A stretch of 64,000 nt of DNA from Rhizaria sp. SCN 62-66. Lineage: Eukaryota. A program made the position numbers and the translations under genes. Of this stretch, positions 1-64,000 are shown in pieces. A model generated the notes under the pieces. It was not told where the DNA came from. It saw nothing but the letters and a program-made list of their open reading frames with translations, and searched no databases. The stretch is taken from contig MEDY01000113.1 in assembly GCA_001724265.1 (NCBI GenBank), forward strand, positions 1-64,000, in the 5' to 3' direction. Each line of letters begins with the position of its first letter. Within the stretch, counting starts at the first letter, position 1.

Positions 1-3000
1 CGCGGCGCGGCGCGCGGCGAGGCGGGCGGCGCGGCGCGCGCGGCGGCGGCTGGCGCGGGCAGCGATGCGCTCGGGGGTCATATCACCCTGCTGGCCGTCA
101 TCCTCGTCGTCGTCATCGTCGTCGTCGTCATCATCATCGTCATCATTGGCGTCGGCGTCGTTGCTGGCGTTGTCATCAATGGCGGCGTCAGCGCGCGCGT
201 CCTCGGCCGCCTTGGCCGCGGCGCGCTTCTGGCGCTTCTCGGCCGCGCGCACGCCGCCGGCGACGTCTACGTCCGCAGCGTCCGCGACATCGCCGTCGTT
301 GGCAGCCTCATCGTTCTCGTCCTCGTCGTCGTTGTCATCAAAACCGAGGTCGAAGTCCTCCTCGACGCGCAGCGGGGCCAGGTCGCCCTCGGGCACGTCC
401 TCGGTCTGCCCGCGGTTGGCCTCGTAGTCGGCGTTGCGCGACAGCGCCGCGGCGGGCACGGTGCGGCGCTGGTAGAGCTGGAAGAGCCGGCCCTTGCCGA
501 AGGGCACGACGCGGAAGTAGCGCGGCGCGAAGCGGCTGGCCTCAACCATGGCGGGCGGGATCGGCCCCAGCAGCGACTGCATGCGCGCCAGCACCACGGG
601 CAGCGAGCGCGACGAGAAGAGAAGATGATTCGTGTAGAGCTCATAGAGCACGCAGCCGAGCGACCACATGTCGAGCGCCGAGGGCGCGTCGTAGGGCAGC
701 CCGAGGATGACCTCAGGCGCGCGGTAAGACCGCGACTGCGCGTACGTGGCCAGAGTGTCGTGCGCGAAGGACGCCGAGCCGAAGTCGATGAGCTTGACGC
801 GCGCGTTTGCCCAGTCTTGCAGCAGCACGTTCTCGGGCTTGAGGTCGCCGTGCAGCACACCGAAGCAGCGCAGGTACCACAGCGAGATGAGCAGCTGGCG
901 CGCGATCTTGCGCACGTTACGCAGCGAGAAGTAGTACGAGCCCTGGAGCTCGGCGGCCTTGGCGGGCGCCTCTGGGTCGGCGACGACCTGGGAGGCGTCG
1001 TGCAGGTTGTGTCCCAGCAGCTCGGTGGCAATGCACATGTGCTCCTGCACGTAGAACGCCGAGCGGAAGCGGATGATGTGGAACAGGTCGCGCGGGTCAT
1101 GTGTGTTGAGCAGCTGCAGCACCTTGACTTCGTCCAAGCAGCGGTCAAACAGGTCCTTCTCGTTGCGCATCACCTTGAGGCACATGGACTGGTTCGTCAG
1201 TGTGTCAACGACCTCGACAGCGCGCGAGAAGGCCGCCGCGCCGACCGAGCGCACGATGGTGTAGCGGCCCGCGATGCGCCCGCCGGTGAGCAGCGGCAGG
1301 TCCTTGTCGGGCGCGAGGCCCGTGCGGAAGGGGAAAGGCATCAGCACCGGCAGGTTGAAGTAGCACAGCGCCGGGCGCGCGGTGCGGAAGTACGGCGCGA
1401 CGCGCTCCTCGACGGGCAGTGCCACGGCGCGCGGCAGCCGCAGCGCTGAGAGCCGGACCTCGGCCGCCCCGGACTCGTCGAGCGCGAGCCCCGCGGGCGT
1501 GTCCGAGGGCGGCGCGGCGACGTCGGTGAGCGCCGGCACCGCGGCTTCGAGCCCGGGCTCGCGGCGGCCGCGCACGACGCCCGCGCCGCGCAGCCACGCC
1601 AGCGCGCGCGCGATGGCGCCCGCGTCGACGGCCAGCGCGGCTGCCGCGTCGTCGTCTTCGGGCGGCAGCCGCAGCGCGCGGTACATCACCACGGCCGCCG
1701 CCTCGGCGCGCGACAGCGATTCGGCCGCGGCAGCGGCGGCCGCGGCCGCGGCGGCGGTGGCGGCGCGAGCGGTGGCCGCCGAGCTGTCGGCGGCGTCCGC
1801 ATTGACGTCACTGCTGTCGCCGCCGCCGTTCTTGCCATTGCCCTTGCCGGTGCCGTTGGCGCCGTGGCCGGCGGCGTGCGCATCGGCCTCGGCGCTCTCC
1901 GCGGCGAGGGCGGCGTCGGCGGCGGCCTGCTCGCAGCGCAGCGCCTCGGCCGCAGCCTCTGCGGCGGCGTTGGCGACGACGGTGAGCGCGCGCACGGTCG
2001 CGACGCCGCCCCAGGCCAGCACGGCGGGCGGCGCGGCGCCCAGCGCGGGGTCGGCCATGGGATGCGGGGGCGCGAAATAGTGGCCCTCGTTGACGCGGCA
2101 CCAGTGCGGCGGGATGCCGCCGGGAATAACGACGACCTCGGCCTCGGGCCCGCCCGTGCGCACGGCGTCGACAAAGCGCCGCGGCGGCCGCGGCTGCACG
2201 TGCGGCGTCGCTGTCGAGTAGAAGAGCCGGTCGAACCCGGGGTCGCGGTCACTCTGCCAGCCGTCGGCGGCGAGGAGCTGCTCAACAGTGCAGGCGGCGC
2301 GCGCGGCCTGCTGCAGCCGGACCCACTCCTGCAGCGTGACCGTGGGCAGCGATGCAAGCGACTCGGCCGCGGCAACCACGGCGGGGGACGAGCCCGCGGC
2401 CGCGGTCGCGGCAGACAGTGCTGCGGCCGCGGCTGCGGCGGCCGCGGCAGACTCTGCGCTCTGCTGCTGCTGATGCGCAGCGGCAGCGCCAGAGGAAGGG
2501 GACGCAGAGGATGAGGATGAGGACGACGAGGACGACGTCGCGGCGGCGAGGGGCAGCCAGCCCGCGCCAAGGGGCGCAACGTGGGCCCAACTGGCACCCC
2601 ACGTCATAGGCGCCGACGCCACCACGCCCGAGGCCTGCGAAGCCACGCCGAACGCGGCTAACCGAGCCGCCAGCACTGCTTCGTCGGCCTCGCGCGAGGG
2701 CGAGGGGGCCGCGGCGGCGGCGGCCGTGGCGGGGACCGTGGGCACGGGCGTCACCACGGGCACGCCGTCCAGCTCGAAGCTCAGCGGGCTGTAGTCGGAC
2801 ACGGTCGCGGGCAGCGCCTCCAGCACGTCGGGCCGGCCGAGCGCAACGGACGACACGTAGTCGCGCGCCAACGACGCGGCCGCAGCGGCAACCGCGCGCG
2901 CGGACACAGCTGCAGCGCTAGAGCTACTGCTGCTCGCGCTGCTGGCGGCCTGCTTCTGCTGCTGTTGCTGTAGCTGTTGCTGCGCGCGTGCAGCGGTGCG

Positions 3001-3918
3001 GAGCGCGCGGCGGAGCAGCTCCTTGCGCGTGGTGGCCGCGGGGTACATAAAGTCGCAGTCGCGCGGCGCCGCGGCCGCGCGGTGGAACAGCACGTCGCGC
3101 CCGCCGCCGTGGCCGCCGTGGCGCCTGGCCGAGCGCGAGCGGGACGCGCCGCTGCCCGCGCCGCCGACACCGCCAGTGGCGCGGCGAGAGCGGCGGGCGG
3201 CGGCGGCGGCGGCGGCGTCGCCAGAATCGCCGAGGTCGCCGCTGTCGTCGTCGCCGTTGTCAGCATCCTCGTCGTCCTCGCCGTCGTCGTCGCGGCCGTC
3301 CTCGTCGGCCGTGTCATGCTCGGTCGCGTCGCCGCTGCCGTTGCTGACGCCCGAGTGCGAACGGGAGTCCGAGCCGGAGCTCGAGTCGGGCACGGGCAGC
3401 GCCGAGGGCGACAGCGAGAGGTCCTGGTGGTCCAGCAGCACCGTCATAGGGGCGCCCATGTGCCCGTTGCCGACGCCGCCGCCGTGGAGGCCGCCGCCGC
3501 CGCCCAGGTGGCTAGCAGCGGCGGCCGCGGCGGCGGCGGCGGCGTAGTCGTCGTCCGCCGTGGCGGGCTGCGAGCCAGCGTCCGAGTCGTTGTGGAGGTC
3601 GCTCTCGTCAATAACCGAGGACGAGTAGCCGCTGCCGTCGGCGTCGCCGTGCGCGGGGTCGTCGTCGTCGTCGTCGTTGGGACCGTTCATGTGCCGGCCG
3701 TCGTGAAGGAGGTCGTCGCCCTCGCCGTCGTCGTCGTAGTCGGGGCCGTTGTGCGCGTAGCCGTGGGGGTTGTGCGGGTCGTAGTCGGCGTCATCTTCGT
3801 GGTCGCCGTGGCTGTGGTCGTCGTTGGGGTTGAGGTTGCTGCTGGTGTCCTGGCTGTGGTCGCGGGAGCCTTCGTGATCGGGCTCAAAGTCCTCGCTGGC
3901 AGCGGCCGAAGACGACAT
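1..3918 (-). CDS. DYRK-family (DYRKP-like) dual-specificity protein kinase, 3'-truncated by the window edge (>1306 aa, no intron seen)
   Basis: Read manually; absent from the ORF track because the frame has no stop in the window. ATG at 3918 (MSSSAAASEDFEPDH). Kinase motifs at about 500-1330: GLAPDKDLPLLTGGRIAGRY, VGAAAFSRAV, CLKVMRNEKDLFDRCLDEVKVL, IATELLG, HGDLKPEN, KLIDFGSA, TYAQSRSYRAPEVILGLPY, DMWSLGC. The G-x-AAFS loop and K(D)xFDxxLDE segment resemble plant/algal DYRKP. Confidence 0.85.
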   Translation of the reverse strand, partial: MSSSAAASEDFEPDHEGSRDHSQDTSSNLNPNDDHSHGDHEDDADYDPHNPHGYAHNGPDYDDDGEGDDLLHDGRHMNGPNDDDDDDPAHGDADGSGYSSSVIDESDLHNDSDAGSQPATADDDYAAAAAAAAAASHLGGGGGLHGGGVGNGHMGAPMTVLLDHQDLSLSPSALPVPDSSSGSDSRSHSGVSNGSGDATEHDTADEDGRDDDGEDDEDADNGDDDSGDLGDSGDAAAAAAARRSRRATGGVGGAGSGASRSRSARRHGGHGGGRDVLFHRAAAAPRDCDFMYPAATTRKELLRRALRTAARAQQQLQQQQQKQAASSASSSSSSAAAVSARAVAAAAASLARDYVSSVALGRPDVLEALPATVSDYSPLSFELDGVPVVTPVPTVPATAAAAAAPSPSREADEAVLAARLAAFGVASQASGVVASAPMTWGASWAHVAPLGAGWLPLAAATSSSSSSSSSSASPSSGAAAAHQQQQSAESAAAAAAAAAALSAATAAAGSSPAVVAAAESLASLPTVTLQEWVRLQQAARAACTVEQLLAADGWQSDRDPGFDRLFYSTATPHVQPRPPRRFVDAVRTGGPEAEVVVIPGGIPPHWCRVNEGHYFAPPHPMADPALGAAPPAVLAWGGVATVRALTVVANAAAEAAAEALRCEQAAADAALAAESAEADAHAAGHGANGTGKGNGKNGGGDSSDVNADAADSSAATARAATAAAAAAAAAAAESLSRAEAAAVVMYRALRLPPEDDDAAAALAVDAGAIARALAWLRGAGVVRGRREPGLEAAVPALTDVAAPPSDTPAGLALDESGAAEVRLSALRLPRAVALPVEERVAPYFRTARPALCYFNLPVLMPFPFRTGLAPDKDLPLLTGGRIAGRYTIVRSVGAAAFSRAVEVVDTLTNQSMCLKVMRNEKDLFDRCLDEVKVLQLLNTHDPRDLFHIIRFRSAFYVQEHMCIATELLGHNLHDASQVVADPEAPAKAAELQGSYYFSLRNVRKIARQLLISLWYLRCFGVLHGDLKPENVLLQDWANARVKLIDFGSASFAHDTLATYAQSRSYRAPEVILGLPYDAPSALDMWSLGCVLYELYTNHLLFSSRSLPVVLARMQSLLGPIPPAMVEASRFAPRYFRVVPFGKGRLFQLYQRRTVPAAALSRNADYEANRGQTEDVPEGDLAPLRVEEDFDLGFDDNDDEDENDEAANDGDVADAADVDVAGGVRAAEKRQKRAAAKAAEDARADAAIDDNASNDADANDDDDDDDDDDDDDEDDGQQGDMTPERIAARASRRRARRAARLAARRAA

Positions 3919-4578
3919 CTGGGCGTGGAAAAGAGCAAGAGCGGCGGTGCGCTTGAATGTTGCCGTAAAACACGGACAGGAAGAAAGGTGACAAGAGTCA
4001 AGGAAGCCAACGGGGCAAGTGCCAATACGTGGGGATGACTGGACTGTGGGGGAGGTGGGCACAAGTAGGGGGCGCGAGTGGTGTGGACTTCGGGGGTGAG
4101 AATAAGGCTCCATAGAATCCACGGACGAACTGAAAATATTCAAAATCAAATAAAACCCATCTCCAACGTAGCGGAAATAATCTATTATGCAAACAACAAA
4201 AACCCAATAGTGCTCAAATCCTCTTTGCAGAAGCCAGATTTTGAACACGATCGCTCCCAGTCAGCCGGCTGGTGACTGCTGTCTGTCTGACTCGGACTGG
4301 CGCCCGTTGAGCTGCCAGTCAAAAGCAAGCCGCGAGCGAGAAGAATCAGTGACCGTTGGACTGGCTGGGCCGACCCACTGGACCGAGCTCGCTCGACGGA
4401 AACGGCTGGCTGTGGGGTGAGAAGTGAAACTATCCTGAGGAAAGTTGTGTGATATCAATTCGCGCTGTGCGTATTTGTAAAAAGACTACCCCCGGTACAG
4501 CGACCTGTATTGGCGTTATTTGTTCAGCTGACGGATCTATAGAGCCACACGGGACTCTATTGCACTAACTAACGCCCC
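3919..4578. promoter_or_regulatory. Probable bidirectional promoter (DYRKP-like / MNS1)
   Basis: 660-nt spacer between head-to-head start codons, with a central GC-richer island of inverted repeats and CAGTC/GACTG words. Function is inferred from position only. Confidence 0.5.
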
Positions 4579-6339
4579 ATGCAGCAGCGCCAGAACAACT
4601 CGATGGCGGCCACTCTGGCCTCCAACGCCCGCCACGTACGTTTTTGCAGCACAACGACTCAATGTTAAGAATAACCTATTTGTCCACTACCCGTGCATTG
4701 CACTTAATTCACTTCAAGCTCACGATATCCCCTCACTATCTTCTTTCTTCTGACCACGCTCGACACCCACCAACCCTGCTCTCCGTTCTGGCCCTTACGC
4801 TCGGTTCTTCGACCGGCAATGACTACTTTATGAACGCATGTCCCCTAGGTGACGACTGCTGACTTCAACCAGCGCATTGAGCGCCGCCGCGCGGACCAGG
4901 CGTCCCTGGGCCAGGTGCAGGGCTACGCGGCGCAGGACGCGCAGCTGCGCGCGACGGCTGAGAGTGAGAAGCGCGTCGACGCTCTACGCCAGGCCAAGGC
5001 GGCGCAGACAGCGCAGCAGGCGCGCTACGCCGACGCGCTGCTGGAGCAGGAGCTGCAGCGCCGCTCGACCGCCGACACGACCGCGGCGGAGGAGGCTGCG
5101 CTGGCCAAAGCGATCCGCGACTTGGAGATCAGCGAAACGGCCAAGCAGCGCATCACGCAGCGCGTGGTGGAGGAGTCGCCCGAGCTGCAGGAGCTCAAGA
5201 AGCTGCTCGCAGCCGCGCAGACGAACAAGATCCGCCAGACACAGCTCGCGGAGAAGGAGGTGATCGCCGCGCAGGACAGCATGCAGCGGCGCCTGCACGA
5301 CGCCAAGATGGAGGCGGACCGGCAGGAGGCGTTGGCTGTGCAGCACGAGATGGCGATGCAGCAGCAGCAGCGCAACGTCGAGCAGCGTGTCGCGCTTCAG
5401 GGCCAGATTAAGGAGCGTCTGGACCGCCGCGCCGCCGCGGCCGAGCAAGACGCCAAGGAGCGCGCAATCGTCGACGGCATCGTGCGCGGCATCCAGGAAG
5501 AAGACCAGGCCAAGGCCGAGGCGGGCGCGGCACGGCGCCGGCAGCTCCAGGACGAAATCGCGGCGTACCTGCAGCAGCGCGAGGCGTGGCGCCAGCAGGA
5601 GCGCGCGCGCGCGAGCGAGGAGCTGCGCCGCATCCAGGAGTACAACGCGCAGCAAGAGGCGCGGCTGGCCGAGCTCAGCTCCAAGAAGGCCGTTCAGTCG
5701 CAGCAACAGGACCTGGTGCTGCGGAAGCTGACGGAGGAGATCCAGCGCAAGCGCAAGGAGCAGGAGGAGGTCGAGGCGCTGCTGCAGGAGCTCTACTGGG
5801 AGGAGGCCGAGCAGAAGGCGCTTGACGAGGTGCGCATGCGCGAGGAGAAGGCGCGCGCCATGAAGCAGCAGATCATCCAGACCAACGAGTTCCAGAAGCA
5901 GCTCAAGGCGCAGCGTGAGGTGGAGATCCAGCGCGAGGAGCAGGCCTTCCGCCAGCAGATGATGGAGCGCTTCGCGGCAGACCGGCGCATCGAGCAACTC
6001 AACGCGCAGCGGCGCCGCGTCGAGACCGAGCAGTACCGCCGCGAGGTCGACGGACTGGTGGCCGAACGCAAGCGGCTGCAGCAGGAGGCGCTGGCGCGCG
6101 AGCTGGGCGAGATCGAGAGTGCGCGCCGCGAGGAGGAGGACCGGCTCAAGATCGTCGAGGCAGAGCGCCAGCGCCTGCTGCGCGAACACGCAGCCGCGCT
6201 GGCAGACTACCTGCCCAAGGGCGTGCTGCAGAGCGCCGACGACTACCGCCTGCTCTTCGGCAAGGACCCCGCACCCGGGTTGTCGTTCGGCATCAAGCGC
6301 AAGGACCAGCTCCAGAACTTCGACTACGACTTCAGGTAA
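4579..6339 (+). CDS. MNS1: Meiosis-specific nuclear structural protein 1 (axonemal coiled-coil microtubule inner protein), about 515 aa
   Basis: Exons 4579-4635 and 4849-6339; phase-0 intron GTACGT...CCTAG. Coiled coil with MNS1 signature segments SPELQELKKLLAAAQTNKIRQTQLAEKE, MMERFAADRRIEQLNAQRRR and IVEAERQRLLREHAAALADYLPKGVL. Stop TAA. Confidence 0.9.
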
Positions 6340-6742
6340 ACAGTCAACTCAACAGCGTGCGTGTGTTTTGCGCAGTTGTGCTGAGACTTGTTGATTGATG
6401 TCATGCACTTGTTTTACTGTCTGGTTATAGGTATTAATTTCGTATATCTCATTTTGTTTGTGTATATGTTTGAGTATGTTTGTAAGTACAAAGTACAAAA
6501 GAGAGCTTCGTGTGATGTTTCTTGTGTCGTTTTATGCTACGATGCGGAATGCACTGAGTGTGATAACAACAACAATACATGTTAGATTAGCAATAACGTA
6601 GCACCTCATACATTACGGAATATGGTTAAAACACAATATTTTATTGATAAATTGATAACAGGCAGAACAATAGACAGGAGTTACAATGAAAGGAATTTGA
6701 TTAAGTAAACGTATTTAGTCACAGCAAAGAACGCGCTGCTCA

Positions 6743-9700
6743 TTACTGTTTGGAGACACCACTGAGCAGTCCAGCCTGCGACAGCGACTGCGCCAGCGCC
6801 TGCCTCCTGTGCACCTCCTCGCCCTGCGCACCGAGGTGCGACTGCGAGTTGGACTGCGACAACGACTGACCTCCAGCGCCAGCGCCAGCGGGGGGCGCGG
6901 GACGGCGGGCGCCGCCGGCAGCGGACTTCTTACCGCCGGCGCCGCTGGCGCTGCCGCTGACAACGCCGGCGCCGACACCAGTCGTCGTCGTCGTCATCAT
7001 CGCCGCCGCCGCAGCAGCGCCCGCGTTGATTATGTTGCTGTTGCTAGCGCTCAGCGTCGCCGAGCTGCGCGACGGCGCCAACAGCCTCGCCGTCGACGCC
7101 GTCGCCCGCATTCCCTGCTGCCCCAGCCCTTGCGCGGGCGCAGGCGCGGGCGCGAGGCCGGTGCCCTCGATGGGTGCCCCCGCGGCGGGCCCGCGCTCGG
7201 CTGGCCCCGGCGCCACGGTGGCGTAGAAGTGGCCCGAGGCCGACTGGCTGGGGGGCGCGAAGACGACGGCGCCACCTTCGCGGCCGCGGTAGAGCTGGCC
7301 ATCGGAGCCCGGCAGCGCGAAGGCGGGCCCACGGTGCACGACGAGCCCCGCCGCGGGCAGCATCGCCGTCGACGCGTCCTCACCGCTGTGGCCCCCGCCG
7401 TGGCCGTGACCGTGGCCGTGGCCGCTGCCGTTGTTGTTGTCGGAGAGACGGAGCAGGGCCGACGAGCTGCCGCCGTGCGTGAGCGAACGCACGCTGCCCG
7501 GCTGACCGCCGTACTGGTACTGCACCTGCGCCGCATGCAGCCCCGTCGCGGACACGCCCTCGCCCAGCGCCAGCGCGCCCGCGCCGGGGCCGCCGCCGGC
7601 ACCGTTGCTGCCGGCGAGAAGACGCGCGCCTTGGGGGCCGAGCACGGTCTCGACGATCTCGGCCTTGCTCTCGGCCAGCATCGCGCGCACCTCGCGCCGC
7701 AGCGCCGCCACCTGCGCGCGCACGTCGCGCGCCGACGCCTTCTCGGCCAGCTGCGCCGTGAGCCGCGCTGTGAGAGTCTCGTGGAGCTGCTCAGTGTACG
7801 TCTTGCAGATGTCGATCACGCGACCGGCGTCTTCGAGCCGCTGCCGCGCGTCTGCAGTCACAAACCCGCCGCCACCGCGCGGCGCGAGCGCGCGCGTGCC
7901 GCTGCCGCCGCCGCCGCCCGCGCCGCCGCCCGCGCTAGAGGCGGAGATGGTCTGCTCAAACTGGCGCAGCTTGCGCTTCAGCGTGTGGAAGCCCAGGTCG
8001 ACGTAGGTCTTGAGTAAAGCCGCTTCCTCCGCGGCCGCCGCGGCGTCTGCGCGCGAGGCCGCCGTGACCGTGGACGCTGACGCCGCCGTGGCCGCCTCCA
8101 TCTTCTGCATCAGCTGCTGCTGTAAGAACGCGAAGAAGGGCGTGATGCCGCCCGCGGTGGCCGCCGCGACATTGGGCAGATCAACGCTGCCGCTACTGCT
8201 GCTGCTGCCGCCCCCCATGCCGCGGCCCGCACGCTGCTGGTGCTGATGTTGGCGGTGCACGCGCGCGTTTCCGCCGTCTTCGCCGGTGCCGCCCGACGCG
8301 GCGATGAGGCGCGAAATGAGCAGCGAGTCGTCGCTGACGCCGTCGCCGGCGCCGCCGTCGGCGTCTGCCCCGCCGTTGGCAGCGCGCATGGCGGCCGCGG
8401 AGGGCGCGAGCGTGTACTCCTGCCCGCCCGCGCCCGCGGCGTTGCCCGCGCGCGAGGCGGCGCCGCGGCGGCCGCCGGACAGCGGCCGGCCTGTGACGTC
8501 AGTTGCCGCGCGGTCCGTGGCCGCCGGCACGTACACGTTCTGCATCTGCTGCTGCTGCTGTGCGTTGGAGGTGATGTTGATCGTGGTGAGGCCCGAGGGC
8601 AGCACCAGCGGCTGCAGCATCGCAGGCAAGTCCCCGACGCCGTTGGTACCGGCGGCGCTCGTCTGCGTCGGGGGCCTCTGCAACTGCGGATGCGGCTGCT
8701 GTGGCTGCTGCACGGAGGGCGTCTGCGGCGGGGGCGCGATAGCGGACGTGGTGCCGCGCCGCTCTTCTGCCAGTGCTCGCTCCAGCACGTACCCCGCGGT
8801 CTTGACCCGGAACGCGTCCAGGTCGTCGACGCGCTGGTCCAGCAGCCGTAGCGCGCGCACCACGGCGCCCACGCGCTGCTCCGCGGCCAGCAGCTGCGCG
8901 GCGCTCTCGTCGCGGAGATCCTGTGCCCATTCACGCATGCGCTCCTGCTGCGACTCATCCAGTTGCTGCAGCCGGAAAGAGAGCACCTCCTGGCCCACCT
9001 CGTGCATCGTGCTCAGGTCGCCCGCGTCGCCGCCTCTGCCGCGGCCGCCGCGCGAACCGCCGCCGCCGCGCAGCCGCGGGGGCACGACGATTCCGGATAC
9101 ATCGGCTGCGAACGACAGCGGGCTGTCGCCCCCGCGGCCGCCGCGGCTGTGCGCGGCTGAGGAGGCCGAGCCTGGCGAGCGCGGCGGGCTCCGGGGCAGG
9201 TCAAGCCCGTCGCCAGCGCCCGCGCCCGCGCCCGCAGCGCCGTCGACGCCGGCAGCGGCGCCCGCGCGGCGGGGCGAGCTGCTGTAGTGGCCGTGGCCGT
9301 GGTTGCGCGGCGAGCCCACGACCGGGAGGTAAGTAAGTCCGAAAGCGGCCTTGGCGGCGGCGCGGGTCTCGGCCGTCGCCTCAGCGGCCTCAGTCTCGGC
9401 GTCAGAGTCGGAATCATCGTCATCGCTGCTGCTGCTACTCTCCGCAGCAGCGGCAGCAGCAGCGTTGACAGCGTTAGTTCCCGCAGCGGCGGCGGCGGCG
9501 GCCTTGGCCTGCTTACGCTGCTGCTTCGCGGCAGCTTTCTTGCTGCGCTTCGCAGCGCGCCTCGCGGCAGCGGCGGACGCGGCGGCGGCGGCGTCGGCGT
9601 CGCCCGCGTCGTCGTCCTCGCTTGTGCTGCTACTGTCATCCCCGCCCATGTCGCCGTTGCCGTCATTGCCGCCGTTGGTGGCGCTGCTGCTGTTGCGCAG

Positions 9701-11122
9701 CGCGCGCCGCGCGGCGCGGGCCTGGTCCCTGCGCGCGCGCCGCTGCTCGCGCGCCGCGCTGGTCATGCTGAGGTCGTCGCCGGTGACGATGTCGCGCACC
9801 TTGGCTTCGAGCGCCTCGCGCGCGCGCCGCTCCTCGGCCAGCTGCGCCGCCAGCGCCGTGTCGCCCTGAGCCAGCGCGGCGGCTTCCTCGCGCGCCAACG
9901 CCGCCGCAGTCGTCGCGCTCGCGTTGTTGTTGTTGTTGTTGTTGTTAGCGGCGGCGCGTGTGAGCGAGAGGCCGAGGGGCACGGTGGGCACCAACACGCC
10001 CGCCGCGGCCGCCGCCTGCGCCGCCGACGCGGCCTCCTCGGCGGAGCTGGACGCCGCGACCAGCGCCGTAGCCTTAGCGGCGCGCTTGCCGTCGGCGCGC
10101 CTCGCGAGCGCCAGTGCCACCACGGCGTTGTTAACGCGACGCACGAGCGTCTCGAGCTTGCGGCGCTCGCCGGCCTCGTCGGCGACCGCGCCCGCGACAC
10201 GTGACAGCTCCAGTGCGGCCCTGCGCGCGCCGGCGTCGACGCGCAGCAGCGCCTGCGCTGAGGCGTCGAGCGCCTCGTGGTCGGGCAGCGCGGCGACGGC
10301 CTTCTCGGTCTTGGCCAGACGCTCGAAGACGATGTCGTGCCGCACGGAGGTGAAGTCCTTGAGCTCGTTGTGGCGCGCCGCGGCCTCACGCTTCACGTCC
10401 TCACTCAGCGCCGCCACGGCGCCGCGAATCTGCGGCTCCAGCTCCTTGAGCGCGTCCTTGACGGTGGAGAAGGTCTGGTCGCAGTACTGCTTGACGTTTT
10501 GCGTGAAGCGCGTCTGCACCCCCACCTCGGCCTTGAGGTCGGAGCACTGCGCCTCGGCGCGGCGCGCGTCCGCGGAGGCGGCCGCCGCCTCGGCGCGCAC
10601 GGCAGAGAGGTCGGCGCGGACGGCGTCGGCCGTTTGGTCAGCGTGGGTGCGCACAGCGGCCATTTCTATCGAGTTGAAAAATGCAGATCCAACGCGGAGT
10701 ATGTGGAAGTATTTGGAAGTGTGAGTCAATGTGAGCACAGTATATCGGTAGACAGTGAGTAAGTCTAGGTGAAAATGGAACGATACTCTGACATGAGTTC
10801 TTTACGCCGAGAAATATCGAGCGAACGTACCAGTCCTGATCTTGTCGACCTCGGGTGCGATGTCTGTCTTCTTCTCGGTGACCTGCACGCGGCCCGCAAT
10901 CTGCTCCAGCGCCGTCTTGTACTGTTGAAACAGCTGCTTAGACGTCGCCTCGAAGTCCCTATGCCGCTCCAGCTCCCGCGCTTGCTCCGTGAGCAGCCGC
11001 TCCTGCGCGTCGAGACGGCGCATCATCTCCGACATGACGTTCGTGATGGGCGTGACGTCGACGCGCAGCGACGTGATCAGCGCATCCGCCAGCAAGGAGC
11101 CCGGTGGCGCGGGGGAAGCCAT
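6743..11122 (-). CDS. Large coiled-coil/low-complexity protein (about 1404 aa) with a C-terminal G-x-DG-x-x-Y-x-G-R motif reminiscent of QRICH2/C16orf96 (DUF4795)
   Basis: Exons 11122-10831 and 10665-6743; phase-1 intron GTACGT...GATAG joins ...KIRT-E-MAAVRT. Heptad-rich N-terminal and central segments, LAEKASARDV, and LPGSDGQLYRGRE near the C-terminus. Stop TAA followed by TGA. The gene model is solid; the family call is tentative. Confidence 0.75.
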
Positions 11123-11688
11123 CCGGTCGGTGTCAAGCGCGCACGGGAGCACGCTAAAGGGGACAGGGGGCGCGGCCGCAGGGGGCAAAGGAAGGCAGGA
11201 TTTAGTGTGGGAGGGAGAGAGAAAGAAAGCTACTGGTACAGGACAAAGAAAGCGTTTCATAATGTGAGCCAAATATATTATGCTACTAAAGCTCTTAAAA
11301 ATTCATTTTTGACATGTCATTGCAAAGTTACGTTCAGAAGACAACGAAATCCAAGGTTGAAGATCGGCTATAAGAAGAAACGGCTGTTCTTGACACAGCT
11401 GGCACATGATCATGGCAAGACTTCAAAAACAGCAGCAAAGGCAGGATACATCACGTGTATTGCAAATAAGAAGAGTATACTGGTAATTGTGGTAATATGA
11501 TAAATGTATTTCGTTTGTTCTATTTATCGACATGTGTCGTCCAGAAGACCACAAAGGTTACCTGGCTCGACTCTGAACTCTCACTGCTTGCCTTTATCTC
11601 TCAAGCACACAGCACACCACACAAGGCACTCTCATTCATCGAAATCACCGCATATACTGCTCACTTCCCCGTTTCACTCCGCGCGCGC

Positions 11689-11850
11689 TCACTTGCGTGG
11701 CGCGCCGTAGGTGTTGAAGTTTGTGGGCAGCACGGGCGGCGGCATGCGTGCGGCAATATTGCTCGCGTGCGCCTTGCGCTCCATGAACGAGGCCGTGGCG
11801 CCCGTAGTGGGCGACACCGGAGCCGCGGCTCCCGGCGGCGGCGGCGGGAT

Positions 11851-11889
<39 letters not shown>

Positions 11890-12537
11890 GTAGAAGCGGC
11901 CGTTGCCCTCGAAGCCCTGCGGCGGCGGCGGCGGCGGTGGCACGGCCTTGGGCGCCTCGGGGAGCGGGATGTTCATCATCGGCGGCGCGCCCGCCCACGG
12001 CGGCTGCAGCGTCTGAATCGGGTTCGCGGGGTCGTAGCCAGGCCAGTTGACTGGGTCGCCCGACGCGGGGGGCGCGGTGCTCGAGGCCGGGTCGCCGCCG
12101 GCCGGAGTCGCGCCGGTGGCGGCGGCCGCGGCGGCAGGCTCTGCCATGCCTTGCACTGTGTGAGAGATGCAGATAGAGAAAGCAAGAGCAATAAAGCAAG
12201 AGCAAAAGAGAGAAAGAGAGAATGAGTGGCATGATAAAGGATGATGATGAGAGGGCATCACTGAGTGGTGTTATTGAAAGATAGAGACAGACAGCTGCTG
12301 CCTGACAACATGTTGATGTTGTGTGTGGATCTGCTACGTACGCTTACCGCGGACGCTCGTCTCGAGGAACTGAGCGAAGTCCCCGTACTGCTTGGGGTCG
12401 AGCTTCTTCTTGCCGGCCCCGACCTGGTTCCGCCGGGGCGCCCCGTTGGGGTCTGCCTCGGCGGCCCCCAGCAGGAGCCCCAAGAAGAGGCCGAGCACCG
12501 TGAGGCAAAGAACCGTGCGACGGGTTCGTTGCGCCAT
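11689..12537 (-). CDS. Secreted proline-rich protein (about 218 aa) with an N-terminal signal peptide
   Basis: Exons 12537-12348 and 12155-11689; phase-1 intron GTAAGC...CACAG. N-terminus MAQRTRRTVLCLTVLGLFLGLLLGAAEA has a basic n-region, hydrophobic h-region and AxA site. Poly-Pro tracts (YPPPPPPPPPPPPPIPPPPPG). Stop TGA. Confidence 0.8.
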
Positions 12538-13025
12538 CGGCACACGTGTCTGTTGTTGAGAGCAAGGGTGAAGATGAGCAAAGACAAAAAGGGGAAGTGA
12601 GCAAAGGGGGCATGGAGAGGGGTCGAGATAGGTACCAAGGAGAGTACTTCATGACACATAATAAAAATGGCAAAGAAATTACTATAATTCAAGCCTGAAT
12701 TTTTTAACCCTGATATGAAGCGACGACAGAATAACGGGCTTTCAGAGAGTAAAGACACAAGATAGCTCCCCTGGCGGCCTAACTTCCCTGACTGACCGAC
12801 CGACTGGACCGGTCACCCACTGGCCGAGCAAACAGAGAATGGCCACCATGTGCCCCTTTTCAAGGCTAGATATTTCCGTCAACTGACCGTCAGTAGGACT
12901 TTTGTGGCTTTTTTTGTTTTTGCTGGTTAGTTTATATTGATATATTATCTCTTTACGCCTCAACACTGCTGTCTTACCTCTCACCTGGCCTCTCTTTTGT
13001 GCTCGCTTCGCCCCCTCACAGACCC

Positions 13026-13869
13026 ATGCTCTCTAAAGTGAAGGAAGGGCTCGGCTGGAGTTACTTCCAGGCCCGCTTTCACGCCTATGTCGAGTACGTT
13101 GCTGCTAGCGCTCTACTCTATCTCTTTGTTGCAGTTTTATTCCTTCAATCGTCTCGCTTCTCGTTGTATCACCCAGTTTCCTGTCTCGCTCTCAGGCACC
13201 CGTCGCTCACCTCCTTTTCTCCAACGCTCTCCCCTCTCACCCCCACTTGCTCTCTCGCTCCCTCCTTCGGCCCTCGTTTTGCACACTCCTCGCAGGATGT
13301 CGTGGTACTTCGGCGTCTTCTGCGTGGTGGCTCTGTGCAGCGCAATCTGGTCCGCCGCACTCATCGACAAGGACGCCCTCTCGCGCCTGCCTCCTGCCGG
13401 CGTCACTGAGTGTTCCAAAATCAACGATTTCCTCAAGATCTTTGCCCTGATCCAGATCGGCGAGATGGCAACGTGCTTCCTGCTGGCAATGTCGCTGCCG
13501 TCAATTATGCGCTCGGCCAACTGGGCCATCTTCGGACTCACCTCGCTGATGCTCATGTTGCTGTCGTACGTCGCCAAGCTCGCCGGCGTCGTCCTCGGCA
13601 TCGTCTGGGTGTGGGCGCGCACCGGCGTGGCCTGCAACGAGCTCACACCCTCGCTCTACGGCCAGGCCTCGACGTTTCTGATCTGCATGATCGTGCTCTT
13701 TGCGTTCCAGCTCATGTTCGGCACGAGTTACCTCATGTGCTGCGGACTCGAGGACGCCGTCCAGGAGGGCATCCACAACGTCCAGCGCAGCTACGGCGGC
13801 GGCAAGGGCATCGACGAGGAGGACAACCTCCTCAGCGACCAGGAGGGCGACGAGCTCAAGCACATCTAA
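13026..13869 (+). CDS. Hypothetical four-transmembrane protein (about 213 aa)
   Basis: Exons 13026-13093 and 13296-13869; phase-2 intron GTACGT...CGCAG. About four hydrophobic helices with loop cysteines (TECSK, VACNE) and an acidic tail (EEDNLL, possible dileucine sorting signal). Strong C/G third-position bias. Stop TAA. Confidence 0.75.
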
Positions 13870-14614
13870 GCGCCTCAGGCTGCCTCCGACGTCCATTTAC
13901 GTCATCTATGTGATAAAGGCGAAGATGTTTTGATGGAAGCTCGTAGACCCTGTATGCGTGAAAATGCGTCTGAAAGGCGGATTATTATGCCCTGGTAGCG
14001 GGGGAGAACAGCTCTGGAATGGTTTGGTATCTATTTTTGCGTGTGAAAGAGCTGTTCTCAAAAACAAAGAAAGCAGAAAACACTGTCTTGTGTGTAACAC
14101 TGGAACGAGCCCCTTTCAACGGGTCGCTTTGGTGTGTGATGGTGGTGTAATGTGTTTTCTGTGCGTTATCTAGTTGTACCACACCTGCACGTGGTGTGTA
14201 TGTGTGTGTTTTCAGTGTACTAATACATCTATACTTGTACTTGCCCTAGTATTTGCCTTCATTGATGATGTAAAAATAAAACGTTGTGTATTTTATCACA
14301 TGTTCGTTTAACGTTTATGCCTCAGGAAAAGCACTAAAGATATACTTGGAAATAAGGAAATAAAAGTGACATTTTGTTTATGAACCAGTGTTTTTGTGCT
14401 AAAAAGACTGTTCTAACGCTCCGACTATGGCTGCCAAAAATACGACAGCAACAAGTCGTCGTGTGATGGATGTGAGGTTCTCTGATCTTGCCTTGCTTTG
14501 TTTCGCTGTGGCTACTGTTCCTATGATTTCGTAGTCAGCACTGAAAAGTGCATATTTTTGTTCTTATTAAACCAATGAAGTAAAAAACATTTCGCAATTC
14601 TCACCTTAAAGTGC

Positions 14615-14638
14615 GTCACTTTGGCATGCCAAAGTGAC
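14615..14638. repeat. Perfect 24-bp palindrome GTCACTTTGGCATGCCAAAGTGAC
   Basis: Self-complementary with no spacer, about 100 nt downstream of the FHA-kinase stop codon. Confidence 0.9.
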
Positions 14639-14738
14639 ACCACTTGCCTCTTGCACGTGTGTGTCCATTTGTGATCACATGATGCGTGTACATTTGAGCA
14701 TATGTGTGCACATTTTGTAGGAACGTACATTTAGTGGC

Positions 14739-17026
14739 TCACATCATGCGGCCCCTGCGCGCGCGCTCCAACGCCATCGCATCCGCGTCCTGGCCGTCAA
14801 CCCCACCACCAGCAGCAGCGGCATCGTCGCCATGGCCGAAAGGACCGTGAGCAGCACCGGTTCCGTCCGCGGACTCGCGCTGGCGCTTCACACCGGGCCG
14901 CGCGACCACGCCGATCGCGCCCACGTCAGCTGCAACGCCAGCCTGGCCAGCCTGGCCAGCACCAACGCCAGCGCCAGCGCCAGCGCCAGCTCTGCCGCCC
15001 GCGCTGGGGACGTCGGGGATGCCGACGAGGCCGTCCTGGTCGCCGCCGTAGTAGTGACCGTGGGCAGCGGCGTGACCGTGGGCGGCGGCAGCGAGCGCCA
15101 GGACTTCGTGCGGATCTTGTGGCAGCGACGCCGGAGTGACCTGAGAGGCGGTGAAATCGGCGTCGCTCATGCGCGCGCCCTGCTGCTTCATCTTGTACAG
15201 AATCGGCGACATGTGGTGCCCATGGGCAGCGGCGGCGGCGCCGGTGCCGGTGGTAGGTACGGTCGTCGTGGTGGCAGATGAGGCGTCGGACGGGCTCAGC
15301 CGCAGCGCGCCATGGGCGCTAGGGGCGCTTTGGGCACCATTCGCAGTTGAGGGGCTACTCCCGGCGTCAGCGCCGTTGCTGCCGTCGTGGCTGACGTTCG
15401 CCTCGTCGGCCCGGTGGACCGTGGGCAGCGCGTCGAGCTCGGCAAGTTCGGCCGCGGTGAGCCCATCGCGAACCCACGGGTGCGCGCACACCTGCTCCGA
15501 GGTCATGCGTTCCGCGGGGTTGACGCGCAGCATGCCGCGGATGAGGGACTCCACCGCCGGGTTGTACCGACCCCACACCTGGGCGGGGAACGAGATGTCG
15601 CGCGAGAGCATGCTGCCCAGGATGTTCTGCTCATTGAACGGCTGCGTGAGCGCTAGCATCACGTACAGAATTACCCCGATAGACCACAGGTCGACCGACT
15701 TGCCGTACCCGTCCGGGTTCCCGGCCTCGCCCGAGCCAGTCAGAGCGGCGGCCGTGGCGGCGTCGCGCGGGTCCGCAGCCGTGCGCCGCAGGACCTCCGG
15801 CGCAAGATATTGCGGAGTTCCGCACACCGTGGTCAGGAAGCCGCGGCTGTCCATCACGCGCGAGAGCCCGAAGTCGGTAAGCTTGACGGTGAGCGGGTCC
15901 GTGCAAGTCACAAGTACGTTCTCGGGCTTGATGTCGCGGTGCACCACGTCGTTCGCGTGCATGTACTGCGTCGCCTTGATGAGCTGGATGAACACGCGCC
16001 GCGCCACGGGCTCCGGCAGCGGCCGGTTCTCGCGCAGCAGGTAGTCCAGCAGGTCACCGAAGGGGACGAGGTCGAGCACGATGCAGTACTTGCCCTGGAG
16101 CCCGTCGGTGGTGAAGTAGTGGTCGTGGATCTTGATGATGTTCGGGTGGCCTAGTGCGCAGATAATGCGGACCTCGGCCGTAAGCTGTGCGCGCACCGTG
16201 TCCACGTTGGTCTGCGTCGCCGCGTCGCCGCCGCCCTTAAGCGTCAGCTTGATGTACTTGGGGATGTCGATCACTTTTATCGCGAACTGCTTGCCGTCGT
16301 CGCGGCGCACACATTCGCGCACGGTGGCGTACGCGCCCGCGCCCAGCTGCTGGCGCACAATGTAGCGGCGGCCGCAACTCGTGCCGTCGGCGTCGTCGCG
16401 CGCGCTCGAGGCTGAGGGCGCCAGGTGGAACGTGTACTTAATCACCTATGTTCATAAAAATGCGCGTAAAAAGAAAGATAAAGAGCACAATAAAATAATA
16501 TTTGGAGTTTAAGACGAAATATTATAGTGTGATACCATCTATAAAACACAATTCTAAGGGAATTTGTGATAGAGGTGCGATATATGACTGCAAATCTCGC
16601 ACTTTGTGAAAAGGTGTACAGAAAAGCAAGTCGTACCTGTTCGGGAGCGCGGAGGAGCATGAGCTCCTCGTTCGCACGCAGAATGCGCTCCTGGTTGTGG
16701 CCGATGAGCTGGCGCTCAATAAAAGTGCCGTTGGTGGAGTGGTCGCGCACGAGGAACATGCTAGAGTCGTCAGGGTGGACACGGACGGTGCAATGCAGCT
16801 GCCTGCTGATGCCGGGGTGCGACAGCACCACAGTGTTGGTGGGGTTGCGGCCGAACGTGATGACGCTCTCGGGGGTCTGCAGGTATACACAGCGGATGTC
16901 CTCGGGCAGCGGCGGGTCCGACGTGGAAACGCCGATAGCCCAGTAGGCGCTCTCGGCCTTGGACTCGAGGTCGAGCTCAGACAGAGTCATCGTCTGCGGC
17001 TGAGTGCTCTCAGATTCGCAGAACAT
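14739..17026 (-). CDS. FHA-domain Ser/Thr kinase, Chk2/Rad53/Dun1-like (CAMK group), about 698 aa
   Basis: Exons 17026-16637 and 16445-14739; phase-0 intron GTACGA...CATAG. FHA motifs FGR, ISRQLH, DHSTNGTF; N-terminal TQ site. Kinase motifs LGAGAYATV, AIK, HRDIKPEN, DFGLSR, TVCGTPQYLAPE, DLWSIG, NPAER. Stop TGA. Confidence 0.88.
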
Positions 17027-17769
17027 GGCAACCGCTCTCGTTGGATGGCACGCAAACGGCAGGGGGTCACGGAGACGGGCGGGTGGGTATCGATGGCTAG
17101 GTGGTGCGGGGACGTTGTCGCGTGAGGAAGCGAAGAAGACGTCAGGCGCGGCCAACAGAAAAGAGCGTAGAGGAAGAACTAACTGCCAGAGTGCGAAGGG
17201 GCTCGGGGGAAACGAGCGATATCCACGGCACAAACAAGCGTCTGTGGTGTGAAAAGCGCGCTACCAGAGAGTCTGCTCTTTTTTGTAGCTTACACAAGCT
17301 GAGTTAGTTTGATAAGAAAAAGGTGCAAAGCTAGGTAGCGCGAGGAAAGAGAGGGAGCAAGAGGTACGAAAGCGGGCGAGCTGCTTGAGTGCAGGGGTTC
17401 GAAACATCGCACAATGAAGCCAGACCAAGATATACATTTAGGCGAAAATATAAAAACATGTTTTCTCGCGTGCCGCATTATGTGCGCATCTTCTCCGTCT
17501 CTGTGCGAGCTCAACGACGTGTCGGGAGCAGAGGGCGGTTGGAGACAGGTCGCTGCTTGTCGCCCTCGGGTGGCGCGACCCCAACACTCGTACCCCGAAA
17601 GCAGTTTGTGGCTGCACCGTATCAGCATTATAACTCGCTGGAAGTGCAAGATGTGGATATAAATGCTGTAAATCCAGATGAGATACGTATGTTTCTGTGA
17701 TATATTTCTGTATTTTTGACTATGTATCTGGGTATGCTGGCCATATCTCGCAATTATAATTATTCAAGT

Positions 17770-18711
17770 TCACTTGCTCAGTGTCTTCGCGCTTGTCTGA
17801 CCGTGCTCCTGCCCCTTCGTCGCCTCACACGGCGTCAGATCGGCAACCATGTACACCGCGCCCTCGCCGTAGCTCTCCAGATTGCGCCTCTGCTCTGCGT
17901 CCGTGACCTCTGCGACACGGAACCCCTGCCTTTCCCAGTACGCCTGGGACCCCTGCACCGACACGAGCGCAGCACGTGCGAGGCCCTTGGCGCGCGCCTC
18001 GGCGAGCAGCAACCGCAGCAGATGGCTCGCGATGCCGCGGCCGGCGTGCGCGGGCAGCACCGACATGTCGTGCAGATACAGCACGGGCTGCGGCGACGAC
18101 GGCGGCGCACCGGCGTTACAAGTCTCCGCAACAGCTGTGCCGTCGTAGTCGTCGTTGTCTTTGTAGCCATCAGCACTCCGGCTGCTATCGTTTTCGTTGC
18201 TAACAGTCGCTCCAACAGGAGAGTTAACGCTGTGGGGCTTGAACTCACCGTTCAGAGGGGTAATTTTGCCCTCAGTACTCCAGTATGCGGCCAAATACGC
18301 CTGTAACAACTCGGCAGCCTCCGCAGCATCCGCAGCCTCGGCCGCAGTCGCAGTCTGAGAGCTGGAGCTAGAGCCAGAGCTAGAGCTAGAGTTAGAGTTA
18401 TTGGAGACGCAGTCGCAGTCACTGTTGCATGCGTTGCTACCGTCGCCGCCGTCGCAGCACGTGGTGTGACGCGCGGGCACGAGCACGACGCCGAGCGAGC
18501 AGTGGCCTTCTGCGCGCAACCGCTGCTCCCACACGGCGCGCGGCTCCGAGTAGTAGGCGCCGTAGCAGACGTCCTGCACGGCCAGCACGCCCGCCACGTC
18601 GCGCGGGGACAGCGCGCGCACCGCGTAGGGGCTACGCGCGCCGTCTGGCTGCGGCACCAGCGACGGCAGCGCGGGCGCCGCGGCGGCCGCGGTGGTGAGG
18701 GACAGGTTCAT
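17770..18711 (-). CDS. GNAT-family N-acetyltransferase (bacterial-like core with two low-complexity insertions), 313 aa
   Basis: Single-exon ORF. VRALSPRDVAGVLAVQDVCY, AYLAAY, LYLHDMSVLPAHAGRGIASHLL (acetyl-CoA motif A), ALVSVQGSQAYWERQGF (motif B). Stop TGA. Confidence 0.88.
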   Translation of the reverse strand: MNLSLTTAAAAAPALPSLVPQPDGARSPYAVRALSPRDVAGVLAVQDVCYGAYYSEPRAVWEQRLRAEGHCSLGVVLVPARHTTCCDGGDGSNACNSDCDCVSNNSNSSSSSGSSSSSQTATAAEAADAAEAAELLQAYLAAYWSTEGKITPLNGEFKPHSVNSPVGATVSNENDSSRSADGYKDNDDYDGTAVAETCNAGAPPSSPQPVLYLHDMSVLPAHAGRGIASHLLRLLLAEARAKGLARAALVSVQGSQAYWERQGFRVAEVTDAEQRRNLESYGEGAVYMVADLTPCEATKGQEHGQTSAKTLSK

Positions 18712-19286
18712 TCTGCTGTCGGACGCGGAGTTGGGGAAATGAGGAGAGATGCGTCAGTGGCGGAATTATAAAAGATAAAATGAGATTATTCCAAGTTTTT
18801 TTGTTGTGAAATATAACCATTATTTCATTCAACGGAGACTACATAACTCAAGCAGTTGAATGCGAAGGCCCACTCCGAGGCCTCTCAACGTCGGTGAACC
18901 GACTACGACTGTAAAGCGGCTGTAGTCGACTCTGACTGGTGGAGAGCGACGACAGCCGCCCTGCAGCCGCGGTCGCTTGAACGGGGATGTGGCGCCTGAG
19001 TGCTGCGAGCAGTGCTTGAGAGTATAGACTTTATGGATATTTTTGCTTTTAGTGCCGGTATATTTTCGGCAAATTAGGTGCTCTATTCACCTACGCTTAC
19101 TGCTCCAGTTTGCGAATGGGTGAAGACGCGAAGCACGCCGTTTAGCACGCCCACCCATTTTCGCAACCTCGCCTCTAGCGCTGCTCAACTAGCACTAGTA
19201 AGTTTTAAAACAAAGTCCCGGTATTCTCACGTTAGTTTTCCACCGGTTTATCTCTTTTTTGTCCTTCCCGTCTCGTTCTTGCTCAG
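18712..19286. promoter_or_regulatory. Probable bidirectional promoter (GNAT / desaturase)
   Basis: 575-nt head-to-head spacer containing a strong hairpin at 18916-18959. Function is inferred from position only. Confidence 0.5.
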
Positions 19287-20513
19287 ATGGCGGCCCTCAC
19301 AAAGCAGAGCAAGTCGTCTTCTTCCTCCCAGCCCGCCAGCGCTGCCGCGGCCGCGGCCGGCGTGGACGCCAAGAAGTCCTACCAGGCTGGTCTCAACACC
19401 GACGAGGACACCTCCACTCTCCTTACCATTGACGACATGAGTCCGCGGCGCGAAGTGAACGAGCCCGCGTGGCTGGCGTTCGACATCGTGCTCGCTTACC
19501 TCGTCACCTATATCACGCACGCCGCCTGGACGCCGCAGTACCGCCTCGCGGCCTGCGCCTTCATCACCGCCTTCGGCCGCCTCGCGCAGTATCTCTACTT
19601 CAACTGCGGCCTCGACCGCCCCGGGTCCGGCGAGATGCCCATGGACAAGTGGTGGCACATGGCCCTCGTCCACATCGGCAACACCATCTTCTTCTGGGAG
19701 TTTTGCGTCGGCTTCTATGACCAGATCGCCGCCTGGCGCGACGCAAAGATCGGCGTCGTGCTCCCGCTCATCTACCTTGCCGCCGGCTTCTACTTTGTCA
19801 TCTGGATCTGCGACGTCATCGCCGGCTTCGTGCACTGGTTCGGCGACACGACCGAGATGTACTTTTTCATCTACCACCACAAGGACTCGCGCTACATGAC
19901 GCGCCAGTCCTACGTCCACCACGTCTGGGAGACCTTTGGGCTCGCCATCTTCCTCTCCTACACCGTTGCCCCTGTGCTCCGCACCACGCTCATCGGTCTC
20001 TCCATCCGCATCATTGCCTGCCAGGTATGTCTTGATCGCTAAATCGCCTCAATTTCTCGAATCAGCAAACCCTCAATTTCCCTCCAAATCTTTGAATGCA
20101 TAAATCGGTCATACTACTCGAGCTATGCAATTATAATAGTGATTTTTGATATATAAGATCGATTTTTGTTTAAATATATTGTTATTAATTTAACCCCTCT
20201 CACAACACGTGCATATACCTCTTTTCATACCACCACCACCCCTCTGCAGGCCAATGAGTGCCATATGTGGTCCCACTGCCTGTCGAAGGAGACCCCCGCG
20301 CTGATCCGCGTGCTGCAGGACCTGACGCTGGTGCTCAGCTGGAAGGTCCACAAGCACCACCACCAGCCGCCCTACCTGAAGGACTACTGCGTCTTTAACG
20401 GCTGGGCTAACCCCTTCATGAACATCGTGCTGCCCGGGCCCATGACCAACGGACTCATCAAGTTCCGCGACAGCAACTTCTTCAAGTGGGTCAAGAAGAC
20501 CCTCGACACGTAA
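19287..20513 (+). CDS. TMEM189/PEDS1/CarF/FAD4-family (Kua B-domain) lipid desaturase, about 333 aa
   Basis: Exons 19287-20024 and 20250-20513; phase-0 intron GTATGT...TGCAG. His boxes DVIAGFVHWFGDT, FIYHH, NECHMWSH, HKHHHQPPY and YCVFNGWANP match this family. Stop TAA. Confidence 0.88.
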
Positions 20514-21374
20514 ACATTGCGCTATATTTGTTTCGCGTGGATTGTTGGAGTATATAATTGGAGTACCTGTGTTGTGGTTATGAGGATTGAGCTCTGATTG
20601 TGTGAGTTAATAGTTCGTTGATTCTCGTTTATGTTTGCTATTTTTCATATTTTCAAGTGTGATGTGTTGGTTTTCTGTTCTGTTGCTTTTTATAATGATA
20701 TATTTTGCTACATCGTTGTTTATACTGTTGTTTTATGTTTGCTGGTGGTCATCTTAAACCGTACTACTCTCCTTATCATCGAGCTAGCTCGCACTCTATT
20801 CTCCTCTCGTCATAGTTGTGCTTACAACCTGCCAATAACAGTAGTTACAATGCGCATGTGTTTGTTGTTCCTATATCTAGACACAAGTCAGGCTCTGTCC
20901 CGACGCTCCCAGTCACTCAAAACCACGCGCTGTTCTGCAAACTTCTCGGACTCTTTCAAGCATTTAGAGGTTGAAAAGCAGCACGTAGCGCAGGTTTGGA
21001 GAGTTTCAACTGTGAACCTTGGTCATGAGTCCGCTTTACAACACATATGCGGCAAGGTATACGCAGAGGAGCGCTAAATCGACCTGAATTCTCCGCGTAT
21101 GACCAACTTTAAATACATAATATACAAGTTTCACATTCCCCAGGACGCTTATCTCCCGCGATATCTGCCCTCAAAGGCGGAAAGCACAGCGGCGACTGTG
21201 GGATTGCGGGAACTTTCAAACACATCTTCAGATCAGCTTCAAGAAACCGTCGACCATTCGCTGCAGGCTCCGTTGTTAGGCCCTGATTTACTTCCTTGTG
21301 TCTTTTCTTATGAAATTTGATCATTATATTTAATTGTATTCTTTAGGAAAGCGCCGTCAACACAGTGATAGCTG

Positions 21375-24300
21375 ATGTCCACACTTCCGGACGATGATGA
21401 GGCGCTCGCCCGCGTCTCCGCCATCACTGACCTCATCAAGGGTATCTGCGACAACACAATCGACCCAGATTCCGACTACGCAGTTGAGATGTCCAAGAAG
21501 GTTGCCGCCGAGGCATCCAAGTCCTCCGCCATTTCCGCAAAGGGCGCTGCCTCCAAATCCAATCAAGACGCTGCCGTGGCTGCTGCTTCTGCGGAGACCA
21601 GCCCTGAGGCCGACGCTGGCGCCACAACGCCCGCGGAGGGCCGCGCCGGCAACGGCATGTCCGCTGCGTGCCAGCAGTACTGCCAGCACTGCAAGTGGGA
21701 GTACTACAGCAGCGCTGACGCGGCGTGCCGGCGCTGCGCCAAGCCCACGGTCCCAGCCGCGCCGCGCCGCGAGCGGCTGCTGCAGGTCTGCGCTGACAAG
21801 GCCACGCGCATCGCCACCAACCGGCTGCGCCGCACGCAGTACAAGCAGTGGATGGCGGAGCGCGCGGCGAAGGTCGACAGCGTCGTGCGCGGCCGCGGCG
21901 GCGCCGTCGCGGGGGGCGCCGCCGCCGTCAAGGGCGGCACAGACTACGCGGCCTGGGACTTCTGGGAGCCCGGTACGCTTAACTCACTCAAAAACGTTTA
22001 AACCTGGAATATAACTCTATTTCTACTCATAATAATTGTGTTCTTATTTCTATTTTAAGAAAATTGATTGATATATCCTCGCTAACAACGTCTCTTCTCT
22101 TTTGATATTTCTCCCCGTTTCCTTGCTGCGTAGACTCCGACGAGGACGACGACGAGGCAGAGCTGAAGCTGAAGCAGCAGGCCTCATCGGCGGACCTGAG
22201 CAACCCCGCGTTTGCGGCGATGGAGGCGGACATGGCCGAGCGCCACAAGCGCCGCGCGGCGCAGCAAGCGGCGGCGGACGAGCTCAAAGAGCAGGGCAAC
22301 GCGGCGTACAAGGCGCAGCAGTTTACCGCCGCGCTAGCGCACTACTCGGCCGCGATCGACACGTGCAAAGGCAACAAGGCCTACTACACGAACCGCGCCA
22401 TGTGCAACAACCGGCTGCATCGGTACGAAGACGCCGTCAAGGACGCGACGACGGCGATCGACATCTTCAAATACCTGGACGGCGGCAAGCTTCCGCGCGT
22501 GGCCGCGAACGCGAGCGCGCGCCAAAAGACGAACCCGCCGATCGCGCTCAAGGCGTACTTGCGGCGCGCCGAGGCGCTGCAGGCGCTGGGCCGCGTCGAG
22601 GACGCGCTGGCTGACTGCGCGGCCGGCGCGGAGCTGTGCGTGCAGGGCCGGCTGCAGGCGCTGCCGGAGCTCGCCAGGCTCAAGGAGTCACTTCTGCTGC
22701 AGCGTGAGGAGGCGCAGGCCGCCGCCAAGGCGCAAGTGGCGGCTACACCGCAGACAACGGGCACTGCAGAGCAATCTATGAATGCGGAAGTGGTCGCAAA
22801 GGCCCAGAAGGCGGCGGAGGAAAATAAAAGCCAGGCCCAGAGCCAGGGCAAGGATGACAGCGGCGACACGGATGGCGACTTTCTGGCCTTCCCCCTCGGA
22901 CTGGGGCTCGGGCCGGAGGTCGCCTCGACCGTGCGCTCCACGCAGTCCAACGGTGACGGCGACTTTGGGGACTCGGACCCCGAGAGTTCGGCCGCCGATT
23001 TGTACGTCGAGACCGCCTCGTCAACGTCCCCGGCCTACCGGGCAATGCTCCAAGCGGCGCGGGGCGCTCAAGACGCGCAGGGCACTCCGAACGCGGCCTT
23101 GGCTGGCGCGAGCAAGAGCAAGAGCAAGCCCGACCGCGCGCTGATTGCTGAGGGCATCGAGGAGTGGCTTGATCTGCACTGTGATAAGCTGCCCGAGCCA
23201 GCACTTAAGTACGCGCGCGCCCGCCTCACTCTCTGCGCGCTGCCGCCCGAGACGCCCGTCAGCAGCCCGTTCTCCGCGGGCGGCAAGACTGCCGGCCAGA
23301 GCGGCGACGCCCAGGTGGCGCGCGCGGCCAAGGTTGCCGATGCGCGCGCTTTCCTGGCCCAAGTGGTCCCCGAGAAACTGAACGCGGTCGCGGCGTGCCT
23401 CAGCTTCGTCCCCGACGTTGCGGACGACATTAAAGCGCGCGTGTCCACCGACATCGTTGTCGCGGAACGCGTTCTCAATAGCTTTTCAACGGTGCCCGAG
23501 CGTAGTTTGGTCGAACAAGTGGAAGCTTTGATGAGGCTCCGTGGCGAACATGCGTCTGACATGCTGGACCGTCTCACGAAGCTCCTCGTGGACTCGACGG
23601 AGGCCGCGGCCCAGTTCACCTGCGCGCTCGGCGCGCCGCGTGTCGCCTCGGGCCCGCTGCGCGAGCTCCAGTCCCTCGTGTGGAAGTGGGTCCTCTGGCG
23701 CAACCTGTTTGTGGCCGCGGCAGCTCAGCGCCTGGCGTCGGTGACAGACGCGCAGCGCAATATGCTTAACTGCAACCACGGCGTCGGGGTCCTCACGCGT
23801 GCGCTCCTGGTCGCCGTGACCGTGCTGCCCGGCATCGACGAGCCTGCCGGGATCGTTGTCCGCCGCTTGCAAGCGATGGAGCAGTCGGCGGCGGACCCTC
23901 GCATGAGGCTCCAATTCAGCGACGATAAATACGTGAAGAATATGCAAGTATTCATGGCCACCGAGCGTGAGGCCGCAAAAAGCATCGATTATCGCTGGAC
24001 TCTCCTCGTGCGCTTGCTGGCCGCGCTGCGGTCCTTCGCGCCTCTCGAGTTGGCCCGCGCCGCGATGCTGCGCCAGGGCGTGCTGTCGATTGTCGCGCGC
24101 CTTGTGCACCAGCTGCTGCAGCTCGAGCGCGTTATCCTGCAGGGCGTCAAGGCGCACCTTATCGACCGGACGTTCGAGCTCGAGGCGTTCGACCTCAACA
24201 GCGTGGACAAGTACAACGACGGCGCCAACGAGGCCTCGAACGAGCTCCGACTCAGCAAGATCCGCCGCATGGTGATTCCCGCCGCCACGGCCGCGCTAGC

Positions 24301-27007
24301 GGCGCCCGCGCAGTCGTGGCTGAGTGCCGTCGCCGTCGCGCTTGAGCTGGCCACGCGGCTGTTGCACCAGGTCCTGCAGGCCGACGCGATCCGCGCCGAC
24401 GTCGTCGCCAACGGGCTGCGCCGGCCGGCCACCGCGGCGGCGGGCTCGGCCGCCGACACGGGCGCCGGCGCCGGGCTCCAGGCCCTGCTCGAGACGCTGC
24501 TGATGGCCACGAGCACCGCGCTTGCCAACGACGCCTTCGCCAGGGAGACGCTGCGCCACGCGGCGCGGCTGGACCAGGGCTGGTCTGCGCACTGGGACAA
24601 GGGCTCGCGGTCTGTGCTGCCGACTGGCCAGCGGCTCGTGCGGCGCGGCGCTACGCAGCACCTGCTGGACCTCACCGTGAACCTCACGCACGACGCGCGC
24701 GTCAAGGCGCTGGTACAGTCGGGCGGGTCGGCGTTGGGCGCAACGCTGCTTGGGGCGCTGCGCACGACGCTCTCGCACGCGGCGCGGGGCAACGCGCTGG
24801 CAAATATGAGCGACGTCGCTGAGTTCTCGGTCGCGGGCCCTGAGCACGGCTTCGGTGCCGGCGTGCCGGTCCCGAAAAACGCCTTGCTTGAAGCCCAGCC
24901 CATGCTGACGGTGCCCACCGTTGCCGAGGCCTACGCCGACTCTTTGATCGCGAAGGCAGAGTGCACGGCGGTGGAGGAGCTTGTCGCGCGCGAGCGCAAG
25001 AAGCTGGCCGACGCCGCCGCCAAAACCAAACCCACGGCCAAGGGAGGCAAGGCGGGCACTGCTGCCGCAGCGACAGCGGCAGCGACGCCGCAGACGCAAA
25101 CTCTGCCGCCCGAGCTGGTGAAGAAAGAGGAGGCCGCGACCAGCATGTATAAAGTTGCATCACTGAAATTAAAGAGCGCGCAGACGAAAGCCGTCGAGTC
25201 GATGACTGCAGTTGCTGGCTCAGCAATGGCCCCGTTTCTCGACGACGTGTGGACCGAGAGCGTGCAGACCTACCTCGAAGGCTGCGGCGTCTCCCTGAGC
25301 GCCATCAAGACGGTCGGCCCGCAGCTGTACCACGTCGCCGCGGGGACCGTGTCGGCGCTGCAGTGCAGCACGATCGAGGTCCTCACCAACCTCTCAGTCG
25401 ACCTCGCGCTGCGCACGCGCCTCGCCGCGCCCGGCAGGAGCGCCGCGGCCGGCGGCGCCGGCGGCGCTGCCCAGGGCGGCGACGCTGAGGAAGACAGCGA
25501 AGGGCTGCTGGAGCGCGTCGTCGGCATCGTGCTGCGTGCGGCCCTCGGTGTGTTCAAGGCGAGCCCCATGGAGCGCGACATGGCGCGGGTTAGCTCTGGT
25601 CAAACAGCGGCGTCTGTCTACGGCGCCACGCGCGCTTACTTGAAGCTGCTGTGTGAAGGGCTCGGTCTGCTGATGAACTTGACTCTCGCTGCCGGCGCGG
25701 ACGCAGCTGCCCGCATTGTCAGATTTGCGCCCGTGCTACCGTGGGTGCTCTTTGCACTCATGGCGCCCCCGCCGGCCCTCATGAAAGTGCTGCCGGCCGG
25801 GCTCGATATCACGCTGCAGGTCCGCATCGTCGGTCTGCTCTCGCGCCTCGCCGCGGGCAACCTCGCCGTGCGCGACGACTTGCTCGCGCGCAACGGCATC
25901 GGTCTCATGCTCGGCACGGGCATCGCCGCCAGCGTCGCCGCCATGACGCCTGACAATTTGCCTCCGCTCACGGGCAGTTTCGACGATTTGTCCGCCGAAG
26001 ATCGCGGCAGTCGGCGCGTCTGTGTCTCGCTCTTGAGTGAGCTATTCGATATCAGCAACCACTGCATGCGCATCGTCGCGCTGCTGTGCCAGCACGACCC
26101 GCAGCAGGCCTCGCGCGAGCTCAGCTTCTTCCCGGCACCGGAGCCGGTCACGTCCAAGGCCGCTGCTGCCGCGGCACTGCCCGCAGCGCGCATGGCCGCG
26201 TCCAAGGCCGCGTGGGACAACTGCGGCGGCGCGGTGCCGCTCACCAAGGAGTTTATCGAGCAGTGGAACCGCGCGACCGGCTTCACTATCGCTGAAGAGC
26301 ATTTGACCCTGCCTCCGGGGTCCGCGCTCCCGACGCCTGCCGCCGCGCTGCCCACGGGCGTTGCGCGGGCCTTGGCGGCGACGCGCGTAGTCGAGTATCA
26401 CCAGCTCACGTTGCGCGTTGATAACAGTTTCCACGACGTAGTCGCGCTCGCGTCGGGCTCCGGCGTGGCCGGCGTCGTGGCGCTCGTGCTCAACTCGTGG
26501 TCGCCGCAGACGTCTGGCAACTTCGGACAAGCTATTGTCAAGATTTCGCAGACGCCGCCGCCGCTGGTTGAGCAGGCCGACTGGAGCAAGCACTTCACGG
26601 CCCCGCTGTCCGCGCTCGTGCGCGGCGCCATTCTGTCCTCAGCGCGCACGGCACTAGCGGCGCTTAAGGTGCAGGGCGACTTCCTGGCCGGCACTGCGGT
26701 TAAGTCCAAGCTCGAGCTGCAGCAACTGGAGCTAGCCAACGCGATCGAGCCTGAGGCTGGCGCTGCGGGGGGCAAGGGCGCTTTTGCCACGCTGCAGGGC
26801 GCGCGCCTGCACGGCACGGGCGCGCTCAACGTTGTTGACGCACTTGTGTCGCTGATGCGGCGCGGCGACAACGACCTCTGGGCCCCGGCGGCGCAGAACG
26901 CCGCGCTGGCGTGCGCGCGGCTGGCAGGCAAATCGCCTGAAGCCATGCTGCTACTGCGCGAGCTCAACGCGTTCCCACTGCTTGCCAAGTACAGCGGCAA
27001 GAAGTAA
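21375..27007 (+). CDS. TTC12: Tetratricopeptide repeat protein 12-like (TPR + ARM; axonemal dynein assembly co-chaperone), about 1823 aa
   Basis: Exons 21375-21972 and 22134-27007; phase-1 intron GTACGC...CGTAG. FAAMEADMAERHKRR...ADELKEQGNAAYK...YYTNRAMC...LKAYLRRAEAL is an Hsp90-type carboxylate-clamp TPR preceded by the TTC12 helix. The C-terminus AQNAALACARLA...LRELNAFPLL resembles the TTC12 end. Stop TAA. Confidence 0.8.
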
Positions 27008-27239
27008 GCCGCAGCATCTGTCATATCCCGGATATGTGACTTTTGGTTGACGCCTCTCACTTTTCTCAAGCCTTACCTTAATACGGAACTCCTTTTCTCG
27101 AATTTATAACTAGTCATACACAAATCTGATATTTAACTCGATTATATGTCCTTTAGTTGTCATTGAAACAATGTATTGATGCTAAGTACAATTAATAAAC
27201 TCTGTAGTCATTTTGACTAAATAAACGTTGTGTGTTATT

Positions 27240-30200
27240 TTACTTCCATGAGTTGTAGTTCGGTCCGAATTGATACTGGTGCTGTTCTTCGTCATCGTCA
27301 TCTTCGCCCTCGAGAATACTGTGAGCATCACCGTCATCGCTGCAGTAGTCATCGTCGGCAACGATCTCGCGCCCACCGTGCGCGCGCTCCTCCGCAGCAG
27401 CCCTGTACGCGGCCGCCAGCGCGCGCCCGCGAGCGCCACTGCCGCGGCCGGATACCATGAGTGCGTGTTCCTCCTGGCTCAGCTGCCGCTGCAGCGCGTG
27501 GTACAGCGACACGGCATCACGCGCGCTGCGCACTCGGACACGACCATGGCCGCCCTGGTTGCGACTGTCAGAGCGGCGGCCATGGCCGGGGCCTGAAGGG
27601 GACGCGGTGGACTGCGTGTTGGCCACTGTAACAGACTCGGCGTCATCGTCGTTATCATCGCCGTCGCCGTTGTCATCGCTGCAAATGAAGTCAGCTAGAC
27701 TGCCGACAGAGCCATCGTCGTCGCCGTCGTCGTCGTCGACGCTCACACCACCGCCGCCGTTTGAGTCGTCGTCACTCTCACTATCGTCGTCGTCGTCATC
27801 GTTGCCAAGGACTCGAGACCGACGCCGCGCCTGCGCAGCGCTGCCCCGCGCAGGCGCAGACCGGAACCGCACTGCGGCGGTCATGTCGAGAAAACGCGAC
27901 GCATGCTGCTGCTGCTGGCCCTGGTTCGAAACCAACCTAGAGTGCGACTTGCTACTGCTGCTACTTGCAGGCCGCGGAACAGAAGATGTGACTTCAATCT
28001 CGGAGTCTTGCGTTCTGAACGCAGAGAGCGACTCCCGCACAGATGATTCGCCGTCTTGATCACTGCCACCGTGATTTTGTCGGACAGGCTGCTGAAGAGT
28101 GACAGATTGAGTATCAGTGTCAGTGTCAGTGTCAGCAATGACGCGTTTACGCAACATCACAGTCCTGGTCTTGTTCGCGCCACCAGTGCGCGTCGCATCA
28201 GCGGCTCCGTTGTGAAGACGACGGCGACTGTGCTGAGGCCCAATCACAGCGTCGCTCTCCTCTTCGTGATCGTCGCCGTCAACAGAGTCGCGCCTGGCCG
28301 CGACAGAGAGAGGATGGCGCGGCACGGGGGCGGGATGCGGCGGGGTAACGTCCGTCGACGTAGAGTCGTCGAGCACGCGTGCACGCCTCAACGCTGCAGC
28401 ACTGGTGCCAGTGCCAGCACCTGCCACAGCAGTGTTGCGCACGATAACGCCGGTGTCGCTGGCGCTACTGGCGCTTGCGCTCAGCGGTGCCTGCCCTTGC
28501 GGGTGCGCAGCTGCTGTGGGCCACTCTGAGTGAACGCGCGACTGAGAGTGTGAGTGCGAGCGCGTCTGCGACTGCAAACCCGTTTGTGACTGTGACTGGG
28601 ACTGGGACTGCGACAATGACTGCGAGAGCTGACGCAACAGGCGCGGTGCGACGCTTTGCAGCGGGGCAGTGTACGGCCCCAGCAGCGGCGGCACCGGCTT
28701 GTGAGGAGTGGCCCCCGTCCCCGTCGCTGCGCGCGTCGCACCCGCTGTTGCTGCAGCGGATGATGCCGTCGTTGCCGTCGCCACCAGTCTCGCCGTTGCC
28801 GCGGTCACTGTGGTCGCGGCTGTGAGGCGAACGGGGGGCGAGCGCAGCACGCTGCGCAGGGGCGCGGGGCTTTGCGCGGACAGCTGAGGTACTGGCGGCG
28901 GCTGAGGCGCCACGTGCAGCAGCGATGGTGCTTCGAACCCGCGCAGTGCAGCGTTGCTGTTGTCCGAGGATTGCCCGGCAATCGCAGGCGTTGCCGCCGC
29001 GTCAGCAGCGCCGGTGCGCGCCTGGGGGGACAGGCGGCACGTGGCGGTGGAGACGTCCGACAGCGCGGCCCGCAGAGGCGGCGCGCTGTCTGCGCTCGTC
29101 TGCCTGGCACTCGCGCGGGCAGGCGTGTTGGGAACAGTGTCGGAGTGGTCAAGAGCGGACGCGTCGTCTGATGCTAACAATGGCACGGGGACTGGGGGCC
29201 CAAAAGTAGTAGCGGCAGTACAAACACTGCTGCTGCTGCTGCTACCGTCAGTACTATCGCTGCTAATGTCAGAAACACTTGTGGTCGAATCTTCACCGTC
29301 ACTCGCGCTGCTTCCACTGCTGCTGCTGCTGCTGCTGCTACTGCTACTGCTGCTGCTGCTGCTGCTGGCACCGATGGTGGCCGCAATCCTCGCGCTAGGC
29401 GCGCGCGCGACTTCGCCCTGCGTGTCCCGCTCCTGCGCCCGCTGGGTCTCGCGCTTGATCGCGCGACTGCGCCGGTGCTCCGCAGTGATGTACGAGTGTG
29501 TCACGGTGACACTCTCTGTGTCGCTGTCGACACCTGCACTGCTTGTGTTGCGAACGTCATCCCGGTCAAACCGGCCGCTGGGGGCACAGTTGTCAGTGCC
29601 GCGCTTAAACGGCGACTGTTCCAGACTACTCCCGCTCGCAGACGCTGCAGCGTCGGTACTGTTCGCATCTGCTGTCGCAGTCAAAGCAGCAGCAGGAGTA
29701 TTAGCAGATATCCGGCGTTGCAGCGTATTGTGTGCGTTGTGTGACTCGTTGGGCTGCGACAGCGGCTGCAGCGGGGGCGGTTCTTCGTCGACAATATCAC
29801 CGCAACCGTCACTGTCGAGGGCACTGTGAAGCCTCGATTGGCCTCTTGACGGAGAATGGGGCAGAGAGCGGGCATACAGGCGTGGGGGAGACTGAGACTG
29901 CGACTGAGAGCGCAAAGGTGGCGTGCCTGGCAAGAAATTGTCGTCCACAAATGGCTCGTCATAGTTATATGCGTCAGCGTCGTAATCCGCATTGTCGTCG
30001 TCATCACCATTGTCGCCGGCGTTATCAGCAACTTCACTGGCGCGCCTGTCGTTGCGGTTATTGTCCTCATTCGTGAGCTGCATGATGTCAGCCGCCGCTC
30101 GCGCGCGCGAGCCCACCATGGAGCCCAGCACCAGCGCACGCCTCAGCCCACCGACACCCATATTAGCATTGTCATTGCTGTTGTTATTGTTGCTGTCGAG

Positions 30201-33200
30201 CGACAGTGTGATTGCAGGCGCGTTCCTCAGCGCCGCCAGCCGTGCCTGTCCCCACTCCTCGGCCTCCTCGAAGTTAAGCCGCAGGTATTCGTCATAATAC
30301 GCGCGTTCTCGCTGCGCGGCCACCGCAGCCACCGCAAGCGCACTCATAGCCGGTATAACGCCACTCTGGCCGCCATTATCGGTGTCGTCACCGCCACCGT
30401 GACCGTGTGTGATCGCGTTCGCGCCGCCCCTGCCGCGGCCCTTGGCCATCGCGCGCGCCTCTTTGGCAGCCACCGCGGCCGCCGCGGCCTCGGCGGCCCG
30501 CAGCGCAGCCTCGCTGGGCGGCGGCGCCAGCGCGCCGGGCGGGGCCAGCACGCACACCGGCGGGATCAGCGCCGCCGCTGCAGTGTGGCCGTGGCCGTGG
30601 CCGTTGTTGTTGGAGTTAGTGTTCGCGGTGCGGTGCGGGACCAGATCTGGCCCCACTGCGACGTCAAGCGTGGGGCGCAGGCGCTCGCGCTTGAGCATGC
30701 TATAGATGAAGTCGACCGAGTTTAGCGAGGTAAAGAGCGCGCGCGCTTCGGTGCCCTCGGTCGCCAGCGTCACGCACCGGCCCGCGCGCGCGCGCCCCGC
30801 GCGGCCCATGCGCTGGATCGTCCTGATCGCGGAGCCGGAGCCGTCGTAGGCGATGGTAAGGTCGACGGAGCCGATGTCGAGCCCCTCCTCGCCGATGGAC
30901 GTCGCCACAAGTACGTTGCAGAGCCCGGCCTGGAAGCGCGCGACCACGGCGGCCTGCTCCTGCTGCGACATGCCTTGCTGCCCCGTCACCGCGCCGCCGG
31001 CACCGGAGTCGTGCTCCGCCTCGGCCGCGGCAGCGGCGGCAGCGGCACCGCCACTGTTGGCGTTGTGCGAGCTGGCGGCGGAGCTGGAGCTGTAAAGCAC
31101 GCTGTCGTCGTCGAAGTCGTCGTCGTCGTCGTCGCCGGCGCCGCTCTTGTTCCACACGCCACGCACAGTGCCACCACCGCCGCCGCCGCCACTGTGACCG
31201 TGGCTGCCTTTGCCGCCGCCGCGCGCCGCCTTGGCGCCTGCGCCGCCGGTGGAGGCCGCGCGCGAGGACTGGCCGATGAAGAGCATGGGGCGCACGCGCG
31301 GCCCGCAGCGCAGCAGCATGTTGACGATCTCGGCCGCCGTGTCGCGCAGAGACGTGAACACGATCACGCCGCCGCCGCGGATGTCGACCTCCTCCTCCTC
31401 TTCGCTCGCAATCTCAATGCCGCTGCCTCTGCCGGCGTCGCCGGCACGGTCGCTCTTACGCTCAGCGTCGCTGTCGCTGTCGGTCGCGAGGCTAGCTACA
31501 TTGGGTTTGCTGTTGCCGCTGGCGTTAAGTTGTCCTGTGGACTCGGAGAGCTCGGGCTTGGCCTCTGTCTTGATGTGTTGAGACTCATCGTCGTTGTTCT
31601 GCTTCAATTGCAGCTGTTTCTGCTGATGTTGCAGCTTCAACTCCTTGCGCTGTTGCCGTTCTTGTTGTATCTCCAGCTGCCTCTGCTGCTCCCGCAGTTG
31701 CCTCATCCGCGTCGACGGCCGAAACTCGCCCACAAAGCGCGACCAGCCTGCGTCACCACTCTCCCCCGCGCTCGCACTCGCACTAGCACTCGAATGAGAG
31801 CTTGAGCTCACGGTCAGACTCATGCCAGAAGAGTGCGTCGCACTGCCACCATCATCCTCAACGCTATAGTCGACGTCGGCATCAGGCGGAATCTCCCCGA
31901 GCTTCACGTCAAAGTGCGCGCACAGCAAATCCCGCAGCACCTGCAACTTCGGGTGCGCGCGCGCGCCCCAGGCGGCGCCGCCACGCGCGAGCAGCGCGTC
32001 GAGCTGCGCGCGCAGCGCCTCGCAGACGGGGTCCCGCGCCAGCAACGCGCGCGCCAGGTCGGCGCCGCGTAGGTCCTGCATGCGCGCGCGTGCGAGCTCG
32101 GCCGGGAAGCTCTGCCGCAGCACGCGCCGCAGCTGCGAAAGCCCCACGGCCTTGGCGCGCGAGAAGGCCAGCACCGCTGCCTGCGCGACCAGGAAGGCCG
32201 CTTCGACGCTGCCGCGGAGCGCGCGCAGGCGGGGCTCGCGGGCGGCGCGCGCGGCGAACTCGCGGCGGGCGCGCTCCAGGGCCGCGCGCGTGTACAGCTC
32301 CGGCTCCGTGGAGTGCACCGAAACGTCGCGGAAGCGCCGCAGCCGCTCCAGCGCGGTCCGCACGAGCTGCGCGGCGGCGGCGATGGGCCCGCGCAGCAGC
32401 GGCGTAAGCCCGACAACGATGACCTCCTTCTCGCGGCCGTGCATGTGGCGCACGACGTCGGCGTCCTCCTCGGTGCGCACCTGCAGCGCGGATATGCCCA
32501 GCGCCGTCACCACCTCCTGCACCTGGCCCAGCCCGCTGCCGGGAGTCGCGGACAGCGCCAGCACGCGGCACGGCGCGCGCACGCGGCGCAGCGCGGCGGC
32601 AACCGAGACGTAGGCGTAGTTGCCCGTGGCGCGGTGGGCCTCGTCGTAGACGGCGCACACGACGCGCTCGGTGGGCACGGCACCGCGGCCCAGGTCGCCG
32701 TCGACCGTCTGAGGGGTGGCAAACACGACGCGCGCAGTCTCCCAGAGCTGCTGGCGCCGCGCGGGCGGCAGCGAGCCGTCGAGGATGGCGCAGTCGGCGG
32801 GGTGGAAACCGGCCAGCGCGCGGCACGCGGCGGCCTGCTGCGTCACCAGTGGCCGCGTGGGTGCCATCATGACGGCGAGCCCGCGCGGGTACCACCGCAG
32901 CAGGTTCGCCAGCACGACGGCCGCGATAAGCGTCTTGCCCAGCCCCGTCGGCAGGCACACAAGCGTGTTCTCGCGCAGCGCGTGTGCCGCAATGGCGCGC
33001 TGGTACGCGCGGACCGACGCAGCGGGGTACAACCACGAGCCCGCCGTCGCGGGGTCAAACTGCGGCTGAGGCACCGACGACGCGCGGCGGGCGAACGCGC
33101 TCTGCGGCTGCTGTCGATGCTGCTGTTGCTGTGGCTGCTGCTGATGCGGCTGAAGACGCGTGAAAAGGTTGATGGCGCTTGACTGTTGTTTCTTCGGAGA

Positions 33201-35486
33201 GTACTCTTGGAAAGGGTTCATGCTGATGGTCACAGGTGCGAGCCGACTCGCGTGTTTGTTCTTTGATGGAGTGCCGCCAGGAGTGACGACAGCTGTCACT
33301 TCCAGCGTCTCGATGTCGTCATCGCTGTCGCCGCCGTTGTCTTGGTTGTCGGCATCAGTGTTGTCAACATCAGTCATCCTCTTCTGGGCCGCAACAGCAG
33401 CCGCTTGCTCATTTTGCACTTGCTCTTGCTGCTGCTGTTGCAGTGCGGCGCCATCGTCGCCGCCGTCGTCGTTGCCGTCGCCGTCGTCGTCGCTCGTGCG
33501 CAGCATGCCCGCCACAAAGGCGTCGCCCTCGCCCTCGAGCAGCCCCATGAGCGTGCCCTGACGCCCGCCCTTGAGCCGCGCCTTCTCCCGACCAGCCGCC
33601 AGCGCGGCCGCGACGGCGACCTCGGCTGCGGCCTCGCGCCGCTGCTGCGCCTGGCCCAAACTCAGCCCCAGACTGGCTGCGGGCGCATTCGCCCCACTGC
33701 TTGCACCGTTCGCACCCGCAATGGTGGCATCATTGTGGCTGTAATTCGCGTTCGCACCGCTGTTGAGCGGCCGCGCGGTGAGCAAGATGCGCGAGTCGGC
33801 CACGAAGGCGCGCTCGGACAGGTGCGCGTAGCGGAACCGCGCCGCTGAGCCAGGGGCGCCGCGGACGCTGGGCAGCGGCAGCGAGCGCTGCGCCGGCGGC
33901 AGCGACAGCTGCTGCTGCTGTTGCTGCTGCTGCTGTAAGTGCTGCTGATGCTGTTGCTGCTGTAGCCCGGTGGCGGCAGTCGTGGGCGCACTGGGGGCAA
34001 AGGCCCGGGCAGCTGCAGTCATTGAGGTCGGCGCCGTTGCAGCAGTCAGTCGGCCGGGCCCTGCTTCTGCGGTTGACCCGGCTGCTGCGGCGGCGGCAGC
34101 GGCGGCGGCGGCAGCAGCGGCGGCAGTCACGGGCGCAGCCACATGAGGGGCAGCGGAGTAGCCCGGGGCAGAGCCTGGAGCGTGCACTGGACCACGAGCA
34201 TAGCCGTGGGCTGGGGCGGTCACAGCGGGGCGCGCGGAGTTAGGGGCAGAGCTGTAGACAGAGCCTGCGACCGGGCCGGAGGCGGGAGCAAAACCACCGG
34301 GACCAGCAGCAGCAGAAGCATTCGCACTCGTATTCGCTGTCGTGTTCGCTGTCGTGTTCCCAGCGCTCAAAGTGTTCTGCTGGGGCTTGCTGTAGAGACC
34401 GCAGTACGCGTTTTGCGCGGGCGCTTGTGCTGGGTTTGCAGCAGCCCGAACGGAGAGACTAGCGCCCGCAAAAGCTGCAGAAGACGCAGCAGCGGCAGCA
34501 GGCATAGCAGAGGCACTTGCAGGGCGACCGTATCCACTTCCGTGACTGGGAGCAGCTGGTGAGTAACTGTGGGCAACAGAGTGACCGTGGGCAGCAGAGT
34601 GACTGTGAGCGGCGGGCGCGTGCTGCGCCTGCTGCGGAGTCACAAATGCAGACGCAGACGCTGTCGCAGACTGCATCGGCTGAGGCTGCACTGATTGGGA
34701 AACAGAGGCCGACGCTGGCGCAAAGCCCGGCACTGGCATGGGCAATGATATTGGCACTGGCACTGGCATTGGCGCTGGCGCTGGCGCTGGTGCTGGTGCT
34801 GCTGTGTGGTGAACGTGAATTACAGCTGCAGCAGGAGCAGCAGCTGCAGAAACAGCAGCCGCAGGAACAGGAGCTGCGGCGGCAGGTTTGCGGGAGTACA
34901 GCGACACGCGCGCAGCAGTGACGGGCTGCTGCTGCTGTTGCTGCTGCTGCCGCTGTTGCTGTTGCTGCTGCTGTTGTTGCAGCTGGTGATGCTGCTGGTG
35001 ATGCTGTTGCTGGTGATGTTTAGTGGCTACAACTGCTGGTAACGCAACAGCAGCAGAGCTCGGAGCAGAGCCATGTACCGCAGGCACAGCGCCAGCAACT
35101 GCAACGTATGGGTGCCTCTGAGCGTTTACATGAACAGTGCCAGTGGCAGTGGCAGTGACAGGCACAGCGGCTGCAGACGCAGCGGCTGCAGACGCAAAGG
35201 TTGGCGCGTATGGCGTCGCGGCTGAGTCGGTCGGGGTCAGCTGCGGCGGGCGCTGCTGCGCGGGCGCGGGCTGGGGCGCGATTTGAGCAACAGTAGGGGC
35301 AGCACCAGTCGCAGCAACAACAGCATGAGCAGGGATGACAGGAAGGGTGGCAGTCTGAGGGGCCTGTGACGTATAATTAGCCACAGTAGATGCAAGCGCA
35401 TGTGCAGACGGTATAGAAACACCTGTCGTAGCAGGAACAGCCCCGGGTTGCGGCTGGGGCTTTTTATATCGGCTGTAAATGCTCAT
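27240..35486 (-). CDS. FANCM: FANCM/Mph1/Hef-family DEAH-box DNA helicase/translocase, 2748 aa
   Basis: Single long ORF. WLYP...VRAYQ (Q motif), NTLVCLPTGLGKT (I), APTRPLVTQQ (Ia), ATPQT, DEAHRATGNYAY (II), LALSATPG (III), HPKL, VIVF (IV), GMSQQEQ, ATSIGEEGLDI (V), IQRMGRAGR (VI). Stop TAA. Confidence 0.92.
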   Translation of the reverse strand: MSIYSRYKKPQPQPGAVPATTGVSIPSAHALASTVANYTSQAPQTATLPVIPAHAVVAATGAAPTVAQIAPQPAPAQQRPPQLTPTDSAATPYAPTFASAAAASAAAVPVTATATGTVHVNAQRHPYVAVAGAVPAVHGSAPSSAAVALPAVVATKHHQQQHHQQHHQLQQQQQQQQQRQQQQQQQQPVTAARVSLYSRKPAAAAPVPAAAVSAAAAPAAAVIHVHHTAAPAPAPAPAPMPVPVPISLPMPVPGFAPASASVSQSVQPQPMQSATASASAFVTPQQAQHAPAAHSHSAAHGHSVAHSYSPAAPSHGSGYGRPASASAMPAAAAASSAAFAGASLSVRAAANPAQAPAQNAYCGLYSKPQQNTLSAGNTTANTTANTSANASAAAGPGGFAPASGPVAGSVYSSAPNSARPAVTAPAHGYARGPVHAPGSAPGYSAAPHVAAPVTAAAAAAAAAAAAAAAGSTAEAGPGRLTAATAPTSMTAAARAFAPSAPTTAATGLQQQQHQQHLQQQQQQQQQLSLPPAQRSLPLPSVRGAPGSAARFRYAHLSERAFVADSRILLTARPLNSGANANYSHNDATIAGANGASSGANAPAASLGLSLGQAQQRREAAAEVAVAAALAAGREKARLKGGRQGTLMGLLEGEGDAFVAGMLRTSDDDGDGNDDGGDDGAALQQQQQEQVQNEQAAAVAAQKRMTDVDNTDADNQDNGGDSDDDIETLEVTAVVTPGGTPSKNKHASRLAPVTISMNPFQEYSPKKQQSSAINLFTRLQPHQQQPQQQQHRQQPQSAFARRASSVPQPQFDPATAGSWLYPAASVRAYQRAIAAHALRENTLVCLPTGLGKTLIAAVVLANLLRWYPRGLAVMMAPTRPLVTQQAAACRALAGFHPADCAILDGSLPPARRQQLWETARVVFATPQTVDGDLGRGAVPTERVVCAVYDEAHRATGNYAYVSVAAALRRVRAPCRVLALSATPGSGLGQVQEVVTALGISALQVRTEEDADVVRHMHGREKEVIVVGLTPLLRGPIAAAAQLVRTALERLRRFRDVSVHSTEPELYTRAALERARREFAARAAREPRLRALRGSVEAAFLVAQAAVLAFSRAKAVGLSQLRRVLRQSFPAELARARMQDLRGADLARALLARDPVCEALRAQLDALLARGGAAWGARAHPKLQVLRDLLCAHFDVKLGEIPPDADVDYSVEDDGGSATHSSGMSLTVSSSSHSSASASASAGESGDAGWSRFVGEFRPSTRMRQLREQQRQLEIQQERQQRKELKLQHQQKQLQLKQNNDDESQHIKTEAKPELSESTGQLNASGNSKPNVASLATDSDSDAERKSDRAGDAGRGSGIEIASEEEEEVDIRGGGVIVFTSLRDTAAEIVNMLLRCGPRVRPMLFIGQSSRAASTGGAGAKAARGGGKGSHGHSGGGGGGGTVRGVWNKSGAGDDDDDDFDDDSVLYSSSSAASSHNANSGGAAAAAAAAEAEHDSGAGGAVTGQQGMSQQEQAAVVARFQAGLCNVLVATSIGEEGLDIGSVDLTIAYDGSGSAIRTIQRMGRAGRARAGRCVTLATEGTEARALFTSLNSVDFIYSMLKRERLRPTLDVAVGPDLVPHRTANTNSNNNGHGHGHTAAAALIPPVCVLAPPGALAPPPSEAALRAAEAAAAAVAAKEARAMAKGRGRGGANAITHGHGGGDDTDNGGQSGVIPAMSALAVAAVAAQRERAYYDEYLRLNFEEAEEWGQARLAALRNAPAITLSLDSNNNNSNDNANMGVGGLRRALVLGSMVGSRARAAADIMQLTNEDNNRNDRRASEVADNAGDNGDDDDNADYDADAYNYDEPFVDDNFLPGTPPLRSQSQSQSPPRLYARSLPHSPSRGQSRLHSALDSDGCGDIVDEEPPPLQPLSQPNESHNAHNTLQRRISANTPAAALTATADANSTDAAASASGSSLEQSPFKRGTDNCAPSGRFDRDDVRNTSSAGVDSDTESVTVTHSYITAEHRRSRAIKRETQRAQERDTQGEVARAPSARIAATIGASSSSSSSSSSSSSSSSSGSSASDGEDSTTSVSDISSDSTDGSSSSSSVCTAATTFGPPVPVPLLASDDASALDHSDTVPNTPARASARQTSADSAPPLRAALSDVSTATCRLSPQARTGAADAAATPAIAGQSSDNSNAALRGFEAPSLLHVAPQPPPVPQLSAQSPAPLRSVLRSPPVRLTAATTVTAATARLVATATTASSAAATAGATRAATGTGATPHKPVPPLLGPYTAPLQSVAPRLLRQLSQSLSQSQSQSQSQTGLQSQTRSHSHSQSRVHSEWPTAAAHPQGQAPLSASASSASDTGVIVRNTAVAGAGTGTSAAALRRARVLDDSTSTDVTPPHPAPVPRHPLSVAARRDSVDGDDHEEESDAVIGPQHSRRRLHNGAADATRTGGANKTRTVMLRKRVIADTDTDTDTQSVTLQQPVRQNHGGSDQDGESSVRESLSAFRTQDSEIEVTSSVPRPASSSSSKSHSRLVSNQGQQQQHASRFLDMTAAVRFRSAPARGSAAQARRRSRVLGNDDDDDDSESDDDSNGGGGVSVDDDDGDDDGSVGSLADFICSDDNGDGDDNDDDAESVTVANTQSTASPSGPGHGRRSDSRNQGGHGRVRVRSARDAVSLYHALQRQLSQEEHALMVSGRGSGARGRALAAAYRAAAEERAHGGREIVADDDYCSDDGDAHSILEGEDDDDEEQHQYQFGPNYNSWK

Positions 35487-36273
35487 GTGGGCATGCCTCC
35501 TGAGGAAGTGTGCTAACGGGCTAGGGGCAAGAACAAAAGTCAGCGGCAGATGTCAAGGAATGCGTGTGTAAGAAGTATAATTGGAAATACAGGACTTAAA
35601 AATAGATTTAGTTCAGGAAATTGTGTTGAAACGACTATAGACGGAGTGTATACATGACGTTGGCGTGGCTCGAACCAAACACGAAGGCGCCACCAGTCCA
35701 CCACCTTGCTTCGCTGCACTGCGATCTGGCGCGGTCCGTCGCAGCGCGTAGAGCAGGGACCGAAAAAAATTAGAGCAAAGGTTGAGTTTTGAGTTTGGCA
35801 AGAAGTCAGCTTTAAGTCATGTTTAACCGTGCTTATGGGCAGCACATTTGTTGTTATGGGGTTGACGAAGTTATTCTCTCATAATATCTTTATATTAGTT
35901 GCAGATGTGCCTCAAAACATGTCCGTCCGCAAAGGCGGTCAGCCACAGCAAGTGACTGTGGGTCGGGGCTGTGGCCGATCAGCTCAAGAACGTCGGCCGT
36001 GCGTCTGCGGAGCATCATTAAACGCCGAAAATAGTGAATATAACTAGTCATGTGTCTCCGCGACCTATCACTTCCACGTCTGCTTCATAAATCCCATATG
36101 AACCACTTCCCGCCTGACGCCGCCGCTCACGCCTCGTCCTGCTTCCTTCCCGAAAATTATTCTCTGCTCCTTTATCCCTCCTTTGCCCCACAGCTTTTCC
36201 CCTTTTGCTTTATCCGCCACACGGTTGGCATCTCGTTCTTCCTTTCCTCCGCCGCCCACCCGCCGCGCGCCCC

Positions 36274-39200
36274 ATGGACCCCGCCACCGGCGCCGCGGGC
36301 ACCGCCGCCCCCACCACCACGAACAGCTCCCACACTCCCACCCTCGTCAGCAGCAGCAGCGGCGGCGGCAGTCGCAACGACAACATGAGTCACCACAGCC
36401 CGGGCGCGAGCGCGCTGCCGCTGTCGTCGTCGTACGTGCGCGCCGCGGTGGTGGCGCGGCACGAGCGCGCGCCGGCGCGGCTGAACCACGCGCGCGACGA
36501 CCACAACGAGGGGCTCGGCCTCCGCATGGCCTTCAGCAACAACGACGACGACGATGACGATGACGACGACGACGATGGCGACGGCTATAACGGCAGCGCG
36601 AGCACGGAAACGAGCGCCTTGGGCTCCGGGCTCGCCGGCTTCGGCCGCGGGCTCGCGCAGCTCGACACCGACGCCGCTAACAACAACCCCGCCTTCGCCC
36701 ACAGACACAGCCACCACGGCTCGACGTCCGAGTCGGACACGGAGACGGAGCCCGACTCGAGCGCCGCCTCGGCCGCGACGTCCCCCAACACGGCCGCCGC
36801 GCTGGCCGCCGCGACCGCGCGCGCGGGCCGCCGCGCCGAAGCCGCCGCGCGCGCCACCGACGCCCTGTCGCGGTCCTCACTGCTGCCGCCCAGCGACCGC
36901 TGGCGCGTGTGGTGGGGCGACCTGGACGCGGACGCCGTGATGACGCACCGGGATGCGCTCCGGCCCGCCGTCGCCGCGCTGCTGCCGGAGCCCTACGTCG
37001 TTAACAGCAACAACAGCAGCAGCTGTGGTGCGATGTCGCTATGTGACAGCGACTCCAGCCCGAGCTCCACGACTGCTGCGGCGGCCAGCGCAGGCGGGCG
37101 CGCCTTGGAGCCCGTGTCGCCGCGGCCGGCCGTGGCGGTGCGGCCGCCGCTGTCATGGGCCGTCATCCCCGAGGTGATCCGGGCCGCGCAGTCGCTCTGC
37201 ACTAACAACAACAACAACAACAGTCGCATTTACAGCAACGACAGCGCTGCGAGCACGAACGCGTCACAGCAAGACGCCTCGAACGCGAGCGCCAGCGTGG
37301 GGCCTGTGCCGCCGCCGCCGCTGTCGCCGCAGCCGCGCGCCGCATCCTCCTCCTCCTCCTCATCGTCGTCGTCGCCGCCGCTGTCCGCCGCGTCGACCGC
37401 CGCGTCCAACGCCGCGCTGACCTCGAGCCCTGGCGCCGGCTCCGTCGCACAGCCGCCGCTGCCGGCACCGCGCTGGCCGGCGCGCGCGCTGCTGGCGGGC
37501 CGTGAATACCTGGCTCTGGAGCTGCTGCGGTGCGCCGACGCGTGCGGCCGCCGCGCGCTCGAGGGCGGCGTCGTGCCCGTAGTGACGTCCTGGCTGCCGC
37601 GCTGCCGGACCAGGGCTGCCGGCGACAGCGACGGTGCTGAGGCAGAGAGCAGTCACGGTGGGGGCAGCGACACGGCGACAACGACGACTGACGCCGATGA
37701 CGGCGGCGACCTCCGGAGCTGCAGCGAGGACGAAAACGCGCTGGCCGCCGCCGTCGTCGCCCTGCTGGCCCGGCTGCCGATCGAGGCCCGCGACGAGCTG
37801 TGCTCTCCGGCTGCCGCCGCCGCCGCCGCCAACTCCCCCGCCGCCGCTGCTGCCGCGGCCTCTGCTGCCGCCGCCGCCGTCGCCGCTGTGTCTGAAGGCA
37901 CTGAGACGGATGAGGCAGCGGGGTCGGCCGCCGCCGCCGCCGCCGCCGCCGCGATTGTTGCCGCGGTGACCGAGGCCGGCGCCGCCACGTGGCCCTCGGT
38001 GGACGCTGCGGCCGCCAGCGTCGGTACCAGCGGCGGCGCTATGGACGACAGCGACGACTTCGACGACTATGGTGACGACGACAACGACGACGACGAAAAC
38101 AACAATAGTAGGACGTCGAGCGATGCTGTGCCTGCGCCTGTGCGCGCGCTGCTGCGCCTGGCCCGCCGCTCCCGGGGCAGCGCCGCCTCGGCCGCAGCCA
38201 GCGAGGTGGTGGAGCGTTGGCGGCAGCTGCCCGCGGTCTCCACGGCCTCCCCCGCCGTCGTGGCCGCTGCGGCCGCCGCCGCCGCCGCCGCGACGGGCGA
38301 GGATCCCGCCGCGTTGGGCCTCGGGCTCGGCGGCCTCGGCCTGGGGCTCGGGCTGGGGCTCGGGCGGCGGGGCGGCCGGCCGGCGATCTCGGTGCTGACG
38401 GGTGAAGACGTCTCGCCTGTCGGCACGCCCTTCTCCGCGCTGCCCACGGGCGCCATCACCAGCACAGGCTGCGACAACGACGGCGACGGAACGCCCGGCT
38501 TGGGCTTGGGTAGTCATGGGACGCCGGGGGGCGTGGCCTCGCTCAGCGTCGACATGCCCGGCCCGTACCACGACCGCAACAGCAGCAACAATCACAATGA
38601 CGACAGCGGCAACAGCGCCGTCGCCGCGGCGGCAGACGGCCGCAACGGCGTCATGTCGGTGCCCGCCACGCCCGGCGCGTTCGGCCACGCCAACAGCGGA
38701 TCCGAAAGCGACGGCACGGCCTCGCCTGGCACTCACAGCTCTGGCGCTGGCGATGACGCTGACGAGGGAGGTCCGGCGGTCAAGCGCGCGCGTGCAGCGG
38801 AGACCGGTGGCGGCGGCTTCGGTGCTGGCGGCGTTATCGTCCAGCTGCCCTCAGTTGCCGCTAACAGCAGTGGCAGTGGCGCGCTGCAGCCGACGTCGTT
38901 CTCGATCACGCGGTCCGGCCCCGGCATCACGCCCACGCTCACCGTCACCTCGATCCTCAAGCGCGGGCCCGGCGGTCTCCCGCTCGCCGGCGCGGGCCCC
39001 AACGCTAACAGCGGCGTCAGCGCGAGCGGCGCCGCCGCTGCCGGTGCCAGCGCCGCAGGCGCGCGCCGCCAGAAGGCGAGGATTGTATTCGCGCCCGACT
39101 CTGCGCTGGTGGCGACGCGCTACTTCAACCGCTTCGACCCATCGGCCAAGGCGGCGCCCGCGGCCGGCGAGCCTGGTGAGCCGGTCCCGGTCGACTGGGC

Positions 39201-41469
39201 CGGCATCGCCGTCGAGTACGTACCCGAGGCCGCCGACGCCGAGCGCGCGCGCGCAGCCATCGTCGCCGAGGCCGCCGCGCGCCGCGCGCCCCCGATCAAG
39301 GGCGGCCTCGCGGACGGCGCGGCTCCCGCTGGCGGCGCGGGCGGCGTGGGCGGCGGGCTGGGGGAGGCAGCGTTCGGCGTGCGCCGCGGCGCCCCCCCGG
39401 CTACGTCGTGGTCGGTCGCGCCCTGGGTCATCCCGCCCCTCGTCCGCGGGCCTGTCCCCTCGCCGGACTCAGCCTCTGCCGCCCACGGTGACGGTCACGG
39501 TGACGCGATGGCTGCGGCTGCGGTGCCGCCGAGCGCGCCCGAGACGGAGGAGTGCACGGCGCAGCGGCAGCGCGACGCCAGCGTGCTGGGCGTGGTGTAC
39601 CTCAGCCAGGCCCACATCCCCGCCAACCCGATCCCCGCACCCGCGCCCACGCCCGCGCCCGGCGCTGTGACCGCATCTGCGGGTGCCTCTGGCTACGGCG
39701 GCGCGTACGGACCGGACGCCGACGTGCCCCAGTTCCCCCTGGGCTCGATCGTGCGCGCGGAGGACCTCGCCGCCGCGCTGACGCTGCACACGCTCCTGCC
39801 CGCCGCCGACACCCTGGGGGCCGGCGGCGCTCTCGGGGCTGCGGACGCCGCGGCGCTGTCCGTGGCCGGGGGGGACCCCGCGCTCGCGCTCGCGCTGGGG
39901 CTGGAGCTGCCCGGCGTCGCCGTCGGCCCTAGCGCCAGTGCCAATGCCAGTGCCAGTGGCGGGGTCGACCCGCTGACGGCGCTTGCGGTGGGGCTTGCGG
40001 CCGGCAGTGCCAGCGCTGGCGGGAGTGGTGCGAATGTGACCAGCGCCGCCTTGACTGCTGCGGCTGCTGCTGGTGGTGCTGCTCATATGACCGACTCGAG
40101 CGTGCCTAGTGCTGGCGGCGGCGGCGGCGTGAGCGTTGCGGGGGCGACAGGAATGAGCATGGGCGGGCTTGGCGGCATCAGTCCCGTCGGGGGCAGCCAC
40201 ACGGTGGGCGCACAGTCACTTATGCCGAGCTCGCAGTCTCATATGGCTGGGGCACAGTCGCAGATTATGGGCTCCCAGTCGCAGATTATGCCTCAGCCCC
40301 AATCGCATAGTCAGCTTCAGTCTCAGAGTCAGCCTCAGCTTCAGCCGCAAACTCACCCCCAGTTCCAGGGGCAGCAATCGATGCAGCAGCAGCCGTTGAC
40401 GCAGCAGCGGTCGAAGTCGCCTCCCCGCAGCCACAGCCAGGACTACGGTCACGCTCACGCTCACGGTCCTATTCACGGTCCCAGTCAGGGCCTCGGTCAG
40501 GGCCACAGTCCCACTCATGGCCAGCAATTGCACCCGCACGGCCACGGCTACGGTCACCAAGGCCACGGCCACGGGCAGGGACAGGGGCAGGGGCAGGGCT
40601 TTGGACAGGGCCATGGCCACGGTCACGGTCAGGGCTCCTACGGCACTCACGGTACCCATGGTGCTCACGGTCAGTCGTCCCAGAGCGGCTACAACGCTGG
40701 CTACAACAACAGCAGCAGCAGCAGCAGCAGCATGAATCGCCCCCCCGCCGGCCCTGGCGGCCGCAGCGACCGCGGCGACCGCCCCGATGATTACCACAGC
40801 CGAGGCCCCAGCTACAGCCTAGGTCCCGGCCAGCAGCAGCAGGGGCAGCAGCAGGGCCAGGGCCAGGGTCAGTACCGCCCCCCTATGCAGGGCCCCCCCG
40901 GCTCCGGCCCCGGTCGGGACGCCCGCGGCGGCCCTCCCGGCCCCACCGGCCCCGGTGGCTACAGCAGCGGCGGCGGCGGCTACGGTGGCAGCCGCGGCCC
41001 CACCGGTGCGCCCCCCAGCGGGCCCCCGGTGCAGGGCGGCGGTTCCAGCGCGCCCTACCAACAGCAGCAGCAGCAGTACAGGGGCCCTCCTCAGAGCGGC
41101 CCTGGCCCTTACAACGCCGGTGGCCCTTACAACGGCCCTCCGAGCGGCGGCGGCGCCCCGTACAACGGGCCCCCGCGTGGCGGCCCTCAGTACAATGGCC
41201 CCCAGTACTCTGGGCCCCACGGCGGGGGCGGCGGCCCTCACGGCGGCAGCGGCCCGTACAGTGGTCCCGGGGGGCCTCAAAGCCAGGGCCAGAGCCGCGG
41301 CCCCGGCCCTCACGGCCTCGGCCCTCACGGCGCCGGCCCCGGCGGCTATGAAACCGGCGCCGGCTCTGGGGCTGGCGCTGGGGGCAAGCGCATGTGCGCG
41401 TTTCACCGGCCGTGGGAGGGCCGCACGTGCCGCCACGGAAACAACTGCGCCTTCGCGCACTCGAACTAA
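36274..41469 (+). CDS. PNUTS/PPP1R10-like PP1 nuclear targeting subunit with C-terminal CCCH zinc finger, about 1731 aa
   Basis: Likely start MDPATG at 36274. Fragmented TFIIS-N-like helices (VVTSWL...LLARLPI...EVVERWRQL), SILK motif, RVxF-type KARIVF followed by LVATRYF, PWVIPP, EECTAQRQRDASVLGVVYLSQAHIPANP, a G/P/Q/Y/H-rich tail, and terminal CAFHRPWEGRTCRHGNNCAFAH. Stop TAA. Confidence 0.8.
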   Translation: MDPATGAAGTAAPTTTNSSHTPTLVSSSSGGGSRNDNMSHHSPGASALPLSSSYVRAAVVARHERAPARLNHARDDHNEGLGLRMAFSNNDDDDDDDDDDDGDGYNGSASTETSALGSGLAGFGRGLAQLDTDAANNNPAFAHRHSHHGSTSESDTETEPDSSAASAATSPNTAAALAAATARAGRRAEAAARATDALSRSSLLPPSDRWRVWWGDLDADAVMTHRDALRPAVAALLPEPYVVNSNNSSSCGAMSLCDSDSSPSSTTAAAASAGGRALEPVSPRPAVAVRPPLSWAVIPEVIRAAQSLCTNNNNNNSRIYSNDSAASTNASQQDASNASASVGPVPPPPLSPQPRAASSSSSSSSSSPPLSAASTAASNAALTSSPGAGSVAQPPLPAPRWPARALLAGREYLALELLRCADACGRRALEGGVVPVVTSWLPRCRTRAAGDSDGAEAESSHGGGSDTATTTTDADDGGDLRSCSEDENALAAAVVALLARLPIEARDELCSPAAAAAAANSPAAAAAAASAAAAAVAAVSEGTETDEAAGSAAAAAAAAAIVAAVTEAGAATWPSVDAAAASVGTSGGAMDDSDDFDDYGDDDNDDDENNNSRTSSDAVPAPVRALLRLARRSRGSAASAAASEVVERWRQLPAVSTASPAVVAAAAAAAAAATGEDPAALGLGLGGLGLGLGLGLGRRGGRPAISVLTGEDVSPVGTPFSALPTGAITSTGCDNDGDGTPGLGLGSHGTPGGVASLSVDMPGPYHDRNSSNNHNDDSGNSAVAAAADGRNGVMSVPATPGAFGHANSGSESDGTASPGTHSSGAGDDADEGGPAVKRARAAETGGGGFGAGGVIVQLPSVAANSSGSGALQPTSFSITRSGPGITPTLTVTSILKRGPGGLPLAGAGPNANSGVSASGAAAAGASAAGARRQKARIVFAPDSALVATRYFNRFDPSAKAAPAAGEPGEPVPVDWAGIAVEYVPEAADAERARAAIVAEAAARRAPPIKGGLADGAAPAGGAGGVGGGLGEAAFGVRRGAPPATSWSVAPWVIPPLVRGPVPSPDSASAAHGDGHGDAMAAAAVPPSAPETEECTAQRQRDASVLGVVYLSQAHIPANPIPAPAPTPAPGAVTASAGASGYGGAYGPDADVPQFPLGSIVRAEDLAAALTLHTLLPAADTLGAGGALGAADAAALSVAGGDPALALALGLELPGVAVGPSASANASASGGVDPLTALAVGLAAGSASAGGSGANVTSAALTAAAAAGGAAHMTDSSVPSAGGGGGVSVAGATGMSMGGLGGISPVGGSHTVGAQSLMPSSQSHMAGAQSQIMGSQSQIMPQPQSHSQLQSQSQPQLQPQTHPQFQGQQSMQQQPLTQQRSKSPPRSHSQDYGHAHAHGPIHGPSQGLGQGHSPTHGQQLHPHGHGYGHQGHGHGQGQGQGQGFGQGHGHGHGQGSYGTHGTHGAHGQSSQSGYNAGYNNSSSSSSSMNRPPAGPGGRSDRGDRPDDYHSRGPSYSLGPGQQQQGQQQGQGQGQYRPPMQGPPGSGPGRDARGGPPGPTGPGGYSSGGGGYGGSRGPTGAPPSGPPVQGGGSSAPYQQQQQQYRGPPQSGPGPYNAGGPYNGPPSGGGAPYNGPPRGGPQYNGPQYSGPHGGGGGPHGGSGPYSGPGGPQSQGQSRGPGPHGLGPHGAGPGGYETGAGSGAGAGGKRMCAFHRPWEGRTCRHGNNCAFAHSN

Positions 41470-41867
41470 AGCTCTGCGAAGTGATGCAACGTGACACGTC
41501 ACGAAAGTGACGCCGTTCGCTGTTTTTTGTTGCTGTTGTTGTTCAGTCCTACCAAATATGCTGTATTCTTTTTGACGTCAGTCAACTATAAAGCTCCTCG
41601 GGGTAGCTTTATTTCCCCGTTGCCGTACTGTTGTGTTCTTTCTTGACAACAATGTGAGCCTCTGCGTGCTGTCCCCATCGTACGCGCGCAGTATTGGCGT
41701 ATTTATTTCGCGCTTTCTTGCCCTGTTCCTTTTGTTTTAGTTTCTTTTTAATATGTTGTTTGTTTATCACCATCCCTTTTCTCTGGATATTCACTTGCAT
41801 TGTTTTCCCTTCATTTTTATCTTTTGCTCTGTCGGCCTGTTGGTTGGTCAGTCTGTCAGTGTTTGTC

Positions 41868-41869
<2 letters not shown>

Positions 41870-41901
<32 letters not shown>
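41870..41901. repeat. (CT)16 microsatellite
   Basis: Direct reading of the sequence, intergenic between the PNUTS-like and CBS genes. Confidence 0.95.
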
Positions 41902-41905
<4 letters not shown>

Positions 41906-43322
41906 GTCTTTCGTTAACGCTTCTGTCCGTCGTCAGTCTCTTTGTCTCATGTTACCGCTGCTGCTGTTGCTGTGCTTTGTGCGTTTGTCGCTCTCTGTGC
42001 TGTGTAGCTTACTGCATATATTACCTCACTACTTTCGTCGTAATAATAACCAACTCTCACCGCAAGATCAGCTCAACAAACGCGCATTCACCGCAAGTCT
42101 CTCGATAGTTCAGCACGATCGCGACATACCGCCCCGCCACGCGTTACAACACTACTCATGTCATGCATATATCTGCCATTTTTCGCTTCCACGCAACGCC
42201 ATGCAACCACACACACTCCACACTGCAAGCAAGCGCACAGGAATCAGCTGTCACCAGCTGTTTGGTCTGTGTATCTGCATCTCTACGTGTGTGCGTCTGG
42301 ATGGACTGCGTTGTGTGCGGGTCGAGTAACATGGCTGCGCGCCGCACCCTCTTTGTGGTGTGTGTCTGCCCGTGTTTTACGTTGGACAAGTGGACGTATG
42401 GTGCTTGCTGTGGCACCTTTTGATGGCGCGAATGTACTGCGTCATTTTGGCGTACTCCAGCTCCGGCTTTTTCATCACTCTATTTGTTTTTTACATGCAC
42501 CAAATCTTCTGTTATATATCCTTTTTCTTCTCTCATATGTTCATTTGACATGTATACCTTTGTTTTTTTCGTTTGCGCTACACGCTTATCTACCGTGCCC
42601 TTCCCCTTTCTCTGAGACTATGTACTCCTAGTCAGTTTTCCCCCACACTCAGTCAACGTCGCATCGTTCGGTGCTGCTTCGTTTGTTTATTCGCTGAGTG
42701 AGGGGGTGTGACCTGGCTGGCTAGCTTTGAGACCGTCGGTCGAGTGTTCGCTTCGGTGGTGACACGGAATAACAACGTCATCACAATAAAGCATTTTATC
42801 GCGATTCAACCCCATCAACTTAGCAATAATCACGACGCTTCTGCAATAAATTACAGCTTGAATATATTTTATTTTATAGAATTATCCCATTTAGGCTTTA
42901 TTACCGCTCGTAAAACGTACTTCTCTTGCAATTTTAAGTCCTCGCTCTCCGATCCGTCCGTTCGTTCCGTCCGCAGTCATTTTTGCGAACCGATTGGGAA
43001 GCAGAAGAGCAAGACAGAACAAAATGAACAAATGACGAGTGCACTTGGAAGAAGATAGAACAGGTTCTGCCATCGCTAGATGGTCTGCTGGCTCCTTTGT
43101 GATATTGTACTCATTGAAATCTTTACGTTATATAAAATCTGTTTCACTCTGCACTACCCTCGCCCTATATCTCACCTCGTATCATCTCCCCTCGACACAC
43201 GCCCGCTCCACCACCACCACACTGCCTGCTCTCTGCACGCCTCCCCTTGTCCTTGTCCCTTCCTGCCCGCCCCCGCCCCGTGGCTGTGACTTGTTCACTG
43301 CGCAGAGTTAGCCCTCGGCCCC

Positions 43323-44900
43323 ATGTCCGGCGAGCCCTCCACCCTCCACAAGGGCCTGCAGACGCAGTTTTCGTCCCTCAAGCTGTCTGCACTGCCCAAG
43401 AACACCGTGCGCTCGGCCGACGCCAACAAGGACACTGGCGTCATCGAGACGACCACAGACACGCGTCTGCGCGACGTCGTGTCGCTTATGCTCAAGAACA
43501 ACATCTCCTCGTGCCCCGTGCGTCGCTCCGAGTTCAAGGACGTGCACTCGGGCGACTTCGAGAAGGTGTACTTCGGCGTCATCGACCTGCTCGACATCGT
43601 CGCCTTCGTGCTCTCGATCCTCAAGACCACGGCCTCCTGGGGCAAGGGCTTTGAGGCCGTGCTCGAGGCCGTTGTCCAGTTCGCCGAGCACACTGTGCAG
43701 GACGTGCTCGACGCCTCGCCGTCGATCCAGTTCCAGCCCATCCTCTCCACTGCCACGGCTGATGCCGCGCTTGCGCTGCTGGGCAAGGACCGCTTTCACC
43801 GCGTTGTCGTCATCAACTCGGAGACGCGCGCGCTCGAGACCATTGTGACGCAGTCCTCCATGGCCGCGTTCCTTCACTCCAAGGTCACCTCTGACCCTGT
43901 GTTCGCGGCCTTCGCGGCGCAGCCTCTCTCCGCCTTCGGGCTCGGCGCGGAGCAGCGCGTGGTGTCTGTGCCGCTCACGCACAAGGCCGTCGACGCCTTC
44001 CACCTTATCCAGAAGCACCGCGTGACGGGCGTGCCCGTCGTCGACCGCTATGGCTCGCTCATCGGCAACGTCTCTGCGCGCGACATCCGCTCCATGGTCG
44101 GCTCCCCGGACAAGTTCGACCGCTTGTTCGACTCGCTCGGAGAGTTCCTGGTCGACATCCAGGCCGACAAGGCCGACCGCGCCGCTACGCCCACCCCCGG
44201 CGCCGCCCCCGCGCCCCACGTCACCGCCCCCGCCGCCGGCGCCACCCCGCAGCAGCAGCTCGCGTCCCCCACCAAGTCTGCGTTGGCCAGTCCTTTCGCG
44301 CCCCAGTCGGGCAAGCCGTCCCCCGCGCGCCGCCTCTCCGCCTCGCACACCGAGCCCGCCGCGCCCGCACCCGCCCCCGCCGCTGCGGGCCGCTGGGCGC
44401 TGCCCGAGGCGATCTGTGTTGAGCCCAGCACCACGCTGGCTGACACGCTCGCGCTGCTCGTCACCAAGCGCATCCACCGCGTCTACATCACTCGGTACGG
44501 AACGAAACGACGACGAGACATTATCGTTTTATTGAATAATTTAATTGTGTATCTTGTCTACTTTGATATCATACTTAATTTTTTTATCAACACGCTTACA
44601 TCTACCCCACTTAGTATCTTTTCTCAACTCTCTCGCGATTATATCTTGCTCTGTTGACTTGACTCCTGTATTGCCCGATTGCCGTATTACAGCTCTGAGC
44701 CGTCGCCGGTGGACGCGAGCAAGACGATCCGCGCGCCGGTGGGCGTGGTGACGCTGACGGACGTGATGCGCGCCTTCGCCGACGGCGTCGTGCTCGCCCA
44801 GCGCCGCAGCTCACTCACCTCGGCCGACGCCATGCGCGACACCATTGCCGCCGCCATGGCCGCCGCCGCCGCCGCCGAGGCCGAGGCCGCCAAGCCCTAA
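43323..44900 (+). CDS. Four-CBS-domain protein (AMPK-gamma/Sds23-like), about 459 aa
   Basis: Exons 43323-44494 and 44693-44900; phase-2 intron GTACGG...TACAG. CBS motifs NNISSCPV...GVIDLLDI, HRVVV...IVTQS, HRVTGVPVVD...GNVSARDI, IHRVYI...GVVTLTDV. Stop TAA. Confidence 0.88.
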
Positions 44901-45538
44901 GCCCGCAGAGCCAACTAGCGAGATCGCGGGTCAAAGGCGACTGTGAGCAAGTGCTGCGGTGGACCGAGAGACTGACTGAGTGACTGACTGTTTGATGTGA
45001 ACAATGACGACGTTTGACTTGAAGAGCACGGCTTTGATTGATCAGTGACGAAGCGAGAGAGAAAAACGCAAAAGAGTTTGAAAATTTATGATACGATAGT
45101 AAAATGATGTTGATGATGATATTGACAAACAAACACAGACAAGATGAAATAGTCTGTTGTTGTTATTATTCGCAGCGATAGAAGCTTCTTAGCTTCTGAG
45201 TTTGTTTTGATTAATTGTGTCAGAAGTAAAAAGCACAATAGTAACAACAACGACGACAACTACGACAACGACAACAGGCTGGTTATTTTGTTTATGATTG
45301 ATTATGAGCAACGACAGTTCAATAACCACGAGTTGAATTTTGATAATAGTTTAAAACATATCAATACAAAGTTTTAAAATTCCATAACAAGTCGAAAACA
45401 ACAGCATCTAATTGTAAAAGAAAGGTTACGGTTACGGTTACATAAATAAGACTTTGTATGACAATGGATGGAATGACCATCAGGCCAACAGATAATCACA
45501 TTTTGACAACTCGCACCACAGTCAGTCAGCGCACACAC

Positions 45539-46350
45539 TCAGTCGTCCTTCTGCTGGCGCCGGCGCTCGCGCTCGCGCTCGACGAGCTCGGCGACGGCGC
45601 CCGCGTACTGCCGGTAGCCGACCATGAGGATGTTGACGGCGAGGGTAGTCAGCGCCAGCGGCTTGTGCGCGCCCTTGATGGCAAGCCGGTCGATGCCGGT
45701 GTAGTGCGCAAGCGGGCGCGAGTACATCATGGTCGCGTACTGGGCGCAGAAGAGAATCGGCAGCAGCAGCCAGTGCCAGCGCAGCAGGAACAGCACGAAC
45801 GACGGCGGCCGCACTGCATTCCCACTCGCGCCCGCAGCAGCGCTCTCACTGGCACTTGTACTGGTGGTTGTCACAGGAGTGTTGGAAGTGACAGCAGCGG
45901 TTTTGAGCGAGTAGCGCAGGTAGGGCAGGCGCAGGATGACGACGAGGAAGCGGGCAGCGATCATGACGAATGAGAGCACCATGAGGTACCAGCCGAGAGT
46001 CATGTGCAGGTTGATGATGCCGTTGCGCGTCGAGGGCAGCGGCCAGCCCAGAGACGCAAGCTCGAACTGGTACACGCCGAGCAGGATCTATATAGCGCAT
46101 GAGCAGCAGAGAGAGTCGTTATGTTGCAGGCAATCGATGGATGAAGAGAGAATGCACAAAGAACGATGGTGAGCGAGGAAGGAAGAGAGTGCTGTGACAT
46201 GAAGACAGACAAAGAAGAAATGGATGCGGTATAAATAGATAGGATACAATGTTTTTAATGTCGTACCTGAAAGATAATGAGAAGCGAAAAGGGCATGAAG
46301 TGGTAGCGCATCGTCAGCGATAGCGCTCGCTTGACGAACGTTGGAGCCAT
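45539..46350 (-). CDS. Four-TM membrane protein (about 210 aa), possibly prokaryotic-type cytochrome b561 (CybB/YceJ)-like
   Basis: Exons 46350-46267 and 46087-45539; phase-0 intron GTACGA...TATAG. A His near the start of each helix: RYHFMPFSLLIIFQILLG, NLHMTLGWYLMVLSFVMIAAR, RWHWLLLPILF, GAHKPLALTTLAVNILM. Stop TGA. The gene model is good; the family call is tentative. Confidence 0.65.
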
Positions 46351-46846
46351 TCTGCACTCAAGAAAAAAGACAAATACAGAGCGCAGCCGTTGGCTTGAGA
46401 TGTATAATTAACGAATAATATATTTTGAAGTCGCTTATAACTGTAAACTTATGAGAAACGTGTAGTATCGGATTTTAGACTGTGAATGTATTCAAAAGAA
46501 AATCATCGCTCGCATAATCGGCAGTGCAAGCCCGACCTACACGTCAGCATTCTTCCTCTCGCTGACATGTCCAGGCCACCTCTTCTGCCGCCTTAAAGCG
46601 TGCGACAGTGTGCGCGCAGACGCCACCAGCGGGGTTGTCCGCCGCCGCCCGCGCTACATAGACTATCGTAAAGCCGCCCTCTCGCCCCAGGGCGCGAGGG
46701 CTGAATTGTGTGTTTGTTATTTTGATTTGATGAGTTAGTTTCGTACTGTTATCTCGTATCCTGCTTCGTTATGATGCCTCACCGCAGCGGACCACCGGGG
46801 TTTCTCCCCCCAGCCCCCAGCGCGGCTATCCCGGCGCACTGCGCGC

Positions 46847-47563
46847 TTAGAGGGACTGGATGATGATGAGGAGGAACTCGTTGTCGGGCGCGACCATGAT
46901 CTCGTGCTTCTTGGACCGGATGCGCAGGAAGGTCAGGTCGTTCTGGGGGTCCAGGTCGCGCACCACCGAGCGCGCCTTGGTCGCCAGCTGAGAGATGTTC
47001 GCCGCGTACTGCGCAAGAGAGTGCAAGAGATAACAAATGCGACAAGAGATGGAAAGAGAGTAAGAGAGTGAGAGTCAAAGCTATGGCAATGTTGAAGGTG
47101 TTAAAAAGAAGAGTCATAGGAGACTTGGAAGGGGCAAGGACGTACCTTGTGGGTGAGCTCATCGTCCATCTTCTTGCTGGGACGAATTGGGATGCCCTCG
47201 CTGTTGACTGTAGGTGTGAGCGTGCGGACAAGCATAGCGGACGCAGGGAAAGAGGGAAAGCATAGGTGTCTGTGAGTGAGGAGTGAAAAGACGGGTATGT
47301 CGCGCATAAAACAAGCGATTTAGACTAAAGTAGGGTGGATTCGTATGATGTGGCGAGTTAACGTACCAACGATAACGGCCTCGACGCCCTTGTGCTGCTT
47401 GATGCGCTCCAGGGTCTCCTCGATGTCGGTCTGGGACTGCAGCGCGAACGGGGGCGAGGGGAAGCAATGCGAGGGGGATATGAGCATGAGGTTGCAAGTG
47501 CAATTAGGACTAAAGCTCATGTTGGGATATAAGATAGTTTCGCAGTCTAGAATTACGTACCAT
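46847..47563 (-). CDS. DYNLRB: Dynein light chain roadblock-type (LC7), 98 aa
   Basis: Exons 47563-47561 (ATG only), 47436-47367, 47207-47146, 47008-46847; all three donors GTACGT. Spliced product [98 protein letters not shown]. Stop TAA. Confidence 0.95.
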
Positions 47564-48119
47564 GGACTGTAGAGAAGCGGTGGGGAAGATAAGGCAAGGC
47601 GAGGGAAAGGAAAGTGCAAGGTTGTGGTAACGGAAGGGGAAAAGGTGAAAAATGTTGTCTCAAATGCACAGGAATCTGGCGACACTATGAAAGCTTAATA
47701 TAAATATATGAACTCGCCTGGCTGTTTTAAAATCTGGAAATCCGTCAAAGTTTGAAACGACAGATGCTACATCGACTTCTTTAGCTTTGAAATCTGCCTA
47801 CCATGCTTGGCGGACCGCCGATCGTTGCCGAGCCACAGCGGCCGCGATTCAAAACAAACGCTACTTTTCCAGTCGCCAAAACGTCTCATGATCGTCATAT
47901 AGCGATATGATTTGGATATGATATCTGCCTAGTTGTATAATATTTATAATCATAATTTTTATTTCTCAAATTTCTACAACTGTTCCTCTAGCGCTGTCTA
48001 TAGCCCTGACTGCAAGAACCAGTTACTCACCTCTCGCTGCCCTGTCTTTTCACCCATGTAGCCCCACCAACTCTAGACCTTTCCTTTTCTCGCCGCGCCG
48101 CCGCTTATTAACGAGAGCA

Positions 48120-51100
48120 ATGTCCACCGCGGCGCCCGGTCCGCTGCACGGGCCTCAGTCTCCGCGCTCCCCGTTCGCGTCCGCGCCACCATACACAACA
48201 ACGTCGAGCAGTTCTTCAGCCTCTGCGTCGTCGTCGTCGTCGCCGTCATCAGCGTCGCTGTCAGCCGCGTCCCTGGCCGCGACGCCCGTGCTGTCCTCCT
48301 CACTGCTGCCGTCGCTGCCGCGCGCGCCCGCGGACGCCCCCACCGTGCTGCGCGCCGTGGCCCTACTGGTCAACCAGGCGCGCCTCTGCCGCGCGGCGGG
48401 CGCGCTCGAGGATGCGCTCGCGCTGCTGCACGACGCCAACGCGCTCGCGCCGCACGACCCCACGCTGCTGCTGCAGCTGGGCGCGTTGTACACGGACCTG
48501 GGCGAGCCCGCGGTCGCGGCGACGCTACTGCGGCGCTTTCTGTCCGCGGCCGTGACGGCCAGCGTGCCGCCGCTCGACATCATCCTGTCGCCGCGGTCGC
48601 AAGCGCTCGCGCTGCTGCGCGCGCAGTCGCTCAACAACAGCACTAACACCGACAGCAGCAGCATTAGTAGCAGCAGCAGCAGCGCTAGCAGCAATGCGGC
48701 CGCACAGACTGCTTTCCTGCCGCTTCTGCCGCCGCCGCGGTCGCGCCGCTTCGCGAAGCTGTCTCTCTCGGCGCGCTTCCCCGCGCTGCTCGCGCTGTCG
48801 GAGCTGGCCCGCGCCGCGACGGCCGCCGGGGACGCTGTGCTCGCTGCGCAGGCGCAGACGGCGCTGCTGTTCGCGATGCGGACGCAGCGCGACCACGACA
48901 CTTACACCAGTCTAAGTGCCCTCTCCAAGAACAAGACCGGCAAGACCCGCAACGCGAGCATCATCGCCGCGCGCAAAAGCGTCTCTGCGAGTGCGGGCGC
49001 CGGCGCGAGCGCGAGTTTATCCGAGGCTGAGGAGGAGGCGGCGGAGGTCGAGGAGTGGGGCAGCGGCTGGCCCCGCGACTGGGACAGCGACACCGCGGTC
49101 GAACACTGGCTGGGCCCGATTGCGTAGTCAAACGACGACAACGACGACAACAAAAGCTTGAACGCGAATGGGATTGACGCGCTGTTTAGTCTGCCTGCTG
49201 TGACAGTCTCTGCCACTGGCACAGAAACGCTTTTTAACGACAAAAATAACAACGCCAACAACAACAGCAACAGCAACAGCAGCAACATTCTCGTCGAGCC
49301 CGCGTCGCTGGTCGGCCCCGTCCCGACACTGTCCTTGTCGCGCGCGCGGCAGGCGACGTGTCTGCGCAGCATGGCGCGGCGGCTGCGCGCTATGGGCTGG
49401 CCGCGCCAGGCGCTGCAGTGCGCCGAGCGCGTCCTCGTCCTGACCGCTGCCAACAACAGTAATACGAACAGCAGCCACGGCAGCAGTGCGGGCAATAGCG
49501 CCGTCAGCAGCAGCAGCAACCTGGTCACCGCTGACACTGACACCGCGAGCGACAGCCAACAACAACAACAACAACAGCAACAGCAGCAGCAGTCTGGCCG
49601 CGTCCCACCGGCCTCGGCGCTGGCTGCGGAGGCGTCGGACCTTCTCCTCGCGGGCTCCCTTGCGTTCGAGCTCGACCTGGTGGAGAAGGCGGCGCTGTAC
49701 GCGCGCGCCGTGCTGGAGCTAGGCACCAGCAGCGCCGCTAACGCCGCCGCGGCCGCCGCTGCGCTCGGCGCGAACAACATCAACAACAGCGGCAATAGTA
49801 GTGCTACCAATGCGAATAACGCTGGCGCTAGCGCTGCTGATGGCGGTGAGGCTGAGGTCGGAGCCATTCTCACCGCTGCTCTTCGCTCCCCCACAAACAA
49901 CACCAATACTAACAACGCTACCAGTAGCGGCAGCGGCAGTGGCAGTGCGAGTGCAGTGGAGAGTGCTAACGCTCTGTGGGACGCGCAGCAGCTCGCGCGC
50001 CTGCTCCTGGCCTCCGTCTCGCTCGCCCTGGGCTCCGCCGCGGGTGCCGCAGACGCCACCGCGCTGCTCGACTTGGTTCTAGCGGCCCCGGAGCGCAACC
50101 TGCCCGCAGTGAGCGCGACCGCTTTTTACACGCTGAGCAGCGTGTTGTTGCTGCAGGGCAAGGCGCTGCCCGCCGCGGGCGCTCTGCGCGCGTGCGTGGC
50201 CGCGCAGACCGCCGTGCTCAGGCAGCACCAGCGCCGTCGCAGGGCGCGGGCGCGCGCGCGCGCCGCGGCGGCCGCCGCCAACGCTGGCTACGTCAGCGCG
50301 CTAAGGTACGACAAAGCACGATAACCTTTCTTTATACGAGCGCATATACGCTTAAACTACACATATAATTTGCTATTCGATTTAAATAATTTGCAATTTT
50401 GTGATTTAATTTAGTTTCAAGTTTATATTCTCACATTTCACGCCTATCTCTTTCATACTGTGCTCTTTGTCCCATTTTGTCGTCACAGCAACGACAGCGC
50501 GATGGCGGTGGTGTCCGTGGGTGCGGGCGAGGCTGCCGCGGCCGCCGCGGCCCCGCGCGGGCCCGACGGGCGCGTGGTGCCGGGGCTGTGGGTGCGCGAG
50601 GACGAGGCCGCCGCCACGGCAGCGCTCGACGCCGCGCTTTACGGCAACAGCAGCGGCAGCGGCAATGGCGGTAAGACCAATGGTGACCGCGACCGTGACG
50701 AGGAGGACGACAACGAGGCCGGGGCGGGCGCGGAGGCTGAGGCCGAGGGCTGGGACGGCAACGTGGCAGCCGCGCTCTGGGGTTTCACTGACAGCAGCAG
50801 CAGCGACGACGGCGACGACGACGGCGACCACGCAGACGACTCCGACGGTGGCGACGCCGGCAACGGCAAAGACGGCCACGGCAGCGCGGCCGACAAGAAG
50901 GGCCGCAAACGCCATTGGCAGCAGGCCTCCTCCTCGCAGCTCCGCCAGCAGCAGCAGCCGGGGAAGCCGGGGAAGCAGCCGCGCCGCCACCCGCGCCGCC
51001 ACCCGCTGTGGTGGCTACTGCACGCGCCCGATAGCGCGGGCGGCGCGGCCTGTCTGCCGTTGATCCCGCGCGAGCTCTCGCTCAGGGACGTCGCCGCCGC

Positions 51101-54100
51101 GGCGGCCAAGCTCGCGCTCACGCCCACGCCCGCGCCCGCGGTCGCGCCGCTGCTCGCCGCAGCTCACTTCGGTGGCAGCGGCGCCGACAACGCCCAGGCT
51201 GCGGCAGGCTCGCACACCAGCCCCAGCACCAACAGCGGCTCGATCCCGGCAGGCTCCGGCTTCAGCGCCGTTTCCGGCTCTGGTGCCGGCTCTGGCCCAG
51301 GTCCGGGCCGCACGACGGCGCCGCCACTGATCCCATCGCTCCACCTGCCGGCCCGGCTGAGCGCAGCGTTCGCGCCGCACACGGCGACGGCGCATACGGT
51401 CGCGCTTCTGGTGCCCTACTACACGGAGCTGCTGCTGCGCTACGGGCCCGACGAGCGCGTCCTGTGGTACCGCGCCAACGCGCACCGCGCCGCGGGCGCG
51501 CTGTTGGCGTGTTGCAAGGACCTGGATCGCATGCACGACCTCAACCCGCGCTTCCTCGCCGAGTACCTAGCCAAGCCCTGCCCCTTAGACGCGCTCGACG
51601 GGAAGAAGCTATGCTGGGTCCAGTGGCGCCTCTTCGAGCCGCTGCACCAGATCGCGCCCACCAACATGCCCTGCGTGCAGACCGGCTTGCTGCTCGCGCT
51701 GCCGCCCCCGGGGCCCGAGGCCGCGGCGGGGCTGGCCGCGCTCGGTTCGGGCGCGGGCAGTGACGGCGGCGGCAGCGGCTCTGGAAGTACTGGCGGCGGC
51801 TCCCGGTCTAGTGCCGGCGCCGGCTCGAGCGCGAGCGCGAGTGGCGGCGCTAGCGTGGCGATGGCCGGCCTCGGCCTGCCCTCGGTTACCCCCACGGCGC
51901 CGGCCTCGCTGACGTCGCTGCCCGTTGCGCTGCCCATGCTCCTAGAGCGCCTGCTGCTGTACTACCGCCTGACCTCGGACCCCGCGGCGGCGCTGCCCAG
52001 TGAAGACCCCGCCCACGGCCACCTGTGCGCCGTCGACCTGCTCCGACAGCTTGCGGCGGCCCCGGCCTCGGCCGCCGCGCCCAGCCTGATCGAGGCGCTC
52101 ATGTCGCCCTACGCGCAGGAGCGCCAGGCGCAGCGGGCCGGACTGGGTCTCGGCGGAGCGGCGGGGTTCGCGCCGGCCGCGGCGGCCGCGGCGGCGGCGG
52201 CGGCCACCGCGGCCGCGACTGCTGCTGCGGTGAGCAGCAACATCAACAACAGCAGCAGCGGTGATGCAAACGCGCATGACGGCAACGGTACACTGAGTGG
52301 AAACAACAAGACAAGTCCGATTGGCAGCAATATCGGCGACAGCGCGACGCCCGACGCTGCCGCCGCCGCGAGCGCCGCCGCCGCCGAGGCCGCGGCCGCC
52401 GCCGCCGCCGGGTCCGCCGCGGACGTGAGCGCGTTGCTATCGTCGCTGGACCAGGGCACGGCGTCGCTCACCACGCCGTCCGCTCTGACCGCCGCCGACG
52501 TCAGCGCGCAGGTCTCGGCACTGCTGACCGATTACCTGGCCCTGCTGCTGCCGCGCACCGGCGGCGCCGCGCGCGGGCGTCTCACGCTCGCGCTGCTGCG
52601 GCTGCGCGGCTGGGACCTGCCCACGCTGCGCCACGACTGCCTCGAGGCGCTGCGCGGGATGAGCCAGGCCGCGGCCGCACTCCTCACGGGGCCCGAGGCC
52701 GCGGCGTACGCAGACGTGTTCCCATTTGCGGGCACCGCCAACCGGCCCCCCGGCACCGCGGCGGCCGGCGGCCAGAGGGCGGGACTCGCGGTGGACACGG
52801 CGGTGCTCTCGGTCCGCCTCGGCGACCCCATCCTGACCCGCGCGCTGGCGCTGACGGGCGATTTGTGCCTGGTCGACGTGCCCATCGCGACCTCGGCGCT
52901 CTCGTTTCCGCCCACCGGCGCCGCGCACGCCGCCGCGATGCCGACCTCCTCCTCCTCGGCCGCCGCGATCGGCAGCGACGCCGCGGGCGCTGACGGCAGC
53001 AACGGCAACGGAAACAGCGCCGGTGTCGGTGTGGACGGCACCGCACTGCCGTTCAGCGTGCCCGCCGTGGACGACAACGTGGTGGCGATGCCGCGCCAGT
53101 TCGTGGCGTGGACGCTGCGCCACGAGGCCGCCGCGTTCCTGTCGCTGCTCGCGCAGGGCTACCTCTTGCAGGCGCAGAACGACAAGTGCGTGCTGCTGCT
53201 GCACCGCGCGCTCAGCCTCGAGCCCTCGTGCGCGCTCGCTCACACCGTGCTGCTGGGCTTCCACACGCGCTTCTCACCGCTGGCGGCCACGGCGGCGCAG
53301 CTCGCGCTGCTGCTGCAGACGCACCCGCTCTGGGTACCCGGTGCGGACCTCCACTGCCAGCCGTTGCTGCACTCGCCGCGCTCCTTCCTGCGGCCCGACG
53401 GCGCCAAAACGCTCTCGGCGCTGTTTCTGCGCGGCGAAACCAACCTGGCCGCGCTGCCGCTGATTACGGGCTCGGCCGCGGGCACCACAACGCTGGCGCT
53501 GGCCAACGCGCAGCTCATGGCGCGCGCCACGGGCGCCGTCGCCGCGGGCGCCGCCACGGGCCCCGGCGCCGCGGCCGCGCTGGGCCTCACGCTCGACGCG
53601 GTGCCCAGCTTCGCGCGCGCGGTCAGGCTCGTGCGCTCGCACGCGCAGCCCTTTTACCGCCGGCCCATGCTCATTCTGCGCTCGAGCAATAGCTCGGGCA
53701 GTCATAGCAGCAGCAGCAGCAGCAGCAGCAGCTCTAGTCATGGCGTCATTGGCGACGAGAGCAAGGATGTCGCCGACCGCGAGCTAGCGCAAAGCGACAC
53801 CGGCAACGGTGATGATTATGACGACTACGACGTGGTGGTGTTTGACGCAGACGTGTCGCGCCCACCGCCGCGCCCGCTGCCGCCGACCGCGGTTTGGGTC
53901 GCCGCCGCGCTCGCCGAGCCCGCGCCCGCCGCGCTGCCTCTGCCTTCGTCCCCGTCGCCGACCACGACCGCGGCCGCGGCGGCAACTGCGACTACCGCGC
54001 TGTCGACGCGGCTTGGCGCGGGCCTGCGCATCCGGCGCCGCCCGACGCCCGCACAGCACGCCGCCGCCGCGCTGCAGTCCGTGCTGAGCGGCCCGGCGTG

Positions 54101-57100
54101 GCGCGCGCTGCTGACCCAGCGCACGGCCGTGTTCGCGTTTCTCGCGCACCCGATCGACGCGGCCGCCACGGCCACCGCGCTGCCGGGGCTAGTGCCCGTG
54201 CTTGCGCGTGCCATCCCGCCGCCGCCGCGCTCCGCAGCCACGGCCAAGTCTGCCGCCGCCAGGGCGATGGCCGCGGGGGCGTCGGCGTCGGCGTCCGCTG
54301 CGAACCCAGGCTCGTACGCGTACGGCGTGTCAGGGTCGAGGCCCAGCACCGCGCAGGCCGCCGCGCGCGCCGCAGCCGCCGCAGCCGCGGGCGCCTCAGC
54401 GACCACCACGGCCGCCGCCGCAGCCGCAGCCGCCGCAGCCTCGGCGCCGGCGGGCGTGAGCGACGCGGAGCTGCTCGAGGACCTGGGCCTGGCGCCCGCA
54501 CCGCCGCGGTCCGCCGCCGCCTCGGCCGCGCTGTCCCGACCCGACTACGCGTACTCTGACCCGCAGTCGTTCCTGCTTGCGCACCCAGCGCGCATCACGC
54601 CCGCAGCGCGCGCGCTCTCGCTCAACCCGCAGCTGCAGCCTGCCTTCCAGCGCGCCTTGCAGCGCAACCGCCTTGCACGCGCGATCGGGGCCGCGCGCGC
54701 GCCCGGCGCCGTTGCCTCTGCGGCATCCACGGCGACGGGCGCCGTGGATGGCCCGGACGCCGGCGCCGGCGGGCTGTCGGGTTCGGAGGCGCTTGCGGTG
54801 GCGCTGGCGGACCGGTACTTCAGCGCCGTGCACGCCGCGGTCGCCGACGCGGGGCCCCGGGCCGCGGCGGCCACGGCGGCGGCGCGCGCGGTTGCCCGGG
54901 CCCGGCGCGTCGACACTAGCGCGCCTGTCGCCGCTGCCGACATCAACGCCAACAACAGTACTGCAGCTGGGAGCGAAAACGCATCCAACGGCAGTGTCGC
55001 GCGCACGCGCACGCGCCGCGCTGCCGGCAACGACGACAGCACACCGGCCGACCCTGCGACTGCACGCGGCAAGTCCCAGCCGCCGGCGCGGTCGCCAAGC
55101 CCCGGCCGCCGCAACCGCGCCCGCGGCGCCGGCGCCCCTAACAACAACAGCGCCGTGTCTGCTGCCGCGCTGGCCGAGTACACGGCGTCCCCGTGCGCGG
55201 GCGCCGTGGCGTCGCCGGGGTGGTCCGCGCTGACGCTCTACGTCGAGGGCGCGCGCCGGCTGGCCGCGGGCGACGTGCGCGGCGCCGCGCTGGCCTGGGC
55301 CGCGGCGCTGGCGCTGCAGCCGCAGTTCTGCCCCGTGCTGACCGAGGCGCTGCTCGTGGTTGAGGGCGCGCGCACGGGCGCGCGCGTGCGCGACATTCGC
55401 GGCCCGCGGCCCAACTCGCGCGTCAGCAGCGCCGTGGCCAGCGCGGCGGCCATCACCGCGGCGCAGGCAGCCTCGGCGGCGTCGGTGCGACCGCCGCAGC
55501 ACACGCTGCTCATGACCATCTTTGCGCCCACGCAGGCGCCGCTGGTCGTGGCCTCGCTGTTTGCGCGCGCGCAGTTCTACGCCGACGCGGGCGGCTCCGA
55601 GGACGCCGCCTTCGCGGACCTCTCGCTACTCACTTCGCTGGCCTCGCTGTCAGACGCGCTGTGGCGCCGCGCGCTACTGCTGCTGCGCCGCGGGCGCGCG
55701 CGCGCTGCGATCGGCGACCTCTCGGCCGCGGTGGCAATGGTGCGACAAGACAAGGAGCTGACGCTGCCGTCGGGGCAGCGCGTGCGCACGCAGAGCGACT
55801 ATCACGTGCTGCAGATGCTGCAGCGCAAGCTCGAGGCTTACCTCCTGCTGCGCGCGATGCTGCGCTTTAAGCTGCTCGACTACGCGGCCGCCGAGGCCGA
55901 CGCCGGCGAGGTCATTGCTTCGGCGCGCGCCTTCATCCCCGTCGCCGCCGCGGCCGCCACGCTCTTCGGCGGCGGCACCGCGCTGGGCTCCCCCGCTGCG
56001 GGCGCTGCGGCGGCGGCCGCGGCGTCGCCCGCGCTGCCCGCCGCGCACCGACTGCGCTCGCTGTGCAGCTCGCACCTGGACGACTGGGAGAGCGCGCTGG
56101 AGGACCTGCAGGCATATCTGCGGCTGCAGCCCTACGATCTGGGCGCCAAGCTGCGCCTCGTGCACATGCTCTCGCTCACGCGCAGCTTCACCGCCGCGCA
56201 CAACACACTCAAGCAGCTCCTCGCCGCCGCGCCGCGCTCGCCCGCGCTGCTCTTTGCGCGCGGCCTGACTTTCTACCGCCAGCAGCGGTGGCAGCGCGCG
56301 CAGGCGTGCTTCGTGTCGTGCCTTGCCACCGCGCCCGGATTCGTCGAGGCGCGCGCGCGGCTCGCCGAGTGCCTCGAGCGCCAGGGCCAGCTGCGCCGCG
56401 CCGCTGCCGTGTACAAGCAGATCATCGCCGCCGCCGCGCCAGACACGCTGCCTGGCATGCACCGTGCGCTCGCGCGCGTGCTCATCGGGCTCGCGCAGCT
56501 GTCCTACGCGGCAATGTCGGCGCGCTCGGCGGCCGCTGCGACGGTCGCGGTCGCCGCGGCCGGCAGCAGCGGCGGCGTCGGCGGCAGCAACGCTGCTGGC
56601 GAGTTTGGCGGCAGCAGCAGCAGCGGTAGCAGTAGCAGCAGTACTCTCGGCGCGAACGCGCGTCCCAGCGACCGCCCTTGTGGCGACGCCGCCGCTGAGG
56701 CCAGCGTCGAGGCCGAGCTGGTCTCGGGCGTCCGCACGCACCTGCTGCTCGCCGTTTCCGCGCTCAAGATCGCCGTCGTCGCCGACGCCAACGACGCTGA
56801 GGCGCTGTTCTTGCTGTCCTACGCCACCGTCTTCCTTTCCGGCTCCGCCACCGCGGCCGCCGACGCCGCGGCGCGGCCGTGGCTGACCCGCGCAGTCGCT
56901 CTCGCGCCCGCGCACGTGTCGGCGCGCGTGCTGCTGGCCGTCGTGCTGACCCGCGCCGGCGACCGCGCGCGCGCCGCCGTGGAGCTGCAGGGCGCGTTGC
57001 AGCGCGACCCCGATCACCCCACAGCGCTGCTGCTGCGCGGGTTTCTGCACTTCCTCGACGGCGACGCCGCTCGCGCGCTGGCGCGGTACACGCGCGTGCT

Positions 57101-60100
57101 AGAGCTGCCCGTCGCCGTGCCCGTCGCGCCCTCCGCCGCCGCGGCAAGGCGGCCGCAGCGCGCCGGCGGTGGCGCAGGGGTGTCGTCCTCTTCTGCTGCT
57201 GCTTCCGCCGGTGCAGACTGGGCGGACGACGACGACGACACGATCTCGATGCCACAGCACCTTGCGCCCTCGCGCACCGTGCTCTCCGCCTTTGCGCTCA
57301 ACGGCACCGGTGGCAGCGGCGCTGGTGGTGGCGCTGGCTCCGACGCCGCCGCCCTTGAGGCCGCAGCCGACGCCGCCGCAGCCGACGGCGACGCGGGCTC
57401 ACTGGCACGCGACCCGGTGCAGCTGGCGCTCGCGCTCGCGGCCGGCGTGCGCGCGGGCGTGCTGGCCCACGGGCCCGCGCAGGCCACGCGCGTGGGCCTG
57501 TCGCAGGCTCTGCGCGCGCTGGCCTACGCCAACCGCGGCCTTGCGCTGCTGACGCTGGGGCAGCACACGCACGCGCTCGTCTCGCTCGAAAACGCCATCG
57601 AGCTCGCCGCGGGGCTCGCCCCCGGCGGCGTCGGCGCCGTGCGCTCGCTCGGCTCGGCCGCCGCGGGCGGCGTTGACCCCGCGGCCGCGGCCATCTCGGC
57701 CGGCAAGCTCTTCCCGGGCGCTGCGGCTGCGATCACGGGGCCCGCAGCGGCCGCGGGTGCGCTTGCTCGATTGTTTAGGGCGGAACTGCACCGCCGCATG
57801 GGACTTGGAGAAGAAGTACGTTCATGTCAACAATTATTAAACGAAACGTTCTAAGTATTAAAACAAAGTAACTCCTCCTTTTTATGAAAATAACTAACTT
57901 TTATATCAAACTGCCTCTTCTTGACTTGTTTTCACTCTTTCAGGCTGTCGCGGACTACCGCACGGCGATCCTGCTGCTGCGCCGCGAGGCCTCTCTGGCC
58001 GAGAGCGAAGTCATGCGCGTGCGCGCCGAGACCGTGCGCACGCTCGCCGCGGGCGCGCCGGCGCTGCTGGCGCACAACCGCGGCGCGGCCGTCGTGCGCA
58101 GCGTGCTCGCTGCGGACGAGTACGCGCGCGGCGCCGCCGTCACCAGCAACGGCGCCGACGACGCACCTGCCGGCAACAACGGCGGCACCAGCGCGACCGC
58201 GCAGGGCGAGCAGTGGTGGTGGGCGCTGCCGCTGGCGCGCGCGCCCGCCGCGCTGTCCGCACGCGCGGCGGTCGAGGGCGCGCCCACCTCGGCCGTGCGC
58301 CGCGCGCAGGCCATGCTGCTGGGGCTTCTCACCGCGGCAGGGCTGCCGCGCGCCGCCGCGCCCGCCGCCGGGGCCGAGCGCGACCTGCTGCTGCTGCACC
58401 ACCGCAACCAGGCCTCCGGTCTACACTCACAGTCACATTCACAGTCATCTGTGCAACAGCAGCAGCGGTTTGGCGCCCCGCTGGCGCAGGCCGACGGTGC
58501 GCTGCCCTTCACCACCGCGGCCAGCGGCAGCGCGCAGTCCTCGGTTGCCGCGGCCGCAGCAGCCGCCGCGGCCGCCGCGGGCTCCACAGGCGCGCTGTCC
58601 CTGGCCTCGCCAGTGACATCGCCGACCAACTCCGCCGGCGCAGGTAGCGCGGCCGCGGGCACGGGCGCCGGTGCGCGGGCCCGCGTTGGCGCGCTGTCGC
58701 CGGCGGGCGCGCTGGTGCAGCGCGTGGTCGCGGCTGCGTGCGCGGCGCAGGAGCTGGCGCACCTCTGCGACCCCGCCGCGCAGCCGCCCTCGGTAGTCTT
58801 GGCGCAGTCACGCGCGTCGCTGCACCTCGTACTCGCGGGCGCCGACGCCGCCGCGCCTGCTCCGGGCGCCGAGAGCGAGCAGCAGAGGCAGAGGCCGTAC
58901 AGCGGCGCGCGGCCCGCGGCGGCCAAGACGCCCTTGGCGGCGCGGCCGGAGCAGCAGAAAAGCAAGAAGACCACAGGTGGCGGCTGGGCGCCGTGGAGCG
59001 GCGTGGACGCCGTGGCCGCGGCCGCCGCAGCCGCCGCCGCCGCGGCCGAGGCGCTGGGCTCGCTATCGACGCACCTGAGCAGCGCGGCCAAGGCTCTGCC
59101 ACCCGCGATGGCGTGGCTGGCCCCGGCGCTCTCGATGACCCCGCGCGCCGCCGCCGCGCTCGTCGCCGTGGCCGCTCTGCCGCAGCTCGCGGGGGAGCTC
59201 GCCGCCGCGGGCTCGGCCGCTGCGATGACCGCGCTCGCCGGCAACAGCCACAGCAGCAGCGGGAACGACGCGGCGGGCTCGGCGCCCGGACTGCACCGCA
59301 TGTTGTCGCCGCTGTCGCCGCACGCGGGCCCCCGCGCGGCGCCCTCGCTGTCCGCGGGCTCCGTCGGCGACAGCGCGTCCGCGGGCAATGGCACCGGCAA
59401 CGGCAGCGGCGGCGGCAGCGGCGGCGCGGGCCCCGTGACGCCGCTGCTGGGCTCGCTGGTGTCGCCCTCCAAGGCCGGCGCGCGCAGGCTCGCGCAGGTG
59501 ACCGCGGCTGCCGACGCGCCCTCCGCCCAGTCGCAGTCTCAGCTGCAGTCGCAGGGACAGGGACAGAACGGAGGCGGCGTGACCGCGGGCCAGGCACTGA
59601 CGCTGGCGCTGGGCCAGACGCCGTCGTCGTTTCCGTCGCTCTCGGCGCTGTCGCTGGCGCTGACGCCGCTGCCGCACGCGCAGTCGCCGCTGACGCCGGC
59701 CTGGGTGGCGCTGTCCCCGGGCTTCTGGGACCCCGCCGCAGTGACGGATCCCGCGCTGCCCGCGCCGCGCTCCTTCATCGCCGGACTCTCCGGCGTGTCG
59801 GGCAACGACGTCGCGCTGTTCCACAACGCGCTGGGCGTGCTGCTCTTCTACACGCGCCGCGCGCAGGCGCTTGCCTCCGCCACGGCCTTCTCGCGCACCG
59901 CGCTCACCGTCTGGAAGGGCGGCCCCGCGCCCCCCGTAGCGGCGAACGTGAACACGGCCATCGCGGCTGCGGCCGCGGTCTCACCCGCCGCTGCCGCTGC
60001 CGCCGCCGCCGCGGCGACCGCCGCCGCCGCGTCCGCCGCGGTGGCCGCGTCGCTGCGGCAGTCGTCCGCAGCGTGGGTCTCCGACGACCGACTGACGGTG

Positions 60101-63100
60101 CGCGAGCTGCAGCGGCGGCACCACGCCGCGGTGCCTTACACGCGCGAGGCCGCGACGCAGGCCGCGATGGCCGTACGCGCCTCGGACCTGGCCGAGCGTG
60201 AGCGCGCGCACTCGCAGTCGCTGAGCAGCGGCGGCGGCGCTGCAGGCAGCTCCAACTCGGACGAGACGCTTGCGTGCTTCTCCGCCGCGCGCTCGCTCCT
60301 CAACGCCGGGCTGCTGCTGCTCGAGGGCGGGAAGCTGCTCGAGGCGCTGCACCAGTTCGAGCTCGCGGTTGCCGACGCCGCCAGCGCGCTCGGCACCGCC
60401 GTCGTGACGGCGACGGGCAGCGGCTACACGCGCGGCAGCGGCCGCGCCGCGGCCGGCCACGGCAACAGCGGCGGCAGCGGCGGCGGCGGCGACCACCACT
60501 CGCTGGTGGGCATGACGGCGCAGACCGCGGCGGCCGTCAACGCCGCCGCCGTCATGGCGTCCACGTCAGCGGCCGCCGCGCTGCCGCACCCGGCCAGCGC
60601 GAGCAGCAACAGCAACAGCAGCGCCAACTCCGTCGCGGATACGCCTCTGGGCGGCGGGTACAGACCCGTCAACAGCAACAACAACAACGGCAGCGGCAAC
60701 GGCGGCGCTGGCGGCGCGGCGTGGGGCGCCCCCACGACGGCGGCCGCGCTCCCGGGCTCTGCGGCCGCGTCACCAGCGGCCGCGCGCACGCTGCTGCTGC
60801 GCGCGCGCAACAACCTCGCTGTGGTGCTCGAGCGGCTTAACTTTGTGCCCGAGGCGTTGCGCGAGCTGACGGCCGCGGCGGCGCTGGAGCCGTACCCGGG
60901 CGTGGCGTCGTTCAACCTGGCCACGATGGAGGCGCGCGCGGGCCGGCACTATGACGCCGTGCTGCTGTACACGCGGCTCATTGAGCGGTGCGACGAGCTT
61001 TGCATCCGGCCCTGCGACGACATGGGCAACGTCAACGCGCTCAAGGGGCGCAGGCGCACGCTCTACAGCAACAGCAGCAGCAACAGCAACAGCACCACGC
61101 CTGTTGCGACCGCGGCAGCCGCCGCGACGGCGGGCGCTCCCGCTTGCACCTCACTGGTGGCCGCCTCTGCCGCGACGAATGCTGCTGCAGCCGGCGCAGC
61201 GTCGTCGCCGCAGCTGCTGTCACTGCTGGCGCCCGCGCCGTGGGACTCGCTGTCGCAGGAGCCCGTCGGGGTCGGCGAGGGCGACGACGCATCCTCCTCC
61301 GCGCTGCCACCCGACGCCGCCGCCGACGCCGCTGCCGCCGCTGCGGGCGCACTGTGCTTCGACGACGATGCGCAGGAGCGCGCGGCACTGACGGAGCTGC
61401 TGCCGCTGGCGGTGCTGAACCGTGCCGTGTGCTACCAGCTGCTGTACGAGCTGGCCGTCGCTGCGCGCGGGTTCGAGGAGGCGCTGGAGCTGGCGCCCGG
61501 GTTCACACTCGCGGTGTACAACCGCGCGCACCTGCACCTGCGCCGCGGCGACGTCGCGGCCGCGGTGCAGGACGTGCTGCGAGCGCTCAAGGAGCTCGTG
61601 CCCGCGCAGGACATCGCGCGCGCGGCGACTGCGACGCGCTCCGCTCTCGCCGCGCCCGCACTCACGAACGCGGCCTCCGGTGGCAGCGCAACGAGCGCTG
61701 TCACCACCAAGACGGGGTTCCGCGCTGGCAGCGGCGTGTCTGCTGCGGCGGCCAACGTGCTCTCGGCACTACCCGCGCCCGTGTCGTCCGCGCTGCACGC
61801 CTTCCTGGTCGCGACGCCGGGTGACGCGATGGGCCGCGAGCGCGCGCTGCGGGCGCTGGGCGACGTGATCACGGCGTCGCGCGCCACCATTGCGCGTGCG
61901 CCCACGGTGCCCGCGCCGCGGTACCTGCTCGAGCTGTACCAGTACTGCCAGCGCTGCCAGTGGGCGCTCGCAGTCGCGTGCAAGGACCTCTCCGCCGCGC
62001 TGCAGGTGCTGCCGCTGTACAACGTCGTGCTGCACAGCGACAGCACCAAGTACAACGAGCAGCGGCTCCGTGTGCGGGCGCGCGCGCTTGCTCGCGCGGG
62101 CTGCGGCGCGCGGCAGCGCTCCATCGCGGCTGCCGCCGCTTCCTCCGCTGACGCCGCAAACAGTCATAATACTGCCGGTGGTGCTGAGAGCGGAGAGGGC
62201 AACGCCGTTGGCAGCGGCGGCGACGACTGCGACGGGGACGACGACGGCGAGAGCGCTGAGCAGCTCAACGCCGGGTGGTACACGCACTACCTCACCGAGG
62301 CGACGCTCGTCCGCGCGCCCGCGGGCGGCGGCGCGGCCGAGGCAGGTCCCAATGTCGCCGGCCGGGAGCCCCCCGCGGCGCTGGCGGCGCGCGTGCGGCG
62401 GCTGCACGCGCTGCAGCAGCGGCGCGAGCGCAACGTCAACGCGGCCGCGCGCGCCGCACAGCTGGAGACGTCGCGGCGCTTCTACGCGTCGATGTTCTAC
62501 GCGCTGCTGCACCGCAACGCGCGCGGCGAGTCCACCACGGCCACCAGCGCCGCCGCGCAGTCTGCCGCGGCCACGGCCGCCGCGCGCGTTGCGGCCGTCA
62601 CCGGCGCGAGCAACGATAGCACGGGCGCGGCGGCGGGCACGGCGTCGTCCGCGCTGCCGTCGCACCTGCCGCCGCCGCTGACGCCGCCAGACGCGTTCGA
62701 CCCGTTCCGGCTCGCCGACCTCTCCTCGGCCGAGCTGCGCGCGGTTGAGGAGGTGCTGCTGCAGCTGGGCGTGGACCCCGCGCTGCCCGACGGCGCCAAC
62801 ACCGCCGCCGCGCTCACCGCGCACCTCACCGCGACGTACTGCGACGACACTGCCGACAGCGCCGGTGCCGGCGACGGTGAGACCGACACTGAGGCCGAGG
62901 CCGGCGTGCGCGCGCACCGCTTCCTCTTCACCGGCGGCCTCACCGCGATCGAGTGGGCCCCCGAGGCGGCCGCCGTCGCCGACTGCCTGCTCGCTGCGCT
63001 GTCTGCGCAGGTCGCGGGCCGCTACGCGCGCGCGCTGCGGGCGCTCGAGCGCGCACAGGCGCACTTCCCGCTTGTGCGTCGCCTGCCGCCGGTGCTCGGC

Positions 63101-64000
63101 GCGCTGAGCTGGCGCGTGGAGACGCTCGTGGCGCTGTGGCGCCAGGGGCTACTGGTGGCCGCGGGGCGCTTCGACGACGCCGCCGACGCCGTGCTGTCGC
63201 GCGTGTCAATCCTCAGCACGTCGTCGATCGCGCAGGCGCTGCGCGAGGTCGAGGAGGAAGCCGAGGTGCGGCGCCGCGTGCGCGAGGGCGCGAGCGCCGA
63301 CGCCGCTATCGAGGCCTCTGGCAAGGCCAGCTTCGCCGCGCTCGACACGGCGTCTGCGCGCGCGCTGCAGACGAGTAGCGAGGTCCGCAGCGTGCTGCTG
63401 AACGCGCGCGCCGCGGCGCAGGCCGGCGCGTCAGGGGCTGCGCTTATGGCGGGCGGCTTGGGCGCTGGCTCTGCCGCTGGTGCGGGTGGAGCCGGCACCG
63501 GCAGCGCTCAGATGCGCACGCGCGGGCTCGGCATGATTGACGTCACCGCGTCTCTGTCTTCGACGCGCGGCGCCAGTGCTGCGGGTTCTCACGGCACCGG
63601 CGCGGCTGGGAGCGACGCCATGTCCCCGCGCGAGGTGGACCTGGCGCTCTCTGTCGAGGGACTCAAAGAGCGACTGCGGCAGAAGCGGCAGCGCCCGAGT
63701 CGTCTCGCGGCCATGACGGGCCGGCGCCGCGTGTTCGACTCGTTTTTGCTCAACATCGCCGGAAACATCCACCAAGCGCGCGGCCACGCCGACGATGCAT
63801 TCCGGTGCTACCAGCTCGCCATCGGGCTCGACCCGTCGAGCATCTACCCCGTGATGAACCGCGCCGTCCTGGCGTCGGCGCAGAGCAGGTACGTGCTTGC
63901 GCTGCGCCACTACCAAACGCTGTTAGAGCTCTACACGCAGTACTACATCAAGCAACACAAGATCGCGGTCGCCAAGCTCCCCGCTGCCGCGAACGCTGCA
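48120..64000 (+). CDS. Giant TPR-repeat protein (>5,100 codons), 3'-truncated, containing one in-frame TAG at 49125-49127
   Basis: Exons 48120-50305, 50489-57815 and 57944->64000; introns GTACGA...CACAG (phase 2) and GTACGT...TTCAG (phase 0). Many TPR-like units (ALALLHDANALAPHDPTLLLQLGALY, LFARGLTFYRQQRWQRAQACF, AYANRGLALLTLGQ, AVYNRAHLHLRRGD, NIAGNIHQARGHADDAFRCYQLAIGLDP) separated by Ala/Ser/Asn-rich inserts. Whether 48120-49127 is translated with the rest depends on how the TAG is handled. Confidence 0.78.

Follow-up and report, generated by a model that had tools for sequence, protein, structure and literature searches.

The window analysed here, a stretch of 64,000 nucleotides from contig C113 of a 34.9-Mb assembly of 714 contigs, carries a giant TPR gene that runs from position 48120 to beyond position 64000, and the spliced model of this gene comprises 5,190 codons with a single stop, a TAG at codon 336 (Table 1). 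The first-pass annotation had singled out this triplet as a lone in-frame TAG that might be a sense codon, and its context was as described, the TAG joining the stop-to-stop frames 47922-49127 and 49128-50324. TPR-like helices had also been placed on both sides of it; upstream, the Pfam TPR match fell short of the curated cut-off (E 1.6e-4), none was obtained in 49128-50321, and the clear Pfam TPRs of the gene lie in exons 2 and 3, of which exon 2 returned generic TPR clusters only from the ESM Atlas.

Table 1. Positions in the window of the giant TPR gene and its TAG, and contigs with coding TAG in kinase domains
Feature	Position	Strand	Remarks
TAG, putative sense codon	49125..49127	+	codon 336; one other sample has CAG
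Exon 1 of giant TPR gene, ATG at 48120, holds the TAG	48120..50305	+	gene model predicted from DNA only
Intron 1, GTACG..CAG	50306..50488	+	183 nt, GC ~0.33, frame-consistent
Exon 2, Ala-rich	50489..57815	+	Pfam TPR matches
Intron 2, GTACG..CAG	57816..57943	+	128 nt, GC ~0.29
Exon 3	57944..64000	+	TPR matches; continues past window end
Asn/Asp-rich low-complexity coding insert	49128..49290	+	directly 3' of the TAG; GC 0.47
Candidate 66-nt intron of the first-pass annotation	49124..49189	+	judged unlikely; donor GTAGTC, GC 0.48
Kinase domains with coding TAG	C16, C161, C53, C148, C49		

The Asn/Asp-rich coding insert and the lack of an AT-rich spacer behind the TAG, both noted in the first-pass annotation, hold with a qualification: GC falls from 0.73 to 0.47 at this point but stays well above that of the introns of the gene. 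The first in-frame ATG 3' of the TAG is at 49371. Two separate genes meeting at the TAG were considered and rejected, because the spacer is not AT-rich like the introns and a CAG allele (see below) joins the two frames. Removal of the TAG with the 66-nt candidate intron appears unlikely: the GC content of the candidate contrasts with 0.29-0.33 in the two introns of the gene, its donor differs from GTACG, which leads the donor-like motifs with 103 of 522 candidates, the introns of eRF1 measure 134-292 nt, and the CAG allele would change its GT to GC.

Four of 14 listed sequencing runs (X3-X6) were compared, and the site was covered by X3 and X4. A contig of run X3, from a study other than the likely source, spans 47900-49241 with zero differences and has the TAG; as this independent run agrees, the TAG is no private assembly error, which speaks against the base-call error that had been left plausible. 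Run X4, from a third study, gave an 857-base contig (depth 4.2) whose sole difference is T>C at 49125, resulting in CAG; this contig represents DNA, because the intron at 50306 is left unspliced. The base was thus reproduced in one run and replaced in another at low depth, and from this one low-depth contig the site appears to be polymorphic TAG/CAG. Taken alone, the site is weak evidence for a sense UAG, because the insert is unconserved and the CAG allele exists. Four runs from three studies contain at least half of the sampled words, with bioreactor or wastewater as labels where given.

The organism is a eukaryote with introns, axonemal-type dyneins and mitochondrial-type genes. By protein, its closest relative is 84% (eRF1) and 88% (HSP90) identical. 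A candidate 18S sequence is highly divergent with long insertions and lies on an AT-rich contig, its link to the rest of the assembly being unproven. Ubiquitin monomers begin with MSMQIF, and zero polyubiquitin junctions, where an insertion is described for rhizarians (PMC6133090), were assembled in the loci read; a sainouroid placement is a guess.

In-frame TAG codons occur in other genes of the assembly. Internal stops were present in 14 of 142 kinase-domain matches, and all 14 were read: five contain a coding TAG (Table 1), four a TAG that serves as splice acceptor, and five TAA or TGA, all in introns. Further coding TAGs were located in SUV3, ASCC3, USP5 and one ubiquitin-domain gene, and the SUV3 protein truncated at its TAG is encoded on seven contigs from three public sources. 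All TAA and TGA codons examined within domain matches lay in introns, the inspection leaving out six multi-stop matches (SNF2, myosin and UCH) and one kinesin match with two TGA. Searches for kinesin, DEAD, SNF2, SMC, myosin and ABC domains, and for AAA, WD40, class Ic synthetase and HSP90 domains, gave no further coding TAG inside a match; lone TAGs in the added searches were splice acceptors or intronic, and none of the TAGs found occupies an invariant column. With a codon model requiring coding signal on both sides, applied to the window and to 804 kb of loci retrieved around domains and tRNAs, hence non-random, TAG, TAA and TGA were recovered 16, 3 and 0 times at a score >5, and 29, 9 and 8 times at a score >0; an earlier codon model had given 14, 1 and 0. 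The three TAA codons with coding signal on both flanks lie outside domains. The C148 kinase gene has an additional TAA in a Gln-rich stretch and is possibly decaying, and locus L057 looks duplicated and divergent and may likewise be decaying.

The gene for eRF1 itself contains such a codon. It is located on the minus strand of contig C63, encodes 441 residues, ends with TAA and has an in-frame TAG at codon 111, and matches to the eRF1_1 profile were limited to this single eRF1 gene and pelota. The TAG codon aligns without gaps to eRF1 of the PDB, opposite human E107, and over 1,626 bases, TAG included, the sequence recurs without a difference in a JGI metagenome contig (L176). Inspection of the eRF1 motifs, which the first-pass annotation had proposed, gave a divided result: the GTS and TASNIKS regions are changed (T32S; G57S and T58K), and NIKS, YxCxxxF, E55, L69 and S70 are intact. 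T32S and G57S were absent from all 117 homologues and from the metagenome loci compared (0 of 72 and 0 of 73); T58K occurred in one of the 117, the closest relative, which shares T58K without T32S or G57S. T32 is described as bonding the G of UAG and as being Gly in Iotanema (PMC5304391), and T32A as lethal in yeast (PMC4381064); T32S is a conservative substitution. From these substitutions we infer that eRF1 has probably lost affinity for UAG.

A search for a tRNA with a CUA anticodon, also proposed in the first-pass annotation, identified one nuclear, single-copy gene (G000:C84:76008-76080, minus strand, ARAGORN score 117.8), hereafter tRNA-CUA. The anticodon-loop pattern for CUA matched 48 times, against 93 in a reversed control; ARAGORN was run on 30 of the 48 loci and on tRNA clusters, and most of the other 18 were judged by eye. 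The gene is followed 3' by a T-run, a long Ala-rich gene ends about 500 bases away, and intron-type genes lie on both sides. Among 42 distinct tRNA sequences taken from the genome, the closest to tRNA-CUA is tRNA-Glu(CUC) (47 of 73 positions identical, against 36 and 32 for the two tRNA-Gln). With both tRNA-Glu, tRNA-CUA has the U1-A72 pair and the first five acceptor bases in common, and the G1-C72/U73 present in both native tRNA-Gln is missing. It also carries U11-A24, U13-G22 and a 4-base variable loop, which are given as Glu determinants of E. coli (PMC9976931). The E. coli (n=5) and annotated phage matches were tRNA-Glu, among the matches listed, and of 128 tRNAs with the same 20-base D-arm, 124 were tRNA-Glu, with up to 55 of 73 positions identical; the 128 come from 130 loci of prokaryotes and viruses selected by this motif, so the set is biased. 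A human tRNA-Glu engineered to carry CUA is reported to insert ~95% Glu, with readthrough >20-fold above the native body (PMC12204705). A tRNA with a UUA anticodon was not found by a pattern search covering short-arm, intron-less tRNAs only, the six matches being one tRNA-Lys(UUU) and five non-tRNA sequences. A Leu-type long arm, as in a Leu tRNA for UAG, is not present in tRNA-CUA.

At predicted gene ends, TAG is nearly absent. Among 118 candidate ends, defined by composition and not by transcripts, TAA, TGA and TAG numbered 63, 48 and 7, and under a stricter score (n=68) 43, 24 and 1, with a non-coding background of 7566:6729:3759 for TAA:TGA:TAG. The sole strict-filter TAG end proved to lie in coding sequence, ten codons upstream of an intron, and the other six, from the loose filter, are weak. 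These counts suggest that TAG seldom ends genes, against the normal use as terminator that the first-pass annotation had considered as counter-evidence; some of the six weak ends may still be genuine. The gene-end count alone proves nothing, because Euthynema, a fornicate with the standard code, also rarely ends genes with UAG (4.12% of 170 genes; PMC9161772). Sense TAG is rare as well: in ten dynein heavy chain loci (~42,100 codons in stop-free stretches) zero coding TAG was detected, and zero stops of any kind were present in 147 WD40, 21 AAA, 19 ABC and 9 SMC matches. The rate of sense TAG is roughly estimated to be of the order of 1-2 per 10,000 codons, all such rates being drawn from loci selected for their domains or tRNAs. 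At these rates a 441-codon gene would hold a TAG with a chance of ~3-10%, and that eRF1 itself carries UAG is notable. With sense TAG so rare, residual termination is possible.

The directly observed codons, tRNA gene, eRF1 substitutions and stop usage, taken together, are best read as a genome in which UAG is a very rare sense codon, much as the first-pass annotation had suggested for the TPR gene, and UAG is very probably read as an amino acid. The standard code, under which the TAG of the window would be a nonsense allele, a base error or part of the 66-nt intron and the other TAGs errors or pseudogenes, is very improbable and largely refuted: it can draw on the CAG allele and on the possibly decaying C148 kinase and L057 genes, but it is opposed by the identical TAG in an independent run, in a separate eRF1 assembly and on seven SUV3 contigs, by a TAG within the gap-free alignment of the only eRF1 gene, by the high-scoring tRNA-CUA and by the strong excess of TAG over TAA and TGA in coding context.

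The amino acid was approached through alignment columns, profile scores and flanking residues. The eRF1 column opposite the TAG contains E in 106, D in 10 and V in one of 117 homologues (E 77 and K 1 in a second set of 78); the closest relative has Val at this site, which indicates that the column is relaxed in this lineage. At the SUV3 site the column is D87, S11, E11 and Q8 (n=147), with D in the closest relatives, and at the ASCC3 site Brr2 structures have E in a variable column (E in 4 of 120, mostly plant, homologues). The C49 kinase has D at the corresponding position of both paralogues. The PDB yielded either no structure or nothing informative for USP5, for a Prp5-like helicase and for a CaMK-like kinase. 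A tree-aware likelihood over the eRF1, SUV3 and ASCC3 sites, calculated on a fixed tree with 35, 35 and 25 homologues picked from 117, 148 and 120, gave 0.80 for E and 0.15 for D, with K, Q and L 5.4, 5.8 and 7.9 log units below E. Pfam scores summed by hand over nine TAG sites (E 916.6, K 916.1, Q 915.3, S 911.3, Y 906.3, L 905.1, W 899.8) fail to separate E, K and Q, place Leu 11.5 bits below Glu and disfavour Ser less strongly than Leu. The two residues that the first-pass annotation had cited as precedents, Leu and Gln, are probably both incorrect: Leu is disfavoured at the nine Pfam and three orthologue sites and by the Glu-type tRNA, and Gln is a live rival.

The reading that we prefer, to which a probability of roughly 0.65 is assigned, is a nuclear code in which UAG specifies Glu and UAA and UGA are kept as stops. 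A UAG codon would enter the A site, where tRNA-CUA, presumably expressed and charged with Glu, would outcompete eRF1; eRF1 altered in its GTS and TASNIKS regions would recognise UAG less well, and UAA and UGA would terminate normally. Because tRNA-CUA has a single gene and eRF1 may retain some activity on UAG, decoding of this codon would probably be inefficient and the codon costly, and we propose that TAG is kept very rare because of this cost. The codon would then be found mostly in weakly constrained positions, often arising from CAG by C>T, for instance at the site in the window.

Reading of UAG as Gln, as in Iotanema, is unlikely. The Glu-derived tRNA-CUA would in that case be charged by GlnRS through U35, as amber anticodons can attract this enzyme in E. 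coli (PMC9976931), and TAG and CAG would be synonymous. All three direct counterparts of TAG are indeed CAG or Gln, namely the allele in the window and two sites of L057. When flanking residues were modelled at 29 TAG sites compiled by hand, with two doubtful sites and every acceptor excluded, E minus Q came to -6.2 bits, where true GAG codons score +9.1 +/- 5.7 and true CAG codons -1.7 +/- 5.9; the score resembles that of Gln codons and is 2.7 standard deviations from GAG, and four poly-Gln sites supply ~-15 of it. However, tRNA-CUA has a Glu-type body without the acceptor end of both native tRNA-Gln, the eRF1 and SUV3 columns are acidic, with Q 5.8 log units below E in the likelihood test, and D stands at the corresponding position in the paralogues of the C49 kinase. 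Moreover, C>T from CAG would be the commonest route to TAG whatever its meaning, and the context of a TAG would reflect its mutational origin, easily reached from CAG and tolerated in inserts under either meaning. In this small sample, sites derived from Gln and acidic sites are about equally frequent, which seems to fit Glu better than Gln, because CAG-derived sites should dominate under Gln.

Decidedly unlikely is an ambiguous state in which UAG still terminates a few per cent of genes and tRNA-CUA provides partial readthrough, the in-frame TAGs being tolerated leaky sites and the TAG of eRF1 perhaps regulatory. The extreme rarity of TAG, seen in the dynein codons and WD40 matches, agrees with such a state, as do the single tRNA gene, the conservative nature of T32S with intact NIKS and YxCxxxF, and TAG at 7 of 118 candidate ends, six of them unexplained as coding. 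Readthrough would nevertheless have to be substantial, because the single eRF1 gene, SUV3 and ASCC3 require full-length products; the strict filter leaves zero TAG terminators, and fully reassigned codons are also reported to be rare in highly expressed genes (PMC12153298).

A tentative and rather doubtful further reading is that the code is in mid-change, with a tRNA-Glu(CUA) of bacterial-type D-arm set against a partly desensitised eRF1 and with the UAG at eRF1 codon 111 as a feedback sensor. If eRF1 partly reads UAG, this codon would act as a negative-feedback sensor, more release factor leading to truncation of its own synthesis at codon 111. In bacteria, prfB has a stop-type codon in the mRNA of the release factor itself, and the feedback logic is comparable; if true, the arrangement would give eukaryotes an equivalent of the RF2 autoregulation of bacteria, setting the balance of UAG between stop and Glu genome-wide. 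The autoregulation described for plant eRF1-1 (PMC5397192) follows a similar logic, in that a stop codon of the release-factor mRNA could sense termination activity, but there the circuit uses the terminal stop and NMD, whereas here the UAG is internal and its feedback hypothetical.

Reassignment of UAG alone to Leu, Gln or Ser, and of UAG to Glu jointly with a reassigned UAA, is already known (PMC5304391, PMC10553269, PMC11687900, PMC12153298). In Iotanema spirale UAG is Gln and UAA and UGA are stops (PMC5304391, PMC9161772); as in the present genome, UAG alone is reassigned, both other stops are kept and T32 of the eRF1 GTS motif is changed. Unlike Iotanema, the organism studied here has a Glu-type tRNA, G57S and T58K in addition to T32S, numerous introns, genes of mitochondrial type (SUV3, for example), and a TAG that is far rarer than in Iotanema, where it makes up ~8% of Gln codons. 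UAG is also uncoupled from UAA in the rhizarian exLh, with UAG=Leu (PMC5304391), in phyllopharyngean ciliates, with Leu or Gln, and in Scotinosphaera, with UAG=Ser and UAA as stop (PMC11687900), and CUA tRNA genes are described for two ciliate MAGs. In exLh and those ciliates, however, UAG is widespread in conserved genes, from which it is almost absent here, and the conserved Leu columns that mark the UAG=Leu codes of exLh and ciliates have no counterpart among the present sites.

UAG is Glu in Oligohymenophorea sp. PL0344, with UAA=Lys (PMC10553269), and in Blastocrithidia and peritrich ciliates, with UAR=Glu (PMC12153298, PMC11687900). As here, the CUA tRNAs of PL0344 are most similar to tRNA-Glu, but PL0344 has UAA as a sense codon and ten CUA tRNA genes, whereas UAA is the commonest stop in the present genome, which has one CUA gene and in which no UUA tRNA was found. 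Blastocrithidia and the peritrichs likewise have tRNA-Glu(CUA), and Blastocrithidia avoids its reassigned codons in highly expressed genes; both reassign UAA, and Blastocrithidia also UGA, whereas UAA remains a stop here and S70 of eRF1 is unchanged, set against those codes. AT pressure is the cause proposed for the change in Blastocrithidia; the coding DNA of the present genome, by contrast, is GC-rich (0.65-0.78). UAG=Glu with both UAA and UGA as stops was not found in the literature searched, which included few subscription papers, and a prior report is possible.

If Glu is correct, this would be a nuclear code variant in a GC-rich genome, where models based on AT pressure do not apply; if the residue is Gln, a known code would have arisen independently once more. 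The combination of a single tRNA gene, three substitutions in eRF1 and very few recoded codons may mark an early stage of reassignment, and with a relative that has T58K without T32S or G57S the ambiguous-intermediate and codon-capture models become testable against each other. The organism would also provide a naturally occurring amber tRNA for Glu, and its eRF1 may be a variant able to tell UAG from UAA. Standard gene calling splits the genes concerned, and the halves of SUV3 are already in public protein sets.

In the eRF1 of a relative (the metagenome protein P0006), which was 84% identical to that of the organism, T58K was common to both proteins, T32 and G57 were retained, and Val was found at the column where the organism has a TAG. 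These two eRF1 proteins provide a natural comparison for the order in which the eRF1 changes arose. Autoregulation of eRF1 through this in-frame TAG is possible.

Features and their coordinates in the assembly (G000)
Feature	Locus	Contig	Strand	Remark
eRF1 in-frame TAG	L001:1594-1596	C63:103463-103465	minus	codon 111
CUA tRNA	L029:1489-1561	C84:76008-76080	minus	
18S rRNA gene	L004:1501-5945	C706		span 4.4 kb
TAA in Gln-rich stretch	L012:3049-3051	C148	minus	coding signal on either side
Ubiquitin-domain ORF	L057:1-2085	C681	plus	internally duplicated

The CUA tRNA, in which C9 was present, was identical to many bacterial tRNA-Glu over 20 bases of the D-arm, and its identity to bacterial tRNA-Glu (up to 55/73) exceeded that to the organism's own tRNA-Glu (47/73). 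In contrast to this bacterial-like D-arm, the acceptor end was U1-A72. A bacterial or mitochondrial origin of the tRNA may be considered, as a lead only.

Two TAGs were located in the ubiquitin-domain ORF, with Gln at the matching positions of the duplicate and of ubiquitins; its C-terminal part may resemble a self-cleaving chaperone domain. In several separate genes for ubiquitin monomers (L055, L056, L058, and L059), an extra Met-Ser stood at the start. Two of these genes ended with a short tail, HPQ or HSQ, and frameshifts or internal deletions were present in some copies.

The tabulated TAA was downstream of a kinase domain bearing a TAG, and may represent a recent nonsense allele, a decaying gene or the true end.

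The 18S rRNA gene was interrupted by four long insertions resembling group I introns, and an ORF-like stretch was seen in the first of them. TTTGGG repeats (L264) were present upstream of the gene.

Separately, a 3-base in-frame insertion was observed at window position 49414, in exon 1 of the giant TPR gene, in sequencing run X4 (one contig, depth 2.8).
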